From: Phycisphaerae bacterium
GTDB lineage: Bacteria > Planctomycetota > Phycisphaerae > UBA1845 > Fen-1342
Assembly: GCA_963675745.2 (NCBI GenBank)
Contig: CAXXWX010000023.1
Location: 32,001-96,000 of the forward strand
DNA: 64,000 nucleotides
Reading direction: 5' to 3'
The position numbers and the translations under genes are program-made. Under the pieces are notes generated by a model. That model was not told the origin of the DNA. It saw only the letters and a list, made by a program, of their open reading frames with translations, and searched no databases. Below, piece after piece: positions 1 through 64,000 of the stretch; position 1 is the stretch's first letter, and each line of letters begins with the position of its first letter.

Positions 1-1
1 C

Positions 2-1306
2 GTTCTGGCAAGCGATCCCACACTCGAACCGGTCGAGCCGGCTGACCAAACCTGGATTGCCGGCGCAAGTCTGCCCGCGTTCCATGGAATGGGTTTCGAA
101 CAAACCACGCGGACCATCTCGGACCGTGGTGACCGGGCCGGCTGCCCGGACGAGGGCTTTGCCTCCCGAGCCTACGCCCGCGACAGCGGAAATGACTGGC
201 CCTGGCTGCCGGCCAACACGCTCGTCGCCGACGACCTGACGCTCGAAGCCGGTGACTGGGTCATCGGTTGTTATGACGTGCTGATCTATGCCGACAACGA
301 CGCCGCCTACGGCTGCAACGTCAGCCGCACGGTCACTGTGCGGGCTTACGATGCGTGCAACGGCAACCTCATCCCCGGCTCACAGGAGAGCTGGTCCGTA
401 CCGCCGCACGGCGGACCGGTGCTGCTGACGGGCGTGACGAACATCGACTTTCCAGCGTCGGGCACGATCTGGTTCGGCCTGACCACCAGCATCGACAAGT
501 GCGACGGCTGGTATCTCGGCCAGACGCAGTACGAAGGCTCGACGACCAACGTCTTTCAGCTTGCTACGGACTGCGGGGCCTGCATCAATCCACCGACGTG
601 CAGTCCCTGGTCCGGGTTCATCGCGGTGCTCTATGGCTGCACGTTGCCGACGTTCAGCAGCCAGCCGGCCGACGCCGATATCTGCACCGGCGGCTGGCAC
701 CAGTTCTGCGTCAATGTCAACGGCAGCGGGACGATTGACTACCAGTGGCAGTTGAACGAGGGTGACATAACCGGGGCGACATCGCCGTGTTACGTCGCGA
801 CGCAGGCCGGTTCGTACCGGTGCGTCGTGACCGACGACTGCGGCACCTCGATCAGCAACAGCGCTACGCTGACGCTGAAGACCGGGCCGACGATTACCGG
901 GCAACCTGTCGGCGGAACGGCCTGCGCCACTCATCCGCACGAACTTTGCGCAGCGGCCGACGCGATCGGGGAACTGCACTATCAGTGGAAACGCAACGGC
1001 CTGACGATCATCGGCGCAACCTCGGCGTGCTATCAGGCCGGCGACCCCGGGGCCTATACCTGCGTGCTGACCGATGACTGCGGCTCGACGACCAGCGACG
1101 TCGCCGATGTGCTGGTGGCCACGCCCGACACCGGTGATTTTGACGGGAACGGTCAAGCCGATTGGGCGGACTGGAATCTGCTGAGCGATTGCATGAGCGG
1201 GCCGCAGTCCGCCGTGGCGCCGGGTTGCGAGTGTACCGACGCCGACAGCGATCTCGACGCCGACGTGCCGGACTTCGCGGTCCTGCAAGCGGGCTTCGAC
1301 AGCTGA
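2..1306 (+). CDS. Secreted protein (5' end outside window) with two Ig-like domains and a C-terminal dockerin-like tail
   Basis: Frame is open from position 2. Two Ig-like repeats (P-x-I/F-xx-QP...YQW..NG/EG..I.GAT..CY...G.Y.C...DDCG). Tail GDFDGNG..D..D...CMSGP...CECTDADSDLDADVPDF..LQ. Confidence 0.7.
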   Translation, partial: VLASDPTLEPVEPADQTWIAGASLPAFHGMGFEQTTRTISDRGDRAGCPDEGFASRAYARDSGNDWPWLPANTLVADDLTLEAGDWVIGCYDVLIYADNDAAYGCNVSRTVTVRAYDACNGNLIPGSQESWSVPPHGGPVLLTGVTNIDFPASGTIWFGLTTSIDKCDGWYLGQTQYEGSTTNVFQLATDCGACINPPTCSPWSGFIAVLYGCTLPTFSSQPADADICTGGWHQFCVNVNGSGTIDYQWQLNEGDITGATSPCYVATQAGSYRCVVTDDCGTSISNSATLTLKTGPTITGQPVGGTACATHPHELCAAADAIGELHYQWKRNGLTIIGATSACYQAGDPGAYTCVLTDDCGSTTSDVADVLVATPDTGDFDGNGQADWADWNLLSDCMSGPQSAVAPGCECTDADSDLDADVPDFAVLQAGFDS

Positions 1307-1337
1307 CGCGACAAGTGCGGAGCGGGAGAGACTAAAC

Positions 1338-3284
1338 ATGAGCGCTAACGTTCTTGCAGCGGTGTGCCACGGCTCTGTGAGCCGTGTTTCTCTCAGCGCA
1401 ACGCAGCACGGCTCACAGAGCCGTGGCACACGCCGACTTTTGCTGGACAGTGCGACACGTGGCACACGCGTGCTTGCAGCCCTGCTGGCGGTCGCCGTTG
1501 TGGCGCCGGTGGCCCGCGCCCAATGCGAAGCCGACTGGGATACGTCGGTCGGCAACTCCGGCCTCAATTCGACCGTGTGGAGTCTGCACGCGGTGAACGA
1601 CGCCTCGGCCATCGGCCCGGCACTCTACGCCGGCGGCCAGTTCAGTTCTGCCGGCGGCACGGCGGCGAAGAACATCGCCATGTGGGACGGCAGCTCGTGG
1701 TCACCGCTGGGCACCGGTGCCGAGAACGGCGGCGTGGTGTACGCGATGGCCGCCAAGGACGGAGTGTTGTACGCCGGCGGCGCGTTCGGGAACATGGGCG
1801 GCCTCGCCGGCACCAAGCGCATCGCCAAGTGGGACGGCAGCACCTGGTCGGACGTCGGCGGCGGCATGGCCGACAACAACGCCGGCATCCGCGCCATGGT
1901 CTTCTGGGACGACGATCTTTACGTCGGCGGCTACCTCAATGAAATCGGCGGCGTCACCGCTCATAAGCTCGCCAAGTGGGACGGCGCCGCCTGGTCCGCA
2001 CTGACCGGCGACCCGCTCGGCAGCACCGACGTCGTCGACGCGCTGGCCGTGTGTGACGATGGCAGCGGCACGGCGCTGTACGTCGGCGGCGAGTTCGCCA
2101 GCGCCGGCGGCGACGCCTATGCCGCCAACGTCTTCCGCTGGGACGGCACGAGCGTCAGGCCGCTCGGCCGCGGCACCAACGACCATGTCGAAGCCCTGGT
2201 CGCCTGGAACGGCGATCTGTACGTCGGCGGCCACTTCAACCGCGTTTACCAAACCGACGGCACCGAGGTCGTCGCCAACAAGATCGCCCGCTGGGACGGC
2301 ACGAGTTGGCATGCGCTCGGCACCGGTTTGAACTCCGTCTCGTCGTATCACGTCTGGGCCTTAGGTGTGTTCGATGACGGCGCCGGCGAGGCGCTGTACG
2401 CCGGCGGGAGCTTCACAACCGCCGGCGGCGTGACCGTGCGAAACCTGGCCCTTTGGGACGGCGCCTGGCACAACGTCGATTCGGCCGACTTGAACGGATA
2501 TGTCTACGCGTTGAGCACGTCCACTTACGACGGCGGGCTGTACGCCGGCGGCACGTTCACTACGTCGGGCACGCCCAGCGCCAGCCGGATCGTCCGCTGG
2601 GGCGGGCCGCTGCCGGTTTCGCCTATCAACGTGGACGCCGATCCGAACACGATTACCGAGGGCGAGTCGTCCACGCTGTCGGCCTCGGTCGCCGGCGCGA
2701 CAATCTACTGGTACACCGACGGCTGCGGCCAGACGCTGGTCGGCACCGGCGACGTGCTGGTCGTCAACCCGGCTGAGACGACCACCTACTACGCGCAGGC
2801 TCACGACGGCACCTGCTGGAGCTACGCTCGTGACGCGGTCACGGTCACGGTGCTCTGCGCCACGCCGACGATCACGACGCAGCCGATCGGCGGCGTTTTC
2901 TGCACCGGCCACGACCACGAGCTCTGCGTCACGGCTGAGGGCAGCGGCGAATTGCACTACCAGTGGAAGCGCAACGGCCTGGCCCTGATCGGCGCGACGG
3001 CGTCCTGCTATGCCGCCAGTCAGGCCGGCACGTATTCATGCACCGTGAGCGACGATTGCGGGCCAACCGACAGTGACACCGCCCAGGTCGCCGAGGCATC
3101 ACCGGATGCGGGTGACTTCGACGGCGACAGCGACACCGACTTCGCCGACTTCGGCCAACTCACAGACTGCCTCGAAGGCCCGAATAGCGGCGTCGCCGCA
3201 GGCTGCGAATGCGTCGACGTTAACACCGACGGCCAGATCGACGTCACCGACTTCGCGGAATTGCAGCCACTGTTCACCGGCTGA
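1338..3284 (+). CDS. Secreted beta-propeller-repeat protein with Ig-like domains and a dockerin-like tail
   Basis: RBS GGAGAG upstream; signal peptide ends AVVAPVARA-Q; about 6 LY(A/V)GGxF...WDGxxW repeats; C-terminal Ig plus GDFDGD..CLEGP..DVNTDGQID module closely resembles that of the upstream gene. Confidence 0.75.
   Translation: MSANVLAAVCHGSVSRVSLSATQHGSQSRGTRRLLLDSATRGTRVLAALLAVAVVAPVARAQCEADWDTSVGNSGLNSTVWSLHAVNDASAIGPALYAGGQFSSAGGTAAKNIAMWDGSSWSPLGTGAENGGVVYAMAAKDGVLYAGGAFGNMGGLAGTKRIAKWDGSTWSDVGGGMADNNAGIRAMVFWDDDLYVGGYLNEIGGVTAHKLAKWDGAAWSALTGDPLGSTDVVDALAVCDDGSGTALYVGGEFASAGGDAYAANVFRWDGTSVRPLGRGTNDHVEALVAWNGDLYVGGHFNRVYQTDGTEVVANKIARWDGTSWHALGTGLNSVSSYHVWALGVFDDGAGEALYAGGSFTTAGGVTVRNLALWDGAWHNVDSADLNGYVYALSTSTYDGGLYAGGTFTTSGTPSASRIVRWGGPLPVSPINVDADPNTITEGESSTLSASVAGATIYWYTDGCGQTLVGTGDVLVVNPAETTTYYAQAHDGTCWSYARDAVTVTVLCATPTITTQPIGGVFCTGHDHELCVTAEGSGELHYQWKRNGLALIGATASCYAASQAGTYSCTVSDDCGPTDSDTAQVAEASPDAGDFDGDSDTDFADFGQLTDCLEGPNSGVAAGCECVDVNTDGQIDVTDFAELQPLFTG
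1353..1480. repeat. REP-like palindrome pair inserted in frame in the 5' end of the CDS
   Basis: gtgtgccacggctctgtgagccgtg (1362-1386) and its reverse complement cacggctcacagagccgtggcacac (1407-1431), bracketed by cttgcagc at 1353-1360 and 1473-1480. Confidence 0.75.
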
Positions 3285-3347
3285 GATAGTGACAGGAAAC
3301 GCCCGTTCCCACGGGAGATCACACGCAGGGGCACGTGGGCGGCCGCG

Positions 3348-4433
3348 TCAATACACGCATTCGTGGGCGGCGGCGGCGTAGTGGTGCAGGTTTTCTTCGG
3401 GCGTCTCGAAGAAGTGATCGCTCGGCGACATGATGTAGCCGCCGCCCGGGCCGTATTGCTCGAAAAGGGTGAACACTTCCGCGCGGATCTCGTCGCGCGT
3501 GCCGATGTCGAGTACCTGGAACTGGTTTATGCCCCCGATCAGGCAGACCCGCCCGCCAATACGCTGCTTGATCTCGGCCGGGCGCGCGTCGCCGCCCATG
3601 CTTGGCGGCGTCAGCGTTTCACTGGCGTCGCAGCCGTTCTCGACAATCTGATCGAGGATCGGCATCATCCCGCCGCAGGTGTGATACACGACCGGCAGGC
3701 CGACCGCGTGGAGCGCGTCGTGTTGCTCGCGGTCGTATGGCAGGCAGAACTCTCTGTGCAGCTTCGGCGACACGCACGTGCTCGAACCGGCGCCGCCGCC
3801 GGTCTCGATCAGGTCATAGCGGGTATCGGCCAGCGACTGCTCGATGAACTGGAGCTTCTGTTTCTGGAGCACGCGCAGAAACCGGTGTACCCAATCGGGG
3901 TCACGGCGGGCGGCGAGGATCAGGTTTTGCATGCCGTACAACTCGCAGGCGTCCTGCCAGCAGCCGCCCTGAATGCCGGGAACAAAGCCGCGCAGGATGC
4001 CCGCGTCACCAAGCTCGTCATAAGCCACCCGCACCCGCCGCTTGTCCAATAGCGGCACCGGCCGGTACTTGTCGAGCAAGTCGATATCGTCGGGGCGTTT
4101 GATGAGATGTTCGGTGATCCAGGCGGTCGGGGGCCGCTGCTCGGCGGTCGTGGAGAGCGTGCCGCCGGGCGTGTGAACGATGGTCTGGCGCACAGCGTGG
4201 CCGCCGGGGCTGGTGCTCGCGCGCGTCTCCACGCGCCAGTCGGGCGCTGGGCGCTCGATCAGCGGGCAGCACGGAATTGCGGCGTCGAGGCCGAAGTGCT
4301 TAAACGCCGCCAGCGCCGACATGCCGTGCAGGTGGGTGTTCAGATGGTAATCCTGCCACTGGTGGACCGAGGCGGGCACACGATCGGGTTTCTCACGCCG
4401 TAAGGCCGTTAGCATGCGCTGTTTGCCGGTCAT
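3348..4433 (-). CDS. Uroporphyrinogen decarboxylase family (MtaA/CmuA-like) protein
   Basis: Starts MTGKQRMLTALRREKPDRVP with GGAGAA RBS; contains YHTCGG, LIGGINQ and GGGYIMSPSD motifs. Confidence 0.8.
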   Translation of the reverse strand: MTGKQRMLTALRREKPDRVPASVHQWQDYHLNTHLHGMSALAAFKHFGLDAAIPCCPLIERPAPDWRVETRASTSPGGHAVRQTIVHTPGGTLSTTAEQRPPTAWITEHLIKRPDDIDLLDKYRPVPLLDKRRVRVAYDELGDAGILRGFVPGIQGGCWQDACELYGMQNLILAARRDPDWVHRFLRVLQKQKLQFIEQSLADTRYDLIETGGGAGSSTCVSPKLHREFCLPYDREQHDALHAVGLPVVYHTCGGMMPILDQIVENGCDASETLTPPSMGGDARPAEIKQRIGGRVCLIGGINQFQVLDIGTRDEIRAEVFTLFEQYGPGGGYIMSPSDHFFETPEENLHHYAAAAHECVY

Positions 4434-4602
4434 CCGCCGCTTCTCCATGGGCCGTCGCAACGTGGGCGTTCGCCGAATCGGCATCATAGCGAATCGGCGT
4501 GTTCCCGACCGTTTGCCGCGAACACTGATCCGTCGATACAATGCCGCCGGGCTGCGGGTACGGCTTGAGTATGTGGCGGCTGACCGGGAATCGGAGTATG
4601 GC

Positions 4603-7600
4603 GTGACGATACGGCGGACAATCGACCTGACCGGTGACGGTTGGCGTCTGTGGCGCGACACCGAGGCCGAGTGGGAGCATGACACGCTCTACCTTCCTCC
4701 CGTCGACCAGGAGATCCTGCCTGTGCGCCCGCCATCGGGCGGTTGGGCCGCGCTCGACGAGATCGGCACGGACGTGCATGTGCCGGGCACCGTCGAGGAA
4801 CACCACTGGCGTGAAGACGGCGATTGCCGCGGCGTGAGCTGGTGGTGGCGCACGATCAGCCTGCCCGCCGACATCGCCGGCGCGCGCGTGCTGCTCCAAT
4901 TTGACTCCGTTCGCCTGCGGGCCGAGGTGTTCCTCGATCAGCGGCTCGTCGGATACGACGTGATCGGTAACACGCCCTTCGAGATCGACCTGACGGGACA
5001 GGTCGAACCCGGGGCCGCGTGCCAACTCGCCATCCGCATCACCAATCCCGGCGGCAAATTCACCTGGGAAGACAACAAGGTCATCCGCTGGGGTGACTAT
5101 TCGTTTCCCGCCTGCCACGGGTTTGGCGGCATCACCGGCGGCGTACGCCTGGTGATTGTCGACCCCGTGCACGTGAAGGACGTGTTCGTCCGCAACACGC
5201 CTACCCCCACGGATATCGATGTCGATTGCACACTTCTGAATTCGAGCGACGTCACCAGCCGGCAGGACGTGCGTATTCAGATCATACCGCTCACCGAACC
5301 CGCGCGGCCGGTTTACGATCAGACGCTGAGCGCGACGGTGCTCGTGCCCGGTGAGCAGGTGATCACGCAGTCGATCTCGGTCCGCGACGCGCACCTCTGG
5401 AGTCCTGACCGGCCCAACCTCTACATATGCCGCATCACGCTCTCCAACGGCGACGTACACGACACGCGCTTTGGCTTTCGCTGGTTCGCCGTGCAGGGCA
5501 TCGGTGAAAAGGCGGTGTTTCGTCTGAACGGCAAGCGCATCGTGCTGCGCACCGCGATCAGTTGGGGATTCTGGCCGGGCAACGGCATCTTCCCGACCCC
5601 GGCAGGGGCCGAGCGCCAGGTGCGGTTGGCCAAGCGTTTTGGGCTGAACATGCTCAGCTTTCACCGCTGCATCGGCCAACCGGCGGTGCTCGATCGCGCC
5701 GATGAGCTGGGCCTGCTGCTTTATGAAGAGCCCGGCGGGTATACGGCCGATGGCGGTGACACATTCTGCTTTGCCTGGGCGCGCGAGAAGCTGCTGCGCA
5801 TGGTCAAGCGCGACCGCAATCATCCCGCGTTGGTGATCTACAACCTGATCAACGAGGAGACCTGCGATCCCGCCGTTCGCCATAAGAGCGACATGCGCGC
5901 TGTGCACGCGCTCGATCCCACGCGCGCGCTGACGTACACGTCGAGCTGGCACTCAGACGGCCACGATGCCAAAAAGCTGCACATGCTGCCGTACGATGAC
6001 CAGCAGCACACGCTGGGCTGGAGCGACTACCACCATGCCGCCGGCCCCGGCACCTACCGCGACGAGTTCTACAACGGTCCGAGCGACTATCGACTGTACT
6101 GCGAAAACAGGGGTGAGATCGTCTTCCGCGGCGAAGAAGGCGCCATCGGCGTGCCGCCGCGCCTGGAACTGATCGCCCGAGCGCTTGAGAACGCGCCCGA
6201 CGGCTGGGATGGTGCCGCGTATCGCCGGTGGTACCAGGCCTTCGCCGACTACCTCGACAAGAAGAAGCTGCGCGAGTGCTTCCCCACGGTGGACGCGCTG
6301 ACGCAGAGCCTGGGCAACATCGCGTATTACTATCACGGCCGCATGATCGAAAACGCGCGCATCGGCAACAACACCGATGCGTACACCATCAACGGCTGGG
6401 AGTCGGAGAAGATCGAGAACCACTCCGGCATCGTCGATTGCTTCCGCAACCCCAAGGGCAACCCGCAACTGCTGGCGTATTACAACCAGCCGCTCTATGT
6501 CGCGGTCAAGCTGCGCACCAAGATCACGCACGCGCCGGCCAGCGTGGTCGCCGACTTTCATATCGTCAACGAAGTGAATCTCCACGGGCCGCACACCCTC
6601 TCGGTCTGGCTTGAAGACGCCGCCCATGCCCAGCTCTGGATGCAGGATTACCCCGTCAACGTCAGCGGCGGCGACACCTACGGCGAACTGCTCGCCGAAC
6701 GCATTCAAATCAGCGTGACCGCGGGGCCCGGCACCTGCACGGTGGCCGCCGAGCTGCGCGACAGCCACGGGCGCGTGGTGGCCGTGGGCCGCGATACGCT
6801 GCTGGTCGTGGATTGGCGCGGCGTGCGGGTACCGATCGGCGGGGCCCTGCTCGACAGCAGCGGTCAACTCGACACGTTTCTGGTCCGCAATAAAGACGCC
6901 GAGTTGCTGCGCTATAACCGCAAGTTGGCCCCACTGAGTTACGTCGTGGTCGGAGACTTCAACCCGATCCCGCGCGATCGGATTCCCGCCGAGTGTTTCA
7001 CAACCAAGGACGGCAAACACACGGGCCTCTCGGGCCAGTATTACCACAAAACCGACCTCACCAAGCCCAGCGCGCGGCGTGTTGATGCCGACATCCACAT
7101 CGACGCCGTCGTGCAGGATCCGGCCTCTGTGGTTCCGGGTGTGCCGACCACGGCGAAGGACTTCAGCGTGCGTTGGCAGGGCCTGCTCAAGGCACCGCAG
7201 AGCGGTAACTTCATCTTTCACGCCGAGACCGACGACGGGCTGCGCATGTGGGTCGGTGATCAACTCGTGATTGACGACTGGCGCGAGTACGCCTGGTGGC
7301 ACGAAGACCGGCCGCTGCTCGTACATGGCAAGCGCCTGCGCCTGGAGGAGGGCCAGGTGTACCCGGTCAAGATCGAGTATTGGCAGGCCGGCGGCGAGGG
7401 ACAGCTCAAGCTCTATTGGACCACACCCTCCGACCTGACCGCCACCGGCGCGATCGCACATGATCTGATACGGCGGGTTCACGACGACGGTACCACGCTC
7501 ATAATCCTCGACCACACCTGGTGCTGGGCCCAGTTGCTCGGCGAACTCGGCGCGATCAAGTACCACGGCTGGCTGCACGGTAAACGCCATTGGCTCGGCA

Positions 7601-7947
7601 GCAACTTCTTCGTCCGCGCCCACCCGCTGTTCGCCGACCTGCCCGCCAACAAGGGCATGAGCTGGCGTTATCAGGAGTTTGCCGAGTACGGCGCCAAGCG
7701 CTACGGGCTGATGCTCGAGGATGAAGAGGCGGTGGTTGGGATCGTCTCGGACCACCAGCACGCCGTCGGCACGGCGGTCGGCATCGTTCGTTACGGCCGC
7801 GGGCGCATTGTGCTGTCGACGCTGAATGTCCTGGAGAAGCTCAACGACCCGCGCGGGCCGTGCGAGGTGGTGCGCAAAGTGTTCTGCAATTACCTGGCCT
7901 ACGCCGGCGCGCACGCGCCGTCCGATGCGCAAGACGACACTCAGTAA
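4603..7947 (+). CDS. Glycoside hydrolase family 2 protein with PA14 domain
   Basis: GH2 motifs LWSPDRPNLY, FGFRWF, RDRNHPALVIYNLINE; PA14-like FSVRWQG...TDDGLRMWV...IEYWQAGG..LKLYW; GTG start after GGAG. Confidence 0.85.
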   Translation: MTIRRTIDLTGDGWRLWRDTEAEWEHDTLYLPPVDQEILPVRPPSGGWAALDEIGTDVHVPGTVEEHHWREDGDCRGVSWWWRTISLPADIAGARVLLQFDSVRLRAEVFLDQRLVGYDVIGNTPFEIDLTGQVEPGAACQLAIRITNPGGKFTWEDNKVIRWGDYSFPACHGFGGITGGVRLVIVDPVHVKDVFVRNTPTPTDIDVDCTLLNSSDVTSRQDVRIQIIPLTEPARPVYDQTLSATVLVPGEQVITQSISVRDAHLWSPDRPNLYICRITLSNGDVHDTRFGFRWFAVQGIGEKAVFRLNGKRIVLRTAISWGFWPGNGIFPTPAGAERQVRLAKRFGLNMLSFHRCIGQPAVLDRADELGLLLYEEPGGYTADGGDTFCFAWAREKLLRMVKRDRNHPALVIYNLINEETCDPAVRHKSDMRAVHALDPTRALTYTSSWHSDGHDAKKLHMLPYDDQQHTLGWSDYHHAAGPGTYRDEFYNGPSDYRLYCENRGEIVFRGEEGAIGVPPRLELIARALENAPDGWDGAAYRRWYQAFADYLDKKKLRECFPTVDALTQSLGNIAYYYHGRMIENARIGNNTDAYTINGWESEKIENHSGIVDCFRNPKGNPQLLAYYNQPLYVAVKLRTKITHAPASVVADFHIVNEVNLHGPHTLSVWLEDAAHAQLWMQDYPVNVSGGDTYGELLAERIQISVTAGPGTCTVAAELRDSHGRVVAVGRDTLLVVDWRGVRVPIGGALLDSSGQLDTFLVRNKDAELLRYNRKLAPLSYVVVGDFNPIPRDRIPAECFTTKDGKHTGLSGQYYHKTDLTKPSARRVDADIHIDAVVQDPASVVPGVPTTAKDFSVRWQGLLKAPQSGNFIFHAETDDGLRMWVGDQLVIDDWREYAWWHEDRPLLVHGKRLRLEEGQVYPVKIEYWQAGGEGQLKLYWTTPSDLTATGAIAHDLIRRVHDDGTTLIILDHTWCWAQLLGELGAIKYHGWLHGKRHWLGSNFFVRAHPLFADLPANKGMSWRYQEFAEYGAKRYGLMLEDEEAVVGIVSDHQHAVGTAVGIVRYGRGRIVLSTLNVLEKLNDPRGPCEVVRKVFCNYLAYAGAHAPSDAQDDTQ

Positions 7948-7973
7948 GAGGCCACGGTGCGGCGCGCCGCATC

Positions 7974-9035
7974 CTACGGAGACGGCGCGGGCTGTGACGT
8001 TGGTGTGTCGGGCTGGAGCGCGGCCGGGAGGTAGTCCGTCAGCGGCCGAATGGTGGCTACCATCCTCAGCGTGGCCTTCAAATAGGCGAACGACAGAGTC
8101 TGGTCGGTGGTCAATACTTCAGCCGAGATAAGCAGGATTATGTCCGGAGTCGGGGCGGCCACGACGTACTGTTGGCCCTTCTTCTCGGTTTCCCCCTGCT
8201 TGCCCGTGCGCGGGACTGTCAGCAGCTTTGTGGCCATCGCTTTGATGCCACAGCGCACCGGCTGAAACTCCGGTGGCGTCTCGAGCTTGTTGGCCTTGGC
8301 GATACCCGCCGCGAAATTCTTGACGTGCTCCTCAAAGGCGAGCTCACCCGGATGCCGGATGATGTTGACGCCGAGCAGATACTCAGGCTTGTTTGTGACG
8401 TAGTTACGAATCTCGAACCTGAGCTGCTGCGATGGACTGGGTGACTTCATCCGACGCAGCGGCGCAACCGTCACAAACCCCACCTTTGCCTCTGGAACCG
8501 GCGTGACTTCGGCCCGCAGCTTCAAGAACTCGTGTGGCGGCTGGGGCTCGCCCAGACGCACACTCTCGGCAAAACGATTGAAGAGCGCGTCGCGCTGGAC
8601 CAGACCACTGGTGCGCTTGCGGGCCACGATAAAATAGCGGCCGTGCTGCGCGATCAACCAGTCGTCGTGCAGTTTGTCCGTCATAGGGGCTGACAACTGC
8701 TTTGTGGGCAGGCCGGCGAGCTTGACATCCGAGTCACTCGCCTTGGTATCGAACTTGCGTTCGAGATCCTCAATCGCCGTGTCGAGATCACCCCGCCGAA
8801 TGGGCAGAACCTCTATCATGAAGATCGAGTCGATCTTCCTGGCATCCTCCAGACCTTCCGGGTTCGCCCAGCGGCACACCTCGGATTCGTTTTGCTCGAG
8901 GACGCTGATCCAACCTTCCGGCGGCGTTGCAGCCACGCCGAAATAAGGGTAACTGACTTCCTCGGCCGCCTGAAGCAGCGTCGCGCCGCCACACAACCAA
9001 CCCGCCATGAGAACAACTGCCAGCCTCTGCCACAT
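7974..9035 (-). CDS. Hypothetical secreted protein
   Basis: GGAGGAG RBS; signal peptide MWQRLAVVLMAGWLCGGATLLQA; no recognisable family. Confidence 0.6.
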   Translation of the reverse strand: MWQRLAVVLMAGWLCGGATLLQAAEEVSYPYFGVAATPPEGWISVLEQNESEVCRWANPEGLEDARKIDSIFMIEVLPIRRGDLDTAIEDLERKFDTKASDSDVKLAGLPTKQLSAPMTDKLHDDWLIAQHGRYFIVARKRTSGLVQRDALFNRFAESVRLGEPQPPHEFLKLRAEVTPVPEAKVGFVTVAPLRRMKSPSPSQQLRFEIRNYVTNKPEYLLGVNIIRHPGELAFEEHVKNFAAGIAKANKLETPPEFQPVRCGIKAMATKLLTVPRTGKQGETEKKGQQYVVAAPTPDIILLISAEVLTTDQTLSFAYLKATLRMVATIRPLTDYLPAALQPDTPTSQPAPSP

Positions 9036-9199
9036 TCGTGTAGCTCCTCCAATCAGGTTCGCGCGCCGGCCACAGCGGCATGTCACGGCAGCGCCCGCAT
9101 GGAAGGTTAACAGCAACCTCGCCACAGCGACAGCGCCGACGCCGTCGCCAGACCGTTCGTTCGATGTCCGATCGGGCAATTATCAGTACACTATCGCGC

Positions 9200-10162
9200 A
9201 TGTGCGAGCTGATGTTAACCACCTGGTCATGGGGCACGCTGGCGAATGCAGCCGGCATGCCAATCCTGACGGCCGGCGGCGACGCGCTTGATGCGGTCGT
9301 AGCGGGCGCCACAGCGGTCGAAGACGAGGAATCGGTGGATTCGGTCGGCGTCGGCGGGATGCCCGACTTTGAGGGACACGTATCACTGGATGCGTGTGTC
9401 ATGACGGCTCCACACCGTTGCGGCGCCGTCGCCGGCATCCGCGGTTATCCCCACCCGACGGCGATCGCCCGGCGCGTGATGGAGCGAACCAACCATATTC
9501 TGCTGGTAGGTGACGGGGCCGCGCAATTCGCCACCCGCGAGGGCTTCGAGCAGCGCGAGCTATTGACGGAGCCAACCCGCGCGAAATGGCAGGCCTGGCG
9601 CGCGCACCTGGACGCCGCCGGTTATCCGCCATACAGCGGCTGGCACCCGCCCCGCAACGTCGAGGAGCCAGACAAGTTCCCCGCGCCGCCATCGGCGAAA
9701 AGGGGTGAGCCACCGACGCACGACACCGTCGGGCTGCTGGCCCGCGACAGCGCCGGCACGCTCGCCGGGGCCTGTTCGACCAGCGGCATGGCCCTGAAAG
9801 TGCCGGGGCGCGTCGGCGACTCGCCGATCCTCGGCCACGGCCTGTACGTGGACCAGCGCGTCGGCGCCGCCGTCGCCACCGGCAATGGCGAGCTCATCAT
9901 GGGCGTCTGCGCGGCTTTTCTCGCCGTCGAGCTCATGAGGCGGGATTCTGCGCCGGAGGATGCCTGCGTCGGCGTATTACGACGCGTCGCGGAGTGCTAC
10001 GAATTGCGCGGCGACGAACAGGTCGCCCTGATCGCGATTGCATCCGCCGCCAACGGAGGCCACTGGGCCGGCGCGGCGTTGCGCCCCGGGTTCAGTTATG
10101 TGGTTTCGGATGCAAGCGGAACCCGCCGCGCCGATCCGCACTTCGTGCTACTGCCCGACTGA
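9200..10162 (+). CDS. N(4)-(beta-N-acetylglucosaminyl)-L-asparaginase / isoaspartyl peptidase (Ntn hydrolase)
   Basis: SVGVGGMPD, LDACVM, HDTVG (autocleavage Thr), STSG, GRVGDSP, ATGNGE motifs. Confidence 0.9.
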   Translation: MCELMLTTWSWGTLANAAGMPILTAGGDALDAVVAGATAVEDEESVDSVGVGGMPDFEGHVSLDACVMTAPHRCGAVAGIRGYPHPTAIARRVMERTNHILLVGDGAAQFATREGFEQRELLTEPTRAKWQAWRAHLDAAGYPPYSGWHPPRNVEEPDKFPAPPSAKRGEPPTHDTVGLLARDSAGTLAGACSTSGMALKVPGRVGDSPILGHGLYVDQRVGAAVATGNGELIMGVCAAFLAVELMRRDSAPEDACVGVLRRVAECYELRGDEQVALIAIASAANGGHWAGAALRPGFSYVVSDASGTRRADPHFVLLPD

Positions 10163-10492
10163 ATCATGCTCATGCGGTTTCGTGGGTTTCTTTCGCGCGC
10201 GCCAGTCGCTGATCAGCAGCCAGAGCATCACGGCGACGCACGCGGCCTTCCAGACCAGCAGCCACCACGGACGCCACCACGCGCCGGTCCCCGCCTCGAC
10301 GATGTCAGACAAACCGAAGGCGAAAAATGTCGCGGCACCTATCCAGCAGCGCCGGCGCGCCGCCCCGGTCTGGCGGAATGCGAAGTACGCCAGCGCCAGC
10401 GCGATCAGCCACCAGACCAGCGCCTCGACATTGTTCCCCTGTCGGTGAATGTCAGCGCCGAGCAGAAGCAGCCCGGCGTGGCTATTGATCAC
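10148..10492 (-). CDS. Small hypothetical membrane protein
   Basis: Overlaps the gmhA stop by 4 nt; several hydrophobic segments; FGLSDIVE..TGAWWRPWWLLVWK. Confidence 0.6.
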   Translation of the reverse strand: MINSHAGLLLLGADIHRQGNNVEALVWWLIALALAYFAFRQTGAARRRCWIGAATFFAFGLSDIVEAGTGAWWRPWWLLVWKAACVAVMLWLLISDWRARKKPTKPHEHDSVGQ

Positions 10493-11052
10493 GCCAACGC
10501 CTCTTCGACGCGCTCGCAGATGTAGTGGTACACCAGCTCATGCGCCTCCTGGATACGATCGGACGCGCCGTGCTGGACGCGCAGGATGCAGTCACAAAAC
10601 GGGGCCAGCTCACCGCCGGATGCACCGGTGAAACCGATGATCATGGCCCCGAACGTCCGCGCGGTTTTGGCCGCGGCGATGATGTTGGGGGAATTGCCGC
10701 TGGTGCTCAGCAGCCAGACGACGTCGCCGGTGTCGAGCAGACCCTCGAGTTGGCGCGCGAAGATCTGGTCATAGCCCAGGTCGTTGGCGATTGCGGTGAG
10801 CGTAGATGAGTCGGTGGTAAGCGCCAGCGCCGGCTGCGCGATGCGTTCGAGCTTAAAACGCCCCAGCAGTTCGCAGGCAATGTGCTGGGCGTCGGCGGCG
10901 CTGCCGCCGTTGCCGATCGTATACACGCGTCGCCCGGCACGCATGCAGTTGACGATCGCCTCGATCATGTGCTCGATCTCGTGCGCGCTCTTTTCGACCG
11001 CGGCAACCGCCCGCTGATGTTCTTCCAGGACTGTCTTCAGTTCGCGACTCAT
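10489..11052 (-). CDS. gmhA: D-sedoheptulose-7-phosphate isomerase
   Basis: GNGGSAADAQH, TAIANDLGYDQIFARQ, STSGNSPN, RIQEAH motifs; adjacent to hldE. Confidence 0.93.
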   Translation of the reverse strand: MSRELKTVLEEHQRAVAAVEKSAHEIEHMIEAIVNCMRAGRRVYTIGNGGSAADAQHIACELLGRFKLERIAQPALALTTDSSTLTAIANDLGYDQIFARQLEGLLDTGDVVWLLSTSGNSPNIIAAAKTARTFGAMIIGFTGASGGELAPFCDCILRVQHGASDRIQEAHELVYHYICERVEEALA

Positions 11053-11078
11053 CGGTTCCGTCCGCCCTGCCCGCCCCG

Positions 11079-12557
11079 TTACACTCCGGCCCGGATTTTC
11101 TCCAGCTCCGCAGTGGTGCTATACCCTTCAACCAGCTCGATCAACTCAACGCGGCCGCCGCGCGACTCGACAAACTCCTGCCCGATGACCCCCTTGCCAG
11201 CCCAGTCTGCGCCCTTGACCAGTATCTCCGGCGCGAGCTGCTCGATGAGCCACCCCGGATCCGGCTGTTCGAACAGCACGACGTAATCGACGGTCTCCAG
11301 CGCGGCCAGCAGGCGCACGCGATCTTCCTGGCGTCGAATCGGTCGATCATCACCCTTGTTCAGAGCGCGCACCGAGGCGTCGCTGTTCACGCCGACCACG
11401 AGCATGCTCCCGAGCGCCTTGGCTTTTTCGAGCAGCTCGACGTGTCCCGGGTGCAGGATGTCGAAGCACCCGTTGGTGAAGACCACCGTTTCGCCGCGCA
11501 GTCGGCGGGCATCGAGTTCGCCGCGCAGCTCGGTAACGCCGCGCAGCTTGCCGCGCAACGTGTCCTTGCCGCGGCGCAGATCGTCACGCACCTCATCGAG
11601 CGCGATGGGCACGCAGCCGAACTTGCTGACCTCCAGCCCACCGGCCACATTGGCCAGTGGCACAACCTGTTCGAAACCGGCACCGGCCGCGACCGCGACG
11701 GCGGCAATGGCCAGCACGGCGTCTCCCGCGCCGGTGTTGTCGTATACCGCCCGCGGCGTCGTGGGGAACCGCTTAAGCCCACCGCCGCGCTGTACGAGCA
11801 GCGCGCCGTCACGGCCCAGCGTGACGATGACCGCCTCGAGGTCGAGTTGCTTGACCAGCCGCGTGGCGGCATCCGGCAGTTGCTCATCGGTCAACGCCGA
11901 TCCAACGCCGATCTCAAGTTCAGCGCGATTCGGGGTGAGCACGGTAGCGCCGGCGTATTTCTTCCAGTCCGGCTGCCGGCACGGGTCTACCAGCACAGGT
12001 ATCCCGCGCGCCCGGGCCGCCTCGATCAGCATATTGCACAGCGACGGCGACAGCAGCCCCTTCGCGTAGTCTTCCAGGCAGATGGCCTCGACGCGGTCGA
12101 GCATCTCGGTCACGCGCGTCAGAAAGCGCTGGGTGTCAGCTTTCGACGGCGCCGCCGTCAGCTCATCGTCCACGCGCAGAATCTGTTGCCGGTGGCGATG
12201 CTCGGCCAAGCCGACCAAGCGCGTTTTCGTGATCGTCGGCCGGTCGCCGACGGAAAGCACGCCGCCGGTATCCACGCCCACCGCGCTGAGCAATTGCCGC
12301 ACGAGTTCGCCGGCCGGGTCCTCTCCGACCAGACCGCAGCAAAGCGTCTCAGCGCCCAGCGCGGCCAGGTTGGAAGCAACCGAGCCCGCCCCGCCGACGC
12401 GGTCCTGGCGTTCGACAACCTGTAGCACCGGCACGGGAGCTTCGGGGCTGATGCGCGTCGCGTCACCGAAGATGTACCGGTCGAGCATCAGGTCGCCGAC
12501 CAGCAGTACGCGCCGGCCGGGAAATCGATCGACAAGCTTCAGCAGTTCATCGGGCAT
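11079..12557 (-). CDS. hldE: Bifunctional heptose-7-phosphate kinase / heptose-1-phosphate adenylyltransferase
   Basis: GDLMLDRY, RISPEAPVPV, TGAGD (PfkB kinase); VFTNGCFDILHPGH, GVNSDASV, LVKGADW (adenylyltransferase). Confidence 0.95.
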   Translation of the reverse strand: MPDELLKLVDRFPGRRVLLVGDLMLDRYIFGDATRISPEAPVPVLQVVERQDRVGGAGSVASNLAALGAETLCCGLVGEDPAGELVRQLLSAVGVDTGGVLSVGDRPTITKTRLVGLAEHRHRQQILRVDDELTAAPSKADTQRFLTRVTEMLDRVEAICLEDYAKGLLSPSLCNMLIEAARARGIPVLVDPCRQPDWKKYAGATVLTPNRAELEIGVGSALTDEQLPDAATRLVKQLDLEAVIVTLGRDGALLVQRGGGLKRFPTTPRAVYDNTGAGDAVLAIAAVAVAAGAGFEQVVPLANVAGGLEVSKFGCVPIALDEVRDDLRRGKDTLRGKLRGVTELRGELDARRLRGETVVFTNGCFDILHPGHVELLEKAKALGSMLVVGVNSDASVRALNKGDDRPIRRQEDRVRLLAALETVDYVVLFEQPDPGWLIEQLAPEILVKGADWAGKGVIGQEFVESRGGRVELIELVEGYSTTAELEKIRAGV

Positions 12558-12595
12558 TCAACACGCATTTCGCTACGAGCCGCCCCCGGCGCACC

Positions 12596-13756
12596 TCACA
12601 CGCAAGCGCATACCTGCTTGGCGGCATCCGTCAGATCGCTCGCCGTACGCAAACCGGCGACGTTCGCTTCGTCGAGCATCTTGCGCGCGGCCTCGACATT
12701 GGTGCCCTCCAGCCGCACCACGACCGGCACGCTGAAGCCCACCTGTTGGGCCGCCTGAATCAGAGCGTCGGCGATCACGTCGCACTTGGCGATGCCGCCG
12801 AAGATGTTGACCAGGACGGCCTTGACCTGTTTGTCGGCGAGAATGATCTTGAAGGCCTCGACAGCAGCCTCCACCGTGACGCCGCCCCCCACGTCGAGGA
12901 AGTTGGCGGGTTCGCCGCCGTGCAGTTTGATCATGTCCATGGTGGCCATCGCGAGCCCGGCCCCGTTGACCAGACACCCGATGTTGCCGTCCAGCGCGAT
13001 GTAGCTCAGCTCATGCGCCTTGGCGGCCAACTCGGCCGGGTTCTCTTCGGATTTGTCGAAGAGGGCCTGAATATCCTCGTGACGAAAGACCGCGTTGTCG
13101 TCGAAGTTGAACTTTGCGTCGATTGCCAGAATCTCGCCGTCGGGCGTTTGTACGAGCGGGTTTATCTCAGCCAGCGAGCAATCCTTCTGGATGAACAGCC
13201 GGGCGAGCTTGACCATCAGGCCGGCGGCGGCCTTGGCCTGCGCGCCGGTCAGGCCGATCTCGGCAGCCAGCGCCTGTGCCTGAAACGGCTGCAAGCCCAG
13301 GTGTGCGTCAAACCACGCCTTTTTGATCGCATCCGGGTTACGTGCGGCGACCTCTTCGATCTCCACGCCACCCTCGGCGCTGGCCATCATGACCGGGACG
13401 CGCTTCGCGCGGTCCACCACTACGCCGACGTAGTATTCGTGCGCTATATCGACGGCGGCCGCGAGCAGAATCTTGCGCACGCGCACACCCTGGGGCCCGG
13501 TCTGCTTCGAGACCATCGGCTCAGCGAACATCCGCCGCGCATGTTGCTCGGCCTCTTCGGCGGACTTGACGAGTTTGACGTAGCCGGCCTTACCACGTCC
13601 GCCGGCGTGTACTTGTGCCTTGACCACGACCGTGTCGGCGCCGACGCGCGAATACGCGGCCGCGGTCTCTCCCGCATCGCTGATGACTTCACTGGCAGGC
13701 ACGGGCACACCGGCCTGCTTCAACAACTCCCGCCCCTGATATTCGTGGACCTTCAT
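12596..13756 (-). CDS. sucC: Succinyl-CoA ligase beta subunit
   Basis: [56 protein letters not shown]. Confidence 0.96.
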
Positions 13757-13905
13757 CCGGACCGCTCCCAATACCTACTGTGTGACATTCATGTTCCCTG
13801 GACAAGGAAACTACGGAGTTTACCAGCAAGGGGCGCGACACGCCAATCTGCCACCGTGCCCGGGCCTCCGGCGCGCGATCGTCGACCACACGGTATAATG
13901 CCCTC

Positions 13906-15252
13906 ATGGATCTCTTCGCCGAGCAAGAGCGCCAGGCCCTGAAGCGAGTGCAGCCCCTGGCCGTGCGCATGCGACCGCGCAGCCTGGACGAGATCGTCGG
14001 GCAGCCGGCGCTCATCGGCGAAGGCAAGCTGCTCAGGCGCCTGCTCGAAGGCGATTGCCTGACGAGTGCCATCCTCCACGGCCCGCCGGGCTGCGGGAAA
14101 ACCACGCTGGCGCACGTGATCGCCACACACACCAAAGCGGCCTGGGAAGCGCTTCACGCCGCCGAGGCCGGGGTAAAGGATGTTCGAGCGGCGGGCGCCC
14201 GCGCTCGCGATCGGCTGCTGGGCGACGGGCAACGGACCGTGCTCTTCCTCGACGAGATTCACCGTTTCAATCGGGCTCAGCAGGACTCGCTGCTGCGCGA
14301 CGTGGAAGAGGGTGTTCTGATTCTCATCGGCGCCACCACGGAAAACCCGTATTTCACGGTCAACAGCCCGCTGATCTCTCGCAGCCATCTTTTTCAACTG
14401 GAGCCGCTCGGCGAGGATGATCTTATCGCCTTGATGCGACGGGCACTTGCCGATCACAAGCGCGGACTGGGCCGCTTCGAGCCGACTTGTGATGAAGACG
14501 CCCTGCGTCTGCTCGCAGCGCGTGTCGCCGGCGACGCGCGCCGCGCTCTGACGGCGCTCGAGACAGCGGTCACATCGGAGCACGCGGCCGGCCGCCCCCC
14601 ACGCGTCACCGTACCGATCATCGCCGAGTCACTGCAACGCACGGCCCTGACTTCCGATCGCGACGGCGACACGCACTACAACCTGGCTTCCGCGCTGATC
14701 AAGAGCATGCGCGGCAGCGACCCCGATGCCGCCGTCTACTGGCTCGCGCGCATGCTCGAAGGCGGCGAAGACCCGCGCTTTATCGCCCGTCGGATTGCCA
14801 TCTGTGCTTCGGAGGATATCGGCAATGCCGATCCGCAAGCGCTGGTCGTGGCCGCCGCGACCCAGCAGGTCGTGAACCTGGTCGGCCTGCCGGAATGTCA
14901 GCTTGCTCTGGCGCAGGCCGCCATCTACCTGGCGTGCGCGCCGAAGTCCAACTCGGTCACGCGTGCCATCGGCGCCGCGCGTGAGGATGTGCGCACACAG
15001 CCCCCGTTAGCCGTTCCGCCCCACTTGCGTGACACGCATGCCGCCGGTACGCGGAACGCCGCCGACGGAACGGGTTATCGCAACCCGCACGATTTCCCCA
15101 ACGCTTATTGCGCCCAGGACTACCTGCCACGGCCCAGAACGTATTACAATCCAACCAGGCACGGAGACGAGGCGCGTCTGGCGAACTTGCTGCGCGAGCG
15201 AAGGAGCGGCACGACCGGACGTCTTTCCACGCCATCGAAGAGCGAGCAGTGA
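13906..15252 (+). CDS. rarA: Replication-associated recombination protein A (MgsA/RarA AAA+ ATPase)
   Basis: PLAVRMRP, GPPGCGKTT, FLDEIHRFN, GATTENP, SALIKSMRGSDPDAA, ASEDIGNADP. Confidence 0.95.
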   Translation: MDLFAEQERQALKRVQPLAVRMRPRSLDEIVGQPALIGEGKLLRRLLEGDCLTSAILHGPPGCGKTTLAHVIATHTKAAWEALHAAEAGVKDVRAAGARARDRLLGDGQRTVLFLDEIHRFNRAQQDSLLRDVEEGVLILIGATTENPYFTVNSPLISRSHLFQLEPLGEDDLIALMRRALADHKRGLGRFEPTCDEDALRLLAARVAGDARRALTALETAVTSEHAAGRPPRVTVPIIAESLQRTALTSDRDGDTHYNLASALIKSMRGSDPDAAVYWLARMLEGGEDPRFIARRIAICASEDIGNADPQALVVAAATQQVVNLVGLPECQLALAQAAIYLACAPKSNSVTRAIGAAREDVRTQPPLAVPPHLRDTHAAGTRNAADGTGYRNPHDFPNAYCAQDYLPRPRTYYNPTRHGDEARLANLLRERRSGTTGRLSTPSKSEQ

Positions 15253-15830
15253 CTAAGAAGGAAGCTCGTAAAGAACTGCGCAAACGACTCGCCGCTATGT
15301 CGGCGGAACGCATTCAGCAACGTAGCTTGCAAGCGTGTGATCTGCTGCGCCTGCAGACCGAGTATCTGAGCGCGGATGTGATCATGATCTTCCTGGCCGG
15401 CGCGCACGAGGTTGACACGACCTCGCTGGCCCAGGCGGCCTGGGGAGACATGAAGTGCGTACTGGCCCCACGGGTCTCCTGGGAGCAGCGTCGCATGCTG
15501 CCCATCGAGATCCGCTCCATGGCCAGTGATGTTACTGACGGCGTTTTGGGTATCCGCGAACCGATCGACGGCATGCCGGTACCCGTAGCGGATATTGACC
15601 TGGTCGTGGTGCCGGGGTTGGGGTTTGACCTGAACGGCAATCGCCTGGGACGCGGGCGTGGCTTTTACGACCGGTTCCTCGCACACCGGGACTTTCGCGC
15701 CGTGGCTTGCGGATTGGCTTTCGAGGAACAGGTCATGCCCCAGGTTCCGGCCGATGAAACCGACGTACCCCTTGACATGCTGCTCACCGACACGACGGTA
15801 CGCCGCTTTAAGAGATCGCGGAGAACCTGA
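15249..15830 (+). CDS. ygfA: 5-formyltetrahydrofolate cyclo-ligase
   Basis: K.ELRK N-terminus, GIREP, DLVVVPGLGFDLNGNRLGRGRGFYDRFL; GTGA overlap with the rarA stop. Confidence 0.92.
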   Translation: MTKKEARKELRKRLAAMSAERIQQRSLQACDLLRLQTEYLSADVIMIFLAGAHEVDTTSLAQAAWGDMKCVLAPRVSWEQRRMLPIEIRSMASDVTDGVLGIREPIDGMPVPVADIDLVVVPGLGFDLNGNRLGRGRGFYDRFLAHRDFRAVACGLAFEEQVMPQVPADETDVPLDMLLTDTTVRRFKRSRRT

Positions 15831-15833
15831 ACG

Positions 15834-17513
15834 ATGAGCGCTGCCATTGGGCGTCGCCGTTATCTGACGAATTTCGAACCCCACCGACTGCCGCACCTGT
15901 TCACGGATGTGCTGGTGCTTGGCTCGGGTGTCGCCGGGTTGCGCGCCGCGATCGCCGCCGCCGATACCTGCGATGTCCTGCTGGTAACCAAGGATACGGC
16001 GGAGCAGACGAACACTGTCCGCGCGCAGGGCGGAGTTGCGGCGGCCATCGGCCCCGAGGACAGTCCTGACGCGCACGCCGGCGACACACTCGAGGTGGGT
16101 TGCGGTCTGGGACATCCTGAAATCGTCCACCATGTTGTCGAACAGGCACCCCGCCTGATCCGAGAGTTGACCGACTGGGGCGCGCAGTTCGACGTTGAAA
16201 AGCAGAGTCTGGCCCGCGGACGCGAAGGCGGTCATGGCCGCGCGCGGATTATCCACGCCAACGGTGACGCCACCGGTCGCGAGTTTATGCGCGTCTTGCT
16301 CGATCGCGCACGCCGTAACCCGCGCATCCGCATCTTCGAGCACTGCTTCAGCATCGACATTCTGACACTCGACGGCGAGGCCGTCGGCGCGGTGACCTTC
16401 AGTCCCAAGTATGGCCACCAGATGTTCTGGGCAACGACGACAATACTCGCCACCGGCGGTTGCGGCCGTGCATATCGTGAGTCCACCAACGCCCTCGTGG
16501 CCACCGGCGATGGAGCGGCGATGGCGTTCCGCGCGGGAGCGACACTGCGCGATATGGAGATGGTCCAGTTTCACCCCACGACCCTCTATGTCGCCGGCGC
16601 CACCCGCGCCCTGATCAGCGAAGCGGTGCGCGGTGAAGGCGCACTGCTGTGTCATCGCGACGGACGCCGCTTCATGTCCGACTATCATCAGCAAGGTGAA
16701 CTGGCGCCGCGCGACGTGGTCAGTCGCGCCATAACCACCGAGATGCAGCGCGAGAACACGCCCTGCGTGTACCTCGATGTACGCGAGTTCCCCCGCGGTC
16801 GCTTCGCACAGCGCTTTCCGAATCTGAGCCGCATGTGCCTGGACGTCGGCATCGATCCTGAGCACAACCTGATTCCCGTGCGCCCGAGCGCACACTATGT
16901 AATCGGCGGCGTGGTGACCGACCTTCAGGCCCGAACGACCCTGGGCGGACTACTGGCCTGCGGCGAGGTGGCTTCGAGCGGTTTGCACGGCGCCAACCGG
17001 CTGGCCAGTAACTCATTGCTCGAAGGGCTGGTCATGGGTGAGCGGGCCGGACAGACGGCGGCCGAGCGCGCCGCGCGTCAGACCCGTATTGAGCGCCCCC
17101 ACCTGGTCAGTCATTTGGCGCCCGCCTCGGCCCGTACCGAGCTCAATCTCGAAGACATTGCCAACAGCCTGCGCAGCGTGATGTCGCGCAACGTGGCGGT
17201 TGAACGCTCCGCCGATCGCCTGCGCGAGACAATGGAGATCATCGATTTCTGGGCGCGCTACACGCTCGACAAGGTCTTTGACGAGCCCGGCGACTGGGAG
17301 ATCCAGAACCTGCTGACGCTCGCGTGCTGTATCGCCCGTGCCGCCGCCACGCGCAATGAATCGCGCGGCGTACACTACCGGATTGACGCTCCACAGACGT
17401 CGGCGCAGTGGCAATGCCACATCGACCTCAAGCGGCGCGACAACGAAATGCAGGTCAGCACCTCGCCCGTCCCGGCCGATCCACCGGCGGCGCGGGCAGA
17501 TAGTGGTGACTAA
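15834..17513 (+). CDS. nadB: L-aspartate oxidase
   Basis: GSGVAGL, AQGGVAA, REGGH, DMEMVQFHPT, LISEAVRGEG, GLHGANRLASNSLLEG, ESRGVHYR. Confidence 0.93.
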   Translation: MSAAIGRRRYLTNFEPHRLPHLFTDVLVLGSGVAGLRAAIAAADTCDVLLVTKDTAEQTNTVRAQGGVAAAIGPEDSPDAHAGDTLEVGCGLGHPEIVHHVVEQAPRLIRELTDWGAQFDVEKQSLARGREGGHGRARIIHANGDATGREFMRVLLDRARRNPRIRIFEHCFSIDILTLDGEAVGAVTFSPKYGHQMFWATTTILATGGCGRAYRESTNALVATGDGAAMAFRAGATLRDMEMVQFHPTTLYVAGATRALISEAVRGEGALLCHRDGRRFMSDYHQQGELAPRDVVSRAITTEMQRENTPCVYLDVREFPRGRFAQRFPNLSRMCLDVGIDPEHNLIPVRPSAHYVIGGVVTDLQARTTLGGLLACGEVASSGLHGANRLASNSLLEGLVMGERAGQTAAERAARQTRIERPHLVSHLAPASARTELNLEDIANSLRSVMSRNVAVERSADRLRETMEIIDFWARYTLDKVFDEPGDWEIQNLLTLACCIARAAATRNESRGVHYRIDAPQTSAQWQCHIDLKRRDNEMQVSTSPVPADPPAARADSGD

Positions 17514-17546
17514 GGCGGTTTCAACAACAATCCGTTGCCCATACGC

Positions 17547-17616
17547 GGGTGGGGCGGGCGTCCCGCCCGCCTATGTACGGCTTTCGTCGAAGTCGGGCGA
17601 GACGCCCGACCCACCC
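17547..17616. repeat. REP-like inverted pair of short palindromes
   Basis: gggtggggcgggcgtcccgcccgcc (17547-17571) and tcgggcgagacgcccgacccaccc (17593-17616) face each other just after nadB. Confidence 0.6.
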
Positions 17617-17928
17617 CGACAGTGTAAGCCACCGCGTCTTTACTGAGACCGGGCTAGAAGCTATCCCAAAACCCGCGTGCCACCGGTTCTCAACCGGCGA
17701 ATCTCGGGAAACTCCACTGGATACAGGCCCATTTCCGGACGCCGCTGCGCGAAGCCAGCCCCCCCCATGAGAACTGGCCGCGCGCATATTGCGGCGCTCG
17801 CGGCGCATGGCGCCAGCAATCACCCTAACAACGATCCCGGCAGTCTTGTATCAGGTAAACACCTGGATGTGTGGCCATATTCCGCAAATGTAAACGGGAC
17901 AACCGGCGCCGAGGTGGTCGCCCTCGGT

Positions 17929-19788
17929 TCAAGCGCTGCGACCGCTGACACCCGCCGGAACGATGCCGGCCTTGGGCTTTTGCGCGCCCAGCTTCACGAA
18001 CACATCATCGTAGCCACGTTGCAGGAAGTCGCGCGACATGTGGAGATTGATGTGGTCCCAGGGGAGTACCTCGTCGAACGATCGCTCACGATGTGCGTAA
18101 AAGTCCGGATCAACGCCGGTCTTGTCGTACGCGACCTGCCAGTGACGCGCGTCAAACTTCTCGGTCCAGGCTTCGAGACGGGCCCCGCTCTTCCAGGCGG
18201 CGTAAATCACCGGCCCCAAACGCCGATCACCACGCGCCAGCACCGCTTCGAGCACGGATTGCTCCGGTCCGTGCGTACGCAGCTTGACACTGGTCTTCTT
18301 ACGACGTGCGTGTGCGGCCAGCATGTCGCGCACCTCGCGAAAGTACTCCGCGCGCGGCTGGGCCATCCACTGGAGCGGCGTGAACGGCTTGGGCACCAGC
18401 CAACTCACTGAGGCGGAAACCGCGGCCGGCCCTTTGTTAAGCTTACGCCGTTCATCACTTACGCTGCGGGCCAATTCCCAGATGCCGTGGATGTCCTCCT
18501 CGCGTTCGCCGGGAAACCCCGCCATGAAGTAGAGCTTGACGCGGCTCCAGCCGGCCTCATAGGCGGCGCGGACGCCGTCGAGCAGATTCACGTCGACGAC
18601 ACGCTTGCGAATGGCACGCCGCATATCGTCGCGCGCCGCCTCGGCGGCGACGGTCAGGCTGCCCTTGCGCACGCCGCTCACCAGCCAGGGAATGCTGGCA
18701 AGCATCTTGTCGACGCGCAGCGAAGGCAGGCTGAGATTCACGTGCCGCGGGGCGAATCGCTCATTCATGCGCTCGGCAAGGGCCCGCAGTTGCGGATAGT
18801 CGCCGGTCGAAAGCGACAATAACGCAATCTCGTCATGCCCGGTCGCCCAATACATGCTCTCAGCAATCTCCAGCAGACGATCGACCGAACGCAGCTTCAG
18901 CGGGCGCTTGGTATACCCTGCGTGACAGAAACGACAAACCTGAGGACAGCCACGCATGATCTCGATCGCGATGCGGTCGTGTACGGGCGGGATCCACGGC
19001 ACAATCGGCCTGAGTGGAACGGGGTCGTGCTCGAAATCAGTCGTGTGGCAGCGCGCGATCCGCGCCGGCAGGCCTGCCTGGCGCGGCCTGAGCTCGGCAA
19101 GTGTGCCATCGGCGTTGTAGAACGGCTCGTACAGGTTTGGCGCATAGATCCAGGGAAGCCGGCGCGCCATGAGCAGGATCATCTCGCGCCGCGGCACACC
19201 CGCTTGCTTGTATTCGCGGACAGCCTCCAGGATCGCGGTCATGGCCGGCTCACCGTCACCAATCACCACCAGGTCAAGAAACTCCGCGACGGGTTCCGGG
19301 TTGTCAGCCTGGGGCCCGCCGGCGATGACCAGCGGGTGCGCGTCGGTGCGATCGTCGCTGCGCAACGGAATGCCGGCCAGGTCCAGCATTGTGAGCAGAT
19401 TGGTGAAACACAGTTCAAACTGAAGCGAGACCCCGAGGATGTCGGCGTCGGCAACCGGCTGGCGCGTGTCGAGCGTAAAGAGCGGGAGGTTGCGATCACG
19501 CAGGACCTGCTCGGCGTCGGTCCAGGGGCAATAGACGCGTTCGGCACATACGCCGGGCGTATGGTTACACAGCCAGTAGAGCACCTGAAGGCCGACGTGC
19601 GAGGTGGCGATGCTGTAAACGTCGGGGAACGCAAGGGCTACGCGCACCTCGGCGCGTTGCCAGTCACCGGCGCGCGGCAACTGGTTGACCTCCCCGCCGA
19701 TGTACTGCGCCGGCCGCTCCACTCGTGGCAGAAGTTCGGCCGATACCCGGTCGGCGAGCGACGTGTTGGAGTAGTTTTCGCCTTTCAT
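17929..19788 (-). CDS. TIGR03960-type radical SAM protein
   Basis: VERPAQYIGGEVN, FPDVY, AERVYCPW, CPQVCRFC (CxxxCxxC), VPKPFTPLQW, LPWDHI; start chosen at MKGENY (uncertain). Confidence 0.88.
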   Translation of the reverse strand: MKGENYSNTSLADRVSAELLPRVERPAQYIGGEVNQLPRAGDWQRAEVRVALAFPDVYSIATSHVGLQVLYWLCNHTPGVCAERVYCPWTDAEQVLRDRNLPLFTLDTRQPVADADILGVSLQFELCFTNLLTMLDLAGIPLRSDDRTDAHPLVIAGGPQADNPEPVAEFLDLVVIGDGEPAMTAILEAVREYKQAGVPRREMILLMARRLPWIYAPNLYEPFYNADGTLAELRPRQAGLPARIARCHTTDFEHDPVPLRPIVPWIPPVHDRIAIEIMRGCPQVCRFCHAGYTKRPLKLRSVDRLLEIAESMYWATGHDEIALLSLSTGDYPQLRALAERMNERFAPRHVNLSLPSLRVDKMLASIPWLVSGVRKGSLTVAAEAARDDMRRAIRKRVVDVNLLDGVRAAYEAGWSRVKLYFMAGFPGEREEDIHGIWELARSVSDERRKLNKGPAAVSASVSWLVPKPFTPLQWMAQPRAEYFREVRDMLAAHARRKKTSVKLRTHGPEQSVLEAVLARGDRRLGPVIYAAWKSGARLEAWTEKFDARHWQVAYDKTGVDPDFYAHRERSFDEVLPWDHINLHMSRDFLQRGYDDVFVKLGAQKPKAGIVPAGVSGRSA

Positions 19789-20049
19789 CCGGTCTACGTG
19801 CTCCGATTGCATACGGCCTGACATTCTACGGCCATCCACACTCCGGTGGGTGGAACTCATCCGTAAGTACAAATCCTGATGTCAAAAAGCGGCGTTTTCA
19901 CAAGTTGTTGTTGCATATCGTACCGAATTGGTGCATTATCGAGTTGGGCCGAGGGGGCGTGAGTTCAGCCGCGGGACGACAGTTGCCGAAACTGTCGTCC
20001 CGCCTCCTTTTTATATACGAGTGCCGTTGCCAATTCGCCGGTTCCGCAT

Positions 20050-21096
20050 TCACAAAACCAGCATCGCATCGCCAAAGCTGTAGAAGCGGTAGCGCTTAGC
20101 GATAGCCGCCCGGTACGCCGCGCGCACTTGCTCAGACGTGGCAAAGGCCATAACCAGCGCCAGCAGCGTACTCTCCGGCAGGTGAAAGTTGGTCAACAGG
20201 ACATCAACGTTGGTGAACTCGTAGGGCGGGTAGATAAAGATGTCGGTCCAGCCGGCGCGCCTCTCCTCACTCGCGGACTCGTCGCCGATGGTCAGTGGGA
20301 GCGATTCGAGCACGCGCGCCGAAGTCGTGCCAACCGCGACAATACGGCGTCCCGACGCGCGGGCCGCGTGCAGCCGTGCGAGCGTGTCGCCGGCGATTTC
20401 AAACCACTCGGAGTGCATGTCGTGATCGGCAAGGTCATCGACGACCACCGGCTGAAATGTGCCGACGCCCACGTGCAGCGTTACCGACACGCGCTGCACG
20501 CCCAGCTCATCCAACCGGCGCAGCAGCTCCTCCGTAAAGTGCAGCCCGGCGGTTGGAGCCGCAATCGCACCGGCCCTGCGAGCGTAGACCGTCTGGTAGC
20601 GCGCGCGATCAGCGGCATCCGGGCCCGAGTCACGATTGATGTAAGGCGGCAGCGGTGTTCGCCCAACCGTCTCCAGCCACGCCACCGGCTCGATCGCGCG
20701 CGAAGGACGCACCGCCCACTCACCACGCGCATGCCGCTCCAACAGGTCGAGCGCAACGTCACTATTCTCACACGCCAACCGCTCGCCCTGTTTGAGCCGC
20801 GCCGACGGCTTCAGCAGAACATGCCATGCGCCGTCATCGCCGCCGCGCAGGAACAGCGCCTCGACCACTCCGCCCGTGGCCCGGCGGCAGAAAAACCGAG
20901 CCTGCACAACCCGCGTATCGTTCACTACCAGACAATCACCCGGCTGAAGGTACTCGGCGATGTCGCGAAACACGCGGTGTTCGATTCGCCCGGTGCCGCG
21001 GTCGAGCACGAGTAAGCGCGACGCATCGCGCGGCTCGACCGCCTGCTGCGCGATGAGCTCGGGGGGCAGGGTGTAGCTCAGATCAGAACGTTGCAT
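20050..21096 (-). CDS. queA: S-adenosylmethionine:tRNA ribosyltransferase-isomerase
   Basis: LPPELIAQ, VNDTRV, PLPPYI, YQTVYA, AAPTAGLHF, TLHVG.GTF, TNFHLPEST, YRFYSFGDAM. Confidence 0.96.
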   Translation of the reverse strand: MQRSDLSYTLPPELIAQQAVEPRDASRLLVLDRGTGRIEHRVFRDIAEYLQPGDCLVVNDTRVVQARFFCRRATGGVVEALFLRGGDDGAWHVLLKPSARLKQGERLACENSDVALDLLERHARGEWAVRPSRAIEPVAWLETVGRTPLPPYINRDSGPDAADRARYQTVYARRAGAIAAPTAGLHFTEELLRRLDELGVQRVSVTLHVGVGTFQPVVVDDLADHDMHSEWFEIAGDTLARLHAARASGRRIVAVGTTSARVLESLPLTIGDESASEERRAGWTDIFIYPPYEFTNVDVLLTNFHLPESTLLALVMAFATSEQVRAAYRAAIAKRYRFYSFGDAMLVL

Positions 21097-21185
21097 TTGT
21101 CCTCGCGTTCGATTGCCGGATGTCATCGATAACGTGCTATGATAGCGGCAGTTTCGAGCGACCCCATCGCGTGCGGGCCCAGCCT

Positions 21186-22349
21186 ATGGACGAAAAGGTG
21201 ATTGTTCGCGACCAGTGCGTGTGCGGGCGGCGTTATCGCGTGCGCCATCCGCACGTGGGATTCACGTTTGCCTGCCCACAATGCCACCGGTCGATCACGA
21301 TCACCAGGGCCGATATAGAAATCGCCGAGCCCGACGTCGGAGATGCGCCGGTTTTCCACGAAGACCCCGAAGAACGCGTCCTGCTGGAGGCGATCCCGAT
21401 CGGTGATGACATCGTGCGCCTGGCTGATCACGGTGCCGGCAAAGGCCCCACCGGGCGAGTCGAGTACGAGACCGGCGAGGCAGCCGTCCTCGGCGCGCTC
21501 GGCGGAATCCCGCTGCTGAACGATGAGTCGGACATCGAAGACGCGCCGCGCTCAAAGCTGCGGCCCACCACGGCGCCCATCGAGCGACAGCGCACATTCC
21601 TGGAGGATCTCTGCGCAAGTTCCTACCTCGCCGGCGAACCCGGAAACCTCGTGAAGCTGGGCGTCACCGCCGCCGGCTGTGCCGTCACCTGGGCCTTCGG
21701 GCAGTTGTGGATCTCAGCGCTGGGCAACTTCCCCGGCGTTTTCATGTTTGGAATGCTGCTATATGCCGTCGCCGGGATTGCGGTGGCCATGTACGTCTTG
21801 CAGCTCTTCTGGCAGATAGTGGGCGAGACCGCGTCGGGTGAGGATGTGTTTTCGTGGGCGCCGAGCAACTGGGATCTGTGGAACAACCTGCTCCAGCCGG
21901 TCGGATGGCTGCTGACGATTACGATCCTGTGTGGCACGCCGCTATGGGCCGTAACCGCCTGGTGCCCGCCGATATATCCTGTCAAGCTATTGGCACAAGC
22001 GGCGGCCTTGCTGATCGGTTCGCTGTTTTGGCCGGTCGCGGTGATGTCCGTGTCGATCGGACAGTCGATTCTGTTCGTGCGGCCCGACTGGCTGATCCGC
22101 TGCATCATCGGCATCGGCCCCGTGTACGTGCTGCCGTGGGTGCTGGTGCTGGCCATGTTTGCGGCGTGGGGTGCATTTCTAGGCTTCAATCCGCCGGTGG
22201 ATCAGTTCGGCATGGCCGCGCTGCTGGTATATCTCACAGCCTACCCCCTGGCCGCCTGCCTCTGGCACATGTTCTTCGGCTACGTGACGTTTCGTACCAT
22301 GGGCCTGCTGTATCGCCACTTCTCAAAACGCTTTCCATGGGATCTATAG
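21186..22349 (+). CDS. Hypothetical membrane protein with N-terminal zinc ribbon
   Basis: CVCG...CPQC at the N-terminus; about 6 hydrophobic helices in the C-terminal half. Confidence 0.65.
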   Translation: MDEKVIVRDQCVCGRRYRVRHPHVGFTFACPQCHRSITITRADIEIAEPDVGDAPVFHEDPEERVLLEAIPIGDDIVRLADHGAGKGPTGRVEYETGEAAVLGALGGIPLLNDESDIEDAPRSKLRPTTAPIERQRTFLEDLCASSYLAGEPGNLVKLGVTAAGCAVTWAFGQLWISALGNFPGVFMFGMLLYAVAGIAVAMYVLQLFWQIVGETASGEDVFSWAPSNWDLWNNLLQPVGWLLTITILCGTPLWAVTAWCPPIYPVKLLAQAAALLIGSLFWPVAVMSVSIGQSILFVRPDWLIRCIIGIGPVYVLPWVLVLAMFAAWGAFLGFNPPVDQFGMAALLVYLTAYPLAACLWHMFFGYVTFRTMGLLYRHFSKRFPWDL

Positions 22350-22485
22350 CGGACGCCGGGTCGGCCCACGCCGCCGGGAGTCTTTCCGGTCCGGCCTCGG
22401 GCGCGTATAGTTAATTGTTCTGCGATGCGCGCGGCGCCCATGCAGACACGCGACGGATGCGACACGGAACTTGATTGGCTATTCC

Positions 22486-24559
22486 ATGGACGACTTATCG
22501 AAGCTACGAAACATCGGCATCGCCGCTCACATCGATGCCGGCAAGACGACCACCACCGAGCGCGTGCTGTATTACAGCGGCACGACGCACAAGATGGGCG
22601 AGGTCGACGACGGCACGACGATCACCGATTTCGATACCGAGGAGCAGCAGCGCGGCATCACGATCTACAGCGCGGCGGTGTCGTTTGACTGGCGGGACTG
22701 CCGAGTCAACCTGATCGATACGCCTGGGCACGTCGACTTCACGGCGGAGGTTGAGCGGGCCCTGCGGGTTCTCGACGGCGCCGTCGTGGTGTTCGACGCC
22801 AAAGAAGGCGTGGAGGCCCAGTCGGAGACGGTCTGGCGCCAGGCGAACAAGTACAAAGTCCCCCGGCTATGCCTGATCAACAAGATGGACAAGACCGGAG
22901 CGGATTTCTACCACGCGCTGGCCACGGTGCGCGCCCGCTTAGGCGCAAACCCCATCGCCGTCCATATGCCCATCGGGTACGAAAGCAGCTTTCACGGCTT
23001 TGTCGATCTGATCACGATGAAAATGGTGACGTGCGAGGCGGGCACGGATGGGCGCAAGTTCTCGGTCAGCGACATACCGGCGGAATTGCTGGACCAGGCT
23101 CGGCAGCAGCGCACGATCATGGAGGAAAAGGTCGCCGAGATTGATGAAGCCCTGATGCACAAGTACGTCGAGGGTGAGCCGCTCGAAGACGACGAAATCA
23201 GGGCGGCCCTGCGGCGCGGAACACTGAGTCTCGAATGCCAGCCCACCTTCTGTGGCTCGGCGTTGAAGTACATTGGCATTCAGGCCGTGCTCGATGGAGT
23301 GTGTGATTTTCTGCCGTCGCCGCTGGATGTCCCGCCGGTAACCGGGCACGACCCCGAGAAACCGGACAAAATCCTGTCGCGCAAATGCGATCCGGGCGAG
23401 CCGCTGGCGGCGCTGGTGTTCAAGATAGTCGCCGACTCGCACAGCGACCTGCACTTCATTCGCGTGTATTCGGGCAAGCTCAAGGCCGGCTCGCGCGTGC
23501 GCAACGTTCGTACGCAGAAGAAGGAAAACGTCCCCACGCTCTATCGCATCTTCGCAAAACGCCGCGAGCAGGTGAAGGAGGTCGGTCCGGGCGAGATTGT
23601 GGCCGCTGTCGGGCTGAAGGGCTCGTTGACCGGCGACACGCTGTGCGACAACCGCGGCGCGGTGCTGTTGGAGCAGATCGAGTTTCCCGAGACGGTGATC
23701 AGCATGGCGATCGAGCCCAAACTGACCACTGACCGTGACAAGCTGGTGACCGCGCTGGACCTGCTCTCGCGCAGCGACCCCACGTTTGAATATCGCGACA
23801 ACCCCGAGACCAGCCAAACGCTGATTTCAGGAATGGGCGAACTGCACCTCGAAGTGATGTGTCACCGCCTGGCGCGCGACATGAACGTCCCCGTCCGCAT
23901 CGGCAGGCCGCGCGTCGCATACCGCGAAACGGTCAAGGGCCGCGGGGAGGCTGTCGGACAACTCGTCCGGCAGGCCGGCGGGCGCAGCCAGTTTGCGGTC
24001 GTAAAGCTGCGCGTCGAGCCGTTTGAGCCCGAGCCCGGCCAGGAAGCATTTCCAGTTCGTAAACGAACTGCCCGCCGACACAATCCGCAGCGTCTTCCTG
24101 CCGCCGATCGCTCAGGCCGTGCGCGATGTGGCCCGCAGTGGCCCGCTGGGTTCCTATCCGCTGATCAACGTGCGCGCGACGCTGATCGGCGCCGAAGAAC
24201 GCCCCGACGAGTCATCGGAGATCGCGTTTGAGAGCGCGGCGACAATGGCGTTTAACAAGGCGGTCGAAGCCGCCGGCCCCGTATTGCTCGAGCCAATCAT
24301 GAAGATCGAAGTTGTAACGCCCGAGGATTACTTCGGCGCTATCAACGGCGATCTGATGACGCGCCGGGCGGTGATTACGGCGACGACCATGCGCGGCCAG
24401 AATCACGTAATCTCGGCCGAGGCCCCCTTGAGCACGATGTTCGGCTACGCGACGCAGATTCGCTCGCTATCGCAAGGGCGAGCATCGTACGCCATGGAGC
24501 CCAGCCGCTACGAAGCCATGCCGCCCGATCTCGCACAGAAGGCGCTCGGCATCATGTAG
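22486..24559 (+). CDS. fusA: Elongation factor G (stand-alone copy); apparent +1 frameshift near 24045
   Basis: RNIGIAAHIDAGKTT, RGITI, DTPGHVDF, NKMD, GMGELHLE, PRVAYRET in frame 1; continues as FQFVNE...LLEPIMKIEV...MFGYATQIRSLSQGRA in ORF 24023-24559. Confidence 0.92.
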
Positions 24560-24594
24560 GCGTCGCGGCGGACATCGCGCTGGAGAGTCAGGCA

Positions 24595-25816
24595 ATGGTC
24601 ACGGAACTCGCGCAGGAGTCATGGCGCCTGCCGCCGCTGGATCCATCCGAGTGCGGCCCGCTGGCGGATTTCCCACGGCTGTCAGACGCGGAGAAGCACG
24701 CCGTCTGGGACGCATATGCCGAGGGTAATCCGACACGCGTGCCCGTCACGCTGGGGCTCAACAACCGCGTGTTCGTGTTGGAACAGGCATACAACGTTGA
24801 GGGGCTGACCTACGAGAGCATCTTCTCCGACGCGGAGGCCATGCTGATCGCGCAGTTGCGCGCGAATTACCTCGTGCGCTGCCGCCATCACCTCTTCTGC
24901 GATTTGCCGACCGAGCTGCCCGAGTCCTGGGAAGTGTCGCCTTATTTCCAGAACGTCTACGAGTCGGCCGCGTTTGGCGCGCCGATTTCCTGCGGCGCGA
25001 ATGACGTGCCCGCCGCCACGCCGAACCTCGATGACGATAACAAGCACTTCGGTCTTTGACGTGGATATTGACCACCCGCTTGAACTCGGCGTGTACAAGA
25101 CCGGCATCGAGATGACGCATGCGATGCGGAAGATCGCCGACAGCCTGACGTTCTTCGGCCGTCCGATCGAGGTGCGGCCCTACGCGGAGCTGGTCAGCGA
25201 CGGGCCGCTGACAAACGCCTTGAATCTGCGCGGCGCGGGCATCTTCCGTGATCTGAAGCGTGACCCGGAATACGCCCACCAGTTGTTTGATTTCATCGTG
25301 GAAGCGGGGATCAAGCGCGTGCGCGCGTTTCTTGAACACTGGGACCTGCCGGAACCCGACCAGGTTTGGTTCGCCGACGATGCCGTCGCAAACATCGGCA
25401 CCGAGCAATACCGCGAGTTTGTGCTGCCCTACCACCGCAAATGGTATAACGCGCTGGACCCGCGGCGGGACAGGATTCGCGGGATGCACCTGTGCGGCGA
25501 CGCGACGCGCCACTTCAAGCTGATACGCGATGAGCTGGGCATCAGCGCGTTCGACACAGGTTACCCGGTTGACTTCGGCGCGCTGCGCCGGGAGTTGGGA
25601 CCGCGTGTCGAGATTGCCGGCGGTGTGGAAGTGCCGCTGCTCATGGGCGCGACGCCCGGCGAGGTTTACGATCGCACGACGGCAATCCTGTCATCGGGAG
25701 TCTGCGAGGGCGACCGGTTCATCCTGCGCGAAGGCAACAACCTGCCTCCCGGTGTTCCCTGGGCCAACCTGGCGGCCATGTACAAGGCGGCCTTCGACTT
25801 CGGCGCAGCGGGCTGA
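24595..25816 (+). CDS. Uroporphyrinogen decarboxylase family protein; apparent +1 frameshift near 25045
   Basis: Two overlapping ORFs join; GPLTNALNLRG, ADDA, YREFVLPYH, MHLCGD, FILREGNNLPPG..NLAAMY. Confidence 0.75.
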
Positions 25817-25818
25817 TC

Positions 25819-27324
25819 ATGCGCCCCGCCGGCACCGGTCCTCATTCGGAAACCACTTCCGCGAAAGCGGCGGAGGTGACGCCCGCCTGGAGTCGCTGGG
25901 CCGCGTGCGTGGTGTTCGCCGGCGCGGTTTGGATGGCGTTCGTTGCGTTTCGACACCTGGGGGCCGAGTTTACGCTGGCCAAGCCGTGGGCGATGCTGAT
26001 CGAGCTGGCCATCGGCCTGATCGTGGTGCCTCCCGCACTGCGGACGTTTCGCGGCGCGGCGCGCTCGGATCGGCCGGCCGAGCCGGTGTTCCTGGTCGTG
26101 TGTATCGCCGTTTTCGCAGTCACCCGTCTGCTCATGCTGCGCCTGATCCCGACGCTGCCCACCTCGGACTTCGCGGCCTATCACGATCTCGCTCAATTGC
26201 TGGCAAGCGGCGCGCCGCTCCCACCAGATGGCGCGCGTCCGCTGTTTTTCGCCTGGGGCTACTCGTTGTTGCTCGCGCCGTGGTATGCCGTGCTCGGCGA
26301 TGGGTTGATTGTCGCCAAGCTGCTCAACCTCGCCGCGGGTATCGCCGCATTGCTGCTGCTCTATCCGCTGGCGAAAGCGGCCGGCGGAATGGCGGTCGGG
26401 CGCGGCGCGGTGATTCTGTATATTCTCTGGCCCGCGCAGCTTTTTCTGACACCCGTGCTGGCCTCAGAGCACTGCGCGCTGTTGTTCTGCCTGGCGGGCC
26501 TGCTATGTGCGCTGGCGGTGATCCAGCGTCAGCGGAACGTGGGGCTGTCACTCGTCGGCGGTTTGAGCCTGGGTTTGGCATGTGTGCTGCGTCCGGCCCT
26601 CGGCGTCGTTCTGCCGGTCACCCTGCTTGTGATCTTGACGTACACGCCGCGCCGGCGCGCGGCGCTGGTTGCCGTCGGCGTGTGGGTGATCGCATTTGCC
26701 GGAATCCAGGCGGGATGTCGCGGTTATGTCCAGTCCGTATATCAGCGCTGGCCGCCCACGGTCGCCTGGTGGAATCTGATGGCGGGTATGAGCTACGAGG
26801 CGCGCGGCCAATGGAACCAGCCGGATGCCGACGCGTTTTTCTCCCGCGCAACACCCGCCCTGCGCGACCGGTTCGCGCGCACACAGATATTTCATCGCGC
26901 CGCACACCTGGGCTGGCGCTGGCCCAATCACATCCGCCGTAAGCTCGAATTGTTGTGGGGCGACAATTACTACGGCCTCTGGTGGGCGACGCGCGAACTG
27001 GGCGACACACCAACGCGCCCGTGGCTCGAAAGCCAGTTGCCGCGGCTGTTCACGTGGTCGCAGATGCTGCACCTGGCCAGCGTCATTTTGTGCGCGCGGG
27101 GGCTCTACCTTGCGTTTCGCCGACCGCACGGCGCCGCCGTCACGCTGATGCTGCTTTTAATACTCAGCGGCACGGCGTTGCACGGCGTGTTCGAAACACA
27201 ATCACGCTACAGCCACGTGTTTGCCATCGGGGCACTGCTCTTCGCGGCAATGGGATTGGTCGGCACACCCCCAACGCAGTGCCCCGAGCATCGGCGACGG
27301 GGCGATCAGCAGTCTGAGTGTTAG
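25819..27324 (+). CDS. GT-C fold (GT39/ArnT-like) membrane glycosyltransferase
   Basis: About 11 TM helices; SDFAAYH, WGYSLLLA, LASEH, LRP, ETQSRY motifs. Confidence 0.65.
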   Translation: MRPAGTGPHSETTSAKAAEVTPAWSRWAACVVFAGAVWMAFVAFRHLGAEFTLAKPWAMLIELAIGLIVVPPALRTFRGAARSDRPAEPVFLVVCIAVFAVTRLLMLRLIPTLPTSDFAAYHDLAQLLASGAPLPPDGARPLFFAWGYSLLLAPWYAVLGDGLIVAKLLNLAAGIAALLLLYPLAKAAGGMAVGRGAVILYILWPAQLFLTPVLASEHCALLFCLAGLLCALAVIQRQRNVGLSLVGGLSLGLACVLRPALGVVLPVTLLVILTYTPRRRAALVAVGVWVIAFAGIQAGCRGYVQSVYQRWPPTVAWWNLMAGMSYEARGQWNQPDADAFFSRATPALRDRFARTQIFHRAAHLGWRWPNHIRRKLELLWGDNYYGLWWATRELGDTPTRPWLESQLPRLFTWSQMLHLASVILCARGLYLAFRRPHGAAVTLMLLLILSGTALHGVFETQSRYSHVFAIGALLFAAMGLVGTPPTQCPEHRRRGDQQSEC

Positions 27325-27395
27325 CTACGGGCCGAACGCACGATGGCACCGCGCCGGTCGCTCACGCTTGCGGTTCTGCTCAGCCGCTGCTCTTG

Positions 27396-27434
27396 AGCCG
27401 GGTGCCACATGCCGACGGCCGTTTGCGTCGGCAT
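27396..27434. repeat. REP-like palindrome; inverted near-identical copy at 36745-36781
   Basis: agccgggtgccacatgccgacggccgtttgcgtcggcat versus the reverse complement of 36745-36781, agccgggtgccatgccgacggctgtttgcgtcggcat. Confidence 0.7.
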
Positions 27435-27595
27435 ACGGAGACCCCAAGCTGCTCGACCATGGGGGCGGTCCCACCGAACGAAAAAGTCCACAAGCGCGTC
27501 GATGTCGCCGCTGCTCTCGAGCAGTACGATAGCCGGACTGGTGCCGCAGAAGGCACTGCTTGAGAGCAGTGGCACACCGCGCCGGTCGTCGTGTG

Positions 27596-28840
27596 CTATT
27601 CCTCATCGTCGCGATGGGCGAATGGCGGCGGTGAGAGCAACATCGGGCGGCGCTGCGCGACGTTCAGCAGTAGACCCAGCGCGATGAAATTCGCCCACAG
27701 GCTGCTGCCGCCGGCGCTGACGAACGGCAGCGTCATGCCGGTGATCGGGGCCTGGCCGATGGTCATACACATGTTGAGCAGGGCCTGCGCCACGATCATG
27801 ACTATCACGCCGATGGCCAGCAGCCGTCCGAACGGGTCGTTGGTTACCAGCGAGACCTCCGTGCCAAACAGCACAATCACGCCGTAGGCTAGGATCACCA
27901 GCAGACAGCCCAGCAGCCCCCACTGGTGACCGATGATGGCGAAGATGAAGTCGTTATGCTCTTCGGGGAGGAGCTCGTGCTCGATGAATACGCCGTGGCC
28001 GAACCCCTGGCCGAAGATGCCGCCGGTGCCCAGCGCGATCTTCGACTGCCGTAACTGGTAACCCTGGTCCATGTGCCAGCGTTCGTCGTCGATACCTTGC
28101 TTGAACACGACCTGAATGCGCTGCCGTTGATAGTCCTTCATTCCCCAGAAATAAAACGCCGGCAGACAGGCGGCTCCGACAACGATAATCAACGCCAGGT
28201 GCCGCAAACGCGCGCCGGCGACGAACAGCATCGCGAACAGCACCGGCAGCAGCATCAGCAGTGTGCCCAGGTCCGGCTGCCGGAGGATCAGCAGCATCGG
28301 TCCTAGCGTGAGCAGAAAAGGCGGGATCAGTCCCGGCAACCGCCGATACGAACTGCGAAAACGCAGGTAGCGGGCGAGCGCCAGGATCAGCGCCGGCTTC
28401 ATGAACTCGGACGGCTGAATCGATATCAACCCGCCAAACTCGATCCAGCGCCGCGTGTTTCTGCGCACCGGGATCATGGGCAGATCGAAGTGACGATCGA
28501 TGACCAAAAGCAGCAGCAGAAAGATGACAATGCCGTAAATGAGAAACGCATAGCGTCCAATCTTCTGATAGCTCGGTACGAGCGTGATCAGCATGAGCGC
28601 GATGCCCGTTACAAAGTAGATCCCCTGGCGCACGGTGGTGCGTTGGAGCGCCGCTTTCAGGCCGGCACTCGCCGTCACGTCGCCATCTCCATCGGTGCGT
28701 GTCTGGACAACCGGCTCGGTTGCGTCGCGCGTGCGGTCTGTGGCATCGATGGCAAACAGGCCCACGGTGGTCAGAAAGAGCACCGGCAGGGCCACCGCCC
28801 ACCCGAGTCGCGTCAAGTTCAGAGAAGAGCGTGGAGGCAT
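27596..28840 (-). CDS. rodA: Rod shape-determining SEDS glycosyltransferase RodA
   Basis: RRWI, QPSEFMK, QPDLGT, YQRQRI, GYQLRQSKIALGTGG, LPEEHNDFIFA, TGMTLPFVSAGGSS; downstream of mrdA. Confidence 0.92.
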   Translation of the reverse strand: MPPRSSLNLTRLGWAVALPVLFLTTVGLFAIDATDRTRDATEPVVQTRTDGDGDVTASAGLKAALQRTTVRQGIYFVTGIALMLITLVPSYQKIGRYAFLIYGIVIFLLLLLVIDRHFDLPMIPVRRNTRRWIEFGGLISIQPSEFMKPALILALARYLRFRSSYRRLPGLIPPFLLTLGPMLLILRQPDLGTLLMLLPVLFAMLFVAGARLRHLALIIVVGAACLPAFYFWGMKDYQRQRIQVVFKQGIDDERWHMDQGYQLRQSKIALGTGGIFGQGFGHGVFIEHELLPEEHNDFIFAIIGHQWGLLGCLLVILAYGVIVLFGTEVSLVTNDPFGRLLAIGVIVMIVAQALLNMCMTIGQAPITGMTLPFVSAGGSSLWANFIALGLLLNVAQRRPMLLSPPPFAHRDDEE

Positions 28841-28848
28841 TGGAAAGA

Positions 28849-28946
28849 AGTTGTCAGTTGGCAGTTGGCAGTTGTCAGTTGGCAGTTGTCAGTTGGCAGT
28901 TGTCAGTTGGCAGTTATCAGTTGGCAGTTATTAGTGGTCGGTGGTC
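28849..28946. repeat. Tandem heptamer array (AGTTGGC/AGTTGTC), 12 units plus 2 degenerate
   Basis: Directly readable 7-bp periodicity filling almost the entire mrdA-rodA intergenic space. Confidence 0.95.
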
Positions 28947-28955
28947 TGCTGTCGG

Positions 28956-31085
28956 CTAGGGCTCCTGTTGGTTTTCCAGTATCCATTCCGCGATCTGTTT
29001 GCCTACTGGCGATGCGACGCGTCCGCCGCTGCCGCCTAGCTCGATAACCACGCTGATGGCGTAGCTTCGGCCCGTCGGGCGCTCACCGCGAGGCGTGGCT
29101 TTCGGCTGGGTAAAGCCCATGAACCAGGCGTGCGTGGCCAACTCGCCGGGCAAGACATCTGGGAAGCGCTCGTAGGCGCGCCAGCCGACGACCTCGGGTT
29201 TGGGCTCGTCAAACTGTGCCAGCGCGTCAGGCTTGGTAGGGGCGATGACCTCCTCACGGCGGCCATCCGGCCACTGCACGGTGAACTTACGGCTGATGAT
29301 CAACGGCGGCGTCTGTGCCGAGCCGGTCTTGCCGCACAACTCGTATTGCGGGTCGTCGATCTTCGCGAACTTGGCGGTGCCGCTGTCATTTACGACGCGC
29401 CACATGCCGCGGCGCAGCACGCGCACGGCGCTCTCGTCAAACTGGATCGGCGCCGCGTCAACCGGGTTGATCCAGTTTCCCTCGGCGTCGTATACCAGCC
29501 GCACCGGCTCCCAGCGCCCACTCGCGATCGACGCGGCCACGTTGGCGACTTGCAGCGGCGTTGCGTTTACCTCACCCTGGCCAATCGCCCAGTTCCACGG
29601 GTCGGCAGGCTGCGCTTCCGGCGCGGAGGGCCGGTGGCGCGCCAACCACTCTGCATCCGGACAGACACCCGCCGTCTCCTCGATCAGGCCCGTGCCGGCC
29701 GTGCGGCCGAAACCGAACTGCGAAAACCAGTGGCACAGCCGATCGGCACCCAGCCGGCCGCCCACCTTGAAGAAGTAGATATTGCACGAGTTGCGGATGG
29801 CCGTCTCGGCGTCCTGCGGCCCGTGCATGCGCCGATACTGCTTGTAGTACCAGCAGCGAAACCGGTCCGGCCGGGCCGGCAGGAGAAACCCCGTGCAGTT
29901 GATGGTCTCGGTCGGCGCGATCTTGTGATCAGACAGACCGCCGACCAGCGTGATCGCCTTACACGTCGATCCCGGCGGATACGCCTTCTGCACAGCCCGA
30001 AACAGCGTTGGCAGACGACGCGTATCCTGTCGCAGACGCGTGTACTCCTCGCGAAACGTGTCGTAGTGATAGCCGGGATAGCTGGCCAGCGCCAAGACCT
30101 CGCGCGTCGCGACGTCAATGACAACCGCCGACGCGCCGGCCTTGGCCGGCAGATCACTGTCTTCGACGGCGGCGCGCAGCAACTCGGTAACCTGCGCCTG
30201 CGTCTCGCCGTCAATCGTCAGGTAAACGTCGGTACCGCGCACCGGCTCGATGCGCCCCAGTTCACCGCCCGCGTAGTCAACCTCGATGCGCCCGCGCGTG
30301 CCGCGCAGCTCGGTCTCGGCCAAACGCTCGACCCCCGACACGCCGCAAGACTGCCCCGGCCGCAGCGCGCGCAGCTCATCATCGCGAAGCGAGTCGTTTG
30401 CGATCATCTCGGCACTGGCTTGGCCGGTACGGCCCAGAATGTGACAGAACGCGTCGGCATCGTGCGACAGGCGCCTTGAAGACGGCACGATCGCCAGCCA
30501 CGGATAGTGGTCGAGCTCTAGCCGCGCGGCCAGCACCGTCTCCTCATCGATCCCGGTCAGCACCGGGTGAAACCAGGTTTCCTCCAGGATGCGCTGGCGC
30601 CGCCCCGCGTGTGCCTCGACGTTACGGCGAATCAGCTCGACGCGGCGCCGCAAAGCCTCCGCCCGCTCGACCACCTCGCCGGCGGGCAGACCGGTGAGCG
30701 CTTCGATCTCCTGCCACATGGCGCTTATGTCACGCTGGAGCTTCGCGACAATGTCGTCAGTCTTCATCGACGTCGGATAGTCGCCACGCTCGCGCAGGCC
30801 GCGCGCCACGCGCCGCAGATAGCTCTCTCGATTCGTAAACGTCAGAACCTCATATCGAACGCTGATGTCAAAGGCGGGCTCGTCGGTCAGCAGTGGCCGG
30901 CCCCGGCGATCGTAGATGCCCCCGCGCGGCGCCGGCAGGTCGGTCGGCTTCTGAGTCAGGATGCGCGCGGCGAGGGCGTCAAACTCGGCCGCCCGCACCA
31001 CCTGCAACTCGCCCAGCCGCAGCGCAATCACGACGGCCAGCGCCGTAAGAATCGCCAGAAACCATGCCAGCCTTCTGCGGTACAT
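28956..31085 (-). CDS. mrdA: Penicillin-binding protein 2 (class B transpeptidase)
   Basis: N-terminal TM, APRGGIYDR, GVSGVE, STCK (SxxK), SCN (SxN), AIGQG, KTGSAQ, HAWFMG; upstream of rodA. Confidence 0.9.
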   Translation of the reverse strand: MYRRRLAWFLAILTALAVVIALRLGELQVVRAAEFDALAARILTQKPTDLPAPRGGIYDRRGRPLLTDEPAFDISVRYEVLTFTNRESYLRRVARGLRERGDYPTSMKTDDIVAKLQRDISAMWQEIEALTGLPAGEVVERAEALRRRVELIRRNVEAHAGRRQRILEETWFHPVLTGIDEETVLAARLELDHYPWLAIVPSSRRLSHDADAFCHILGRTGQASAEMIANDSLRDDELRALRPGQSCGVSGVERLAETELRGTRGRIEVDYAGGELGRIEPVRGTDVYLTIDGETQAQVTELLRAAVEDSDLPAKAGASAVVIDVATREVLALASYPGYHYDTFREEYTRLRQDTRRLPTLFRAVQKAYPPGSTCKAITLVGGLSDHKIAPTETINCTGFLLPARPDRFRCWYYKQYRRMHGPQDAETAIRNSCNIYFFKVGGRLGADRLCHWFSQFGFGRTAGTGLIEETAGVCPDAEWLARHRPSAPEAQPADPWNWAIGQGEVNATPLQVANVAASIASGRWEPVRLVYDAEGNWINPVDAAPIQFDESAVRVLRRGMWRVVNDSGTAKFAKIDDPQYELCGKTGSAQTPPLIISRKFTVQWPDGRREEVIAPTKPDALAQFDEPKPEVVGWRAYERFPDVLPGELATHAWFMGFTQPKATPRGERPTGRSYAISVVIELGGSGGRVASPVGKQIAEWILENQQEP

Positions 31086-31122
31086 TCGTGACGCTCGCTA
31101 TCCTCTCGCGGCGCCGCCGCGA

Positions 31123-31794
31123 TTATCGCCTTGCGACGTTGACCAGCACCGGCGTCAATACGTTCATCTTGTGCTGATGCAGATCCTGAAAGCCCGCCTG
31201 CTCGATCATGCGTCGAACTTCGTGCCATTTGGCATGCCGCACGTGGCGCTCGATGTTGGCCACGAACAGCTCGAAGATGATCCAGCCAATGATGTTGTCT
31301 CGAAATCCGTCGAGCAGCAGCAACAGACCGCCCGGCCGCAACACTCGGTAAAACTCGCTGATTGCCCGCTCCGGATGCGGGTAGTGGTGAAACGAATTGC
31401 AGCATGTAACCACGTCAAAGCCGGAATCATCAACCGGCAGGTGCTCGGCGTCACCCTGGATCGCCGAGAGCTTGTCGCTGGTTTCAAGCCGCGCGAACTT
31501 GTCGGAAGCCTGGGCCACCATCGCACCGGAGTAGTCCAGGCCGACCAGTCGCTGTGCGTGGGGAAGCCGCGACAGCAGCGCCAGCAACGTGCCGGTGCCA
31601 CAGCCGATGTCGAGCGCACTGAACGGGGCCGGGCCGCGGCGCTGTTGCCAGCGCAGGATGTGCTCCTGACAAGCACGCACACAGGGGAAGAACAGCAGTT
31701 CGTTCAACCATGAGCGATCGTACGACAGGGCCCACTTTTCGAACTGCCGCCGCGCGTGTGCCTTGGCCTCGGTTGAGGAAGCATGTGCGGGCAT
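31123..31794 (-). CDS. Class I SAM-dependent methyltransferase (UbiE-like)
   Basis: LDIGCGTG, GLDYS, GDAEHLP, FDVV, RVLRPGG. Confidence 0.85.
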   Translation of the reverse strand: MPAHASSTEAKAHARRQFEKWALSYDRSWLNELLFFPCVRACQEHILRWQQRRGPAPFSALDIGCGTGTLLALLSRLPHAQRLVGLDYSGAMVAQASDKFARLETSDKLSAIQGDAEHLPVDDSGFDVVTCCNSFHHYPHPERAISEFYRVLRPGGLLLLLDGFRDNIIGWIIFELFVANIERHVRHAKWHEVRRMIEQAGFQDLHQHKMNVLTPVLVNVARR

Positions 31795-32046
31795 GTAAGC
31801 GCCATCCCTAGCGTGATTGTCAATCAGTTTATGCACCTAGCGGCCGACGTTGCCGTCGGCCGTTTGGCCGGTAAGAAACCGTTCCACAATCAAGACTGTA
31901 CCAGCCATCGCCCGCGATCGTTCCAGACAGTTATCGCAAGCGCCACCTTGCATCGACCACACAGGGTAACGACACTATGCATGGTTGGAAACCGCAGCGC
32001 CACTTTCGGCGCGGCACGGCGCTATACACACCGCGGAGGCACGCCC

Positions 32047-33858
32047 TTGGATTGGGGCTGGGAAGGATGGTACACCATCGGCGTGGTGGTCCTGACCTTC
32101 ATCGGGTTGGTGCGCGGATTCCCTACCGACGCGGTTTTGCTCGGGGCGGCCATCTTGGTGGCCGTGGCCCGCATCATCTCGCCGGCCGAGATGTTCAGCG
32201 GCTTTTCCAACCAGGGCATGCTGACCGTTGCGGCACTGTTCGTCATTTCTGCGGCGATGCGCGAAACCGGGGCGCTCGATCGTCTGGGGCGCGTCATGCT
32301 GGGCCGCATACGCACGGAACGCCGGGCCCTGCTGGTGCTCGCGCCGCAGGTTGCCGCCCTGTCCGCATTTCTCAACAACACCGCCGTCGTGGCCATGCTG
32401 GTCGGGCTTGTCGGCGACTGGTGCCGCAAGAACCACGTGTCACCCTCCAAGCTGCTGATGCCGCTGTCATACCTGGCGATCCTCGGGGGTATGTGTACGC
32501 TGATCGGCACGAGCACCAATCTGCTCGTCAACGGGTTGATGGTCGGCATGACGCGCACCATGCAGGATGGTGCCGCGCGTGATGCCTTGCGCGAGTTTTC
32601 GCTGTTCGAGCTGGGCGCCGTGGGGTTACCGATTGTACTCGTCGGCGCTGCGTACCTGTGGCTCGTGGGTATGCGCCTGCTGCCGGATCGGCGCGATCTG
32701 CTCGAGCGTTTTGAAGGCTCCTTGCGCGAGTATTTGGTCAACATGCGCGTCGAGCCGGGATGCTCGCTGATCGGCCAGCAGGTTGAAGAGGCCGGCCTGC
32801 GCCGGCTGCCCGGTTTGTACCTGATCGAGATCGTGCGCGACGGCCGTGTGATCGCCCCGGTTGAGCCCGACCAGGTGCTGTTCGAGGGCGATCAGCTCAC
32901 CTTCACCGGCGCGGTCAAGACGATTGTGGATCTGGAGCGCCTGCGCGGGCTCGTGCCGGTTCAGAATGACATCGACGAAGCGCCGCCCGTGCCCCATGCC
33001 AATCGGCGTTACTGCGAAGCCGTCGTCTCCAGCACCTCCCCGCTGTTGGAGCAGACCATCCGCGACTCAAACTTCCGCGCGCGCTACAACGCCGCCGTCG
33101 TCGCCGTTCATCGCGGCGGGACGCGTCTGGCCGGCCGCGTCGGCGACATCGTCTTGCGGCCCGGCGACACGCTGCTGCTCCAGACCGGCCCGCACTTCGC
33201 CGCCGCCAACCGCAACAACCCCGGGTTCTTCCTGGTCAGCAGCATCGAAGAGGCCCGCCCCGTACGTCATAACCGGGCCACGATCGCCACGATTATGCTG
33301 GCCGCACTGGTCGCACTGATGTCGCTGCACATCCTGCCGACGGCGGTGGCGGCGTTTCTCGTCGCCGGGCTGATGGTTGGGTTTCGCTGCATTTCGGCGT
33401 CCGACGCGCGCCGGGCGGTGCCGTGGGATGTGCTGCTGACCATCGCCGCCTCGTTCGGCCTGGGCAAGGCGCTGGAGAACTCGGGGGTGGCGGCGGGAGT
33501 GGCCGGTGACATCGTCGAACTGACTCGTGCCTGGGGTCCGATCGCCGCGCTGGCGGCGGTCTATTTGTTGACCACGATCTGCACCGAGACAATCACCAAC
33601 AACGCCGCCGCCGTGCTGCTTTTCCCCTTTGCGATCGCGGCGGCCACTCAACTCGGCGTCGATCCGCGGCCGTTCGCCGTCGTTGTCGCCATCGCCGCCT
33701 CCGCCAGCTTCGCCACGCCCATCGGCTACCAGACCAACATGATGGTCTACGGCCCCGGCGGCTATCGCTTCACTGATTTCCTGCGCGTCGGCCTGCCGCT
33801 GAATCTGCTAGTCGGCATCGTCTCCGTCTGCCTGATCCCCTGGATCTGGCCGCTGTAG
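32047..33858 (+). CDS. SLC13/DASS family permease with two TrkA-C domains
   Basis: SAFLNNT, SPSKLLMPLSY, TLIGTSTNL, TETITNNA, FATPIGYQTNMMVYGPGGYRF; TTG start after GGAGG. Confidence 0.9.
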   Translation: MDWGWEGWYTIGVVVLTFIGLVRGFPTDAVLLGAAILVAVARIISPAEMFSGFSNQGMLTVAALFVISAAMRETGALDRLGRVMLGRIRTERRALLVLAPQVAALSAFLNNTAVVAMLVGLVGDWCRKNHVSPSKLLMPLSYLAILGGMCTLIGTSTNLLVNGLMVGMTRTMQDGAARDALREFSLFELGAVGLPIVLVGAAYLWLVGMRLLPDRRDLLERFEGSLREYLVNMRVEPGCSLIGQQVEEAGLRRLPGLYLIEIVRDGRVIAPVEPDQVLFEGDQLTFTGAVKTIVDLERLRGLVPVQNDIDEAPPVPHANRRYCEAVVSSTSPLLEQTIRDSNFRARYNAAVVAVHRGGTRLAGRVGDIVLRPGDTLLLQTGPHFAAANRNNPGFFLVSSIEEARPVRHNRATIATIMLAALVALMSLHILPTAVAAFLVAGLMVGFRCISASDARRAVPWDVLLTIAASFGLGKALENSGVAAGVAGDIVELTRAWGPIAALAAVYLLTTICTETITNNAAAVLLFPFAIAAATQLGVDPRPFAVVVAIAASASFATPIGYQTNMMVYGPGGYRFTDFLRVGLPLNLLVGIVSVCLIPWIWPL

Positions 33859-33862
33859 TCCC

Positions 33863-34114
33863 GCGCCGGTCCCATAGGTAGCGGCCCCATCAGTCGGTCG
33901 CTTGTGCGAACCGGTCGAGGCTTCAAATGCGGAATGAAGAATGATGAATGCAGAAACCGTAGAGGCGGCACGTTGCGAGGTTCTGCATTCTTCATTCCGC
34001 ATTCTGCATTCTCCACCGCCGTGGGCGACTAACGTTGGCTGCCCCACGGCGTTTCTGCATTCTGCATTCCGCATTCCGCATTCCGCATTCTGCATTCTGC
34101 ATTCTCCACCGCCG
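33863..34114. repeat. Composite repeat element copy 1: 92-bp unit, GAATG(C/A)(G/A) heptamer hairpin and an extra run of about 7 heptamers
   Basis: 33863-33954 is identical to 36790-36881; inverted heptamer arms at about 33926-33955 and 33981-34012; extra (TTCYGCA)n at 34053-34105. Confidence 0.9.
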
Positions 34115-34148
34115 CTTGCCATCCACCGCACCGCGGCCCACACTCCCG

Positions 34149-35721
34149 ATGATGGAAGCATCCGATACGACATTTCCCCCAACGCGCGACGCCGCGCACC
34201 AGCCGCGTCCGATCCCGCCGCGCTTCTGGTGGACGAAGCGGATCACGATCGGTATTGCCGTACTGCTGATCGCGGTCATCGGCATTCGTCTGTGGTGGGG
34301 TTGGCACGCGGAGCGCGAACTGCAACGTGCGATCGCCGAATGCCGCGCCGACGGCCAGCCCGTGCTGCTTGAGGATTTCCTCGAAGAGCCCATTCCGGAC
34401 GAGGAAAACGGCGCCCACTTCCTCTCGCTCGCCTCGGCAAAGCTCGATGCACCACACCGCGCCCTGATCGAGCACCTGAGCTCCATAGCCGGCGACGCGG
34501 CGGCTCGCGAGCAGTATCGACAGACGCTGGACCGAATCGTGTCGGACAGCGTCGAGGTGCGCGACCTGATCCGCCAGACGCGCGCCCTGGAGCGCGCTCA
34601 GTGGCCGATTGTCCGCGCCACGGCGCTCATCAACACACCGCTGCCGCACCTCAATGAGCAGCGCAGGCTTGCAAAGCTGCTCCGCCTCACGGCCGCACAC
34701 CAGCACGACATCGCCAACGACAGCGCGGCGCTCGAGTCAATTCGGGATATGTCGGCCATCGGACGCCATCTCGGCGATCGGCCCTTCTCGCTGATTGTCT
34801 ATCTGGTCGGCAGAGCCATCCGCAATATGGTTGCTCACACCATCGAGTCTATAGCCCCGACTCTGGATATCGAAGGTGTGCCGCATCCTGGCCAGGCAAG
34901 CGTTGCCACGCGCGCACAGGTTAGAGCGCTGCAGGAGGAGTTGCTCGACGAACGGTCAATCGGCGCCTCGTGGTTTCATGGCATATGCGGCGAGCGTCTC
35001 AGCCATATCGACCTCCGGCGACACATTTGGCAGGGCAAAACACTACCTAATATGTTCACGAAATCATCCAGCGCCAGAGTGTTCTCGGTCCTGTTCGGGC
35101 CGGCAGTGAAACTCGACGCCGTTAGGCTCATTCGCCGCGAAGCGGTGATCGCGCGCGCGTGCAGTTCGCCACACTACACACCGGCTGAGGTGCAGCTTGC
35201 CCCCTCTCGCGGCGCCTGACTCGATGCCGGAGGTGATCGCCCGATTCGCGAGCATTCTCGGTGATTTGAACAGCGGGCACGTCACCGGGCATTATTGCTC
35301 GCTGGCCGAGAGCCGCATGGCCGCGACGGCGCTGGCGATCCGCTTATATGAGCTTGACCACGGTCGTCGCCCCGAGCTCCTTGGCGCCCTCGTCCCGGAT
35401 TATCTCTCAGAAATCCCGCTCGATCCGTTCGATTCCCACGGCGTTGAGATTCGCTACCTTCCCGATGCCAATCCGCCGCTGCTATACAGCGTGAGCGCGG
35501 ATGGTGTGGACAGCGGCGGGGCTTTCACGTTAACCAAGCGCGGCGGCGTCGACACGCAATCGCCGGACCTGCCGTTCTTCCTCAATGGCGACCGGCCCAC
35601 GGGAGATCGGGAACGCACTTTGGCCGAACTGCGGGACGCCCTGGCCGATGACTCGGAGCTACTGAAGACTATGGTAGACGACCAGCGCCCAGAAGATCAG
35701 GATGGGGCCGCCGAAGAATAG
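34149..35721 (+). CDS. Hypothetical membrane-anchored helical protein; apparent frameshift near 35197
   Basis: N-terminal TM (ITIGIAVLLIAVIGIRLWWGW), IPDEENGA; second ORF has ALAIRLYELDHGRRPELL..LVPDYL..IPLDPF...LYSVSADGVD.GG, resembling a GspG-like C-terminus. Confidence 0.6.
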
Positions 35722-36539
35722 CAGCGCGACCAGCACCAAGCCCGCCGCGTTCCACAGCAGTGTCCGTTTCCAACGTCCCGGGTACTTGAGCGGCGGAATG
35801 CGGTACATTAGTCCGCGGTTGCATTCGCTATGAATGAAGAACAACGTCGCCGCCGCCACAATACCTATTGCGCGAAGCAAAGATGGTGTCAGCGCCACTG
35901 GCGACCAAAACGCGGTCCCCACGAGCATTAGACCCATCGGAATCGGCATGAACGCCAGCGGAGCGCAGGTGTAATAGCTCAACGCAATCGCGCGGTTCTC
36001 CTGCTCCACGCTCATCAGCGGCGAGTAGTATATACAACTGGTCATCCCAGGCACGATGGCCAACAGCACGGCCGCCGCCACGTTCATGTACGCGAACAGC
36101 CACGGCGTCTCCCAACGCTGATCGGCCAGGCGTACACATAATGGCACGCGTACCACGTCAGCGTCGCCAGCAGCACGCAGGCATAGGCGATCGCCGTCGT
36201 CGTCCAGCGGAACGACTGGCTGTCGCCCCAGTCCACCTTGCGCACCATCTCCAGGGCGAGCGTCTTCGGCCGCCGAAACACCAGCCAGACCGTCTTCCAA
36301 TACGCCCGCCAGAAGCCGACGTGCTTGCGGTGTACCCAGGGGATCAGCGACTGGCCGCCGTGCAGCTCGACAATCGACACGCCGCACTCCGGGCAGCGCT
36401 CGCTGGTCAGCCCGCGCAGGTCATAGCCGCAGTCAACGCAGAACACCCCCGCCGGCAGCGGCGCGGCTGTCGCTGTCTCGTCTGACACGACGGCGGCACC
36501 ACGGTCGGAGTCGCTCGGATTGGGTGTGCTCCCCGACAT
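35659..36539 (-). CDS. Membrane protein with CxxCGYDLRG...CPECG zinc finger; apparent frameshift near 36115
   Basis: ORF 36084-36539 carries the zinc finger and first TM; ORF 35659-36387 continues with hydrophobic helices from WETPWLF. Confidence 0.6.
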
Positions 36540-36701
36540 ACGCTGGCAATCCTCGGCCGCGCGTGGTTTCGTTCAACCAACCCGAAGCTTAACCCACCAG
36601 CCCCTGAAAGCCAAAAGGCCGAGACCGCAAGCGTAGCAACCGACGCCCCAGTCGGCCGCGAAAACCGCCGATACGACCAGCAGTCCGCGCGACCCCACAA
36701 C

Positions 36702-36959
36702 GTAACGGCCTGCGCCTCCCAGGCCGTCGATACTCAGTCGGGACATGCCGACGCAAACAGCCGTCGGCATGGCACCCGGCTGTAATCCAGCGCCGGTCCC
36801 ATAGGTAGCGGCCCCATCAGTCGGTCGCTTGTGCGAACCGGTCGAGGCTTCAAATGCGGAATGAAGAATGATGAATGCAGACCCCCCCAACGTGCCGCCT
36901 TGTCGGTTTCTGCATTCATCATTCCGCATTCTGCATTCTCCGCGCGTGCCCCACGGCGT
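36702..36959. repeat. Repeat cluster: two REP-like palindromes plus composite repeat element copy 2
   Basis: gtaacggcctgcgcc (36702; also at 42316); palindrome 36745-36781; 92-bp unit 36790-36881; heptamer arm 36908-36941; gccccacggcgt 36948-36959 shared with 34041-34052. Confidence 0.85.
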
Positions 36960-37101
36960 ACCGTAGGGGACTGACTGCGGCCTCGAACATTGTCTCAGAA
37001 GCCGCCAGAACCCGCCAAACATCTCTTGAAAACACGCCAGCGACCGATCCGCGTTTTTGGTAGGTTCCCCGGTGGCAGATTGCGCATTGTCTCTGGCTTC
37101 C

Positions 37102-37144
37102 TTGATTGTCCCCTGGTGCGTTGCTATAGTGATAATGGTTACGA
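37102..37144 (+). promoter_or_regulatory. Sigma70-type promoter with overlapping Fur/Zur-like box
   Basis: TTGATT(37102)-N17-TATAGT(37125) with an extended TG; TGATAATGGTTACGA at 37130-37144 partly matches the 7-1-7 TGATAATnATTATCA Fur-family consensus. Confidence 0.5.
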
Positions 37145-37166
37145 GTTTATTCTCCACAGTGTATCC

Positions 37167-37469
37167 ATGCGCCTGCGTTCACGACTCTATCCCTGGTTTT
37201 CCGCGTTGGCTTCGCTGGCATTTGTGCTGGGGCCGGCTACGGGAGCCGGGCGCGCGCTGCACCTGTCCTTCCACCACGACAGTCACGATGAGGAAAACTG
37301 CCCTGTCGGCGTTGCTTTCACCGTAGGCACCGCGGCCGCCGAGACGCCCGTTCCGCTCGTGATCGAGCGTTTCGAGCCGGCGGTCACACAACTGCTGCCG
37401 GCGGAGTACATTGCGCCGGCGACGACATTTGCCTACCAGCCACTTGCCCCACGACCGCCTCCAGCCTGA
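37167..37469 (+). CDS. DUF2946-like small protein / putative arrest-peptide leader
   Basis: 100 aa: hydrophobic N-terminus, HLSFHHDSHDEENCPV, Ala/Pro linker, C-terminal LAPRPPPA. Confidence 0.65.
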   Translation: MRLRSRLYPWFSALASLAFVLGPATGAGRALHLSFHHDSHDEENCPVGVAFTVGTAAAETPVPLVIERFEPAVTQLLPAEYIAPATTFAYQPLAPRPPPA

Positions 37470-37659
37470 TCTCACGCCGCACTACTGATTCGTACTACAG
37501 TCACGACCGTGTTCTACTGCGCGGCCTGCGCCGGTACATCCTCGGTGTAGTCCCGTTGTGTGGTTAACGCGCACTTTCACCGTTTACTCCTGGTAAGAGG
37601 TGGCGGTGTCGTTGCGCGCCGGGTGCACTCCCGACTTTGGAATGTCGTGAGGTTCTGTC

Positions 37660-38400
37660 ATGAGACAACGTGCCTTTACTTTGATCGAATTACTGGTAGT
37701 AGTTGCGATCATCGCTCTGTTGATTTCGATCCTGCTGCCCAGCCTGAGCCATGCGCGCAAGATAGCGCAGGCAACGGTCTGCGCCAGCAACCTGCGGCAA
37801 ATGGGACTGGCCATCCAGATGTACGCCGAGAACAACGACGGGCACCTGATCACCAAGGGCATGCCGCATGGCGGCAACGTTGACGAGCACGCCGCCTGGA
37901 TCAACACGCTGCGTCAGGACTACCAGAACGCGCTGGTCGCGCGCTGCCCGTCCGACCGCAGCAGGTACTGGAGCGAGCCCGTGCCACCGGCTGATGTATT
38001 GCGCCGGTCGAGCTTCGCCCTCAATTACTACCTCGATCCGACCATCAGTCTGCCCGGCCGTCATCATCTTTACGACCGGCAAGACTGGATCAGCAGTCCG
38101 GCCACCACACTCGTTCTGGTCGAGCTGGTCGACGATGAGAAAAAGGACCGGGCCGGCAACACGGTCAACTACGCCGCTTCCGACCACGTGCATCCCGAGA
38201 CGTGGTGGTCGTCAGGCGATCCAGAGGAGACTGCGGCGACGCAGGTGTTCCTGGATCGTCATCGTGATAAGGCGAACTACCTGTTTCTCGATGGCCACGT
38301 GGTTCCGCTGTCATTTGCGGCCACGTACGACATTGAACGTCCCCCCACTTTTCCACCGGTTTTCGTACACAACTTATACGACCCCGACATCGCCCACTAA
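37660..38400 (+). CDS. Prepilin-type N-terminal cleavage/methylation protein (DUF1559-like, H-X9-DG C-terminal motif)
   Basis: [28 protein letters not shown]...[28 protein letters not shown]. Confidence 0.9.
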
Positions 38401-38468
38401 GGGCGCGTGACGCGGCACCAAGGTCCGCCGATCGCCCACGGGGCGACTTGATTGACAGGATAACTGAC

Positions 38469-39074
38469 ATGAATTTCCGCAAACACGCGTTTTGTCTGGC
38501 TTCACTTACCATCGCTCTCGCAACGGCGCTGCCCGCCTTCGCACATGAGCATGAAGGCGATCTGATCGTCGGCCGCAACAGCGCCCGCGAACTGGCCATC
38601 GAATTCGACTTCGGCGATACACATGCTCTGCCGGCCGTCAGCGGGCTGCTCGAGGGCTTCGCCTCAAACGCACCCGGCTTCGACCATCTCGCGGCCGACG
38701 AACCGGCCGAGGACTTCTACATGCTCGAAACGGGTGCTGCGATCCGCTTTGAGGTGATCTCGTTTTCGCCGGCGTTCAAGGCCTGGACACCCGGCCTGGG
38801 CGCGGCCTTGCAGAACCCGGGCGACTTCTTTGACTTCCCGGACGGCCCCGCCCTCCACGCGCACCTCAACTGGCACATCGACAGCACCGACCCCGCGTTC
38901 GACATGGGCGACAGCCCCTGGACCGCGAGCTTCCAATTGGTCGACACGGGTACGACTGGCTACGACCCGTCGCCGATCTACACGATGACGTTCACACCGG
39001 AACCGAGTTCGCTGATCGCACTCGCCCTCGGCGCCGTCGCACTGCTGCGCCGCCGGGCCGCGGCACGCGCTTGA
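38469..39074 (+). CDS. His-motif PEP-CTERM surface protein
   Basis: Signal peptide ..PAFA-HEHEGD; PGFDH; LHAHLNWH; C-terminal TPEPSSLIALALGAVALLRRR. Confidence 0.85.
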   Translation: MNFRKHAFCLASLTIALATALPAFAHEHEGDLIVGRNSARELAIEFDFGDTHALPAVSGLLEGFASNAPGFDHLAADEPAEDFYMLETGAAIRFEVISFSPAFKAWTPGLGAALQNPGDFFDFPDGPALHAHLNWHIDSTDPAFDMGDSPWTASFQLVDTGTTGYDPSPIYTMTFTPEPSSLIALALGAVALLRRRAAARA

Positions 39075-39086
39075 GGAGAGTCACCC

Positions 39087-39866
39087 ATGCAGCTTCGTTA
39101 CCGATACTCGCGCCTCATGTGTGCTGTGCTCGTGGCAGCCGTTGGTGCTGGACTCGCGTCGGCTCAGCACGCCGGCGACGTCTGGGTCGGCCGCACGACG
39201 CAGGGGCGCGTCGCCATCAGCCCACAGGGCTTTCTGCCTGAGCTGAGTTACCACGGCCTTTCGCCGGTCGGCGGCGTGCTCAACGGATGGAGCGATGCCA
39301 ATCCGGGCTTTGACCATCTGACCACCGGCGATCCGAACGACGACGTCTTTCCATTCCAGTCGGGCGCGGCGATCTGGCTCGAGGTCATTACGATCGATGC
39401 GGCGTTGCGCATCATCGACGGCGGCTTCAACGTCCTCGATGAGCCCGGCGAAGATACGCTTCTCGGCGGCGCCGGCCTGCACGTACACAACACCTGGCAC
39501 ATCAACAGCGACGATCCGGCCTTTGATCCCAACCAGTGCGTGTGGCACACGACGGTCCTGCTGCGCGACGACGGCGGCACCGGCTACGACGATTCCGCAC
39601 CGCTTACCTTCAGCTTCGCCAATGTCCCCGTCCGGCCCGCCACCGAGCCCGCGGACGGCGACTTCGACGAGAGCGGCGCGGCCGGTGCCACCGACCTGCC
39701 GGCGGTCTTTGAGTGCCTCAGCGGCCCGGGCACACGCCCACAGCCGGACGATCCGGCGATCACAACGTGTGAGGTGCTCTGCCTGAACGCGTTTGACTCC
39801 GACAACGACCTCGACATCGACCTGTGCGACGTCGAGGTGTTTCAGCAGCTCTTTTCGGGAGACTAG
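39087..39866 (+). CDS. Paralog of the upstream His-motif domain with a dockerin-like tail
   Basis: ASA-QHAGDVWVGR, PGFDHL, LHVHNTWHINSDDPAFD align with the 38469 protein; tail GDFDESG..CLSGP...DSDNDLDIDLCD..FQQLF. Confidence 0.8.
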   Translation: MQLRYRYSRLMCAVLVAAVGAGLASAQHAGDVWVGRTTQGRVAISPQGFLPELSYHGLSPVGGVLNGWSDANPGFDHLTTGDPNDDVFPFQSGAAIWLEVITIDAALRIIDGGFNVLDEPGEDTLLGGAGLHVHNTWHINSDDPAFDPNQCVWHTTVLLRDDGGTGYDDSAPLTFSFANVPVRPATEPADGDFDESGAAGATDLPAVFECLSGPGTRPQPDDPAITTCEVLCLNAFDSDNDLDIDLCDVEVFQQLFSGD

Positions 39867-40086
39867 CTTGATGCACCAATCGACAAAAGCCAGAGCATCA
39901 CCGGCAACGTGACGGCCTGGGCCCCGCAGACCGCCGGTGCTCAATACCTCGGCCGGTGCGGCTCAACCACAAGATCCCCATCCCGCGCTACGCCGCGGGA
40001 TGGGGCGCCATTTCTCCCCCCAGTGCGCGCCCCCCTTTTTCGTCCGGTCGCTGTGCGTTAGCGCGGCGCCCGGTATGATAGCCGCC

Positions 40087-42234
40087 ATGATGGCACCGCG
40101 CGACAAACCCCGCTGGCTGGGCTACTTCGGCCGCTCGCTGCGCTTCCTCGGGCCGCACAAGCGCCCGCTGATCCTCGGGTTCATCGCCGCGCTGGGCGTC
40201 GGCGTGTTCTACACGGGTAGCATCTCCAGCATCATCCCCGCGCTGAAGATGCTCTTTGCCGACCATGAGACGCTTGCCGACTGGCTGCATCGCAGCGAGA
40301 CCGAGCACCGCGTCGGCATTGATCTGGCCGCCGATGTCCCCGACGACCCCCGCGGCTTGCGCATCGTCGGCGTGCATCCCCAATCGCCCAACGCGCACAA
40401 TCTCACCGCCGGCGACTATATCGTCGCCGTGGACTATCAGCGCGGCGACTCGTTCCGCATCGCCGAGTTGCTCTCCCAGCGGCCCGGACAGACGGAAACC
40501 GTCAGCATCGTCGTCGCCGACGGCACCGAGCGCGACGTGGCCCTGAAGCTGACGCCCTACCGCCCGTGGTGGGGGCTGTTTCGTGACACGGCGGCGCGGC
40601 TGCCGCAAGGCCGCACGCCCGGCGACCGCTTCACAACGCTGGCGATCGTGCTGGCGGTGATCGTGGCCGTTTCGACACTGGGCAGTCTGTGCCGTTTCGC
40701 CAACGAGGCGCTCGTGGCCATCGCGGTCCAGCGCACCATGCACGACCTGCGCTGCACGCTCGCCAGACGCGTGCTCAACCTGCCCGTGCCGTGGCACAGC
40801 GCCCGGCCGATCGGAGACACGCTGGGACGCTTCGCCAACGACCTCAACCGCGTCGAAGTCGGCGTGACCACGCTGTTCGGCAAGACAATTCGCGAGCCGA
40901 TCAAGGCCGTCGGCGTCCTCACGCTGACCATCCTCATCGACTGGCGCATCCTGGTGATCGCGCTGGTCGGCCTACCGATCGCCGCCCTGCTCATCCGGCT
41001 GTTCGGCGGATATGTGCGGCGCGCCCAGAAGCAGGCATCGCGCGCCTGGGGCGTGCTGTTGGACCATCTCGACGAGCGCCTGGCCGGTATCCGCATTGTC
41101 AAGGCCTACAACATGCAGCGCGCCGAGACTCAGCGTTTCGAGCACGAAGGCCGCGCCCTGACCAAGGCACAGACCAACATCGAGGTCGCCGACGCCGCCA
41201 CCAAACCGTCACTTGAAACGCTCGCGATCCTGGCGATCGCCGGCTTCATTCTCTACGGCGGCAGCCGCGTGTTTCACAATCAGCTTGAGCCGCATATGTT
41301 CTTCGGCGCGGTGGTGTGCCTGGCGGGCATGTTCGATCCCGTGCGCAAGCTGGGTAACGTCAACAACCGCGTACATGCCGCCGACGCGGCGGCCGCACGT
41401 GTTTTCGAAGTCATCGACACCAAACCGGAAGAGATACGCGACGACAACGGCTCACGCCCCGCGCCGCCAGCTTTCGAGCACGCGATCGAGTTTCGCAACG
41501 TCTCGTTCGCCTATCCCGGCAATCGCGGCAACATGGTACTGAGTAACGTGAGCCTCGAGGTCGGCCATGGGCAGGTGGTGGCGATTGTCGGCCCCAACGG
41601 CTCTGGCAAGACCACGCTGGTGTCGTTGCTGCTGCGGTTCTTTGAACCGCTGTCCGGCGAGATTCTGATCGACGGCCGAAACATCGCCGAACTCTCGCTG
41701 CACGGGCTGCGCGCTCTGATGGGTCTGGTGACTCAGGAAGCGATCATCTTCTCGAGCACGGTGCGCGAGAACATCGCCTACGGCGCCGGGGACGTGCCGG
41801 AAGACGCCATCCGCCGGGCCGCCCGACTGGCACATCTCGACGAGTTTCTGGATGATCTCGCGCGCGAACGCGATGGTGAGGTCGGCCGCGGGCTCGACGC
41901 CGCCATCAGCGCCAAGCAGCTTTCCGGCGGTCAGCGCCAGCGGATCGCGATCGCGCGCGCCATTCTGCGTGACCCGCCGATCCTGGTGCTTGATGAAGCC
42001 ACCAGTCAGGTTGACAGTGAATCAGAGCGGAAGATCCAGGAAGCCCTCGACGACGTCACGCGCGGGCGCACGACCTTCATCATCGCGCACCGCTTCAGCA
42101 CGATCGCGCGGGCCGACCGTGTGGTTGTGCTGAATGAGGGTAAGATCGTGGGTGTCGGCCGCCATGACGAGCTGACCGACGCCTGCCCGGTCTACGACGC
42201 GCTGTGCCAAACACAATTCGCCAGCCAGCCGTAA
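40087..42234 (+). CDS. MsbA-like ABC exporter (TMD-NBD fusion) with an inserted PDZ-like domain
   Basis: GPNGSGKTT, LVTQE, LSGGQRQR, LVLDEATS, IAHR; GLRIVGVHPQSP...LTAGDYIVAVD between TM1 and TM2. Confidence 0.88.
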   Translation: MMAPRDKPRWLGYFGRSLRFLGPHKRPLILGFIAALGVGVFYTGSISSIIPALKMLFADHETLADWLHRSETEHRVGIDLAADVPDDPRGLRIVGVHPQSPNAHNLTAGDYIVAVDYQRGDSFRIAELLSQRPGQTETVSIVVADGTERDVALKLTPYRPWWGLFRDTAARLPQGRTPGDRFTTLAIVLAVIVAVSTLGSLCRFANEALVAIAVQRTMHDLRCTLARRVLNLPVPWHSARPIGDTLGRFANDLNRVEVGVTTLFGKTIREPIKAVGVLTLTILIDWRILVIALVGLPIAALLIRLFGGYVRRAQKQASRAWGVLLDHLDERLAGIRIVKAYNMQRAETQRFEHEGRALTKAQTNIEVADAATKPSLETLAILAIAGFILYGGSRVFHNQLEPHMFFGAVVCLAGMFDPVRKLGNVNNRVHAADAAAARVFEVIDTKPEEIRDDNGSRPAPPAFEHAIEFRNVSFAYPGNRGNMVLSNVSLEVGHGQVVAIVGPNGSGKTTLVSLLLRFFEPLSGEILIDGRNIAELSLHGLRALMGLVTQEAIIFSSTVRENIAYGAGDVPEDAIRRAARLAHLDEFLDDLARERDGEVGRGLDAAISAKQLSGGQRQRIAIARAILRDPPILVLDEATSQVDSESERKIQEALDDVTRGRTTFIIAHRFSTIARADRVVVLNEGKIVGVGRHDELTDACPVYDALCQTQFASQP

Positions 42235-42315
42235 CAATCAACACGTACTCGACTCATGAGTAGCGCCCACCCCCGAGTCGGACGCAAGCCCCAAGTGTAG
42301 ACGCAGCCCCCCAAT

Positions 42316-42395
42316 GTAACGGCCTGCGCCCCGCAGGCTGCATAACGCAAACAACGCCATCACCCACGAACGGCCGGCGAAGCCCCGGCCGCTAC
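42316..42395. repeat. REP-like inverted pair
   Basis: gtaacggcctgcgccccgcaggc (42316) faces acggccggcgaagccccggccgctac (ends 42395); the first unit is shared with 36702. Confidence 0.5.
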
Positions 42396-42471
42396 AAATC
42401 GCGTGTGCTCTAACCCCGTCGAGGACGCCGACCGCTACGCGCTGAGCGCGTAGCGTGGCGGCCCCCCAACA

Positions 42472-42903
42472 CTACTCGTCGTCGTCATCCTTGTCCTCAA
42501 AGATGAACTCGACGCCGATCAGATAGCCGACCGACGCCTGCGTGCAGTGGCGTGTGTGGGCGTGCCCATAGCAGCTCAGCATCGGCTGGTGCAGTGCAAA
42601 CGAAATCTTGATGCCGGCCGGAATCGGACGACGCGTGCGCATGGCAAGTCCATCACGACTCAGATTGTGCAGCGTCGCCAGCACGTGCCGGTCACCGTAA
42701 CACTCCTCCGGCAGCCACACCTCGACCGTGCCGGCAAATGGCCAGCGTTCAGCCCGCCGGTTCTCACGCGGCACATCTTTGGCAACGGCCTTTGTGGCGT
42801 TCGCTTCCAACAGCGCCATAACGACGTCGGGGGAAAGCGCGACAATCTCATCGGCGTCCATCTGCGGCATCCCATGTGGGTCGGTGCGATCCATGGCTGA
42901 CAT
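42472..42903 (-). CDS. PilZ domain protein (c-di-GMP receptor)
   Basis: RRAER (RxxxR) and NLSRDG (D/NxSxxG) motifs, terminal YLIGVEF; GGAG RBS. Confidence 0.8.
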   Translation of the reverse strand: MSAMDRTDPHGMPQMDADEIVALSPDVVMALLEANATKAVAKDVPRENRRAERWPFAGTVEVWLPEECYGDRHVLATLHNLSRDGLAMRTRRPIPAGIKISFALHQPMLSCYGHAHTRHCTQASVGYLIGVEFIFEDKDDDDE

Positions 42904-43247
42904 CTCCTTCGAGCTCCTGAGATAAATCGGCCAGATCGGGCCTCGGCATCAGTGTCGTCGCAAAGGGCGCCACCGCTGTCACACCAGAGCATCGCGGCCG
43001 GCTGGCGCGCATTATCGGGCTGCTCCCAAGCGCTCCGCAGCGCGATTGACGCCAAACGACTTTCAGGCGCGGCCAAGTCATTTGAATACTTCTCATAGCC
43101 CTTTGTTTCAGCCGCTCGCGGACAGCGCGTGCGAGACCGCCGACGGCCTGCGCCACCCGTGCCGACCGTTCCCACGACGTGGGAGTCTTGCCAGGCTGCC
43201 CCGAGGCGTTGTGGTACCGGCCCGCACTCCCTCGGGGAGGGCGGCAC

Positions 43248-44462
43248 GTGCGAATCACAGCTTCCATTGCACTACTGAGCGGTGTTCTCGGCGCACTCGT
43301 CGGGTGCGCTCCCATTGATTTATCCGATGGCGGTCTGCTCGGCGACCTGTCGCTGGCCAACGACCCGCTCGGCCTTGCCGGGCTTGTGTCACCGTCGCTC
43401 GCATCAAGTCGGCGGCCAACGCTCGAAGGCGACACGCTGGTCAGCGGTGCCCTGGATGTCGGCGACTATGCCGTCTACTCGCTCGGCCCGGCGCAGGCCG
43501 GTCAACTGTGGTCCATTTCCCGACGCGACCTCAACCTGAGCACGTTCGTAGTCGTCTTGTTCAATCAGGACTACGAACTGCTGTATCGGTCGATTACCCA
43601 GTATGACGACGCATTCGAACACGTCATGCGCGAGGACACCGGCGACCTGTTGGTGGGCATCGCGCCGGCCGTCTCCAGCAGCGGTGGCTCGTTTGAGCTG
43701 CACACCGGAACTGTGGGCGAGGCCGACGTGCCGGCCCCTCGTCGCCAGTTGGTGTACCTCGACTATCGAGCGGCCGATAACCTCGCGATAAACAACCGCA
43801 CCGGGATCAGTTTTGACGCGTTCGACTCGGCCTACCTCGGCGACAGCTATGTGGGCCAGACCGCCGAATTCAAGGCGCTGATTCTGGAAGAAATGCAGCG
43901 CGATTACGCCGCCTTCGACGTGGATTTCGTGTCCTCGGATGACGGACCACCGCCGGCGGAGGCTCATTCGGTGGTGCATTTTGGCGGCAACGGCAACGGG
44001 CTGCTCGGGCTGGCCGATAACGTTGACAACTACAATGCCGATGAAAGCCAGCGCGCGATAGTCTTTGTGAACACGTTCTCGATCTACTGGACGATGCAAT
44101 TGACCACCGCCGAAATGGCCCAGATGATCGCAAATACCGCCAGCCACGAGCTTGGACACCTACTGGGCCTCTATCATGTAGCAGACCCCGACGAACTCAT
44201 GGACACGACCGCCGGGGCGTGGGAAATGGTCGAGGACCAGGCCTTTGGCGGGCCGGCCGCGTTGGAGCAGCGCGTGTTTCCGGTCGGCACCGAGAACAGC
44301 ATCGCGCTGCTGGAACAGATTGTCGGCCAGCGGCCCGGCGGACCATTGCCGCTTGCCAAGGACGATGGCTTGCGTAAGCCCGTCAGCCGCGCCAAGATTC
44401 GCATGCTGGCCAAACAGGAGTTGTCGCTGCGGTGTGGTAATTGCGCGAATCCGGATCGCTGA
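43248..44462 (+). CDS. Lipoprotein metzincin (matrixin-like) metalloprotease
   Basis: Lipobox LVGC; HELGHLLGLYH (HExxHxxGxxH); Met-turn LMD. Confidence 0.8.
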   Translation: MRITASIALLSGVLGALVGCAPIDLSDGGLLGDLSLANDPLGLAGLVSPSLASSRRPTLEGDTLVSGALDVGDYAVYSLGPAQAGQLWSISRRDLNLSTFVVVLFNQDYELLYRSITQYDDAFEHVMREDTGDLLVGIAPAVSSSGGSFELHTGTVGEADVPAPRRQLVYLDYRAADNLAINNRTGISFDAFDSAYLGDSYVGQTAEFKALILEEMQRDYAAFDVDFVSSDDGPPPAEAHSVVHFGGNGNGLLGLADNVDNYNADESQRAIVFVNTFSIYWTMQLTTAEMAQMIANTASHELGHLLGLYHVADPDELMDTTAGAWEMVEDQAFGGPAALEQRVFPVGTENSIALLEQIVGQRPGGPLPLAKDDGLRKPVSRAKIRMLAKQELSLRCGNCANPDR

Positions 44463-44508
44463 CGCCGCCCCAACGCCGCACAGCCAAAAAGTCCCAGGGA
44501 GGGACATC

Positions 44509-45600
44509 TTGAAACGCACACTGCCCTTTGTGATTGCGATGCTGGCGCTGCTGCCGGCGCTCACCGGTTGCCCGACACCTTTCGATCCGACGGGCGCTGA
44601 CACGCCATATCTCGACGAAGCCAACAACGGCACGTTCAAGGACGCGACGGCGTTACCCTTGTCCGATACCCGGTCCCTGCGCTTCCGCGGCGAGATCTCG
44701 GCGGAGGGCGACGTGGACGTGTATGATCTCGGCACCCTGGCGGTCGGTGATCGCGTGACTGTCGATGTGCAGGCGGTGGGTAACGTGCTGGATCCCATCA
44801 TGGCCATCTTTGACGCCGACGAAAACCTCCAGGCGCTCAATGATGACCGGGTCGCCGACGGCACCGATCTGAATCCGTATCTGGATTTCGTGATACGCGG
44901 AAAGGGCGGCGCGTACTTTCTGGCGATCGCCGCCTTCCCCAGTAGCCGCACGACCGGATCGTACGAAGTCGGCGTTGAGATCGACGTTGACGCCGCTGTG
45001 GCGCTGCCCGAGCCGGCGGTAGTCTTTTTCGACTGGGACGGGGGCAACGTGAGCAATCCGTCGCTCGGCCAGTATTCGCTGGTGCCGTTTGACGCCGCCC
45101 AGGTCGGTCTCAGCTCCTCAGATACCGAAGAGCTCAAGGACCGGGTCCAGGACGTCGTCGCCGATCGTTACAGCGCCTACAACTTCCTGCTGTACAACTC
45201 TGACGACGACGATGTGCCCGCCGTGCCGCACGCCACGATTTACTTCGGCGGCAACAGCCACTACGCGTTTGCGCTGTCCGAACACATCGACGTGATGAAC
45301 GCGCAGAAGGAAGATGTTGCGATTGTCTTCACGCGCGCGTTTGATGGCGCGTTCATCAGAGACCTGACGCTGGCGGAGATGGGGACGGCGATGGGCAACA
45401 CGGTAGCCCACGAGATCGGCCACCTGATGGGGCTGGTACACACCAGCGACTGCCTGGCGCTGATGGACTCAACGTGCAGCAACGAGTCACTGCTGCTCAA
45501 TCAGCAATTCAAGCGCGCCCCAATCGACGACGGCACGTTCCCGATCGGCTGGCAAGACGCCGCCGAACTGCTCGGCTGGATGCTGGGTCTGTCTTCGTAA
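44509..45600 (+). CDS. Lipoprotein metzincin metalloprotease with a PPC-like domain
   Basis: Lipobox LTGC; DVDVY...LDP...NDD (PPC-like); HEIGHLMGLVH; LMD; TTG start after GGAGG. Confidence 0.8.
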   Translation: MKRTLPFVIAMLALLPALTGCPTPFDPTGADTPYLDEANNGTFKDATALPLSDTRSLRFRGEISAEGDVDVYDLGTLAVGDRVTVDVQAVGNVLDPIMAIFDADENLQALNDDRVADGTDLNPYLDFVIRGKGGAYFLAIAAFPSSRTTGSYEVGVEIDVDAAVALPEPAVVFFDWDGGNVSNPSLGQYSLVPFDAAQVGLSSSDTEELKDRVQDVVADRYSAYNFLLYNSDDDDVPAVPHATIYFGGNSHYAFALSEHIDVMNAQKEDVAIVFTRAFDGAFIRDLTLAEMGTAMGNTVAHEIGHLMGLVHTSDCLALMDSTCSNESLLLNQQFKRAPIDDGTFPIGWQDAAELLGWMLGLSS

Positions 45601-45696
45601 CACGCGTTTGTCCGCATGCTTCAACGTCCACGGGAACCTTGAGTCAGTGGGTCGGCCAAAAGACCCGCGGGCTTCAGCCCGCGCGGTGCCGATGTA

Positions 45697-45888
45697 TTGG
45701 AAGGGGTCGGTGGGATAGGGGAACTCCTGATCGTCAGCGACCCGAACGACCCCAATGACTCCTACGACCCACATGGCGGCGGCGTCATCTTCCACGACAC
45801 GAATGGCAACGTTTGCCAGCTATTCGGCCCACGAAAAACGTTGGCCATCCCGCGTTTGACCGGGCCCGGGCCGCGCGTGTTGAAATGA
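45697..45888 (+). pseudogene. Possible RHS-core remnant
   Basis: EGVGGIGELL...IFHDTNGNVCQL resembles the GGIGGLL...YxYDxNGNVxQL segment of RHS proteins; only 63 aa. Confidence 0.4.
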
Positions 45889-45897
45889 GGTGAGAAT

Positions 45898-46176
45898 ATG
45901 TTTGCCAGTGTATGGCCGCTCGCGGTACTGCTCATAACAGACGCCATTGGCATCTGCTGGGTAGCTTCGCTGATCTTGGCCAACCAAGTAGTTGAAGGCG
46001 CGTATCTTGCTTGGGGGCTTGTGATACTGCAAATACCATTCTGCCTGCGAGGTGTCATCGCGTCCTGCAAAGCCAGACTCTTCTGGCTCACTCTCGTATA
46101 CATCGGGCATGCAGCGTTTTCGATCGTGCTTGGCATCTTCGCCAGCCAGCGACATGACCTAGCCAGGTTCCTCTAG
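45898..46176 (+). CDS. Small hydrophobic protein, possible immunity-type gene
   Basis: GAGGTGA RBS; 92 aa, about 3 TM segments; visibly lower GC than flanks. Confidence 0.45.
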   Translation: MFASVWPLAVLLITDAIGICWVASLILANQVVEGAYLAWGLVILQIPFCLRGVIASCKARLFWLTLVYIGHAAFSIVLGIFASQRHDLARFL

Positions 46177-46308
46177 TGCGAGAACCGGCTGGTCACCGTG
46201 CGGCTGATCGCAGGTTCATCCGCAACGGTTGATCGTCGGCGTAATCCAAATGGTCCCCGGCATTCGACGGCTGACGGGAACATCGGCCGCTACCTGGGAT
46301 GCGGGTCG

Positions 46309-47118
46309 TTATCCCGGAAGCGCCTCGGCCAGCTCGTCGATGAACGCGCATACGCTGTCCGCGATCGCCGTTGCATCGTCGCCGCGCGACACGCCGTCGT
46401 TCATTCGACGGACGATGGCGCTGCCGACTATGACGCCATCGGCCGCCTGGCAGACGGCGGCGACCTGGTCCGGGCGGGCGATGCCGAAGCCGACGCAGAT
46501 GGGCTTGTCGGTTTCCGCGCGCAGCTCCTCGAGGTGTTGCCGCAGATCGTCGGGCAGCGCCGCCCGCTCGCCGGTCACGCCCGTGAGCGACTGGTAATAG
46601 ACCCACGGCTCCGACAGGGCGGCGATGCGCCGGCGGCGGCTTTCGTCGCTCGTCGGCGCGATCATCATCGCCAGCGGAAAATCGTGCTTTCTCCCCAGGG
46701 TGACCAGCTCATCCGCTTCTTCCAACGCCAGGTCAGGCACGATCATGCCATCAATGCCGGCGGCCCGGGCGGACTCTATAAAGCGGGCCGGCTGCTGGCG
46801 ATAGACGACCGAATAGCTCACCATCACCATCAGCGGCACGCGTATCTCGCCGCGGGCCGACTTCAACGCCGACAGCAGCGGCGCCAGGCGAAAGCCCGCA
46901 TCCAGCGCGTGCGAGAACGAAGTCTGAATCACGGGCCCGTCGGCGATCGGGTCGGAAAACGGTATGCCCAACTCGGCACAACCGATCCGCCGCGGATCAA
47001 GCCGCTTTAATATCTCGACGGTGGTCGCCACGTCGGGATAGCCGCCGGTGATATAGGGAATCAGCGTGTGCCCGCCGCCGGCCTTCAACCCGTCAAATGC
47101 CTGTCTCAGTCGATTCAT
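46309..47118 (-). CDS. trpA: Tryptophan synthase alpha chain
   Basis: IPYITGGYPD, ELGIPFSDPIADGPVIQ, IVPDL, GVTGER, VGFGI, ADGVIVGSAIV. Confidence 0.96.
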   Translation of the reverse strand: MNRLRQAFDGLKAGGGHTLIPYITGGYPDVATTVEILKRLDPRRIGCAELGIPFSDPIADGPVIQTSFSHALDAGFRLAPLLSALKSARGEIRVPLMVMVSYSVVYRQQPARFIESARAAGIDGMIVPDLALEEADELVTLGRKHDFPLAMMIAPTSDESRRRRIAALSEPWVYYQSLTGVTGERAALPDDLRQHLEELRAETDKPICVGFGIARPDQVAAVCQAADGVIVGSAIVRRMNDGVSRGDDATAIADSVCAFIDELAEALPG

Positions 47119-47311
47119 GGTGGTTCGTATCGTATGCGGCCGCGAGTCCGGCGACAACGGCGAACCGGCGGGGACCACGTGCTATCGTTGCGTCCGCCCC
47201 CGAGCCGGACGTCGTGTGCACGCCGGTGGCGCTGACCGGTAATCAACCGGTGCCACATGATACCGGCAGAATCGAGTTCGCCGGCGCGGATCGGCTGCAG
47301 CCGGCCGGTCC

Positions 47312-47550
47312 TTGCCACCGGTTTCAGCGGGCGGTGCCGGTTTACCATCACCACTCGGGCCGGCTTCTCGCTGCGCCGTTCGAAGCCCGGCTGAAGCCGG
47401 CTGCGTGGGGATGGGAATCCGAGTAAGCCCTCGTCCACCAACTGAAGTTGGTGGCAAGTGCTGGTCGGCTGAAGCCGACCGACGGGGGCGACGCGTCAAC
47501 TCACAAGCGACAACGACCTGAATATGCCCATCTGCTGAAGCCGACCGACG
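47312..47550. repeat. Cluster of REP-like palindromes
   Basis: ttgccaccggtttcag (47312) is inverted with ctgaagttggtggcaa (47442); CTGAAGCCG cores at about 47391, 47469 and 47535; related cgggcttcagcccg at about 45668. Confidence 0.55.
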
Positions 47551-47784
47551 GACCGACGTGTCAGCTCACAGACGTCAACAATCTGAATGTGTGCAGTTGC
47601 TGGAGCCGACCGCCGGCGCACCGCGGACGCGAACAGCGCGCGGCGGTGCCGGTTTACGCCAGCCTTACCAGATCGTAAACTAGCGTCTGGTCGCAAACGC
47701 GTGTCGGCGCACTGCCGGCGGGCGTTACCGAGCGGCCGCCCGCACCCGCGCTGAATGCGGGTTCTGGGTGTTTGACAAGTGAAT

Positions 47785-48234
47785 GGGCCCATAGCTCAGT
47801 TGGTTAGAGCAGCCGACTTAACGCGTCGCCGGCGCTAAAACACTCCCGCGTCTTTCAGATGCACTCACAAGCGGGCGTGTCATGCTCGACGGCGCAGGGT
47901 CTTTCCGGCGGGAACGTCGGATTAGCAGGTTGTCAAAGTCGGGGAAAGCTAAGGGCGGAAACGCCTATGCCAATCCCGAGCCAAGCAGGAGATGAGAAGC
48001 GAATGAAGAATGCGGAATGATGAATGCAGAAGGCCGGCGACGCGTGCCGATCCATGAATCGCCAACCCTATTCTGCATTTCGCATTCACCATTCTGCATT
48101 CTCCGTCTCCGGGCGTGTGTAGAGACTGGACGGCAACCCACCCAGGCCGGGTGAAGGGACAGTCCGAGCCCACGGGAAACCGTGGAACAAGTCGCATAAT
48201 CGGCTGGTCGCAGGTTCGAGTCCTGCTGGGCCCA
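47785..48234 (+). tRNA. tRNA-Ile2 (anticodon CAU, lysidine type), split by an intron; exons 47785-47818 and 48195-48234
   Basis: Joined exons GGGCCCATAGCTCAGTTGGTTAGAGCAGCCGACT+CATAATCGGCTGGTCGCAGGTTCGAGTCCTGCTGGGCCCA fold into a full cloverleaf. G1-C72 pair and no GGG/CCC anticodon stem argue against fMet; sequence resembles E. coli ileX. CCA is not encoded. Confidence 0.9.
47819..48194 (+). ncRNA. Group I self-splicing intron (IC3-like), 376 nt, no ORF
   Basis: Follows a U and ends in G. Core elements TCAAAGTCGGGGAAAGC, AATCCCGAGCCAAGC, GTAGAGACTGGACGG, GAAGGGACAGTCC. P3 ggttgtc(47928)/ggcaacc(48132); P7 gactg(48124)/cagtc(48160); GNRA-capped P2, P5 and P9. Confidence 0.92.
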
Positions 48235-48530
48235 ATAACCACATCTTCAACGCAGACCACTTCCTCGATCAATCTCCGCGCCAAATGGACGGGAGGCCGA
48301 CACTCTGAGCCAGCGCTGTTGGCCCCGCGCGCACTAACCGACCGAAGTCGGGCCGGCCGGCCGATACGGCGATGGCGGGCCGGTTCGAGCTAACGCGTTT
48401 TACCTCATAGCGCAGCGGCCGACCCCCGAGTCGGCCGTGACCTCGAGAGAGTGCATGCTGGTTGACCACGTCCGACTCTGGGGTCTGACGCTACAGGTAA
48501 ACGTCAATTGCTCTAATGCGTGCGTTCACT

Positions 48531-48574
48531 CAAAACACAGACGACCGCGCCGGGAAGTAACCCGGGCGCGGTCG
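48531..48574 (-). terminator. Probable intrinsic terminator
   Basis: gaccgcgcc/ggcgcggtc stem about 30 nt past the stop at 48605, followed by TCTGTGTTTT on the minus strand. Confidence 0.5.
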
Positions 48575-48604
48575 CCGATTCTCGCTCACTCGCGTCGAGC
48601 GATC

Positions 48605-51600
48605 CTAGCTGCTGAGCAGGGCGACAAACGGATCAATGTCGCCGTTGTTGACAAAGCCGTCGTCGTTGATGTCCGCCAGGTTAATGTCGCAGTCCGGATA
48701 CGCCGTGGCGTAGGCGCCCGGGTCCGAGACAGCCAGCACGAACGGATCGATATCGCCGTTGTTGACAAACCCGTCGCAGTTCAAGTCGCCGAGCTCGTAT
48801 TGGGACACCTCACCGAAGGTCAGATTATCGACGGCCAATGAGCCGCCGCCGCCCCAGGTGAACATGCCGTCGGCCATCGAGAGCTGCACCGCAAAGGCGT
48901 CCATTCCGGTCAGGAAGCCCGGCACCGGGCCGACCACGGTCTCGAAACCCTCCGAAACCACCGAGCCGCCCGCGTCGGACACCGAGACATTGTCGAAGTA
49001 CACGGTCGCCCCGGTGCCCCACGTCGGCGTGCGATAGCCGAACACGATGATGGTCGCGATGTAGGTCGGGGAGTTCGGATCGAACCCGCTCTCCGCGCTG
49101 AAGGTGTTCAGCGTGCCGCCGAGGGTATGGAAGCTGCCATCGACCGCCGAGCTGTCCCAGGATATCCGCTTGCCGTACTGGTCCTCGAGCCGGAGCGTGA
49201 TGATGCCGGCCGACTCACCGGCGTTCGGATCCCAGATGCCCTTGCAGTCGGCGGTGAACGACACCTGGTTGAGGTTGCTCAAGTCGAGCGCAAGACCAGG
49301 CCAGGCCACGCCGGCCCAGTACCAGCCGGGCGGCGACTCGATGCCCGTGACGTTGAACATACCGCCGCCACTGCCGCCGACGCCACAGGTGGCGCATCCT
49401 TCGACGGTGGCGGTCTCGATCGACGAGCCCCAGCCGAAGCCGGCGAACGCGGTCTCGCCTTCAAGCCCGATGTCCCAGGACGTGAGCGTGGAACCCCACT
49501 CGGGGTAGAACTGGCCACCCTCCGGCGGCCAGGTGGACTCACCGTCCGCCACCAGCCCGCCCACGGACTGGAAGCTGCCGTCCGCCGTGCCTGTGAAGGC
49601 CACGTGGCCGCCTTCCTTGAGCTTCGGGGTCGGGGATGGTGACAAGTAGACGTCGTCAACCGTCAGCGTGCCGCCCCAATTCCCATAGGCCGAGAACGGC
49701 GGCCCCTCGCCGATGAACATGATGACGATGTTGTAATCCAGGCTCGTATCGATGTCGAACACGCCGTTGCTTCCGTCGACGAAGCCGCTGACAGTGTAGC
49801 CGGACAGCGGACCGCCGATGGACTGCCAGGTGCCGTCGTAAACCTCGTCGAAGCCGATCCAGTCGCCGTCCGGGTCTTCGATCCGCAGGATGTACGTAGC
49901 CGGATCCTGAAGCCACTCCTCGTTCCAGGTGCCCTTGGCCTTTGCGGACAGGGTCACCTCCGACAGATTCGCCGAAGCCAGCGCCTGCTCGCGCCAGACG
50001 GCGCCGGCGTACCAGTAGCCGTCCTCGTCGGGCCAGACGTCGAGCACCTCGATCTGCATGCAGCTCCCGTCGTCGCCGTAGCCGCCGCTGGTCAACGCGC
50101 GTACCCACACGCCGCCGGTGGCGGTCACCACGGCGTCCAGCGTGCCGAAGAACACCTCATCGTTCTCGATCTGCGAATTCCAGTTGACGACGGTGCCGCT
50201 GGTGTCATCGGGACCGGCCACCTCGACTTCGGTATCAGAAGTGATCGCCGAGAAGTCCTCGTCCACGTTGGGGGTGGCTACGTAGCCCTGGAGACGGAGC
50301 TCGTAATTCGCGCCGGCGATGCTGCCTTTCACGTCGGCGGCCAGTGTCAGTTCCCGTGGATCAAGCACGCTGAGCGACGGCACATCCCAGATCAGCGCGC
50401 CGCCATAGTCACTTCCGTCGGGCCGATTGTTGGTGAGCACCACGTTGTCGACTGACAAGGTTCCACCGGTACCCCAGGTCGGAGTGCGATCAGGGTCGAA
50501 CAGCAGGACAACCTTGAAGGTGTCCGAATCCAGATCGAACACGCCGGTAGCGGGCACATCCGACGAGTCCTTTTCGATGGCCTGATCCAGCGTGTCGCCG
50601 ATGGTCTGCCAGGTGCCGTCCGCCGCGCTGATCGACTCAAACACCAGCCGATCGCCATCGCTGTCTTCGATGCGCAACTGGTAGTGGCCGTAGGCCTCGC
50701 CGGCGGGGATGTTGGCATCACCCAGGACGTCGGCGGTCAGGCTGTAGTCACTCAGATCAAAGGCCGGCGGACCGGCAATCACGCCGAACGAAACCGTGTC
50801 GAAGAAGACCGCGCCATTATCAGCATTCGGGCTGACCAGTTGCAGGACCGCCCGCACTGTCAGCGTGCCCGCCGGGGCCGTGAGCTGAATCGGCGTGTTG
50901 TCGAACCACGTGTCCAGCGCCGACGAGCCATCGAGCACCGTGGCGGCGGTGGTGGAAAGCGGTTCGGAGTTGATACCGTCATAGAACTCGATCCGCATTT
51001 CCGCGTAGTTGGTGGTGCCGTCGATTCCGTCGGCGGCGTGGTGCGAACTCCAGCAGTCGAGTTCCCAAGTCTGTCCCGGCTCGGCGCGCAGCGTCTGAGC
51101 AACGCCCGCCGAGTCCATGCCGGGGGCCTGGCCCCAGACCTTCAGATCCTGCACCCCCGCCTGCGGACTGGATGTGACGATGAGCACGCTCGGATAGGAG
51201 CCGCCCGTATCACACCACACATCCCAGCCGGCAACCGTGTCCCACAAGCCCAGCTCGAAGCCCGGATTCTGGAGAGTGCCCGAGCCGCCGGGAAAACCGG
51301 AGAGCGACCACGATAGTCCGGCGAACCAGCTTCCGCTGTTCAATATGACGTCGGTCACGTCGATCTGGCCCGCGCCGGTGCCCCCGACGCCGCCGGCGAG
51401 CAGCCCCTGGGCCGACGCGTCTCCGTCGAGGACCGCGCCGTCGCGTGTGTAGCAGAACGCCGCTTCTTGCTCGATGCCGTCGTCCCAATCAGACGTTGAC
51501 CCGGACACATTCGGCGTGACACCGTCTCCCGCGAGGAAGACGCCGCCGCCGGTGCCGGTCACGTCGGCAAAATCCTGGTCGATCATGTTCAGGGAGTTGA

Positions 51601-51904
51601 GTATGACCGCCAGCTCGCCGGCACCGGAGCCGTCCACGCCACCTGTGGGCAGGCCCTGGGCTGACATCTCAACGCGGGCGATTCCGGTCGCCTGGCCGAA
51701 GGCGTACTCCCCGCTGATGCCGTCGTCCCAGCCGAGGAGCCAGTCCGAGCCCAGCCCATCCAGAAACACGCCGCCGCCGGTGCCCGTCACCGAATCGAAG
51801 TTCTCATCCAACGACTGGGCCGTCGTTGGCACACCACCCATGAATCCCAGCAGCAAAACGACGATTGCCACCCGCAATCTCACTCGCTGATTCCCAGCCG
51901 CCAT
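48605..51904 (-). CDS. Large secreted acidic protein with repeated CBM-like domains and a C-terminal dockerin-like domain
   Basis: AGGAG RBS; signal peptide; repeated LRIED.DG...DG.WQ.IGG.L...WG.GG.L.VDNV units; tail GDLNCDGFVNNGDIDPFV...ADINDDGFVNNGDIDPFV. Confidence 0.75.
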   Translation of the reverse strand: MAAGNQRVRLRVAIVVLLLGFMGGVPTTAQSLDENFDSVTGTGGGVFLDGLGSDWLLGWDDGISGEYAFGQATGIARVEMSAQGLPTGGVDGSGAGELAVILNSLNMIDQDFADVTGTGGGVFLAGDGVTPNVSGSTSDWDDGIEQEAAFCYTRDGAVLDGDASAQGLLAGGVGGTGAGQIDVTDVILNSGSWFAGLSWSLSGFPGGSGTLQNPGFELGLWDTVAGWDVWCDTGGSYPSVLIVTSSPQAGVQDLKVWGQAPGMDSAGVAQTLRAEPGQTWELDCWSSHHAADGIDGTTNYAEMRIEFYDGINSEPLSTTAATVLDGSSALDTWFDNTPIQLTAPAGTLTVRAVLQLVSPNADNGAVFFDTVSFGVIAGPPAFDLSDYSLTADVLGDANIPAGEAYGHYQLRIEDSDGDRLVFESISAADGTWQTIGDTLDQAIEKDSSDVPATGVFDLDSDTFKVVLLFDPDRTPTWGTGGTLSVDNVVLTNNRPDGSDYGGALIWDVPSLSVLDPRELTLAADVKGSIAGANYELRLQGYVATPNVDEDFSAITSDTEVEVAGPDDTSGTVVNWNSQIENDEVFFGTLDAVVTATGGVWVRALTSGGYGDDGSCMQIEVLDVWPDEDGYWYAGAVWREQALASANLSEVTLSAKAKGTWNEEWLQDPATYILRIEDPDGDWIGFDEVYDGTWQSIGGPLSGYTVSGFVDGSNGVFDIDTSLDYNIVIMFIGEGPPFSAYGNWGGTLTVDDVYLSPSPTPKLKEGGHVAFTGTADGSFQSVGGLVADGESTWPPEGGQFYPEWGSTLTSWDIGLEGETAFAGFGWGSSIETATVEGCATCGVGGSGGGMFNVTGIESPPGWYWAGVAWPGLALDLSNLNQVSFTADCKGIWDPNAGESAGIITLRLEDQYGKRISWDSSAVDGSFHTLGGTLNTFSAESGFDPNSPTYIATIIVFGYRTPTWGTGATVYFDNVSVSDAGGSVVSEGFETVVGPVPGFLTGMDAFAVQLSMADGMFTWGGGGSLAVDNLTFGEVSQYELGDLNCDGFVNNGDIDPFVLAVSDPGAYATAYPDCDINLADINDDGFVNNGDIDPFVALLSS

Positions 51905-52054
51905 AGTCCTGACTCCTTCTTTTCCGACTTCCGATGGCCACCGCACGACGCGGTCACCGAGAAGCGTTGCTCGTTTCCCCGCTGGTCCGGTTCCGCCGCC
52001 GACGGCGGCAACATTGGGAACCGCAGCGCCTTTTCAATCAGCTATTGCCCTGTT

Positions 52055-55000
52055 TCACTCGCCGTTCTTGCGGATCTCCAACGTGTTCAGGTAATAGAAC
52101 CCGTAGGAGTTCGTGTTTGTTGCCCCCTTGTCGATCGTGATCGTGATCGTGTCCTGGGCGTTTCCTCCCATGCCGAAAACGCCGGCGATTTGCGACTGGT
52201 TGTTGGCCGCGTCCAGCGTATCCATCGCCGGCGCATCGCCGAGCACGAGGTAGTCCGTGGTCCTGATATCCGAGGCACTCATGCGCGACGCGCAGAAGAT
52301 CAGGTCGTAGCTCGCCGTCGGATCGAGACCCGACAGCACGATGCGCGCGACCGGAAACGTCCCGCCACCGAATTCGACATCATTGCCAAACAGCGAATCC
52401 TGCAACGCCGTCACGGGATACTGCAACAAGTCCATATCGCTGCCCGGTGTCGGGCTGGTCGTGCCGTTGGTGTTGGTCCCGTTGAAACGAAGCGACGAAT
52501 CGATCGTCAACGTGATCCCGCTGGAAACCCCCGCAACCGTGTCCAGCGCATGGACACTGAGCATGTTGTCCGTGTGTACGTTGTTCCAATACCGCGGTGC
52601 GCCGCCGGTCTGAATCGTGGGGCTGCCAAAGTCGACCAGAACGGTCTCGTCGGAAGCGGTAGGCGTCACGGCCAGGAACACGTCGAGCGTGCCGTCCACG
52701 TAACCCAACGCCGACGCCGTTACGGTCGCCGAGTAGCTGCCAACCGCCAAACCGGTGGCGTCCACATCGAACGTGATCGGCGTACGGGCGGGCCACAAGG
52801 CCGGCAGGCTCAGCCAGGTCGGGGCAACCAGCGTGTCGTTGTCGATCGCCGCCAGGTCCACCGTCGGCGTGCTCGCATCGCCGGCCACAACAGTGGACGC
52901 ATCCTGGTCGGTCGCGTCCTGAACCACGACGAACGCCAGTTCGTCCGGCTGAAACTCCAGTTCCGGCGGCGGAGGCACGTACGCGGCCTGGAATTGGGCG
53001 AAGTCGGGCAGATCCACGTCGCCGTCGCCGTTGGAGTCAACGGTGCAACAAAGGCCGCTGTAGGCGGGCGGCTCGCACAAAGCTGTCAGGCACGGGCCCG
53101 TCATACACTCGTCCGACGTCGCGGGAGCGTTCGCCGGAACGCTGACACTCACGTTGTCGAAAATGACGAACGCGCTGCCCGTCGTGTTCTGGCCGGCGTC
53201 GTGATCGAACAAGCCCAGCATGATGTTGCCGAAGTCAAAGCCCGACGCGTTCACCTTTTCATAGACGACGGTGCCATTGAGCTTCCAGGTGACCACGCCG
53301 TCCCGCTGAGTGATCTCTCCCTCGACCCATTGACGGCCTGGAGCGCCCGCCTGCGAGTTGCCGACCGGGTCGCCGCCGACACTGGGAAAAAGGTCGAGCA
53401 GCAGCGGCTGGGCCTCGTCCCAGTGCATCACCGGAAGCCGCGTCGGCGAATTGCCATCGTTCCCGTAAAAGGCGTTGTAGTCCTTGATCGTGCCGTCGGT
53501 CGGGTAAATGCCGGCGGAGAGGCCGCCGTCGCCGGAGACGGCAAAGAAGACGCCGTCGGTGTCGGACGTGACCTCCGCCGACCCGATGAGCTTGGACGCG
53601 CCGTGGTTGATGCCGATGCACGCGTGCTCCGTCGATTCCGGCGAGTCCCAGCTTATGTACATGTCCCAGCGTAAGGTGAAGTCGCCATCGAAGGCATAGC
53701 CGGTGGGGTAGGCGCATATGCCCGACGGTGCCGCGGGCCCCGCCGTTGTGTTGGCCTCCATTCTCATTCCAAGCGTTGTGCCCCCTTGAGTATTCGGCGC
53801 GCTCGGGATTGACGCGGTGCTGTAGTCGAAACTGAAGACGGCCAGGTCACCGCTGCCGCCCGCCACGATCGTCCAGTTCGACGACGTATCGGTATCGAAA
53901 TCGTCCGACCACACCGTGGTCGGAATCTGCCCGCACTCATCGGGAACAGTGTCGGCGTCACAATCCTCGCTCGTGCCGAGGCTGATGTCGCAGTCGTCGG
54001 GAACTCCGTTGCCGTTGCAGTCCGGTTCGCGGTCGTCCGGCACGCAGTTCGAATTGCAGTCTGTCCCGGTAAACCCGCAGGGATAGGGAATCACCGCGTC
54101 GGCATACGCCTGAAGCTCAGCCGCCTCCGGTTCGGTCAGGCTGCCCAGCACCTTGGGCAGTCCGACAACACTTTCGTTGTATATCGTGCCATAAATGACC
54201 AACGCGGCCAGATAGGTTCCGCGCGAGTTGGCGTGATAGAGATCGGTAGCGTGAAGATTGTCCCACTCCGTGTCCTCAAAGGCATCGCCCACCGGCGCGA
54301 CAACCGCGCGATCGGCCGCGAGCGTGATGTCAACGTCCTGCTCGGCCTGCCGGTAGCCATCCCTCAGTTCCTCCTGCATCTGCGCGGGACCGTCCGGAAA
54401 CGACGGGGGAGACCCGGTGTACACGCTGTGTCCCGGCGCGCGGGCCCACGTCTCGTACAGGATGGCGCCGGCGGCGGGACTATGGCTGCGGACCTCGCCA
54501 TACAAGGCGGCCAGGTCGGTGCGGAATGTGTTGAGCTCTCCGATGTGAGTGGGACGCGTCGAATACCCCTGGAGAACGACAAAGTCCCACTGATACCCCG
54601 GCTCGGGGACAAAGTCCTGCGGGCTGCTGATGACGGCCAGGTTGTTGGCCAGGTGCCAGCTTAGTGTCTGACCGCTGACGGCGGCGTTCTCGATGTTGGG
54701 GGCCGCGTGACCGGCGGCGACCGCCAGCTCGCCGACGACGCCCGGCACGCCTCCGGCCGCCTGCGCCTCCGTCGAGCCCGACCCCAGCGTGAAGCTGTTG
54801 CCGTAGAACAGGATGGTCAGTGGATCATCCGCCCGAGCCGCGACCGGCAGAGTAACCAGGAGCATTACCCCGAACACCAGCACCAGATGGGTCGCGCCAC
54901 ATCGCGTGATGAGACGCCCCCCTCCGCTGCTGCGCCACTCGTTACACACGCGGCACCTCCGCCTTTCGAAACCGGTCCCGCGACGCAAGGCGGCGGCCAT
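52055..55000 (-). CDS. Multidomain secreted protein: SGNH-like esterase, DCN repeats, lectin-like domain, internal dockerin-like module, C-terminal beta domain
   Basis: LFYGNSFT...VVLQ...DLYH (SGNH-like); DCNSNCVPD/DCNGNGVPDDCD; CMTGP...DSNGDGDVDLPDFAQFQ; start codon uncertain. Confidence 0.75.
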   Translation of the reverse strand: MAAALRRGTGFERRRCRVCNEWRSSGGGRLITRCGATHLVLVFGVMLLVTLPVAARADDPLTILFYGNSFTLGSGSTEAQAAGGVPGVVGELAVAAGHAAPNIENAAVSGQTLSWHLANNLAVISSPQDFVPEPGYQWDFVVLQGYSTRPTHIGELNTFRTDLAALYGEVRSHSPAAGAILYETWARAPGHSVYTGSPPSFPDGPAQMQEELRDGYRQAEQDVDITLAADRAVVAPVGDAFEDTEWDNLHATDLYHANSRGTYLAALVIYGTIYNESVVGLPKVLGSLTEPEAAELQAYADAVIPYPCGFTGTDCNSNCVPDDREPDCNGNGVPDDCDISLGTSEDCDADTVPDECGQIPTTVWSDDFDTDTSSNWTIVAGGSGDLAVFSFDYSTASIPSAPNTQGGTTLGMRMEANTTAGPAAPSGICAYPTGYAFDGDFTLRWDMYISWDSPESTEHACIGINHGASKLIGSAEVTSDTDGVFFAVSGDGGLSAGIYPTDGTIKDYNAFYGNDGNSPTRLPVMHWDEAQPLLLDLFPSVGGDPVGNSQAGAPGRQWVEGEITQRDGVVTWKLNGTVVYEKVNASGFDFGNIMLGLFDHDAGQNTTGSAFVIFDNVSVSVPANAPATSDECMTGPCLTALCEPPAYSGLCCTVDSNGDGDVDLPDFAQFQAAYVPPPPELEFQPDELAFVVVQDATDQDASTVVAGDASTPTVDLAAIDNDTLVAPTWLSLPALWPARTPITFDVDATGLAVGSYSATVTASALGYVDGTLDVFLAVTPTASDETVLVDFGSPTIQTGGAPRYWNNVHTDNMLSVHALDTVAGVSSGITLTIDSSLRFNGTNTNGTTSPTPGSDMDLLQYPVTALQDSLFGNDVEFGGGTFPVARIVLSGLDPTASYDLIFCASRMSASDIRTTDYLVLGDAPAMDTLDAANNQSQIAGVFGMGGNAQDTITITIDKGATNTNSYGFYYLNTLEIRKNGE

Positions 55001-55264
55001 CCGCCGTCATGCGAGGCTCTCTACACTCGGTGCGTTCTCGTTTGTCGGATAGCTTCCGGCTACATTGTCCCACGATCCAATATACTGCCGCGCGCCCTCA
55101 ATCCTGCAGGCCAATCCGCGGTTCACGCCCTGTGGTGCGGCAAGGCGACGACACCAGGCCACGGCCGCTGTCGCTGTCGCTGCCCGCCAGGCCAGACCCG
55201 TTCGTCAACGCCGCTCAGCAACCTGCGCCCTCAATTACTATGAGACCTTTCACGCACAACCGGC

Positions 55265-56164
55265 TCACCGCCGCCGACGGAGCGTCACAATCCCGCCGGC
55301 AAGCATGAGCAGCCCGATTGACGGCTCGGGGACAATGAACTGATCCGCCACGCCGGCGAGATAGTCGCCGTAGGGTGCTGGCATACCCAGGCTGTCCAGC
55401 ACGTCCGTCAGATCGAGGTCGCTTACGTCGTCCTGGTAGATCGTTCCGTAGATGACCAGTGACGCGAGCAGCGTGCCGCGGTTGTTCGCGTGATAAAGGT
55501 CCGATGCGTGCAGGTTACTCCAGTCGGTGTACTCCCAGGCATCACCCACTGGGGCCACGCGCGAGGTCTCCGCACCGGCCAGCGCGTTGACATCCGCCGT
55601 TGATAAGGCGTAGCCGTCCCGCAGCTCCTGCTGCATCTGGGCTGGTCCACCCGGGAATTCCGGCGGACTCCCGTCGTAGATCTCGTGCCCCGGCGCTCTG
55701 GCCCAGGTCTCGAATCCGATCACCTGCGCGTCCGGGCTGTGGGCCGCGACCGTCTGGTACATTGAAACGAAGTCAGCCCGATGCGCCGCCAGGTCGCCGA
55801 TGTGCGTGGGTCGCGTCGAGTAGTCCTGCAGGATGACGTAGTCCCATGTCTGCCCGGCGGGGATTCCCGACGAGATCACGTCGGTGTTGCTCGCCAGATG
55901 GTCCGCCAGACTCCAGCCCCCCACCGCCGCGGTCACCACATACGGATCAGGCTGGCCGGCCGCCACGGCGATGTCATTCACCAGGTCGGGCACGCTCCGC
56001 GTGCTCCACGAGCCAAGCGTGAAGCTGTTGCCATAGAACAAGAGGTTCTCATCGGCGTTGGCCGGGGCGGACAATGCGAGCATCGTCAACAGGACGATCG
56101 CCGGGCCTGTCAGGATTGCTCGCGCTTGGTCGCCGTGCCGACGAGCCTTCGCGTCTCGAGCCAT
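55265..56164 (-). CDS. SGNH-like hydrolase with PEP-CTERM anchor
   Basis: LFYGNSFT, WDYVILQDYS, ETWAR, DLYHAN; VPEPSIGLLMLAGGIVTLRRRR; GGAGG RBS. Confidence 0.85.
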   Translation of the reverse strand: MARDAKARRHGDQARAILTGPAIVLLTMLALSAPANADENLLFYGNSFTLGSWSTRSVPDLVNDIAVAAGQPDPYVVTAAVGGWSLADHLASNTDVISSGIPAGQTWDYVILQDYSTRPTHIGDLAAHRADFVSMYQTVAAHSPDAQVIGFETWARAPGHEIYDGSPPEFPGGPAQMQQELRDGYALSTADVNALAGAETSRVAPVGDAWEYTDWSNLHASDLYHANNRGTLLASLVIYGTIYQDDVSDLDLTDVLDSLGMPAPYGDYLAGVADQFIVPEPSIGLLMLAGGIVTLRRRR

Positions 56165-56277
56165 GATTGCCTCCGCCCGCGAGCCGCTTCCGCTGCCAGG
56201 GACTCCCCGAGGTCCGTGCAAACATCGCACGGACCTTTACCCTGCAACAATCCCACGGACATCTGAGCGACGTTTGT

Positions 56278-56973
56278 CTAACGCCGACGCAGAACGACTG
56301 CGGCGCCACCAATCACGAGCAGCATCAGCGAAGTCGGCTCCGGGACGACATCCATCTTCATCGCGCCCCAGTAGTAGAAGCCCAGGCTGTTGTTGTTGTT
56401 CGGGCCGGGCTGCGCCTGGATCACGATCTCGCCGGCCGGCGTGGGGCTGATGCCGCCGATGAACGCGATCTCGCTCACGTTGCCCACCGAATTCAGATAG
56501 TCGGTTCCGCTGTTGAGCCCGAGGACGTCGTACTGCGCCTCGCGGTTGTCGCTGGCCCCGAGTCGCGCTGCGAAGATCGAGAAATCGTAGGTGAAAGCGG
56601 GGTCCAATCCTGTGAGCGTAACACCCATCGTCGGCTGGGTCTGACCATACCAGTCCCCGGTGCAGCCGTAGAGGCTGTCGCGCGTGGCCTGCGGGTCGAA
56701 CATCGCCGCATCACCGGACGGCGACTGCGTGCCGTTGTTGTTGGCTGAGGTCGTGTAAAACGCGTCGTGAACCGTCAGCCCGATTCCGGTCAACGCTCCG
56801 CTGTCGTTTATGCAGTCGGCGATCGGGTTCTGGTGCCAGTCGAGGTTGTTGTAGTTGCCGCCGGTGGGATAGGGCTCATCGCCGAAATCGAAGTAGAGCG
56901 ACTCCGCCATCGCCGGAGTTGCCATCCCTAACACGCACGCCACCAACACCACACTCGCTACTCCACGGTACAT
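56278..56973 (-). CDS. PEP-CTERM surface protein
   Basis: GGAGGAG RBS; signal peptide ..TPAMA-ES; VPEPTSLMLLVIGGAAVVLRRR. Confidence 0.88.
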   Translation of the reverse strand: MYRGVASVVLVACVLGMATPAMAESLYFDFGDEPYPTGGNYNNLDWHQNPIADCINDSGALTGIGLTVHDAFYTTSANNNGTQSPSGDAAMFDPQATRDSLYGCTGDWYGQTQPTMGVTLTGLDPAFTYDFSIFAARLGASDNREAQYDVLGLNSGTDYLNSVGNVSEIAFIGGISPTPAGEIVIQAQPGPNNNNSLGFYYWGAMKMDVVPEPTSLMLLVIGGAAVVLRRR

Positions 56974-57118
56974 GTCTGTCTCCTCCTCCAAACGTTGGTT
57001 AAACGCCATGCCGCCGCCCACCGGCTTCCCACGAGCAACCTCGATGACCGGCTGGGCAACAGCGACACGGCAACGACCACGCCTCCTGATCGGCGCGAGA
57101 TGAACAAGTAACACTCAC

Positions 57119-57161
57119 CGTTACAGTTGCGGATCATAACCGATTCGGACATACGATGCAA
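57119..57161 (-). promoter_or_regulatory. Sigma70-type promoter of the PEP-CTERM operon with a downstream TGTAACG site
   Basis: Minus strand TTGCAT(57161-57156)-N17-TATGAT(57138-57133); TGTAACG at 57125-57119. Confidence 0.55.
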
Positions 57162-57639
57162 TGCAATTCGCCACGAATCCGGTGGCGGATCGCCGGGCCC
57201 GGCTAAGCCCTTGACGGCGCGCATTTCTCTCTCAGACAACCGGTTAGGAGACCGGCGTGCGGCGTGACAATCCAAGGCGCGAGAATCCACCCGGATTTTT
57301 GCCAGTATGTACTCGGCCGCGACCTGCGAAACAGGCGGCCATGCGCGGCATTACCGAAGCCCAACCCCGACGCCGCTCGACCAAACGCCGTCCGTACCAT
57401 TCGCGCCCGTCTCGAAGCTGGAATAGGCTGTTTTCAACGCATCAAACCGCCATCGGCCTCGCGCGCAAAACGCCCCCTCGTCGCTGCGCAAACATGCGTT
57501 GCGCTCGCGGGCGAACCGAGCCCGCCAGCGTACCACCGACCCCCGCTTCCAGCGTGGCACCAGCCGGGCACCGAGCGACGCCTGACCGATGCACGGTTCC
57601 ATTGCCACCCTTCGGGCGGTAAAATTACGAACCTGCCCA

Positions 57640-57673
57640 TTGACGCGGGCTTCCGATTTACGTTAATGTAACG
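57640..57673 (+). promoter_or_regulatory. Sigma70-type promoter of the LacI operon with an overlapping TGTAACG site
   Basis: TTGACG(57640)-N18-TAATGT(57664); near-palindrome TTACGTTAATGTAA 57658-57671; TGTAACG 57667-57673. Confidence 0.5.
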
Positions 57674-57759
57674 TGTACCGTATCAGTCACGCCGGCTCGT
57701 AACGATAAGCGGAACACACCGCCTGTCCGTCCGGCGTGGAGTGGAGGTGAGTGCATACA

Positions 57760-58818
57760 ATGGCCTCTGTACGAAAAATCGCGGATCAGGCTGGCGTGTC
57801 GATCGCGACCGTCTCGCGCGCTCTTCACAACGAACGCGGCATCAGTCCCGACACTCGGAGGCGAATTCTGGCAATCGCAAACAGGTCTGGATACTTCCGT
57901 TCAGCGCCCCAGCGCAGTACCTCGCTGGTGGGCTTCGTCTATATCGGCCCGCAGACGCTTTCCCATCCCTTTGATGCCGCCGTGCTCGACGGACTCTCCA
58001 AGGGTTTGCGGCCTGACGGCTATGACCTCGTCATTCTCAATCCGCAGCGGCGCCGCCGGTCGGCCATGGAGTTTGCGCAACTCATCTGCCGATCAAACGT
58101 GCAGGGTGTTGTGCTGCGCACGATGTCCGAGTCGCGCGACGTCTGCGCCGCGATGGCCGAGATCGGCTTTCCCCACGTCGTGATCTCGGAGCGCTTCGAA
58201 TTCGACGAGGGCGTCAGCTACGTGGACTCGGACTCACACGCCGCCAGCATGCAGGCCACCGAGTACCTGATCTCGCTGGGCCATCGCCGCATCGCCTTTG
58301 CCACGCACAACGTGGCGGACCACGATCACATGGACCGCTACGACGGGTATACCGAGGCCCTCGCGAAGCACGGCTTGAGCGTCGATGAGAACCTGGTGTT
58401 CCAGCACCCGGCGGACGTGGCGGGTGGCGCTACGGTGCTGAAGATGGCGATGAGCATGAAGGACCGGCCCACGGCCATCTATCTGGCGGACTGGCTGCTG
58501 GCGATTGGTGCGTTGAAGGCGGCTCATTCGATGCGCATACGCGTGCCGGAAGAGCTCTCAATTGTGGGCGTCGACGATGCGGAATTGAGGCACACGGTCC
58601 ATCCGACGCTGACCGCGGTGTGCCAGAACGCCTTCGATCTTGGGGCGCGGGCCGGACAGGCGCTCGGAAGATCTCTGGCCGGGCAGGCCTCAACGCCCCT
58701 GAGAATCTCGCTTCCCGGATACTTCGAGATCAACGAATCAACCGGGCCGCCGCGGCGCACCGAGGACAACCCGCGCGGGCCCGGCAACGAAGGCAACGGC
58801 GGTTCACAGCGGTTCTGA
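57760..58818 (+). CDS. LacI family transcriptional regulator
   Basis: SVRKIADQAGVSIATVSRAL HTH; LGHRRIA, RPTAIY, VPEELSIVGVDD, PTLTAV; GGAGGTG RBS. Confidence 0.95.
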   Translation: MASVRKIADQAGVSIATVSRALHNERGISPDTRRRILAIANRSGYFRSAPQRSTSLVGFVYIGPQTLSHPFDAAVLDGLSKGLRPDGYDLVILNPQRRRRSAMEFAQLICRSNVQGVVLRTMSESRDVCAAMAEIGFPHVVISERFEFDEGVSYVDSDSHAASMQATEYLISLGHRRIAFATHNVADHDHMDRYDGYTEALAKHGLSVDENLVFQHPADVAGGATVLKMAMSMKDRPTAIYLADWLLAIGALKAAHSMRIRVPEELSIVGVDDAELRHTVHPTLTAVCQNAFDLGARAGQALGRSLAGQASTPLRISLPGYFEINESTGPPRRTEDNPRGPGNEGNGGSQRF

Positions 58819-58843
58819 ACGTGGGAACACGGAGCGATGTATC

Positions 58844-59950
58844 ATGCGTACTTCATGGTCTACCGGGTCAAGCGGATGCTGCCGCCGGGCCTGGGCATTC
58901 ACGCTGATTGAACTACTGGTTGTCGTAGCGATCATCGCCCTGCTCATCAGCATCCTCCTGCCATCGCTGTCGATGGCGCGCCAACAGGTGAAGGCGACCG
59001 TGTGTCTGTCCAATATGCGCAGCATGGGGCAGATGATCCACGCCTTCGCGACCGAGCGGGATGGGCGGTTTCAGATCGTCGCGACGGCCAACGGGCTGCT
59101 CAAGGCTGACCCGGACAAAGGAAAGTACATGTATGACGACGACGGGGAGCTGCTCGCCTGGCCCGTCGCCCTGATGCGAAACGACGGCAACATCTGCCGT
59201 AGTAACCGGGACTGGGGTGTCCGCGCCGAGCGAACCGACGCGATGGCCAAACGCGGCCGCATGAGCAAGCAGTTCCCGGTCGCCGTGTGTCCAGCAGACA
59301 AGGTGCAGGTCGCCACGCCGTACTTCCCGCGCGGCCAGGCACTGGTGGGATACGATCCGAACGGCGTCTCGGGCCCCAACGTCTCCTACTGGGGGCGTCT
59401 GAGCTACGGGTTGAACGAAGACATTGCGGGCGTTGAGGACGCGAGCACAATGGTGCGCTGGCCGGCGTGCTGGCGCTCCACGTACCAGAATGGGGAGTGC
59501 TACGAGTGCGTCGGCGGCGTTCTCTACGGCCCAAGCAGCCCTTGCTTCCGTGCGAAAGGAGAGCGGCTGCGCGGCGAACTCGACAAGGTTTACCGGCCGG
59601 GGACGGTGGCGCTGCTGATTGACGCCGGGCCAAACAACGGCGCTGCTCCGGGCATGACCGGGGGTATGGCGGACGACGCCAACCTGTTCAATAGTTGGCA
59701 ATACAATGCCCCCAGCTCCGACGCAGAGGGGCCATACCTGGGCAACTGTGTACAGTTCATGGGTCCGCGAATCCCAACCAACCGGCATCCGGACGGGAGG
59801 GTCAACATCCTGTATGCCGATTGTCATGGTGAGTGGGCCAAGCCGGTTGGTGAGTGGTCAGCCCCGCGCGGGACCTGGCCGGCTTTGCCCAAACGCTATA
59901 CACCACGGGTGCGGGTCTCGCCGTACAGCGACGGCGGTGCGCAGCCCTAA
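58844..59950 (+). CDS. Prepilin-type N-terminal cleavage/methylation protein (DUF1559-like)
   Basis: [27 protein letters not shown]...CLSNMR; CPAD; SYGLN; RHPDGRVNILYADCH (variant H-X9-DG). Confidence 0.88.
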   Translation: MRTSWSTGSSGCCRRAWAFTLIELLVVVAIIALLISILLPSLSMARQQVKATVCLSNMRSMGQMIHAFATERDGRFQIVATANGLLKADPDKGKYMYDDDGELLAWPVALMRNDGNICRSNRDWGVRAERTDAMAKRGRMSKQFPVAVCPADKVQVATPYFPRGQALVGYDPNGVSGPNVSYWGRLSYGLNEDIAGVEDASTMVRWPACWRSTYQNGECYECVGGVLYGPSSPCFRAKGERLRGELDKVYRPGTVALLIDAGPNNGAAPGMTGGMADDANLFNSWQYNAPSSDAEGPYLGNCVQFMGPRIPTNRHPDGRVNILYADCHGEWAKPVGEWSAPRGTWPALPKRYTPRVRVSPYSDGGAQP

Positions 59951-60090
59951 GCCCTGGGCACGACCGACGATATCAACGGGGTGCAAGGCGGCCAACGCTC
60001 GCAGGACCCGGGCGTTTTCGGGAACGAACCGTGCGGCTGTCCACCCGACCGCGCCGACGGCCCGGCGCCGCTCATACGGAGCATCGACAC

Positions 60091-62145
60091 GTGATTCGTA
60101 CGTGGCAATCTGCTTTTGTCGTCGCGTGGCTCTCCCCCGCCCTGGCCGCGGCCGCCAACCTGCTGGCCAACCCGGGGTTCGAGCAGCACACCGCCGGCTG
60201 GCCCGATAGCTATGATGGCTGGGGGCACATGCAGAGCGTTGTCGCCGTGGACCTGGGCTTGCCGGCACACGGCGAAGAGCGCGTGCTGTGCGGCGAAGAC
60301 GTGTACGGTGACGCCTACAATGCCGGCGGTGTACACCAGTTCGTGCCGGCCGCGCCCGGCGAGATGTTCCGCACGCAATGCTGGATCTACCACCACACCG
60401 GTCATCTTCTGGTCGGCGACAGCTCCCTGTGGATCAAGCTCGAATTCAAGGATGCCGGCGGCGCGATCCTGGCATCGCAGTCCGTCCAGGTCATGGACGC
60501 CACGGCGCCGACGGATGTGTGGCAATTAGCCATCGGCCCCCAGGCCATCGCACCGCCCGACACGGTGAGCGCGGGGATTGTGCTGGTCTTCATGCAGCCC
60601 AATGAGACCGACGACGGAGCAGGCATCTTCGACGACGCGTTAATAGAACGCGTGGACCCGGAGACCATCGCGTATGACATGACCCAGCGCGGTCCCGCGT
60701 TTGCCGGCTTCGGCGCACAACTTTGGGGTTACTGCTACAGCCCCACCCAGCAGCTTCAGGCCCTGGACAACCTCAACACCCGCTACATCCGGCTCGAGCG
60801 CGAGAGCGCCTCGTGGTCGCAGATGCAGGTTACCCGGCAGATGACCGACCTGTTCGGCATCCAGTGGATCTACATGATCTGGAGCGCCCCGTCGCAGTTC
60901 GTCGACGCCCAGAACCGACTGCGCGACTCCCAGCTTTCAGCATTCGCACAGTGGTGGGCGGCCGAGGTGGACGAGCTGTACGACAACGGCATTCCCATCG
61001 AGTACGTCGAGCTCATGAACGAGCCGGACAGCGACGGCCAATGGAGCACCGGCATTACTCCCGTGCAGTACAACGCTCTGGTTCAGCAGGTACGGGCGGC
61101 GTTGGATAGCCATGGCCGCACTGACGTGGGCATCGTCGGCCCCGGCACGTCGAACCTCGCCAATGCGACCGGTTACCTGGTCGCACTCGACGCTGCGGGT
61201 GTCGCCGCCCACGACATCTGGTCCGCACACGCATGGGGCGCCGACGATGGTTGCGGCCCGGCCTGCATCCAGAGCGCATGGGACACCTTTGCGGACGCCG
61301 CCGCCGCCCGCGACCCGAACCTGCCGCTGTTTGTGACCGAATACGCCACGCATGAGCAGACCTGGTTCGGCGTGACGTATCCCAGTGCTGACGATTACGG
61401 CGGTTGGGACCCGAATGCCGTGTTCCCGTATTACAGCGTGACGAACACGATGCCCTACGCGGTGCGCGTCTATGGCAACACGCTTGCTCTGCTTAACGCC
61501 GGCGCGAACGCGCCTCTGATCTGGCAACTGCTCGACTTCCCGTCGGCGGTGCAGGAGGTTGGCAAGGCCTGGGGCCTGATCGACCTGTGGGGCGATCCCA
61601 AGCCGGTCTATGGCACCCTGCTGACGCTGTATCCCGAGATTCCGGTGGGAGCCCAGGCGCTCATCGGGTCTGGCACACATCCGGGCGTATATACCGGGGC
61701 ATATGTGCTCGGGAACCGGTTGGTGATCGGCCTGGCAAACGAGACCCGCTCACCACAGACTGTCACGATCCATCTGGCCGGCGCCGCCTGTGTCGAGGTG
61801 CTTTCCGCGACGGCATTCGTGCAAACCTACGCCGGCGACCCGGCCATCGGCGAGCCGGATGTCGGCACAGCCACACCCGTGAGTGTGGCGTTTGACACGA
61901 ACTTCGAGCTGACCACCACCCTGCCGGCGATCGGCACGCTCACCATCGTCGCCACGGTCACGCCGTCTGCCACGGACCTTGACGGCGATGGCAGCGTGTC
62001 GGTCGGTGACCTGCTGGTGCTCGCAGACTGCCTGGCCGGCCCGGATGTCCAGCCCGCCGCGGGCTGCGCGTGCGCCGACCTGGACGCCGACACTGATGTT
62101 GATCTGGGCGAGTATGTGCTCTTACAGGGCGCCCTCGCGCCGTAG
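60091..62145 (+). CDS. Secreted clan GH-A glycoside hydrolase (GH30-like) with N-terminal CBM-like domain and dockerin-like tail
   Basis: GTG after GGAG; NLLANPGFE domain; FAGFGAQ, WSAP, YVELMNEPD (acid/base), LFVTEY (nucleophile); DLDGDG..CLAGP..DLDADTDVD tail. Confidence 0.75.
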   Translation: MIRTWQSAFVVAWLSPALAAAANLLANPGFEQHTAGWPDSYDGWGHMQSVVAVDLGLPAHGEERVLCGEDVYGDAYNAGGVHQFVPAAPGEMFRTQCWIYHHTGHLLVGDSSLWIKLEFKDAGGAILASQSVQVMDATAPTDVWQLAIGPQAIAPPDTVSAGIVLVFMQPNETDDGAGIFDDALIERVDPETIAYDMTQRGPAFAGFGAQLWGYCYSPTQQLQALDNLNTRYIRLERESASWSQMQVTRQMTDLFGIQWIYMIWSAPSQFVDAQNRLRDSQLSAFAQWWAAEVDELYDNGIPIEYVELMNEPDSDGQWSTGITPVQYNALVQQVRAALDSHGRTDVGIVGPGTSNLANATGYLVALDAAGVAAHDIWSAHAWGADDGCGPACIQSAWDTFADAAAARDPNLPLFVTEYATHEQTWFGVTYPSADDYGGWDPNAVFPYYSVTNTMPYAVRVYGNTLALLNAGANAPLIWQLLDFPSAVQEVGKAWGLIDLWGDPKPVYGTLLTLYPEIPVGAQALIGSGTHPGVYTGAYVLGNRLVIGLANETRSPQTVTIHLAGAACVEVLSATAFVQTYAGDPAIGEPDVGTATPVSVAFDTNFELTTTLPAIGTLTIVATVTPSATDLDGDGSVSVGDLLVLADCLAGPDVQPAAGCACADLDADTDVDLGEYVLLQGALAP

Positions 62146-62171
62146 GTTATGGAGAGGAGACGACAGAACCC

Positions 62172-63729
62172 GTGATGCGCGCATGGATCAGTGCCATTGG
62201 GCTGATGGTTGCCGCCGCCGGCGTGGCACTCGCGGCGGTACAGCCCAAGCCGGACCAGGCGCCGGCCACGCCGAAGCTTGATACGACGGTTCGCATCGAC
62301 TTCGCGGAACCTGTTTCGAAGGCGTTCCTGGGCATCGGTGTGCAGTGGGCATCGTATCCGTGGTTCGAGGTCTCGCCCGCCGACTGGGAGAAGGTCACGC
62401 GGCGGGTCGAGTTCCTGCGCATGCCGATCAGCCGCGTGATGCTGGATGCGTTCTGGTACTGGCGCGGGTTTGACGCGGCGGCCGGCCGATCTTCGACTGG
62501 GACACGCCGTACATGCGCAAGCTGCACCTGCTGCTCGATTTCTGCGAGCGCAACGGGACGACGGTGATGCTGGGCGAATGGGGCCGCCCGTGCGGGGAAG
62601 GCGTCGAGCTCGCCAGTGCCGACCCGCGCTGGACAACCTCGTCGGTGAATCACTCGAGCACTTCCTGCTGCGCCGCAAGTACACCTGCATTCGCTACTAC
62701 AACCTGATCAACGAACCGCACGGCTCCTGGAGCAACATCACCGTCGAGGACTGGCACACCGCGCTGCAGAACCTCGAACGCGAGCTCAAGCCGCCGCGGG
62801 CTCGACCAGCGCGTCCGCGTCGCCGCCCCGGACGGCGACCGCTACCTGACGACGCGGTCCCTGCGCGATCCTGATCTGCGCCGTCTGACCGGGATCTACG
62901 ACGAGCACTGGTACGTGTTCCGCGAGGAGATCCACCGCGGGCTGCTCGAACTCTACGCCCGCGAGCAGTTGCGCCAGATCCGCCGCGCCGATCCCGGCAA
63001 GCCGTTCATCCTCGGCGAGATCGGGATCATGGATGGCAAGACCGAACGCGATCAGAACCCGGACGTGTTCCGCTTCTGGTACGGCCTGACCATGGCCGAC
63101 GCCGCGATTCAGGCCCTGCGGGCCGGCGTTGAGCGGCGTCATCGCCTGGAACCTCGACGACGCCATGTACTTCCTCGGCGACGGCGAGGAGTACATGAAC
63201 GCCCTGACCGACGAAGCCGCCGCCCGACGCCTACGACCGCCGCAAGATCTGGGGCATGTGGAACATCCTCGGCGCCGAGCACGGCCACCCGGAGGAGGAG
63301 CACGCTTCGGCCGTGGTTCTTCGCCTGGGCGGCGCTGGCACGATCGTTCCCGCCGGCTGCCAGCCGGTCGAGGTTCAAGCAACCGGCATCCCCGGCCTGC
63401 GCGTGGCAGCCGCGCGTCTGGTGTCGCCGGCCGGATACTCGATCGCGATCGTCAATCACGACAAGTGGCCGCGGCGTCTGCGCCTGCACGCGCCCGCCGC
63501 GACCGAAACACTGACGTTCGAGCGGTGGGAATACCGCGATAAGGACGGCGACGAGCGCGTGGATTGCTGGCCCGTAACGGTGGATGCCGACGGGCGCGAT
63601 ATCTTTCCCCGCCCGGTGGGACAACTCCGGGATGTACGGATGACGGACGGTTTGACGCTGGATGTCCCTGCCAACACCCTGCTGGTGCTGACCACGGTGG
63701 TGACTGAGACACCGGCCAACTCGAACTGA
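62172..63729 (+). pseudogene. Clan GH-A glycoside hydrolase-like gene broken by several frameshifts (possibly sequencing artefacts)
   Basis: Consecutive fragments in different frames: signal peptide plus FLGIGVQW; VMLGEWG; IRYYNLINEP; KPFILGEIG; GVIAWNLDDAM; WGMWN; LRPWFFAW; C-terminal beta domain. Confidence 0.65.
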
Positions 63730-63744
63730 GAGGCGCGACGAGCA

Positions 63745-64000
63745 ATGGCGACACTGAACAGCCTGGATTACACGATCATCAGCCTGTACATCGTGGGCCT
63801 GGTGGTGTTGGGCGTGTGGTTCCGGCGGCTGGCCTCGCGGAACATGGACTCCTATTTCCTGGCGGAAAAGCGCCTGCCCTGGTGGATGCTCGGCATTTCC
63901 GGCATGGGCTATTCGCTCGACCTCGCCGGGACCATGGTCATCATCTCGCTGCTGTACATCTTCGGCCCGCGCGGCCTGTTCATCGAATTCCGCGGCGGCC
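63745..64000 (+). CDS. Sodium:solute symporter family protein (3' end outside window)
   Basis: MATLNSLDYTIISLYIVGLVVLGVWFRRLASRNMDSYFLAEKRLPWWMLGISG, a typical SSS N-terminus; absent from the ORF track because it is truncated. Confidence 0.85.
   Translation, partial: MATLNSLDYTIISLYIVGLVVLGVWFRRLASRNMDSYFLAEKRLPWWMLGISGMGYSLDLAGTMVIISLLYIFGPRGLFIEFRGG

What the first reader, a model, noticed from the sequence alone, without database searches (positions are those of the whole stretch)
47785..48234. tRNA-Ile2(CAU) interrupted by a group I intron between U33 and C34
Seen: two tRNA halves 376 nt apart join exactly into a cloverleaf with a CT-CAT-AA anticodon loop. The insert has a full group I core (P3, P7, GNRA-capped P2/P5/P9, terminal G). 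A candidate guide GGTC (47898-47901) pairs with exon GACU through a U-G wobble, after a long hairpin extension in L1. Established: bacterial tRNA group I introns are known from cyanobacterial Leu(UAA) and fMet, alphaproteobacterial Arg(CCU) and Azoarcus Ile(CAU); the Azoarcus intron sits after the anticodon, whereas U33/C34 is the fMet-type site. Inference: this is an Ile2 intron at the fMet-type site in a probable planctomycete, easily missed by standard tRNA callers. Splicing would be needed before TilS can make lysidine at C34, so AUA decoding may depend on the ribozyme.
Basis: partly seen in the sequence, partly recalled or inferred. Interest (0 to 1): 0.85.

Follow-up and report, generated by a model that had tools for sequence, protein, structure and literature searches.

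The report
Self-splicing intron in isoleucine tRNA gene
The gene for the tRNA that reads the rare isoleucine codon AUA in this planctomycete is split by a ribozyme-type (group I) intron; the case is real and hidden from a default tRNA finder, but the same kind of split gene occurs in many other bacteria.

Summary
A 5' tRNA half (47785-47818) and a 3' half (48195-48234) are separated by a 376-nt intron (47819-48194). Removing it gives a CAU-anticodon cloverleaf. At least 22 relatives carry the same gene uninterrupted, joined at exactly this point. The insert is an IC3-like group I intron with a U.G pair at the 5' splice site, a terminal G and a P3-P9 core. On 7 homologs, 95% of pair cells are standard pairs and 38 pairs show compensatory changes. 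Rfam scores this copy at only 31.2 bits (threshold 50); a 67.3-bit intron sits at the same site of the same tRNA type in a Chloroflexia genome.

The exons carry tRNA-Ile2 marks, not tRNA-Met marks. No other Ile2 or UAU tRNA was called in the 91%-complete assembly. tilS is present and AUA codons are used. AUA decoding therefore probably depends on splicing, but I found no RNA data.

This is not a new kind. Earlier notes of this scan, which I could not check, say Williams 2020 lists the class as Ile2.2Ug.

One local feature stands out: the P6 arm holds a hairpin made of 7-nt repeats that is also dispersed through the genome.

The parts
47785..47818 (+). 5' exon of tRNA-Ile2(CAU): acceptor 5' strand, D arm and anticodon stem 5' strand, ending at C32-U33
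   Evidence: It abuts the 3' half directly in 22 of 30 relatives' loci.
47819..48194 (+). Group I intron (IC3-like), 376 nt, with no protein-coding gene
   Evidence: RF00028 31.2 bits, full model. Six homologous introns in relatives. Covariation. The only ORF of 60 aa or more that overlaps it (47949-48284, minus strand) has no Pfam hit.
47815..47818 (+). P1, exon strand G30-A31-C32-U33; U33 forms the U.G wobble at the 5' splice site
   Evidence: GC, AU, CG and UG pairs kept in 7 of 7 homologs (helix 4).
47898..47901 (+). Internal guide sequence GGUC (P1, intron strand)
   Evidence: Invariant in 7 of 7.
47823..47895 (+). Long arm in L1: a P1 extension (47823-47835 with 47884-47895) and an inner hairpin P1a (47840-47847 with 47873-47880)
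   Evidence: 9 of 12 and 7 of 8 pairs show changes on both sides (helices 5 and 6).
47904..47921 (+). P2 hairpin with GGAA loop
   Evidence: 100% of cells paired; 2 pairs compensatory (helix 7).
47928..47934 (+). P3 5' strand, which pairs with 48132-48138
   Evidence: 2 of 7 pairs switch CG to UA in 3 sequences (helix 8).
47939..47979 (+). P4-P5-P5a domain with GAAA loop
   Evidence: Rfam alignment. P4 is invariant; P5a has 2 compensatory pairs (helices 9-11).
47980..48114 (+). P6 arm, greatly lengthened
   Evidence: P6 base GCC/GGC is invariant; P6a has 9 of 11 pairs with changes on both sides (helices 12 and 13). The 151-nt stretch around it folds as one hairpin, -62.2 kcal/mol, z -4.8.
48001..48102 (+). 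Heptanucleotide-repeat hairpin inside P6: GAATGNN x4.4 (48001-48031) and its complement (48070-48102) around a variable centre
   Evidence: TRF. It is a member of a dispersed family in the genome. The stretch is missing from the introns of 4 relatives and is different or degenerate in 2.
48124..48128 (+). P7 5' strand GACUG, which forms a pseudoknot with 48160-48164 CAGUC
   Evidence: Invariant in 7 of 7 (helix 14). Other lineages printed read GACUA with UAGUC at these places.
48139..48153 (+). P8 hairpin
   Evidence: helix 15 (invariant).
48166..48193 (+). P9.0/P9 with GAAA loop
   Evidence: helices 16 and 17; 2 and 1 compensatory pairs.
48194..48194 (+). Terminal (omega) G, the last intron base
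   Evidence: G in 7 of 7.
48195..48234 (+). 3' exon: C34-A35-U36 anticodon, anticodon stem 3' strand, variable loop, T arm, acceptor 3' strand and discriminator A
   Evidence: 90-98% identical to the uninterrupted genes of relatives.

Best explanation
47785-48234 is the gene for tRNA-Ile2(CAU), the tRNA that reads AUA once C34 has been turned into lysidine. A 376-nt group I intron of the bacterial tRNA (IC3-like) type interrupts it between U33 and C34.

Proposed mechanism; every step below is inferred:
1. The precursor is transcribed as one RNA.
2. Exon bases G30-A31-C32-U33 leave the anticodon stem and pair with the guide GGUC (47898-47901) to form P1, with a U33.G wobble.
3. A free guanosine bound in P7 attacks after U33.
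4. The terminal G (48194) takes the same site, and the exons are ligated to restore the loop CUCAUAA.
5. Only then can TilS (its gene is present) make lysidine at C34 and IleRS charge the tRNA.

This is the only Ile2-type gene found in the assembly, so AUA decoding probably depends on the ribozyme.

The intron carries no endonuclease gene. It is found in a minority of the family's genomes and looks like an inherited, immobile passenger. It has two lineage-specific peripheral additions: a structured arm in L1, and a heptanucleotide-repeat hairpin in P6 that is specific to this genome.
For: Junction:
- 22 of 30 fetched relatives' loci hold an uninterrupted gene joined at exactly this point.

Ribozyme:
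- RF00028 matches over the full model at E 4e-6.
- Introns at the same site score 67.3 bits in a Chloroflexia genome (above the threshold of 50), 44.3 bits in a genome of the same genus that lacks the P6 insert, and 41.7 bits in a Pirellulaceae genome.
- On 7 homologs, 103 pairs in 18 helices are 95.0% paired, against 34-45% when the 3' partners are slid. 38 pairs show changes on both sides, and 0 of 500 shuffles reach the observed values.
- U-1 and omega-G are present in 7 of 7.

Ile2 identity:
- The exons have G3-C70, C4-G69, C5-G68 and C11/U12, read against Silva 2006 (passages).
- An uninterrupted ortholog's best E. coli matches are genes annotated tRNA-Ile, at 80-81% identity. The copy fetched from hit H4 has a CAT anticodon.
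- The spliced form matches that E. coli tRNA at 63 of 74 positions and metT at 53 of 74.

Dependence on splicing:
- Of 47 tRNAs called in the genome, 3 have CAU: an initiator type, a partial copy of the initiator, and a third type. None has UAU.
- The third type is conserved full-length in 24 of 24 family relatives searched.
- tilS scores 160 bits against a cut-off of 93.6.
- ATA makes up 3.09 per 1000 codons and occurs in 1274 of 1642 long ORFs (crude ORF set).

Assembly: a 4625-nt contig of public run X1 covers 47600-48232 with no differences. That run may be the source sample.
Against: - Nothing here shows RNA, splicing or lysidine.
- This copy scores below Rfam's gathering threshold, and 4 of the 6 relatives' introns did not reach E 0.001.
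- The roughly 115-nt insert in P6 could slow or impair folding.
- The assembly is 91% complete and 6% contaminated, so a second Ile2 gene could be unassembled.
- The reciprocal test for the other CAU tRNA was not clean. Its best E. coli hits are weak partial matches to plasmid genes annotated tRNA-Ile. It matches E. coli Ile2 at 52 of 75 positions and Met at 47 of 75. Its assignment as elongator Met therefore rests on G4-C69/G5-C68 and on elimination.
- No promoter-like or terminator-like site was found around the gene.
Confidence: 0.87

Rival explanations
1. The gene is a decaying pseudogene. The intron no longer splices, for example because of the repeat hairpin in P6, and AUA is read by a tRNA gene missing from the assembly.
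For: - The P6 insert is specific to this genome.
- This copy has the lowest Rfam score among the introns that scored.
- The assembly is 91% complete.
- No RNA holder was listed; this is a blank, not evidence.
Against: - Every core position that is invariant in the 6 relatives is kept here.
- The insert prolongs P6 coaxially as one hairpin and leaves the P6 base intact.
- The exons are intact and 90-98% identical to uninterrupted orthologs.
- No other Ile2 or UAU tRNA was called.
- tilS is intact.
Confidence: 0.07
2. The exons encode elongator tRNA-Met, and the other non-initiator CAU tRNA (G000:C27:168933-169007) is the Ile2.
For: - ARAGORN labels the split gene Met(cat), as it does any CAU tRNA.
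- The C27 tRNA is slightly nearer to E. coli Ile2 (52 of 75) than to E. coli Met (47 of 75).
- The C27 tRNA's best E. coli hits are plasmid genes annotated tRNA-Ile.
Against: - The split tRNA has G3-C70, which Silva 2006 gives as an indicator of Ile, plus C4-G69 and C5-G68. The C27 tRNA has U3-A70, G4-C69 and G5-C68.
- The split tRNA is 10 positions nearer to E. coli Ile2 than to Met.
- An uninterrupted ortholog's best full-length E. coli hits are genes annotated tRNA-Ile; the one fetched has a CAT anticodon.
Confidence: 0.05
3. Chance: two tRNA-like fragments flank unrelated GC-rich DNA.
For: None beyond the sub-threshold Rfam score.
Against: - Homologous interrupted genes occur in 6 relatives, and uninterrupted genes are joined at the same base in 22 loci.
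- The structure is supported by covariation.
Confidence: 0.01

Closest known systems
Bacterial tRNA-Ile2(CAU) genes split after U33 by a group I intron. In Williams' nomenclature (bioRxiv 10.1101/2020.01.27.920355) this would be 'Ile2.2Ug'.
   Same: Same tRNA type, same site (CU|CAUAA), and U-1 with omega-G. My scan of species genomes found 64 such genes with both exons mapped, in Chloroflexota, Patescibacteria, Planctomycetota, Burkholderiaceae, Accumulibacter, Bdellovibrionota, Bacillota and others.
   Different: The family's introns form their own clade of 7 rows (support 100*) on a long stem of 2.18 changes per column. They have a structured 75-130-nt L1 arm, and this copy has the P6 repeat hairpin. 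I read the whole main text of the preprint. That Ile2.2Ug is in the list rests on earlier notes of this scan, which I could not check.
Cyanobacterial tRNA-fMet group I intron (class fMet.2Ug; named as classical in Williams 2020)
   Same: Same position in an identical anticodon loop (after U33 of CUCAUAA). IC3-type core.
   Different: The host tRNA is the initiator. In my tree the initiator-borne introns (30 rows plus 1 other) form one separate 98* clade.
Azoarcus pre-tRNA-Ile(CAU) intron (class Ile2.5Ug; cryo-EM paper PMC13168695 seen only in the search listing)
   Same: Same tRNA isoacceptor, a self-splicing IC3 ribozyme and no ORF.
   Different: It is inserted after U36, so the guide pairs with the anticodon itself. 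From recall, it is much shorter (about 205 nt) with a minimal P1 and P6.
P6b stem-loop of the Nostoc tRNA-Leu(UAA) group I intron, built from 7-nt repeats (PMC4476775, passages read)
   Same: A tRNA group I intron whose P6 arm is a long hairpin. Its two strands are complementary arrays of a 7-nt motif, and its length varies between relatives.
   Different: Different phylum, tRNA and motif (GAATGNN here; TDNGATT or NNTGAGT in Nostoc). Here the same hairpin type is also dispersed elsewhere in the genome.

Membership tests
Group I intron (IC3-like bacterial tRNA type) | P1 helix formed by the 5' exon end and an internal guide, with a U.G wobble at the splice site | tested here: met
   GACU pairs with GGUC and the pairs are kept in 7 of 7 homologs (helix 4).
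Group I intron (IC3-like bacterial tRNA type) | Terminal G (omega-G) immediately before the 3' exon | tested here: met
   G at 48194, and G in 7 of 7 homologs. The junction is fixed by uninterrupted orthologs.
Group I intron (IC3-like bacterial tRNA type) | Conserved core P3-P4-P5-P6-P7-P8-P9 with the P3/P7 pseudoknot, supported by covariation | tested here: met
   95.0% of cells paired against 34-45% when slid. P2, P3, P5a, P6, P9.0 and P9 show compensatory pairs. P4, P7 and P8 are invariant and so say nothing either way.
Group I intron (IC3-like bacterial tRNA type) | Score at or above Rfam RF00028's gathering score (50 bits) | tested here: not met
   31.2 bits for this copy. Introns at the same site scored 67.3, 44.3, 41.7 and 31.2 bits. 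Williams 2020 states that none of the Rfam seeds is bacterial.
Group I intron (IC3-like bacterial tRNA type) | Guanosine- and Mg-dependent self-splicing | not testable with these tools
   No RNA run was listed.
tRNA-Ile2 (CAU, lysidine-dependent) | CAU anticodon in a 7-nt loop after intron removal | tested here: met
tRNA-Ile2 (CAU, lysidine-dependent) | Not an initiator: no A11-U24/G12-C23, and a paired 1-72 | tested here: met
   C11, U12 and G1-C72. Criterion from Silva 2006 (passages).
tRNA-Ile2 (CAU, lysidine-dependent) | Acceptor-stem discriminators against elongator Met: G3 or A3 with C70 or T70; C4-G69 and C5-G68 frequent | tested here: met
   G3-C70, C4-G69 and C5-G68, by the criterion of Silva 2006. 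The spliced form is nearer to E. coli Ile2 (63 of 74) than to Met (53 of 74).
tRNA-Ile2 (CAU, lysidine-dependent) | Isotype-specific covariance model (tRNAscan-SE Ile2 model) | not tested
   The program is not among the tools.
tRNA-Ile2 (CAU, lysidine-dependent) | Lysidine at C34 and charging with Ile | not testable with these tools
   Only the tilS gene was shown to be present (TIGR02432, 160 bits).

The most novel reading that the evidence does not exclude
The P6 arm was not lengthened by random drift. It was colonised or built by a genome-wide heptanucleotide-repeat hairpin system: (GAATGNN)n, then a variable centre, then (NNCATTC)n. The regex used finds at least 14 such units in this genome, and related arms occur in several genera of the family. 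This would be an independent planctomycete counterpart of the 7-nt-repeat P6b of Nostoc tRNA-Leu introns. It would suggest that the P6 tip of tRNA group I introns is a preferred, tolerated landing or expansion site for such repeat hairpins.
Probability: 0.3. Interest if true: 0.4.

Novelty: new member of a known kind. Interest (0 to 1): 0.25.

Why it matters
For annotation, the default ARAGORN run here missed the gene, so the genome appears to lack the AUA decoder when it does not. Six of the 60 relatives searched carry the same intron and would be affected in the same way.

For biology, this is one more lineage in which an essential decoding function probably passes through a ribozyme step before TilS can act. 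The same layout recurs in many phyla, so this adds a Phycisphaerae-type clade to a known class rather than a new principle.

The 7-nt-repeat hairpin in P6 is a small, testable parallel to the Nostoc trnL intron.

Tried and rejected
- RNA evidence: the look-up of sequencing runs listed no RNA holder. The two runs listed are contigs of unknown kind from one sample. The 'skips 376' joint 47818>48195 seen in them comes from other organisms' uninterrupted genes in DNA. It is not evidence of splicing.
- Default scans: Rfam at gathering threshold and default ARAGORN were both blank.
- Other group I introns in the genome: none besides this one at E up to 1.
- Endonuclease gene in the intron: the only ORF of 60 aa or more that overlaps it has no Pfam hit.
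- L1 arm as a relic of an antisense HNH gene: the nearest non-family introns (611-620 nt) hold a 146-159-aa antisense ORF in L1. Pfam HNH reached only 18.2 bits (cut-off 21.4) in one and nothing in the other. The idea is left open.
- Synteny: trpA lies upstream here, but neither it nor the downstream ORF is conserved beside the gene in the relatives' 3-kb loci. This is uninformative.
- Promoter and terminator scan: nothing found.
- Reciprocal E. coli test of the other CAU tRNA: only weak partial hits.
- Earlier notes of this scan for this genome: none.

Full report
**1. What is in the sequence**

The window reads a 34-nt 5' tRNA half at 47785-47818, ending in the anticodon-stem strand plus C32-U33. 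A 40-nt 3' half at 48195-48234 begins CATAA. Default ARAGORN finds no tRNA anywhere in the window. With introns of 50-900 nt allowed, it calls one tRNA(cat) with a 376-nt intron, 'cgact-Intron-cataa'. The two halves joined in a script fold as a regular cloverleaf with a CUCAUAA loop.

**2. Boundaries**

A DNA search of 61 genomes (this one plus 60 relatives) found the interrupted form in 7. These are all four genomes of the genus (G000-G003) and one genome in each of three other genera of the same family (G011, G014, G035).

I examined the 30 loci L002-L031 fetched in that call:

| Content of the locus | Loci |
|---|---|
| Intron at the same junction | 7 |
| The two halves directly abutted (L024 by an Rfam tRNA call) | 22 |
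| Only the repeat described in section 7 (L018) | 1 |

The uninterrupted genes join query base 34 to base 411. That fixes the intron at 47819-48194; a shift of one base would not reproduce their loop.

A 4625-nt contig of public run X1 covers 47600-48232 without a difference, so the arrangement is not peculiar to this assembly. That run may be the source sample.

**3. The insert is a group I intron**

On the 621-nt stretch, Rfam's RF00028 aligns over its whole length (model 1-253, 47856-48186, 31.2 bits, E 4e-6). This is under the gathering score of 50, which is why the default scan was blank. The alignment skips 131 nt in P6 and most of the long 5' arm.

At E up to 0.001, four of the nine intron-bearing loci given to one search scored (L024, the tenth locus given, holds an uninterrupted gene):

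| Genome | Locus | RF00028 bits |
|---|---|---|
| Chloroflexia | L036 | 67.3 |
| Same genus, without the P6 insert | L004 | 44.3 |
| Pirellulaceae | L050 | 41.7 |
| Paraburkholderia graminis | L060 | 31.2 |

The other four relatives' introns (L003, L005-L007) and L008 did not reach E 0.001.

The seven homologs align with an invariant core. I wrote out a structure: the tRNA arms, P1, the P1 extension, P1a, P2-P6, P8, P9.0 and P9 from RNAalifold, with P7 added as a pseudoknot. On that structure:
- 95.0% of 716 cells are standard pairs, against 34-45% when the 3' partners are slid by 1-3 columns.
- 38 of 103 pairs show changes on both sides.
- 0 of 500 shuffles reach any of the five measures.

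P4, P7 and P8 never vary among the seven, so they say nothing either way. Across lineages, other introns printed read GACUA/UAGUC where this family reads GACUG/CAGUC in P7.

All seven have U at -1, paired with G of the invariant guide GGGUC, and G as the last intron base. L2, L5 and L9 are GNRA loops.

**4. The exons are tRNA-Ile2**

Silva et al. 2006 (PMC1635315, passages read) state three discriminators:
- G3, A3, C70 or T70 indicate tRNA-Ile(CAT).
- A11-T24 and G12-C23 mark the initiator.

The split tRNA has G3-C70, C4-G69, C5-G68, C11 and U12.

An uninterrupted ortholog (L020) has its best E. coli matches in genes annotated tRNA-Ile, at 80-81% identity over the full length; two of the eight listed rows are annotated tRNA-Lys. 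The copy fetched from hit H4 has a CAT anticodon. The spliced product matches that E. coli tRNA at 63 of 74 positions and E. coli metT at 53 of 74.

ARAGORN tRNAs in the genome. Three have CAU and none has UAU:
- One has the initiator marks.
- One is a partial copy of the initiator.
- The third (C27:168933-169007) has U3-A70, G4-C69 and G5-C68.

A weakness remains. That third tRNA does not look clearly like E. coli Met. It matches Met at 47 of 75 positions and Ile2 at 52 of 75. Its best E. coli hits are weak partial matches to plasmid genes annotated tRNA-Ile. However, it is conserved full-length in 24 of 24 family relatives searched, at 85-95% identity, alongside the Ile2-type gene. The family therefore keeps two distinct non-initiator CAU tRNAs, and the acceptor-stem marks assign Ile to the split one.

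**5. Does AUA decoding depend on it?**

tilS is present (TIGR02432, 160 bits against a cut-off of 93.6; G000:C23:143179-143757, outside the window).

I made a crude ORF set: stop-to-stop frames of at least 1200 nt with GC3 above 0.70, skipping the first 150 nt of each. In it, ATA is 3069 of 992,445 codons (3.09 per 1000, 6.7% of Ile codons) and occurs in 1274 of 1642 ORFs.

No other group I intron and no other Ile2 candidate was found, in an assembly rated 91% complete and 6% contaminated.

That splicing must come before lysidine formation is an inference: C34 does not sit in an anticodon loop until the exons are joined. No RNA data were available.

**6. How common the class is**

Williams 2020 (bioRxiv 10.1101/2020.01.27.920355; whole main text read) names four classical bacterial types: Leu.3Ug, Arg.5Ug, fMet.2Ug and Ile2.5Ug. 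No other paper in the library holds the class names. [quoted passage not shown]

I therefore tested the point directly. A pattern made of the P7/P3 and J8/7-P7 motifs followed within 20-50 nt by GCATAA was run over one genome for each of 185,579 species. I mapped the exons:

| Exon type | Loci |
|---|---|
| Ile2-like, both exons mapped | 64 |
| Initiator-like, both exons mapped | 31 |
| Other (a record titled Nanoarchaeota) | 1 |
| 5' exon not found by my script (19 with an Ile2-like 3' exon, 4 initiator-like) | 23 |

Of the 64 Ile2-like genes:
- 63 have G3-C70, 48 have C4-G69, 61 have C5-G68, and all have C11/U12.
- 57 are nearer to E. coli Ile2 than to Met, with 5 ties.

All 31 initiator-like genes have C3-G70, and 30 have A11.

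The Ile2-like set spans Chloroflexota, Patescibacteria-type phyla, Planctomycetota (Pirellulaceae, Gemmataceae, Isosphaeraceae, Planctomycetaceae), Burkholderiaceae including cultured Paraburkholderia and Caballeronia, Accumulibacter, Bdellovibrionota, Bacillota, Acidobacteriota and Abditibacteriota.

Earlier notes of this scan on other genomes also describe the class and say Williams lists it as Ile2.2Ug. I could not check that.

**7. Where this copy sits, and what is local**

I built a quick tree of 98 intron cores on 177 columns:
- The window's intron falls in a clade of 7 rows (support 100*) made only of the family's introns, on a long stem (2.18 changes per column).
- That clade joins two 611-615-nt introns from a Bdellovibrionales and a Moraniibacteriota record (98*). 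This placement needs caution because of the long branch.
- It lies apart from the other Planctomycetota introns.
- The initiator-borne introns form one 98* clade.
- Four named rows have cores identical to four relatives' loci, and their titles read Phycisphaerae or Planctomycetales.

Two peripheral features are lineage-specific.

*The L1 arm.* Between the 5' splice site and the guide lies a 75-130-nt arm. It consists of a P1 extension and an inner hairpin, both rich in compensatory changes (helices 5 and 6).

*The P6 hairpin.* In this genome only, P6 carries a hairpin whose arms are tandem 7-nt repeats: GAATGNN x4.4 at 48001-48031 and the complement at 48070-48102 (TRF). The 151-nt stretch around it folds as one hairpin (-62.2 kcal/mol, z -4.8).
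- Four relatives' introns lack this stretch. One has a different insert and one has a degenerate one.
- The same arm sequence recurs in 35 BLAST pieces across the genome, counting the copy itself.
- A strict regular expression finds 17 forward and 21 reverse arrays, which form 14 forward-then-reverse units. It finds none in 2 Mb of shuffled sequence.
- Three more arrays or units lie in the window: 33932-34012, 34053-34105 and 36859-36939.
- Several other genera of the family hold matching arms.

This recalls the P6b stem-loop of the Nostoc tRNA-Leu intron, which is built on 7-nt repeat motifs (PMC4476775, passages).

**8. Verdict**

The observation and the interpretation both stand. The element is an ordinary member of a widespread but little-described class of bacterial tRNA introns. 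It represents a divergent clade of a planctomycete family and has one curious nested repeat hairpin.

Noticed in passing
window 48001-48102; also 33932-34012, 34053-34105 and 36859-36939; G000 contigs C3, C6, C13, C15, C17, C19, C21: A dispersed family of hairpins whose arms are tandem heptanucleotide repeats, (GAATGNN)n and the complement, around variable centres. A strict pattern finds 14 units in the genome and none in 2 Mb of shuffled sequence. One unit sits in P6 of the intron, and matching arms occur in other genera of the family.
   Followed up: partly
window 28849-28929: A second, unrelated heptanucleotide array: AGTTGGC x11.6, read better as a 14-nt unit x5.8 (TRF).
   Followed up: no
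window 47468-47616: A 65-nt tandem repeat, 2.3 copies at 79% match, directly upstream of the tRNA gene.
   Followed up: no
G000:C26:52958-53029 versus G000:C28:138530-138604: ARAGORN calls a tRNA(cat) whose 3' 47 nt equal those of the initiator tRNA gene while its 5' part is unrelated. It looks like a partial duplicate, such as the scar of an element integrated in the initiator tRNA gene.
   Followed up: no
L032-L150 (genome-contig scan): Introns after U33 of initiator tRNAs (31 mapped, mostly Patescibacteria-type phyla and Omnitrophota, two Planctomycetia) form one well-supported clade among the Ile2-borne introns. On this limited sample, few switches between the two tRNAs with the same anticodon loop are needed.
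   Followed up: partly
L132: One hit of the scan lies in a record titled Nanoarchaeota. It is a CAU tRNA with an unusual acceptor stem, split at the same site by an intron that groups with the initiator-borne bacterial ones. It could be an archaeal host or a mis-binned contig.
   Followed up: no
L046 827-1306 and L032 877-1317 (strand opposite to the tRNA): The 611-620-nt introns nearest to the family's clade hold a 146-159-aa ORF on the antisense strand inside L1. Pfam HNH reaches only 18.2 bits (below the cut-off of 21.4) in one and gives nothing in the other.
   Followed up: partly
genome-wide ARAGORN list for G000: No tRNA was called for Arg(CCU), Glu(UUC), Pro(UGG), Val(GAC) or Gly(CCC). 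The RF00028 scan found no second group I intron, so these are more likely unassembled or not needed than intron-split.
   Followed up: partly
window 48605-51946 (minus strand): A 1113-aa ORF downstream of the tRNA gene has no Pfam family at E up to 0.001.
   Followed up: no
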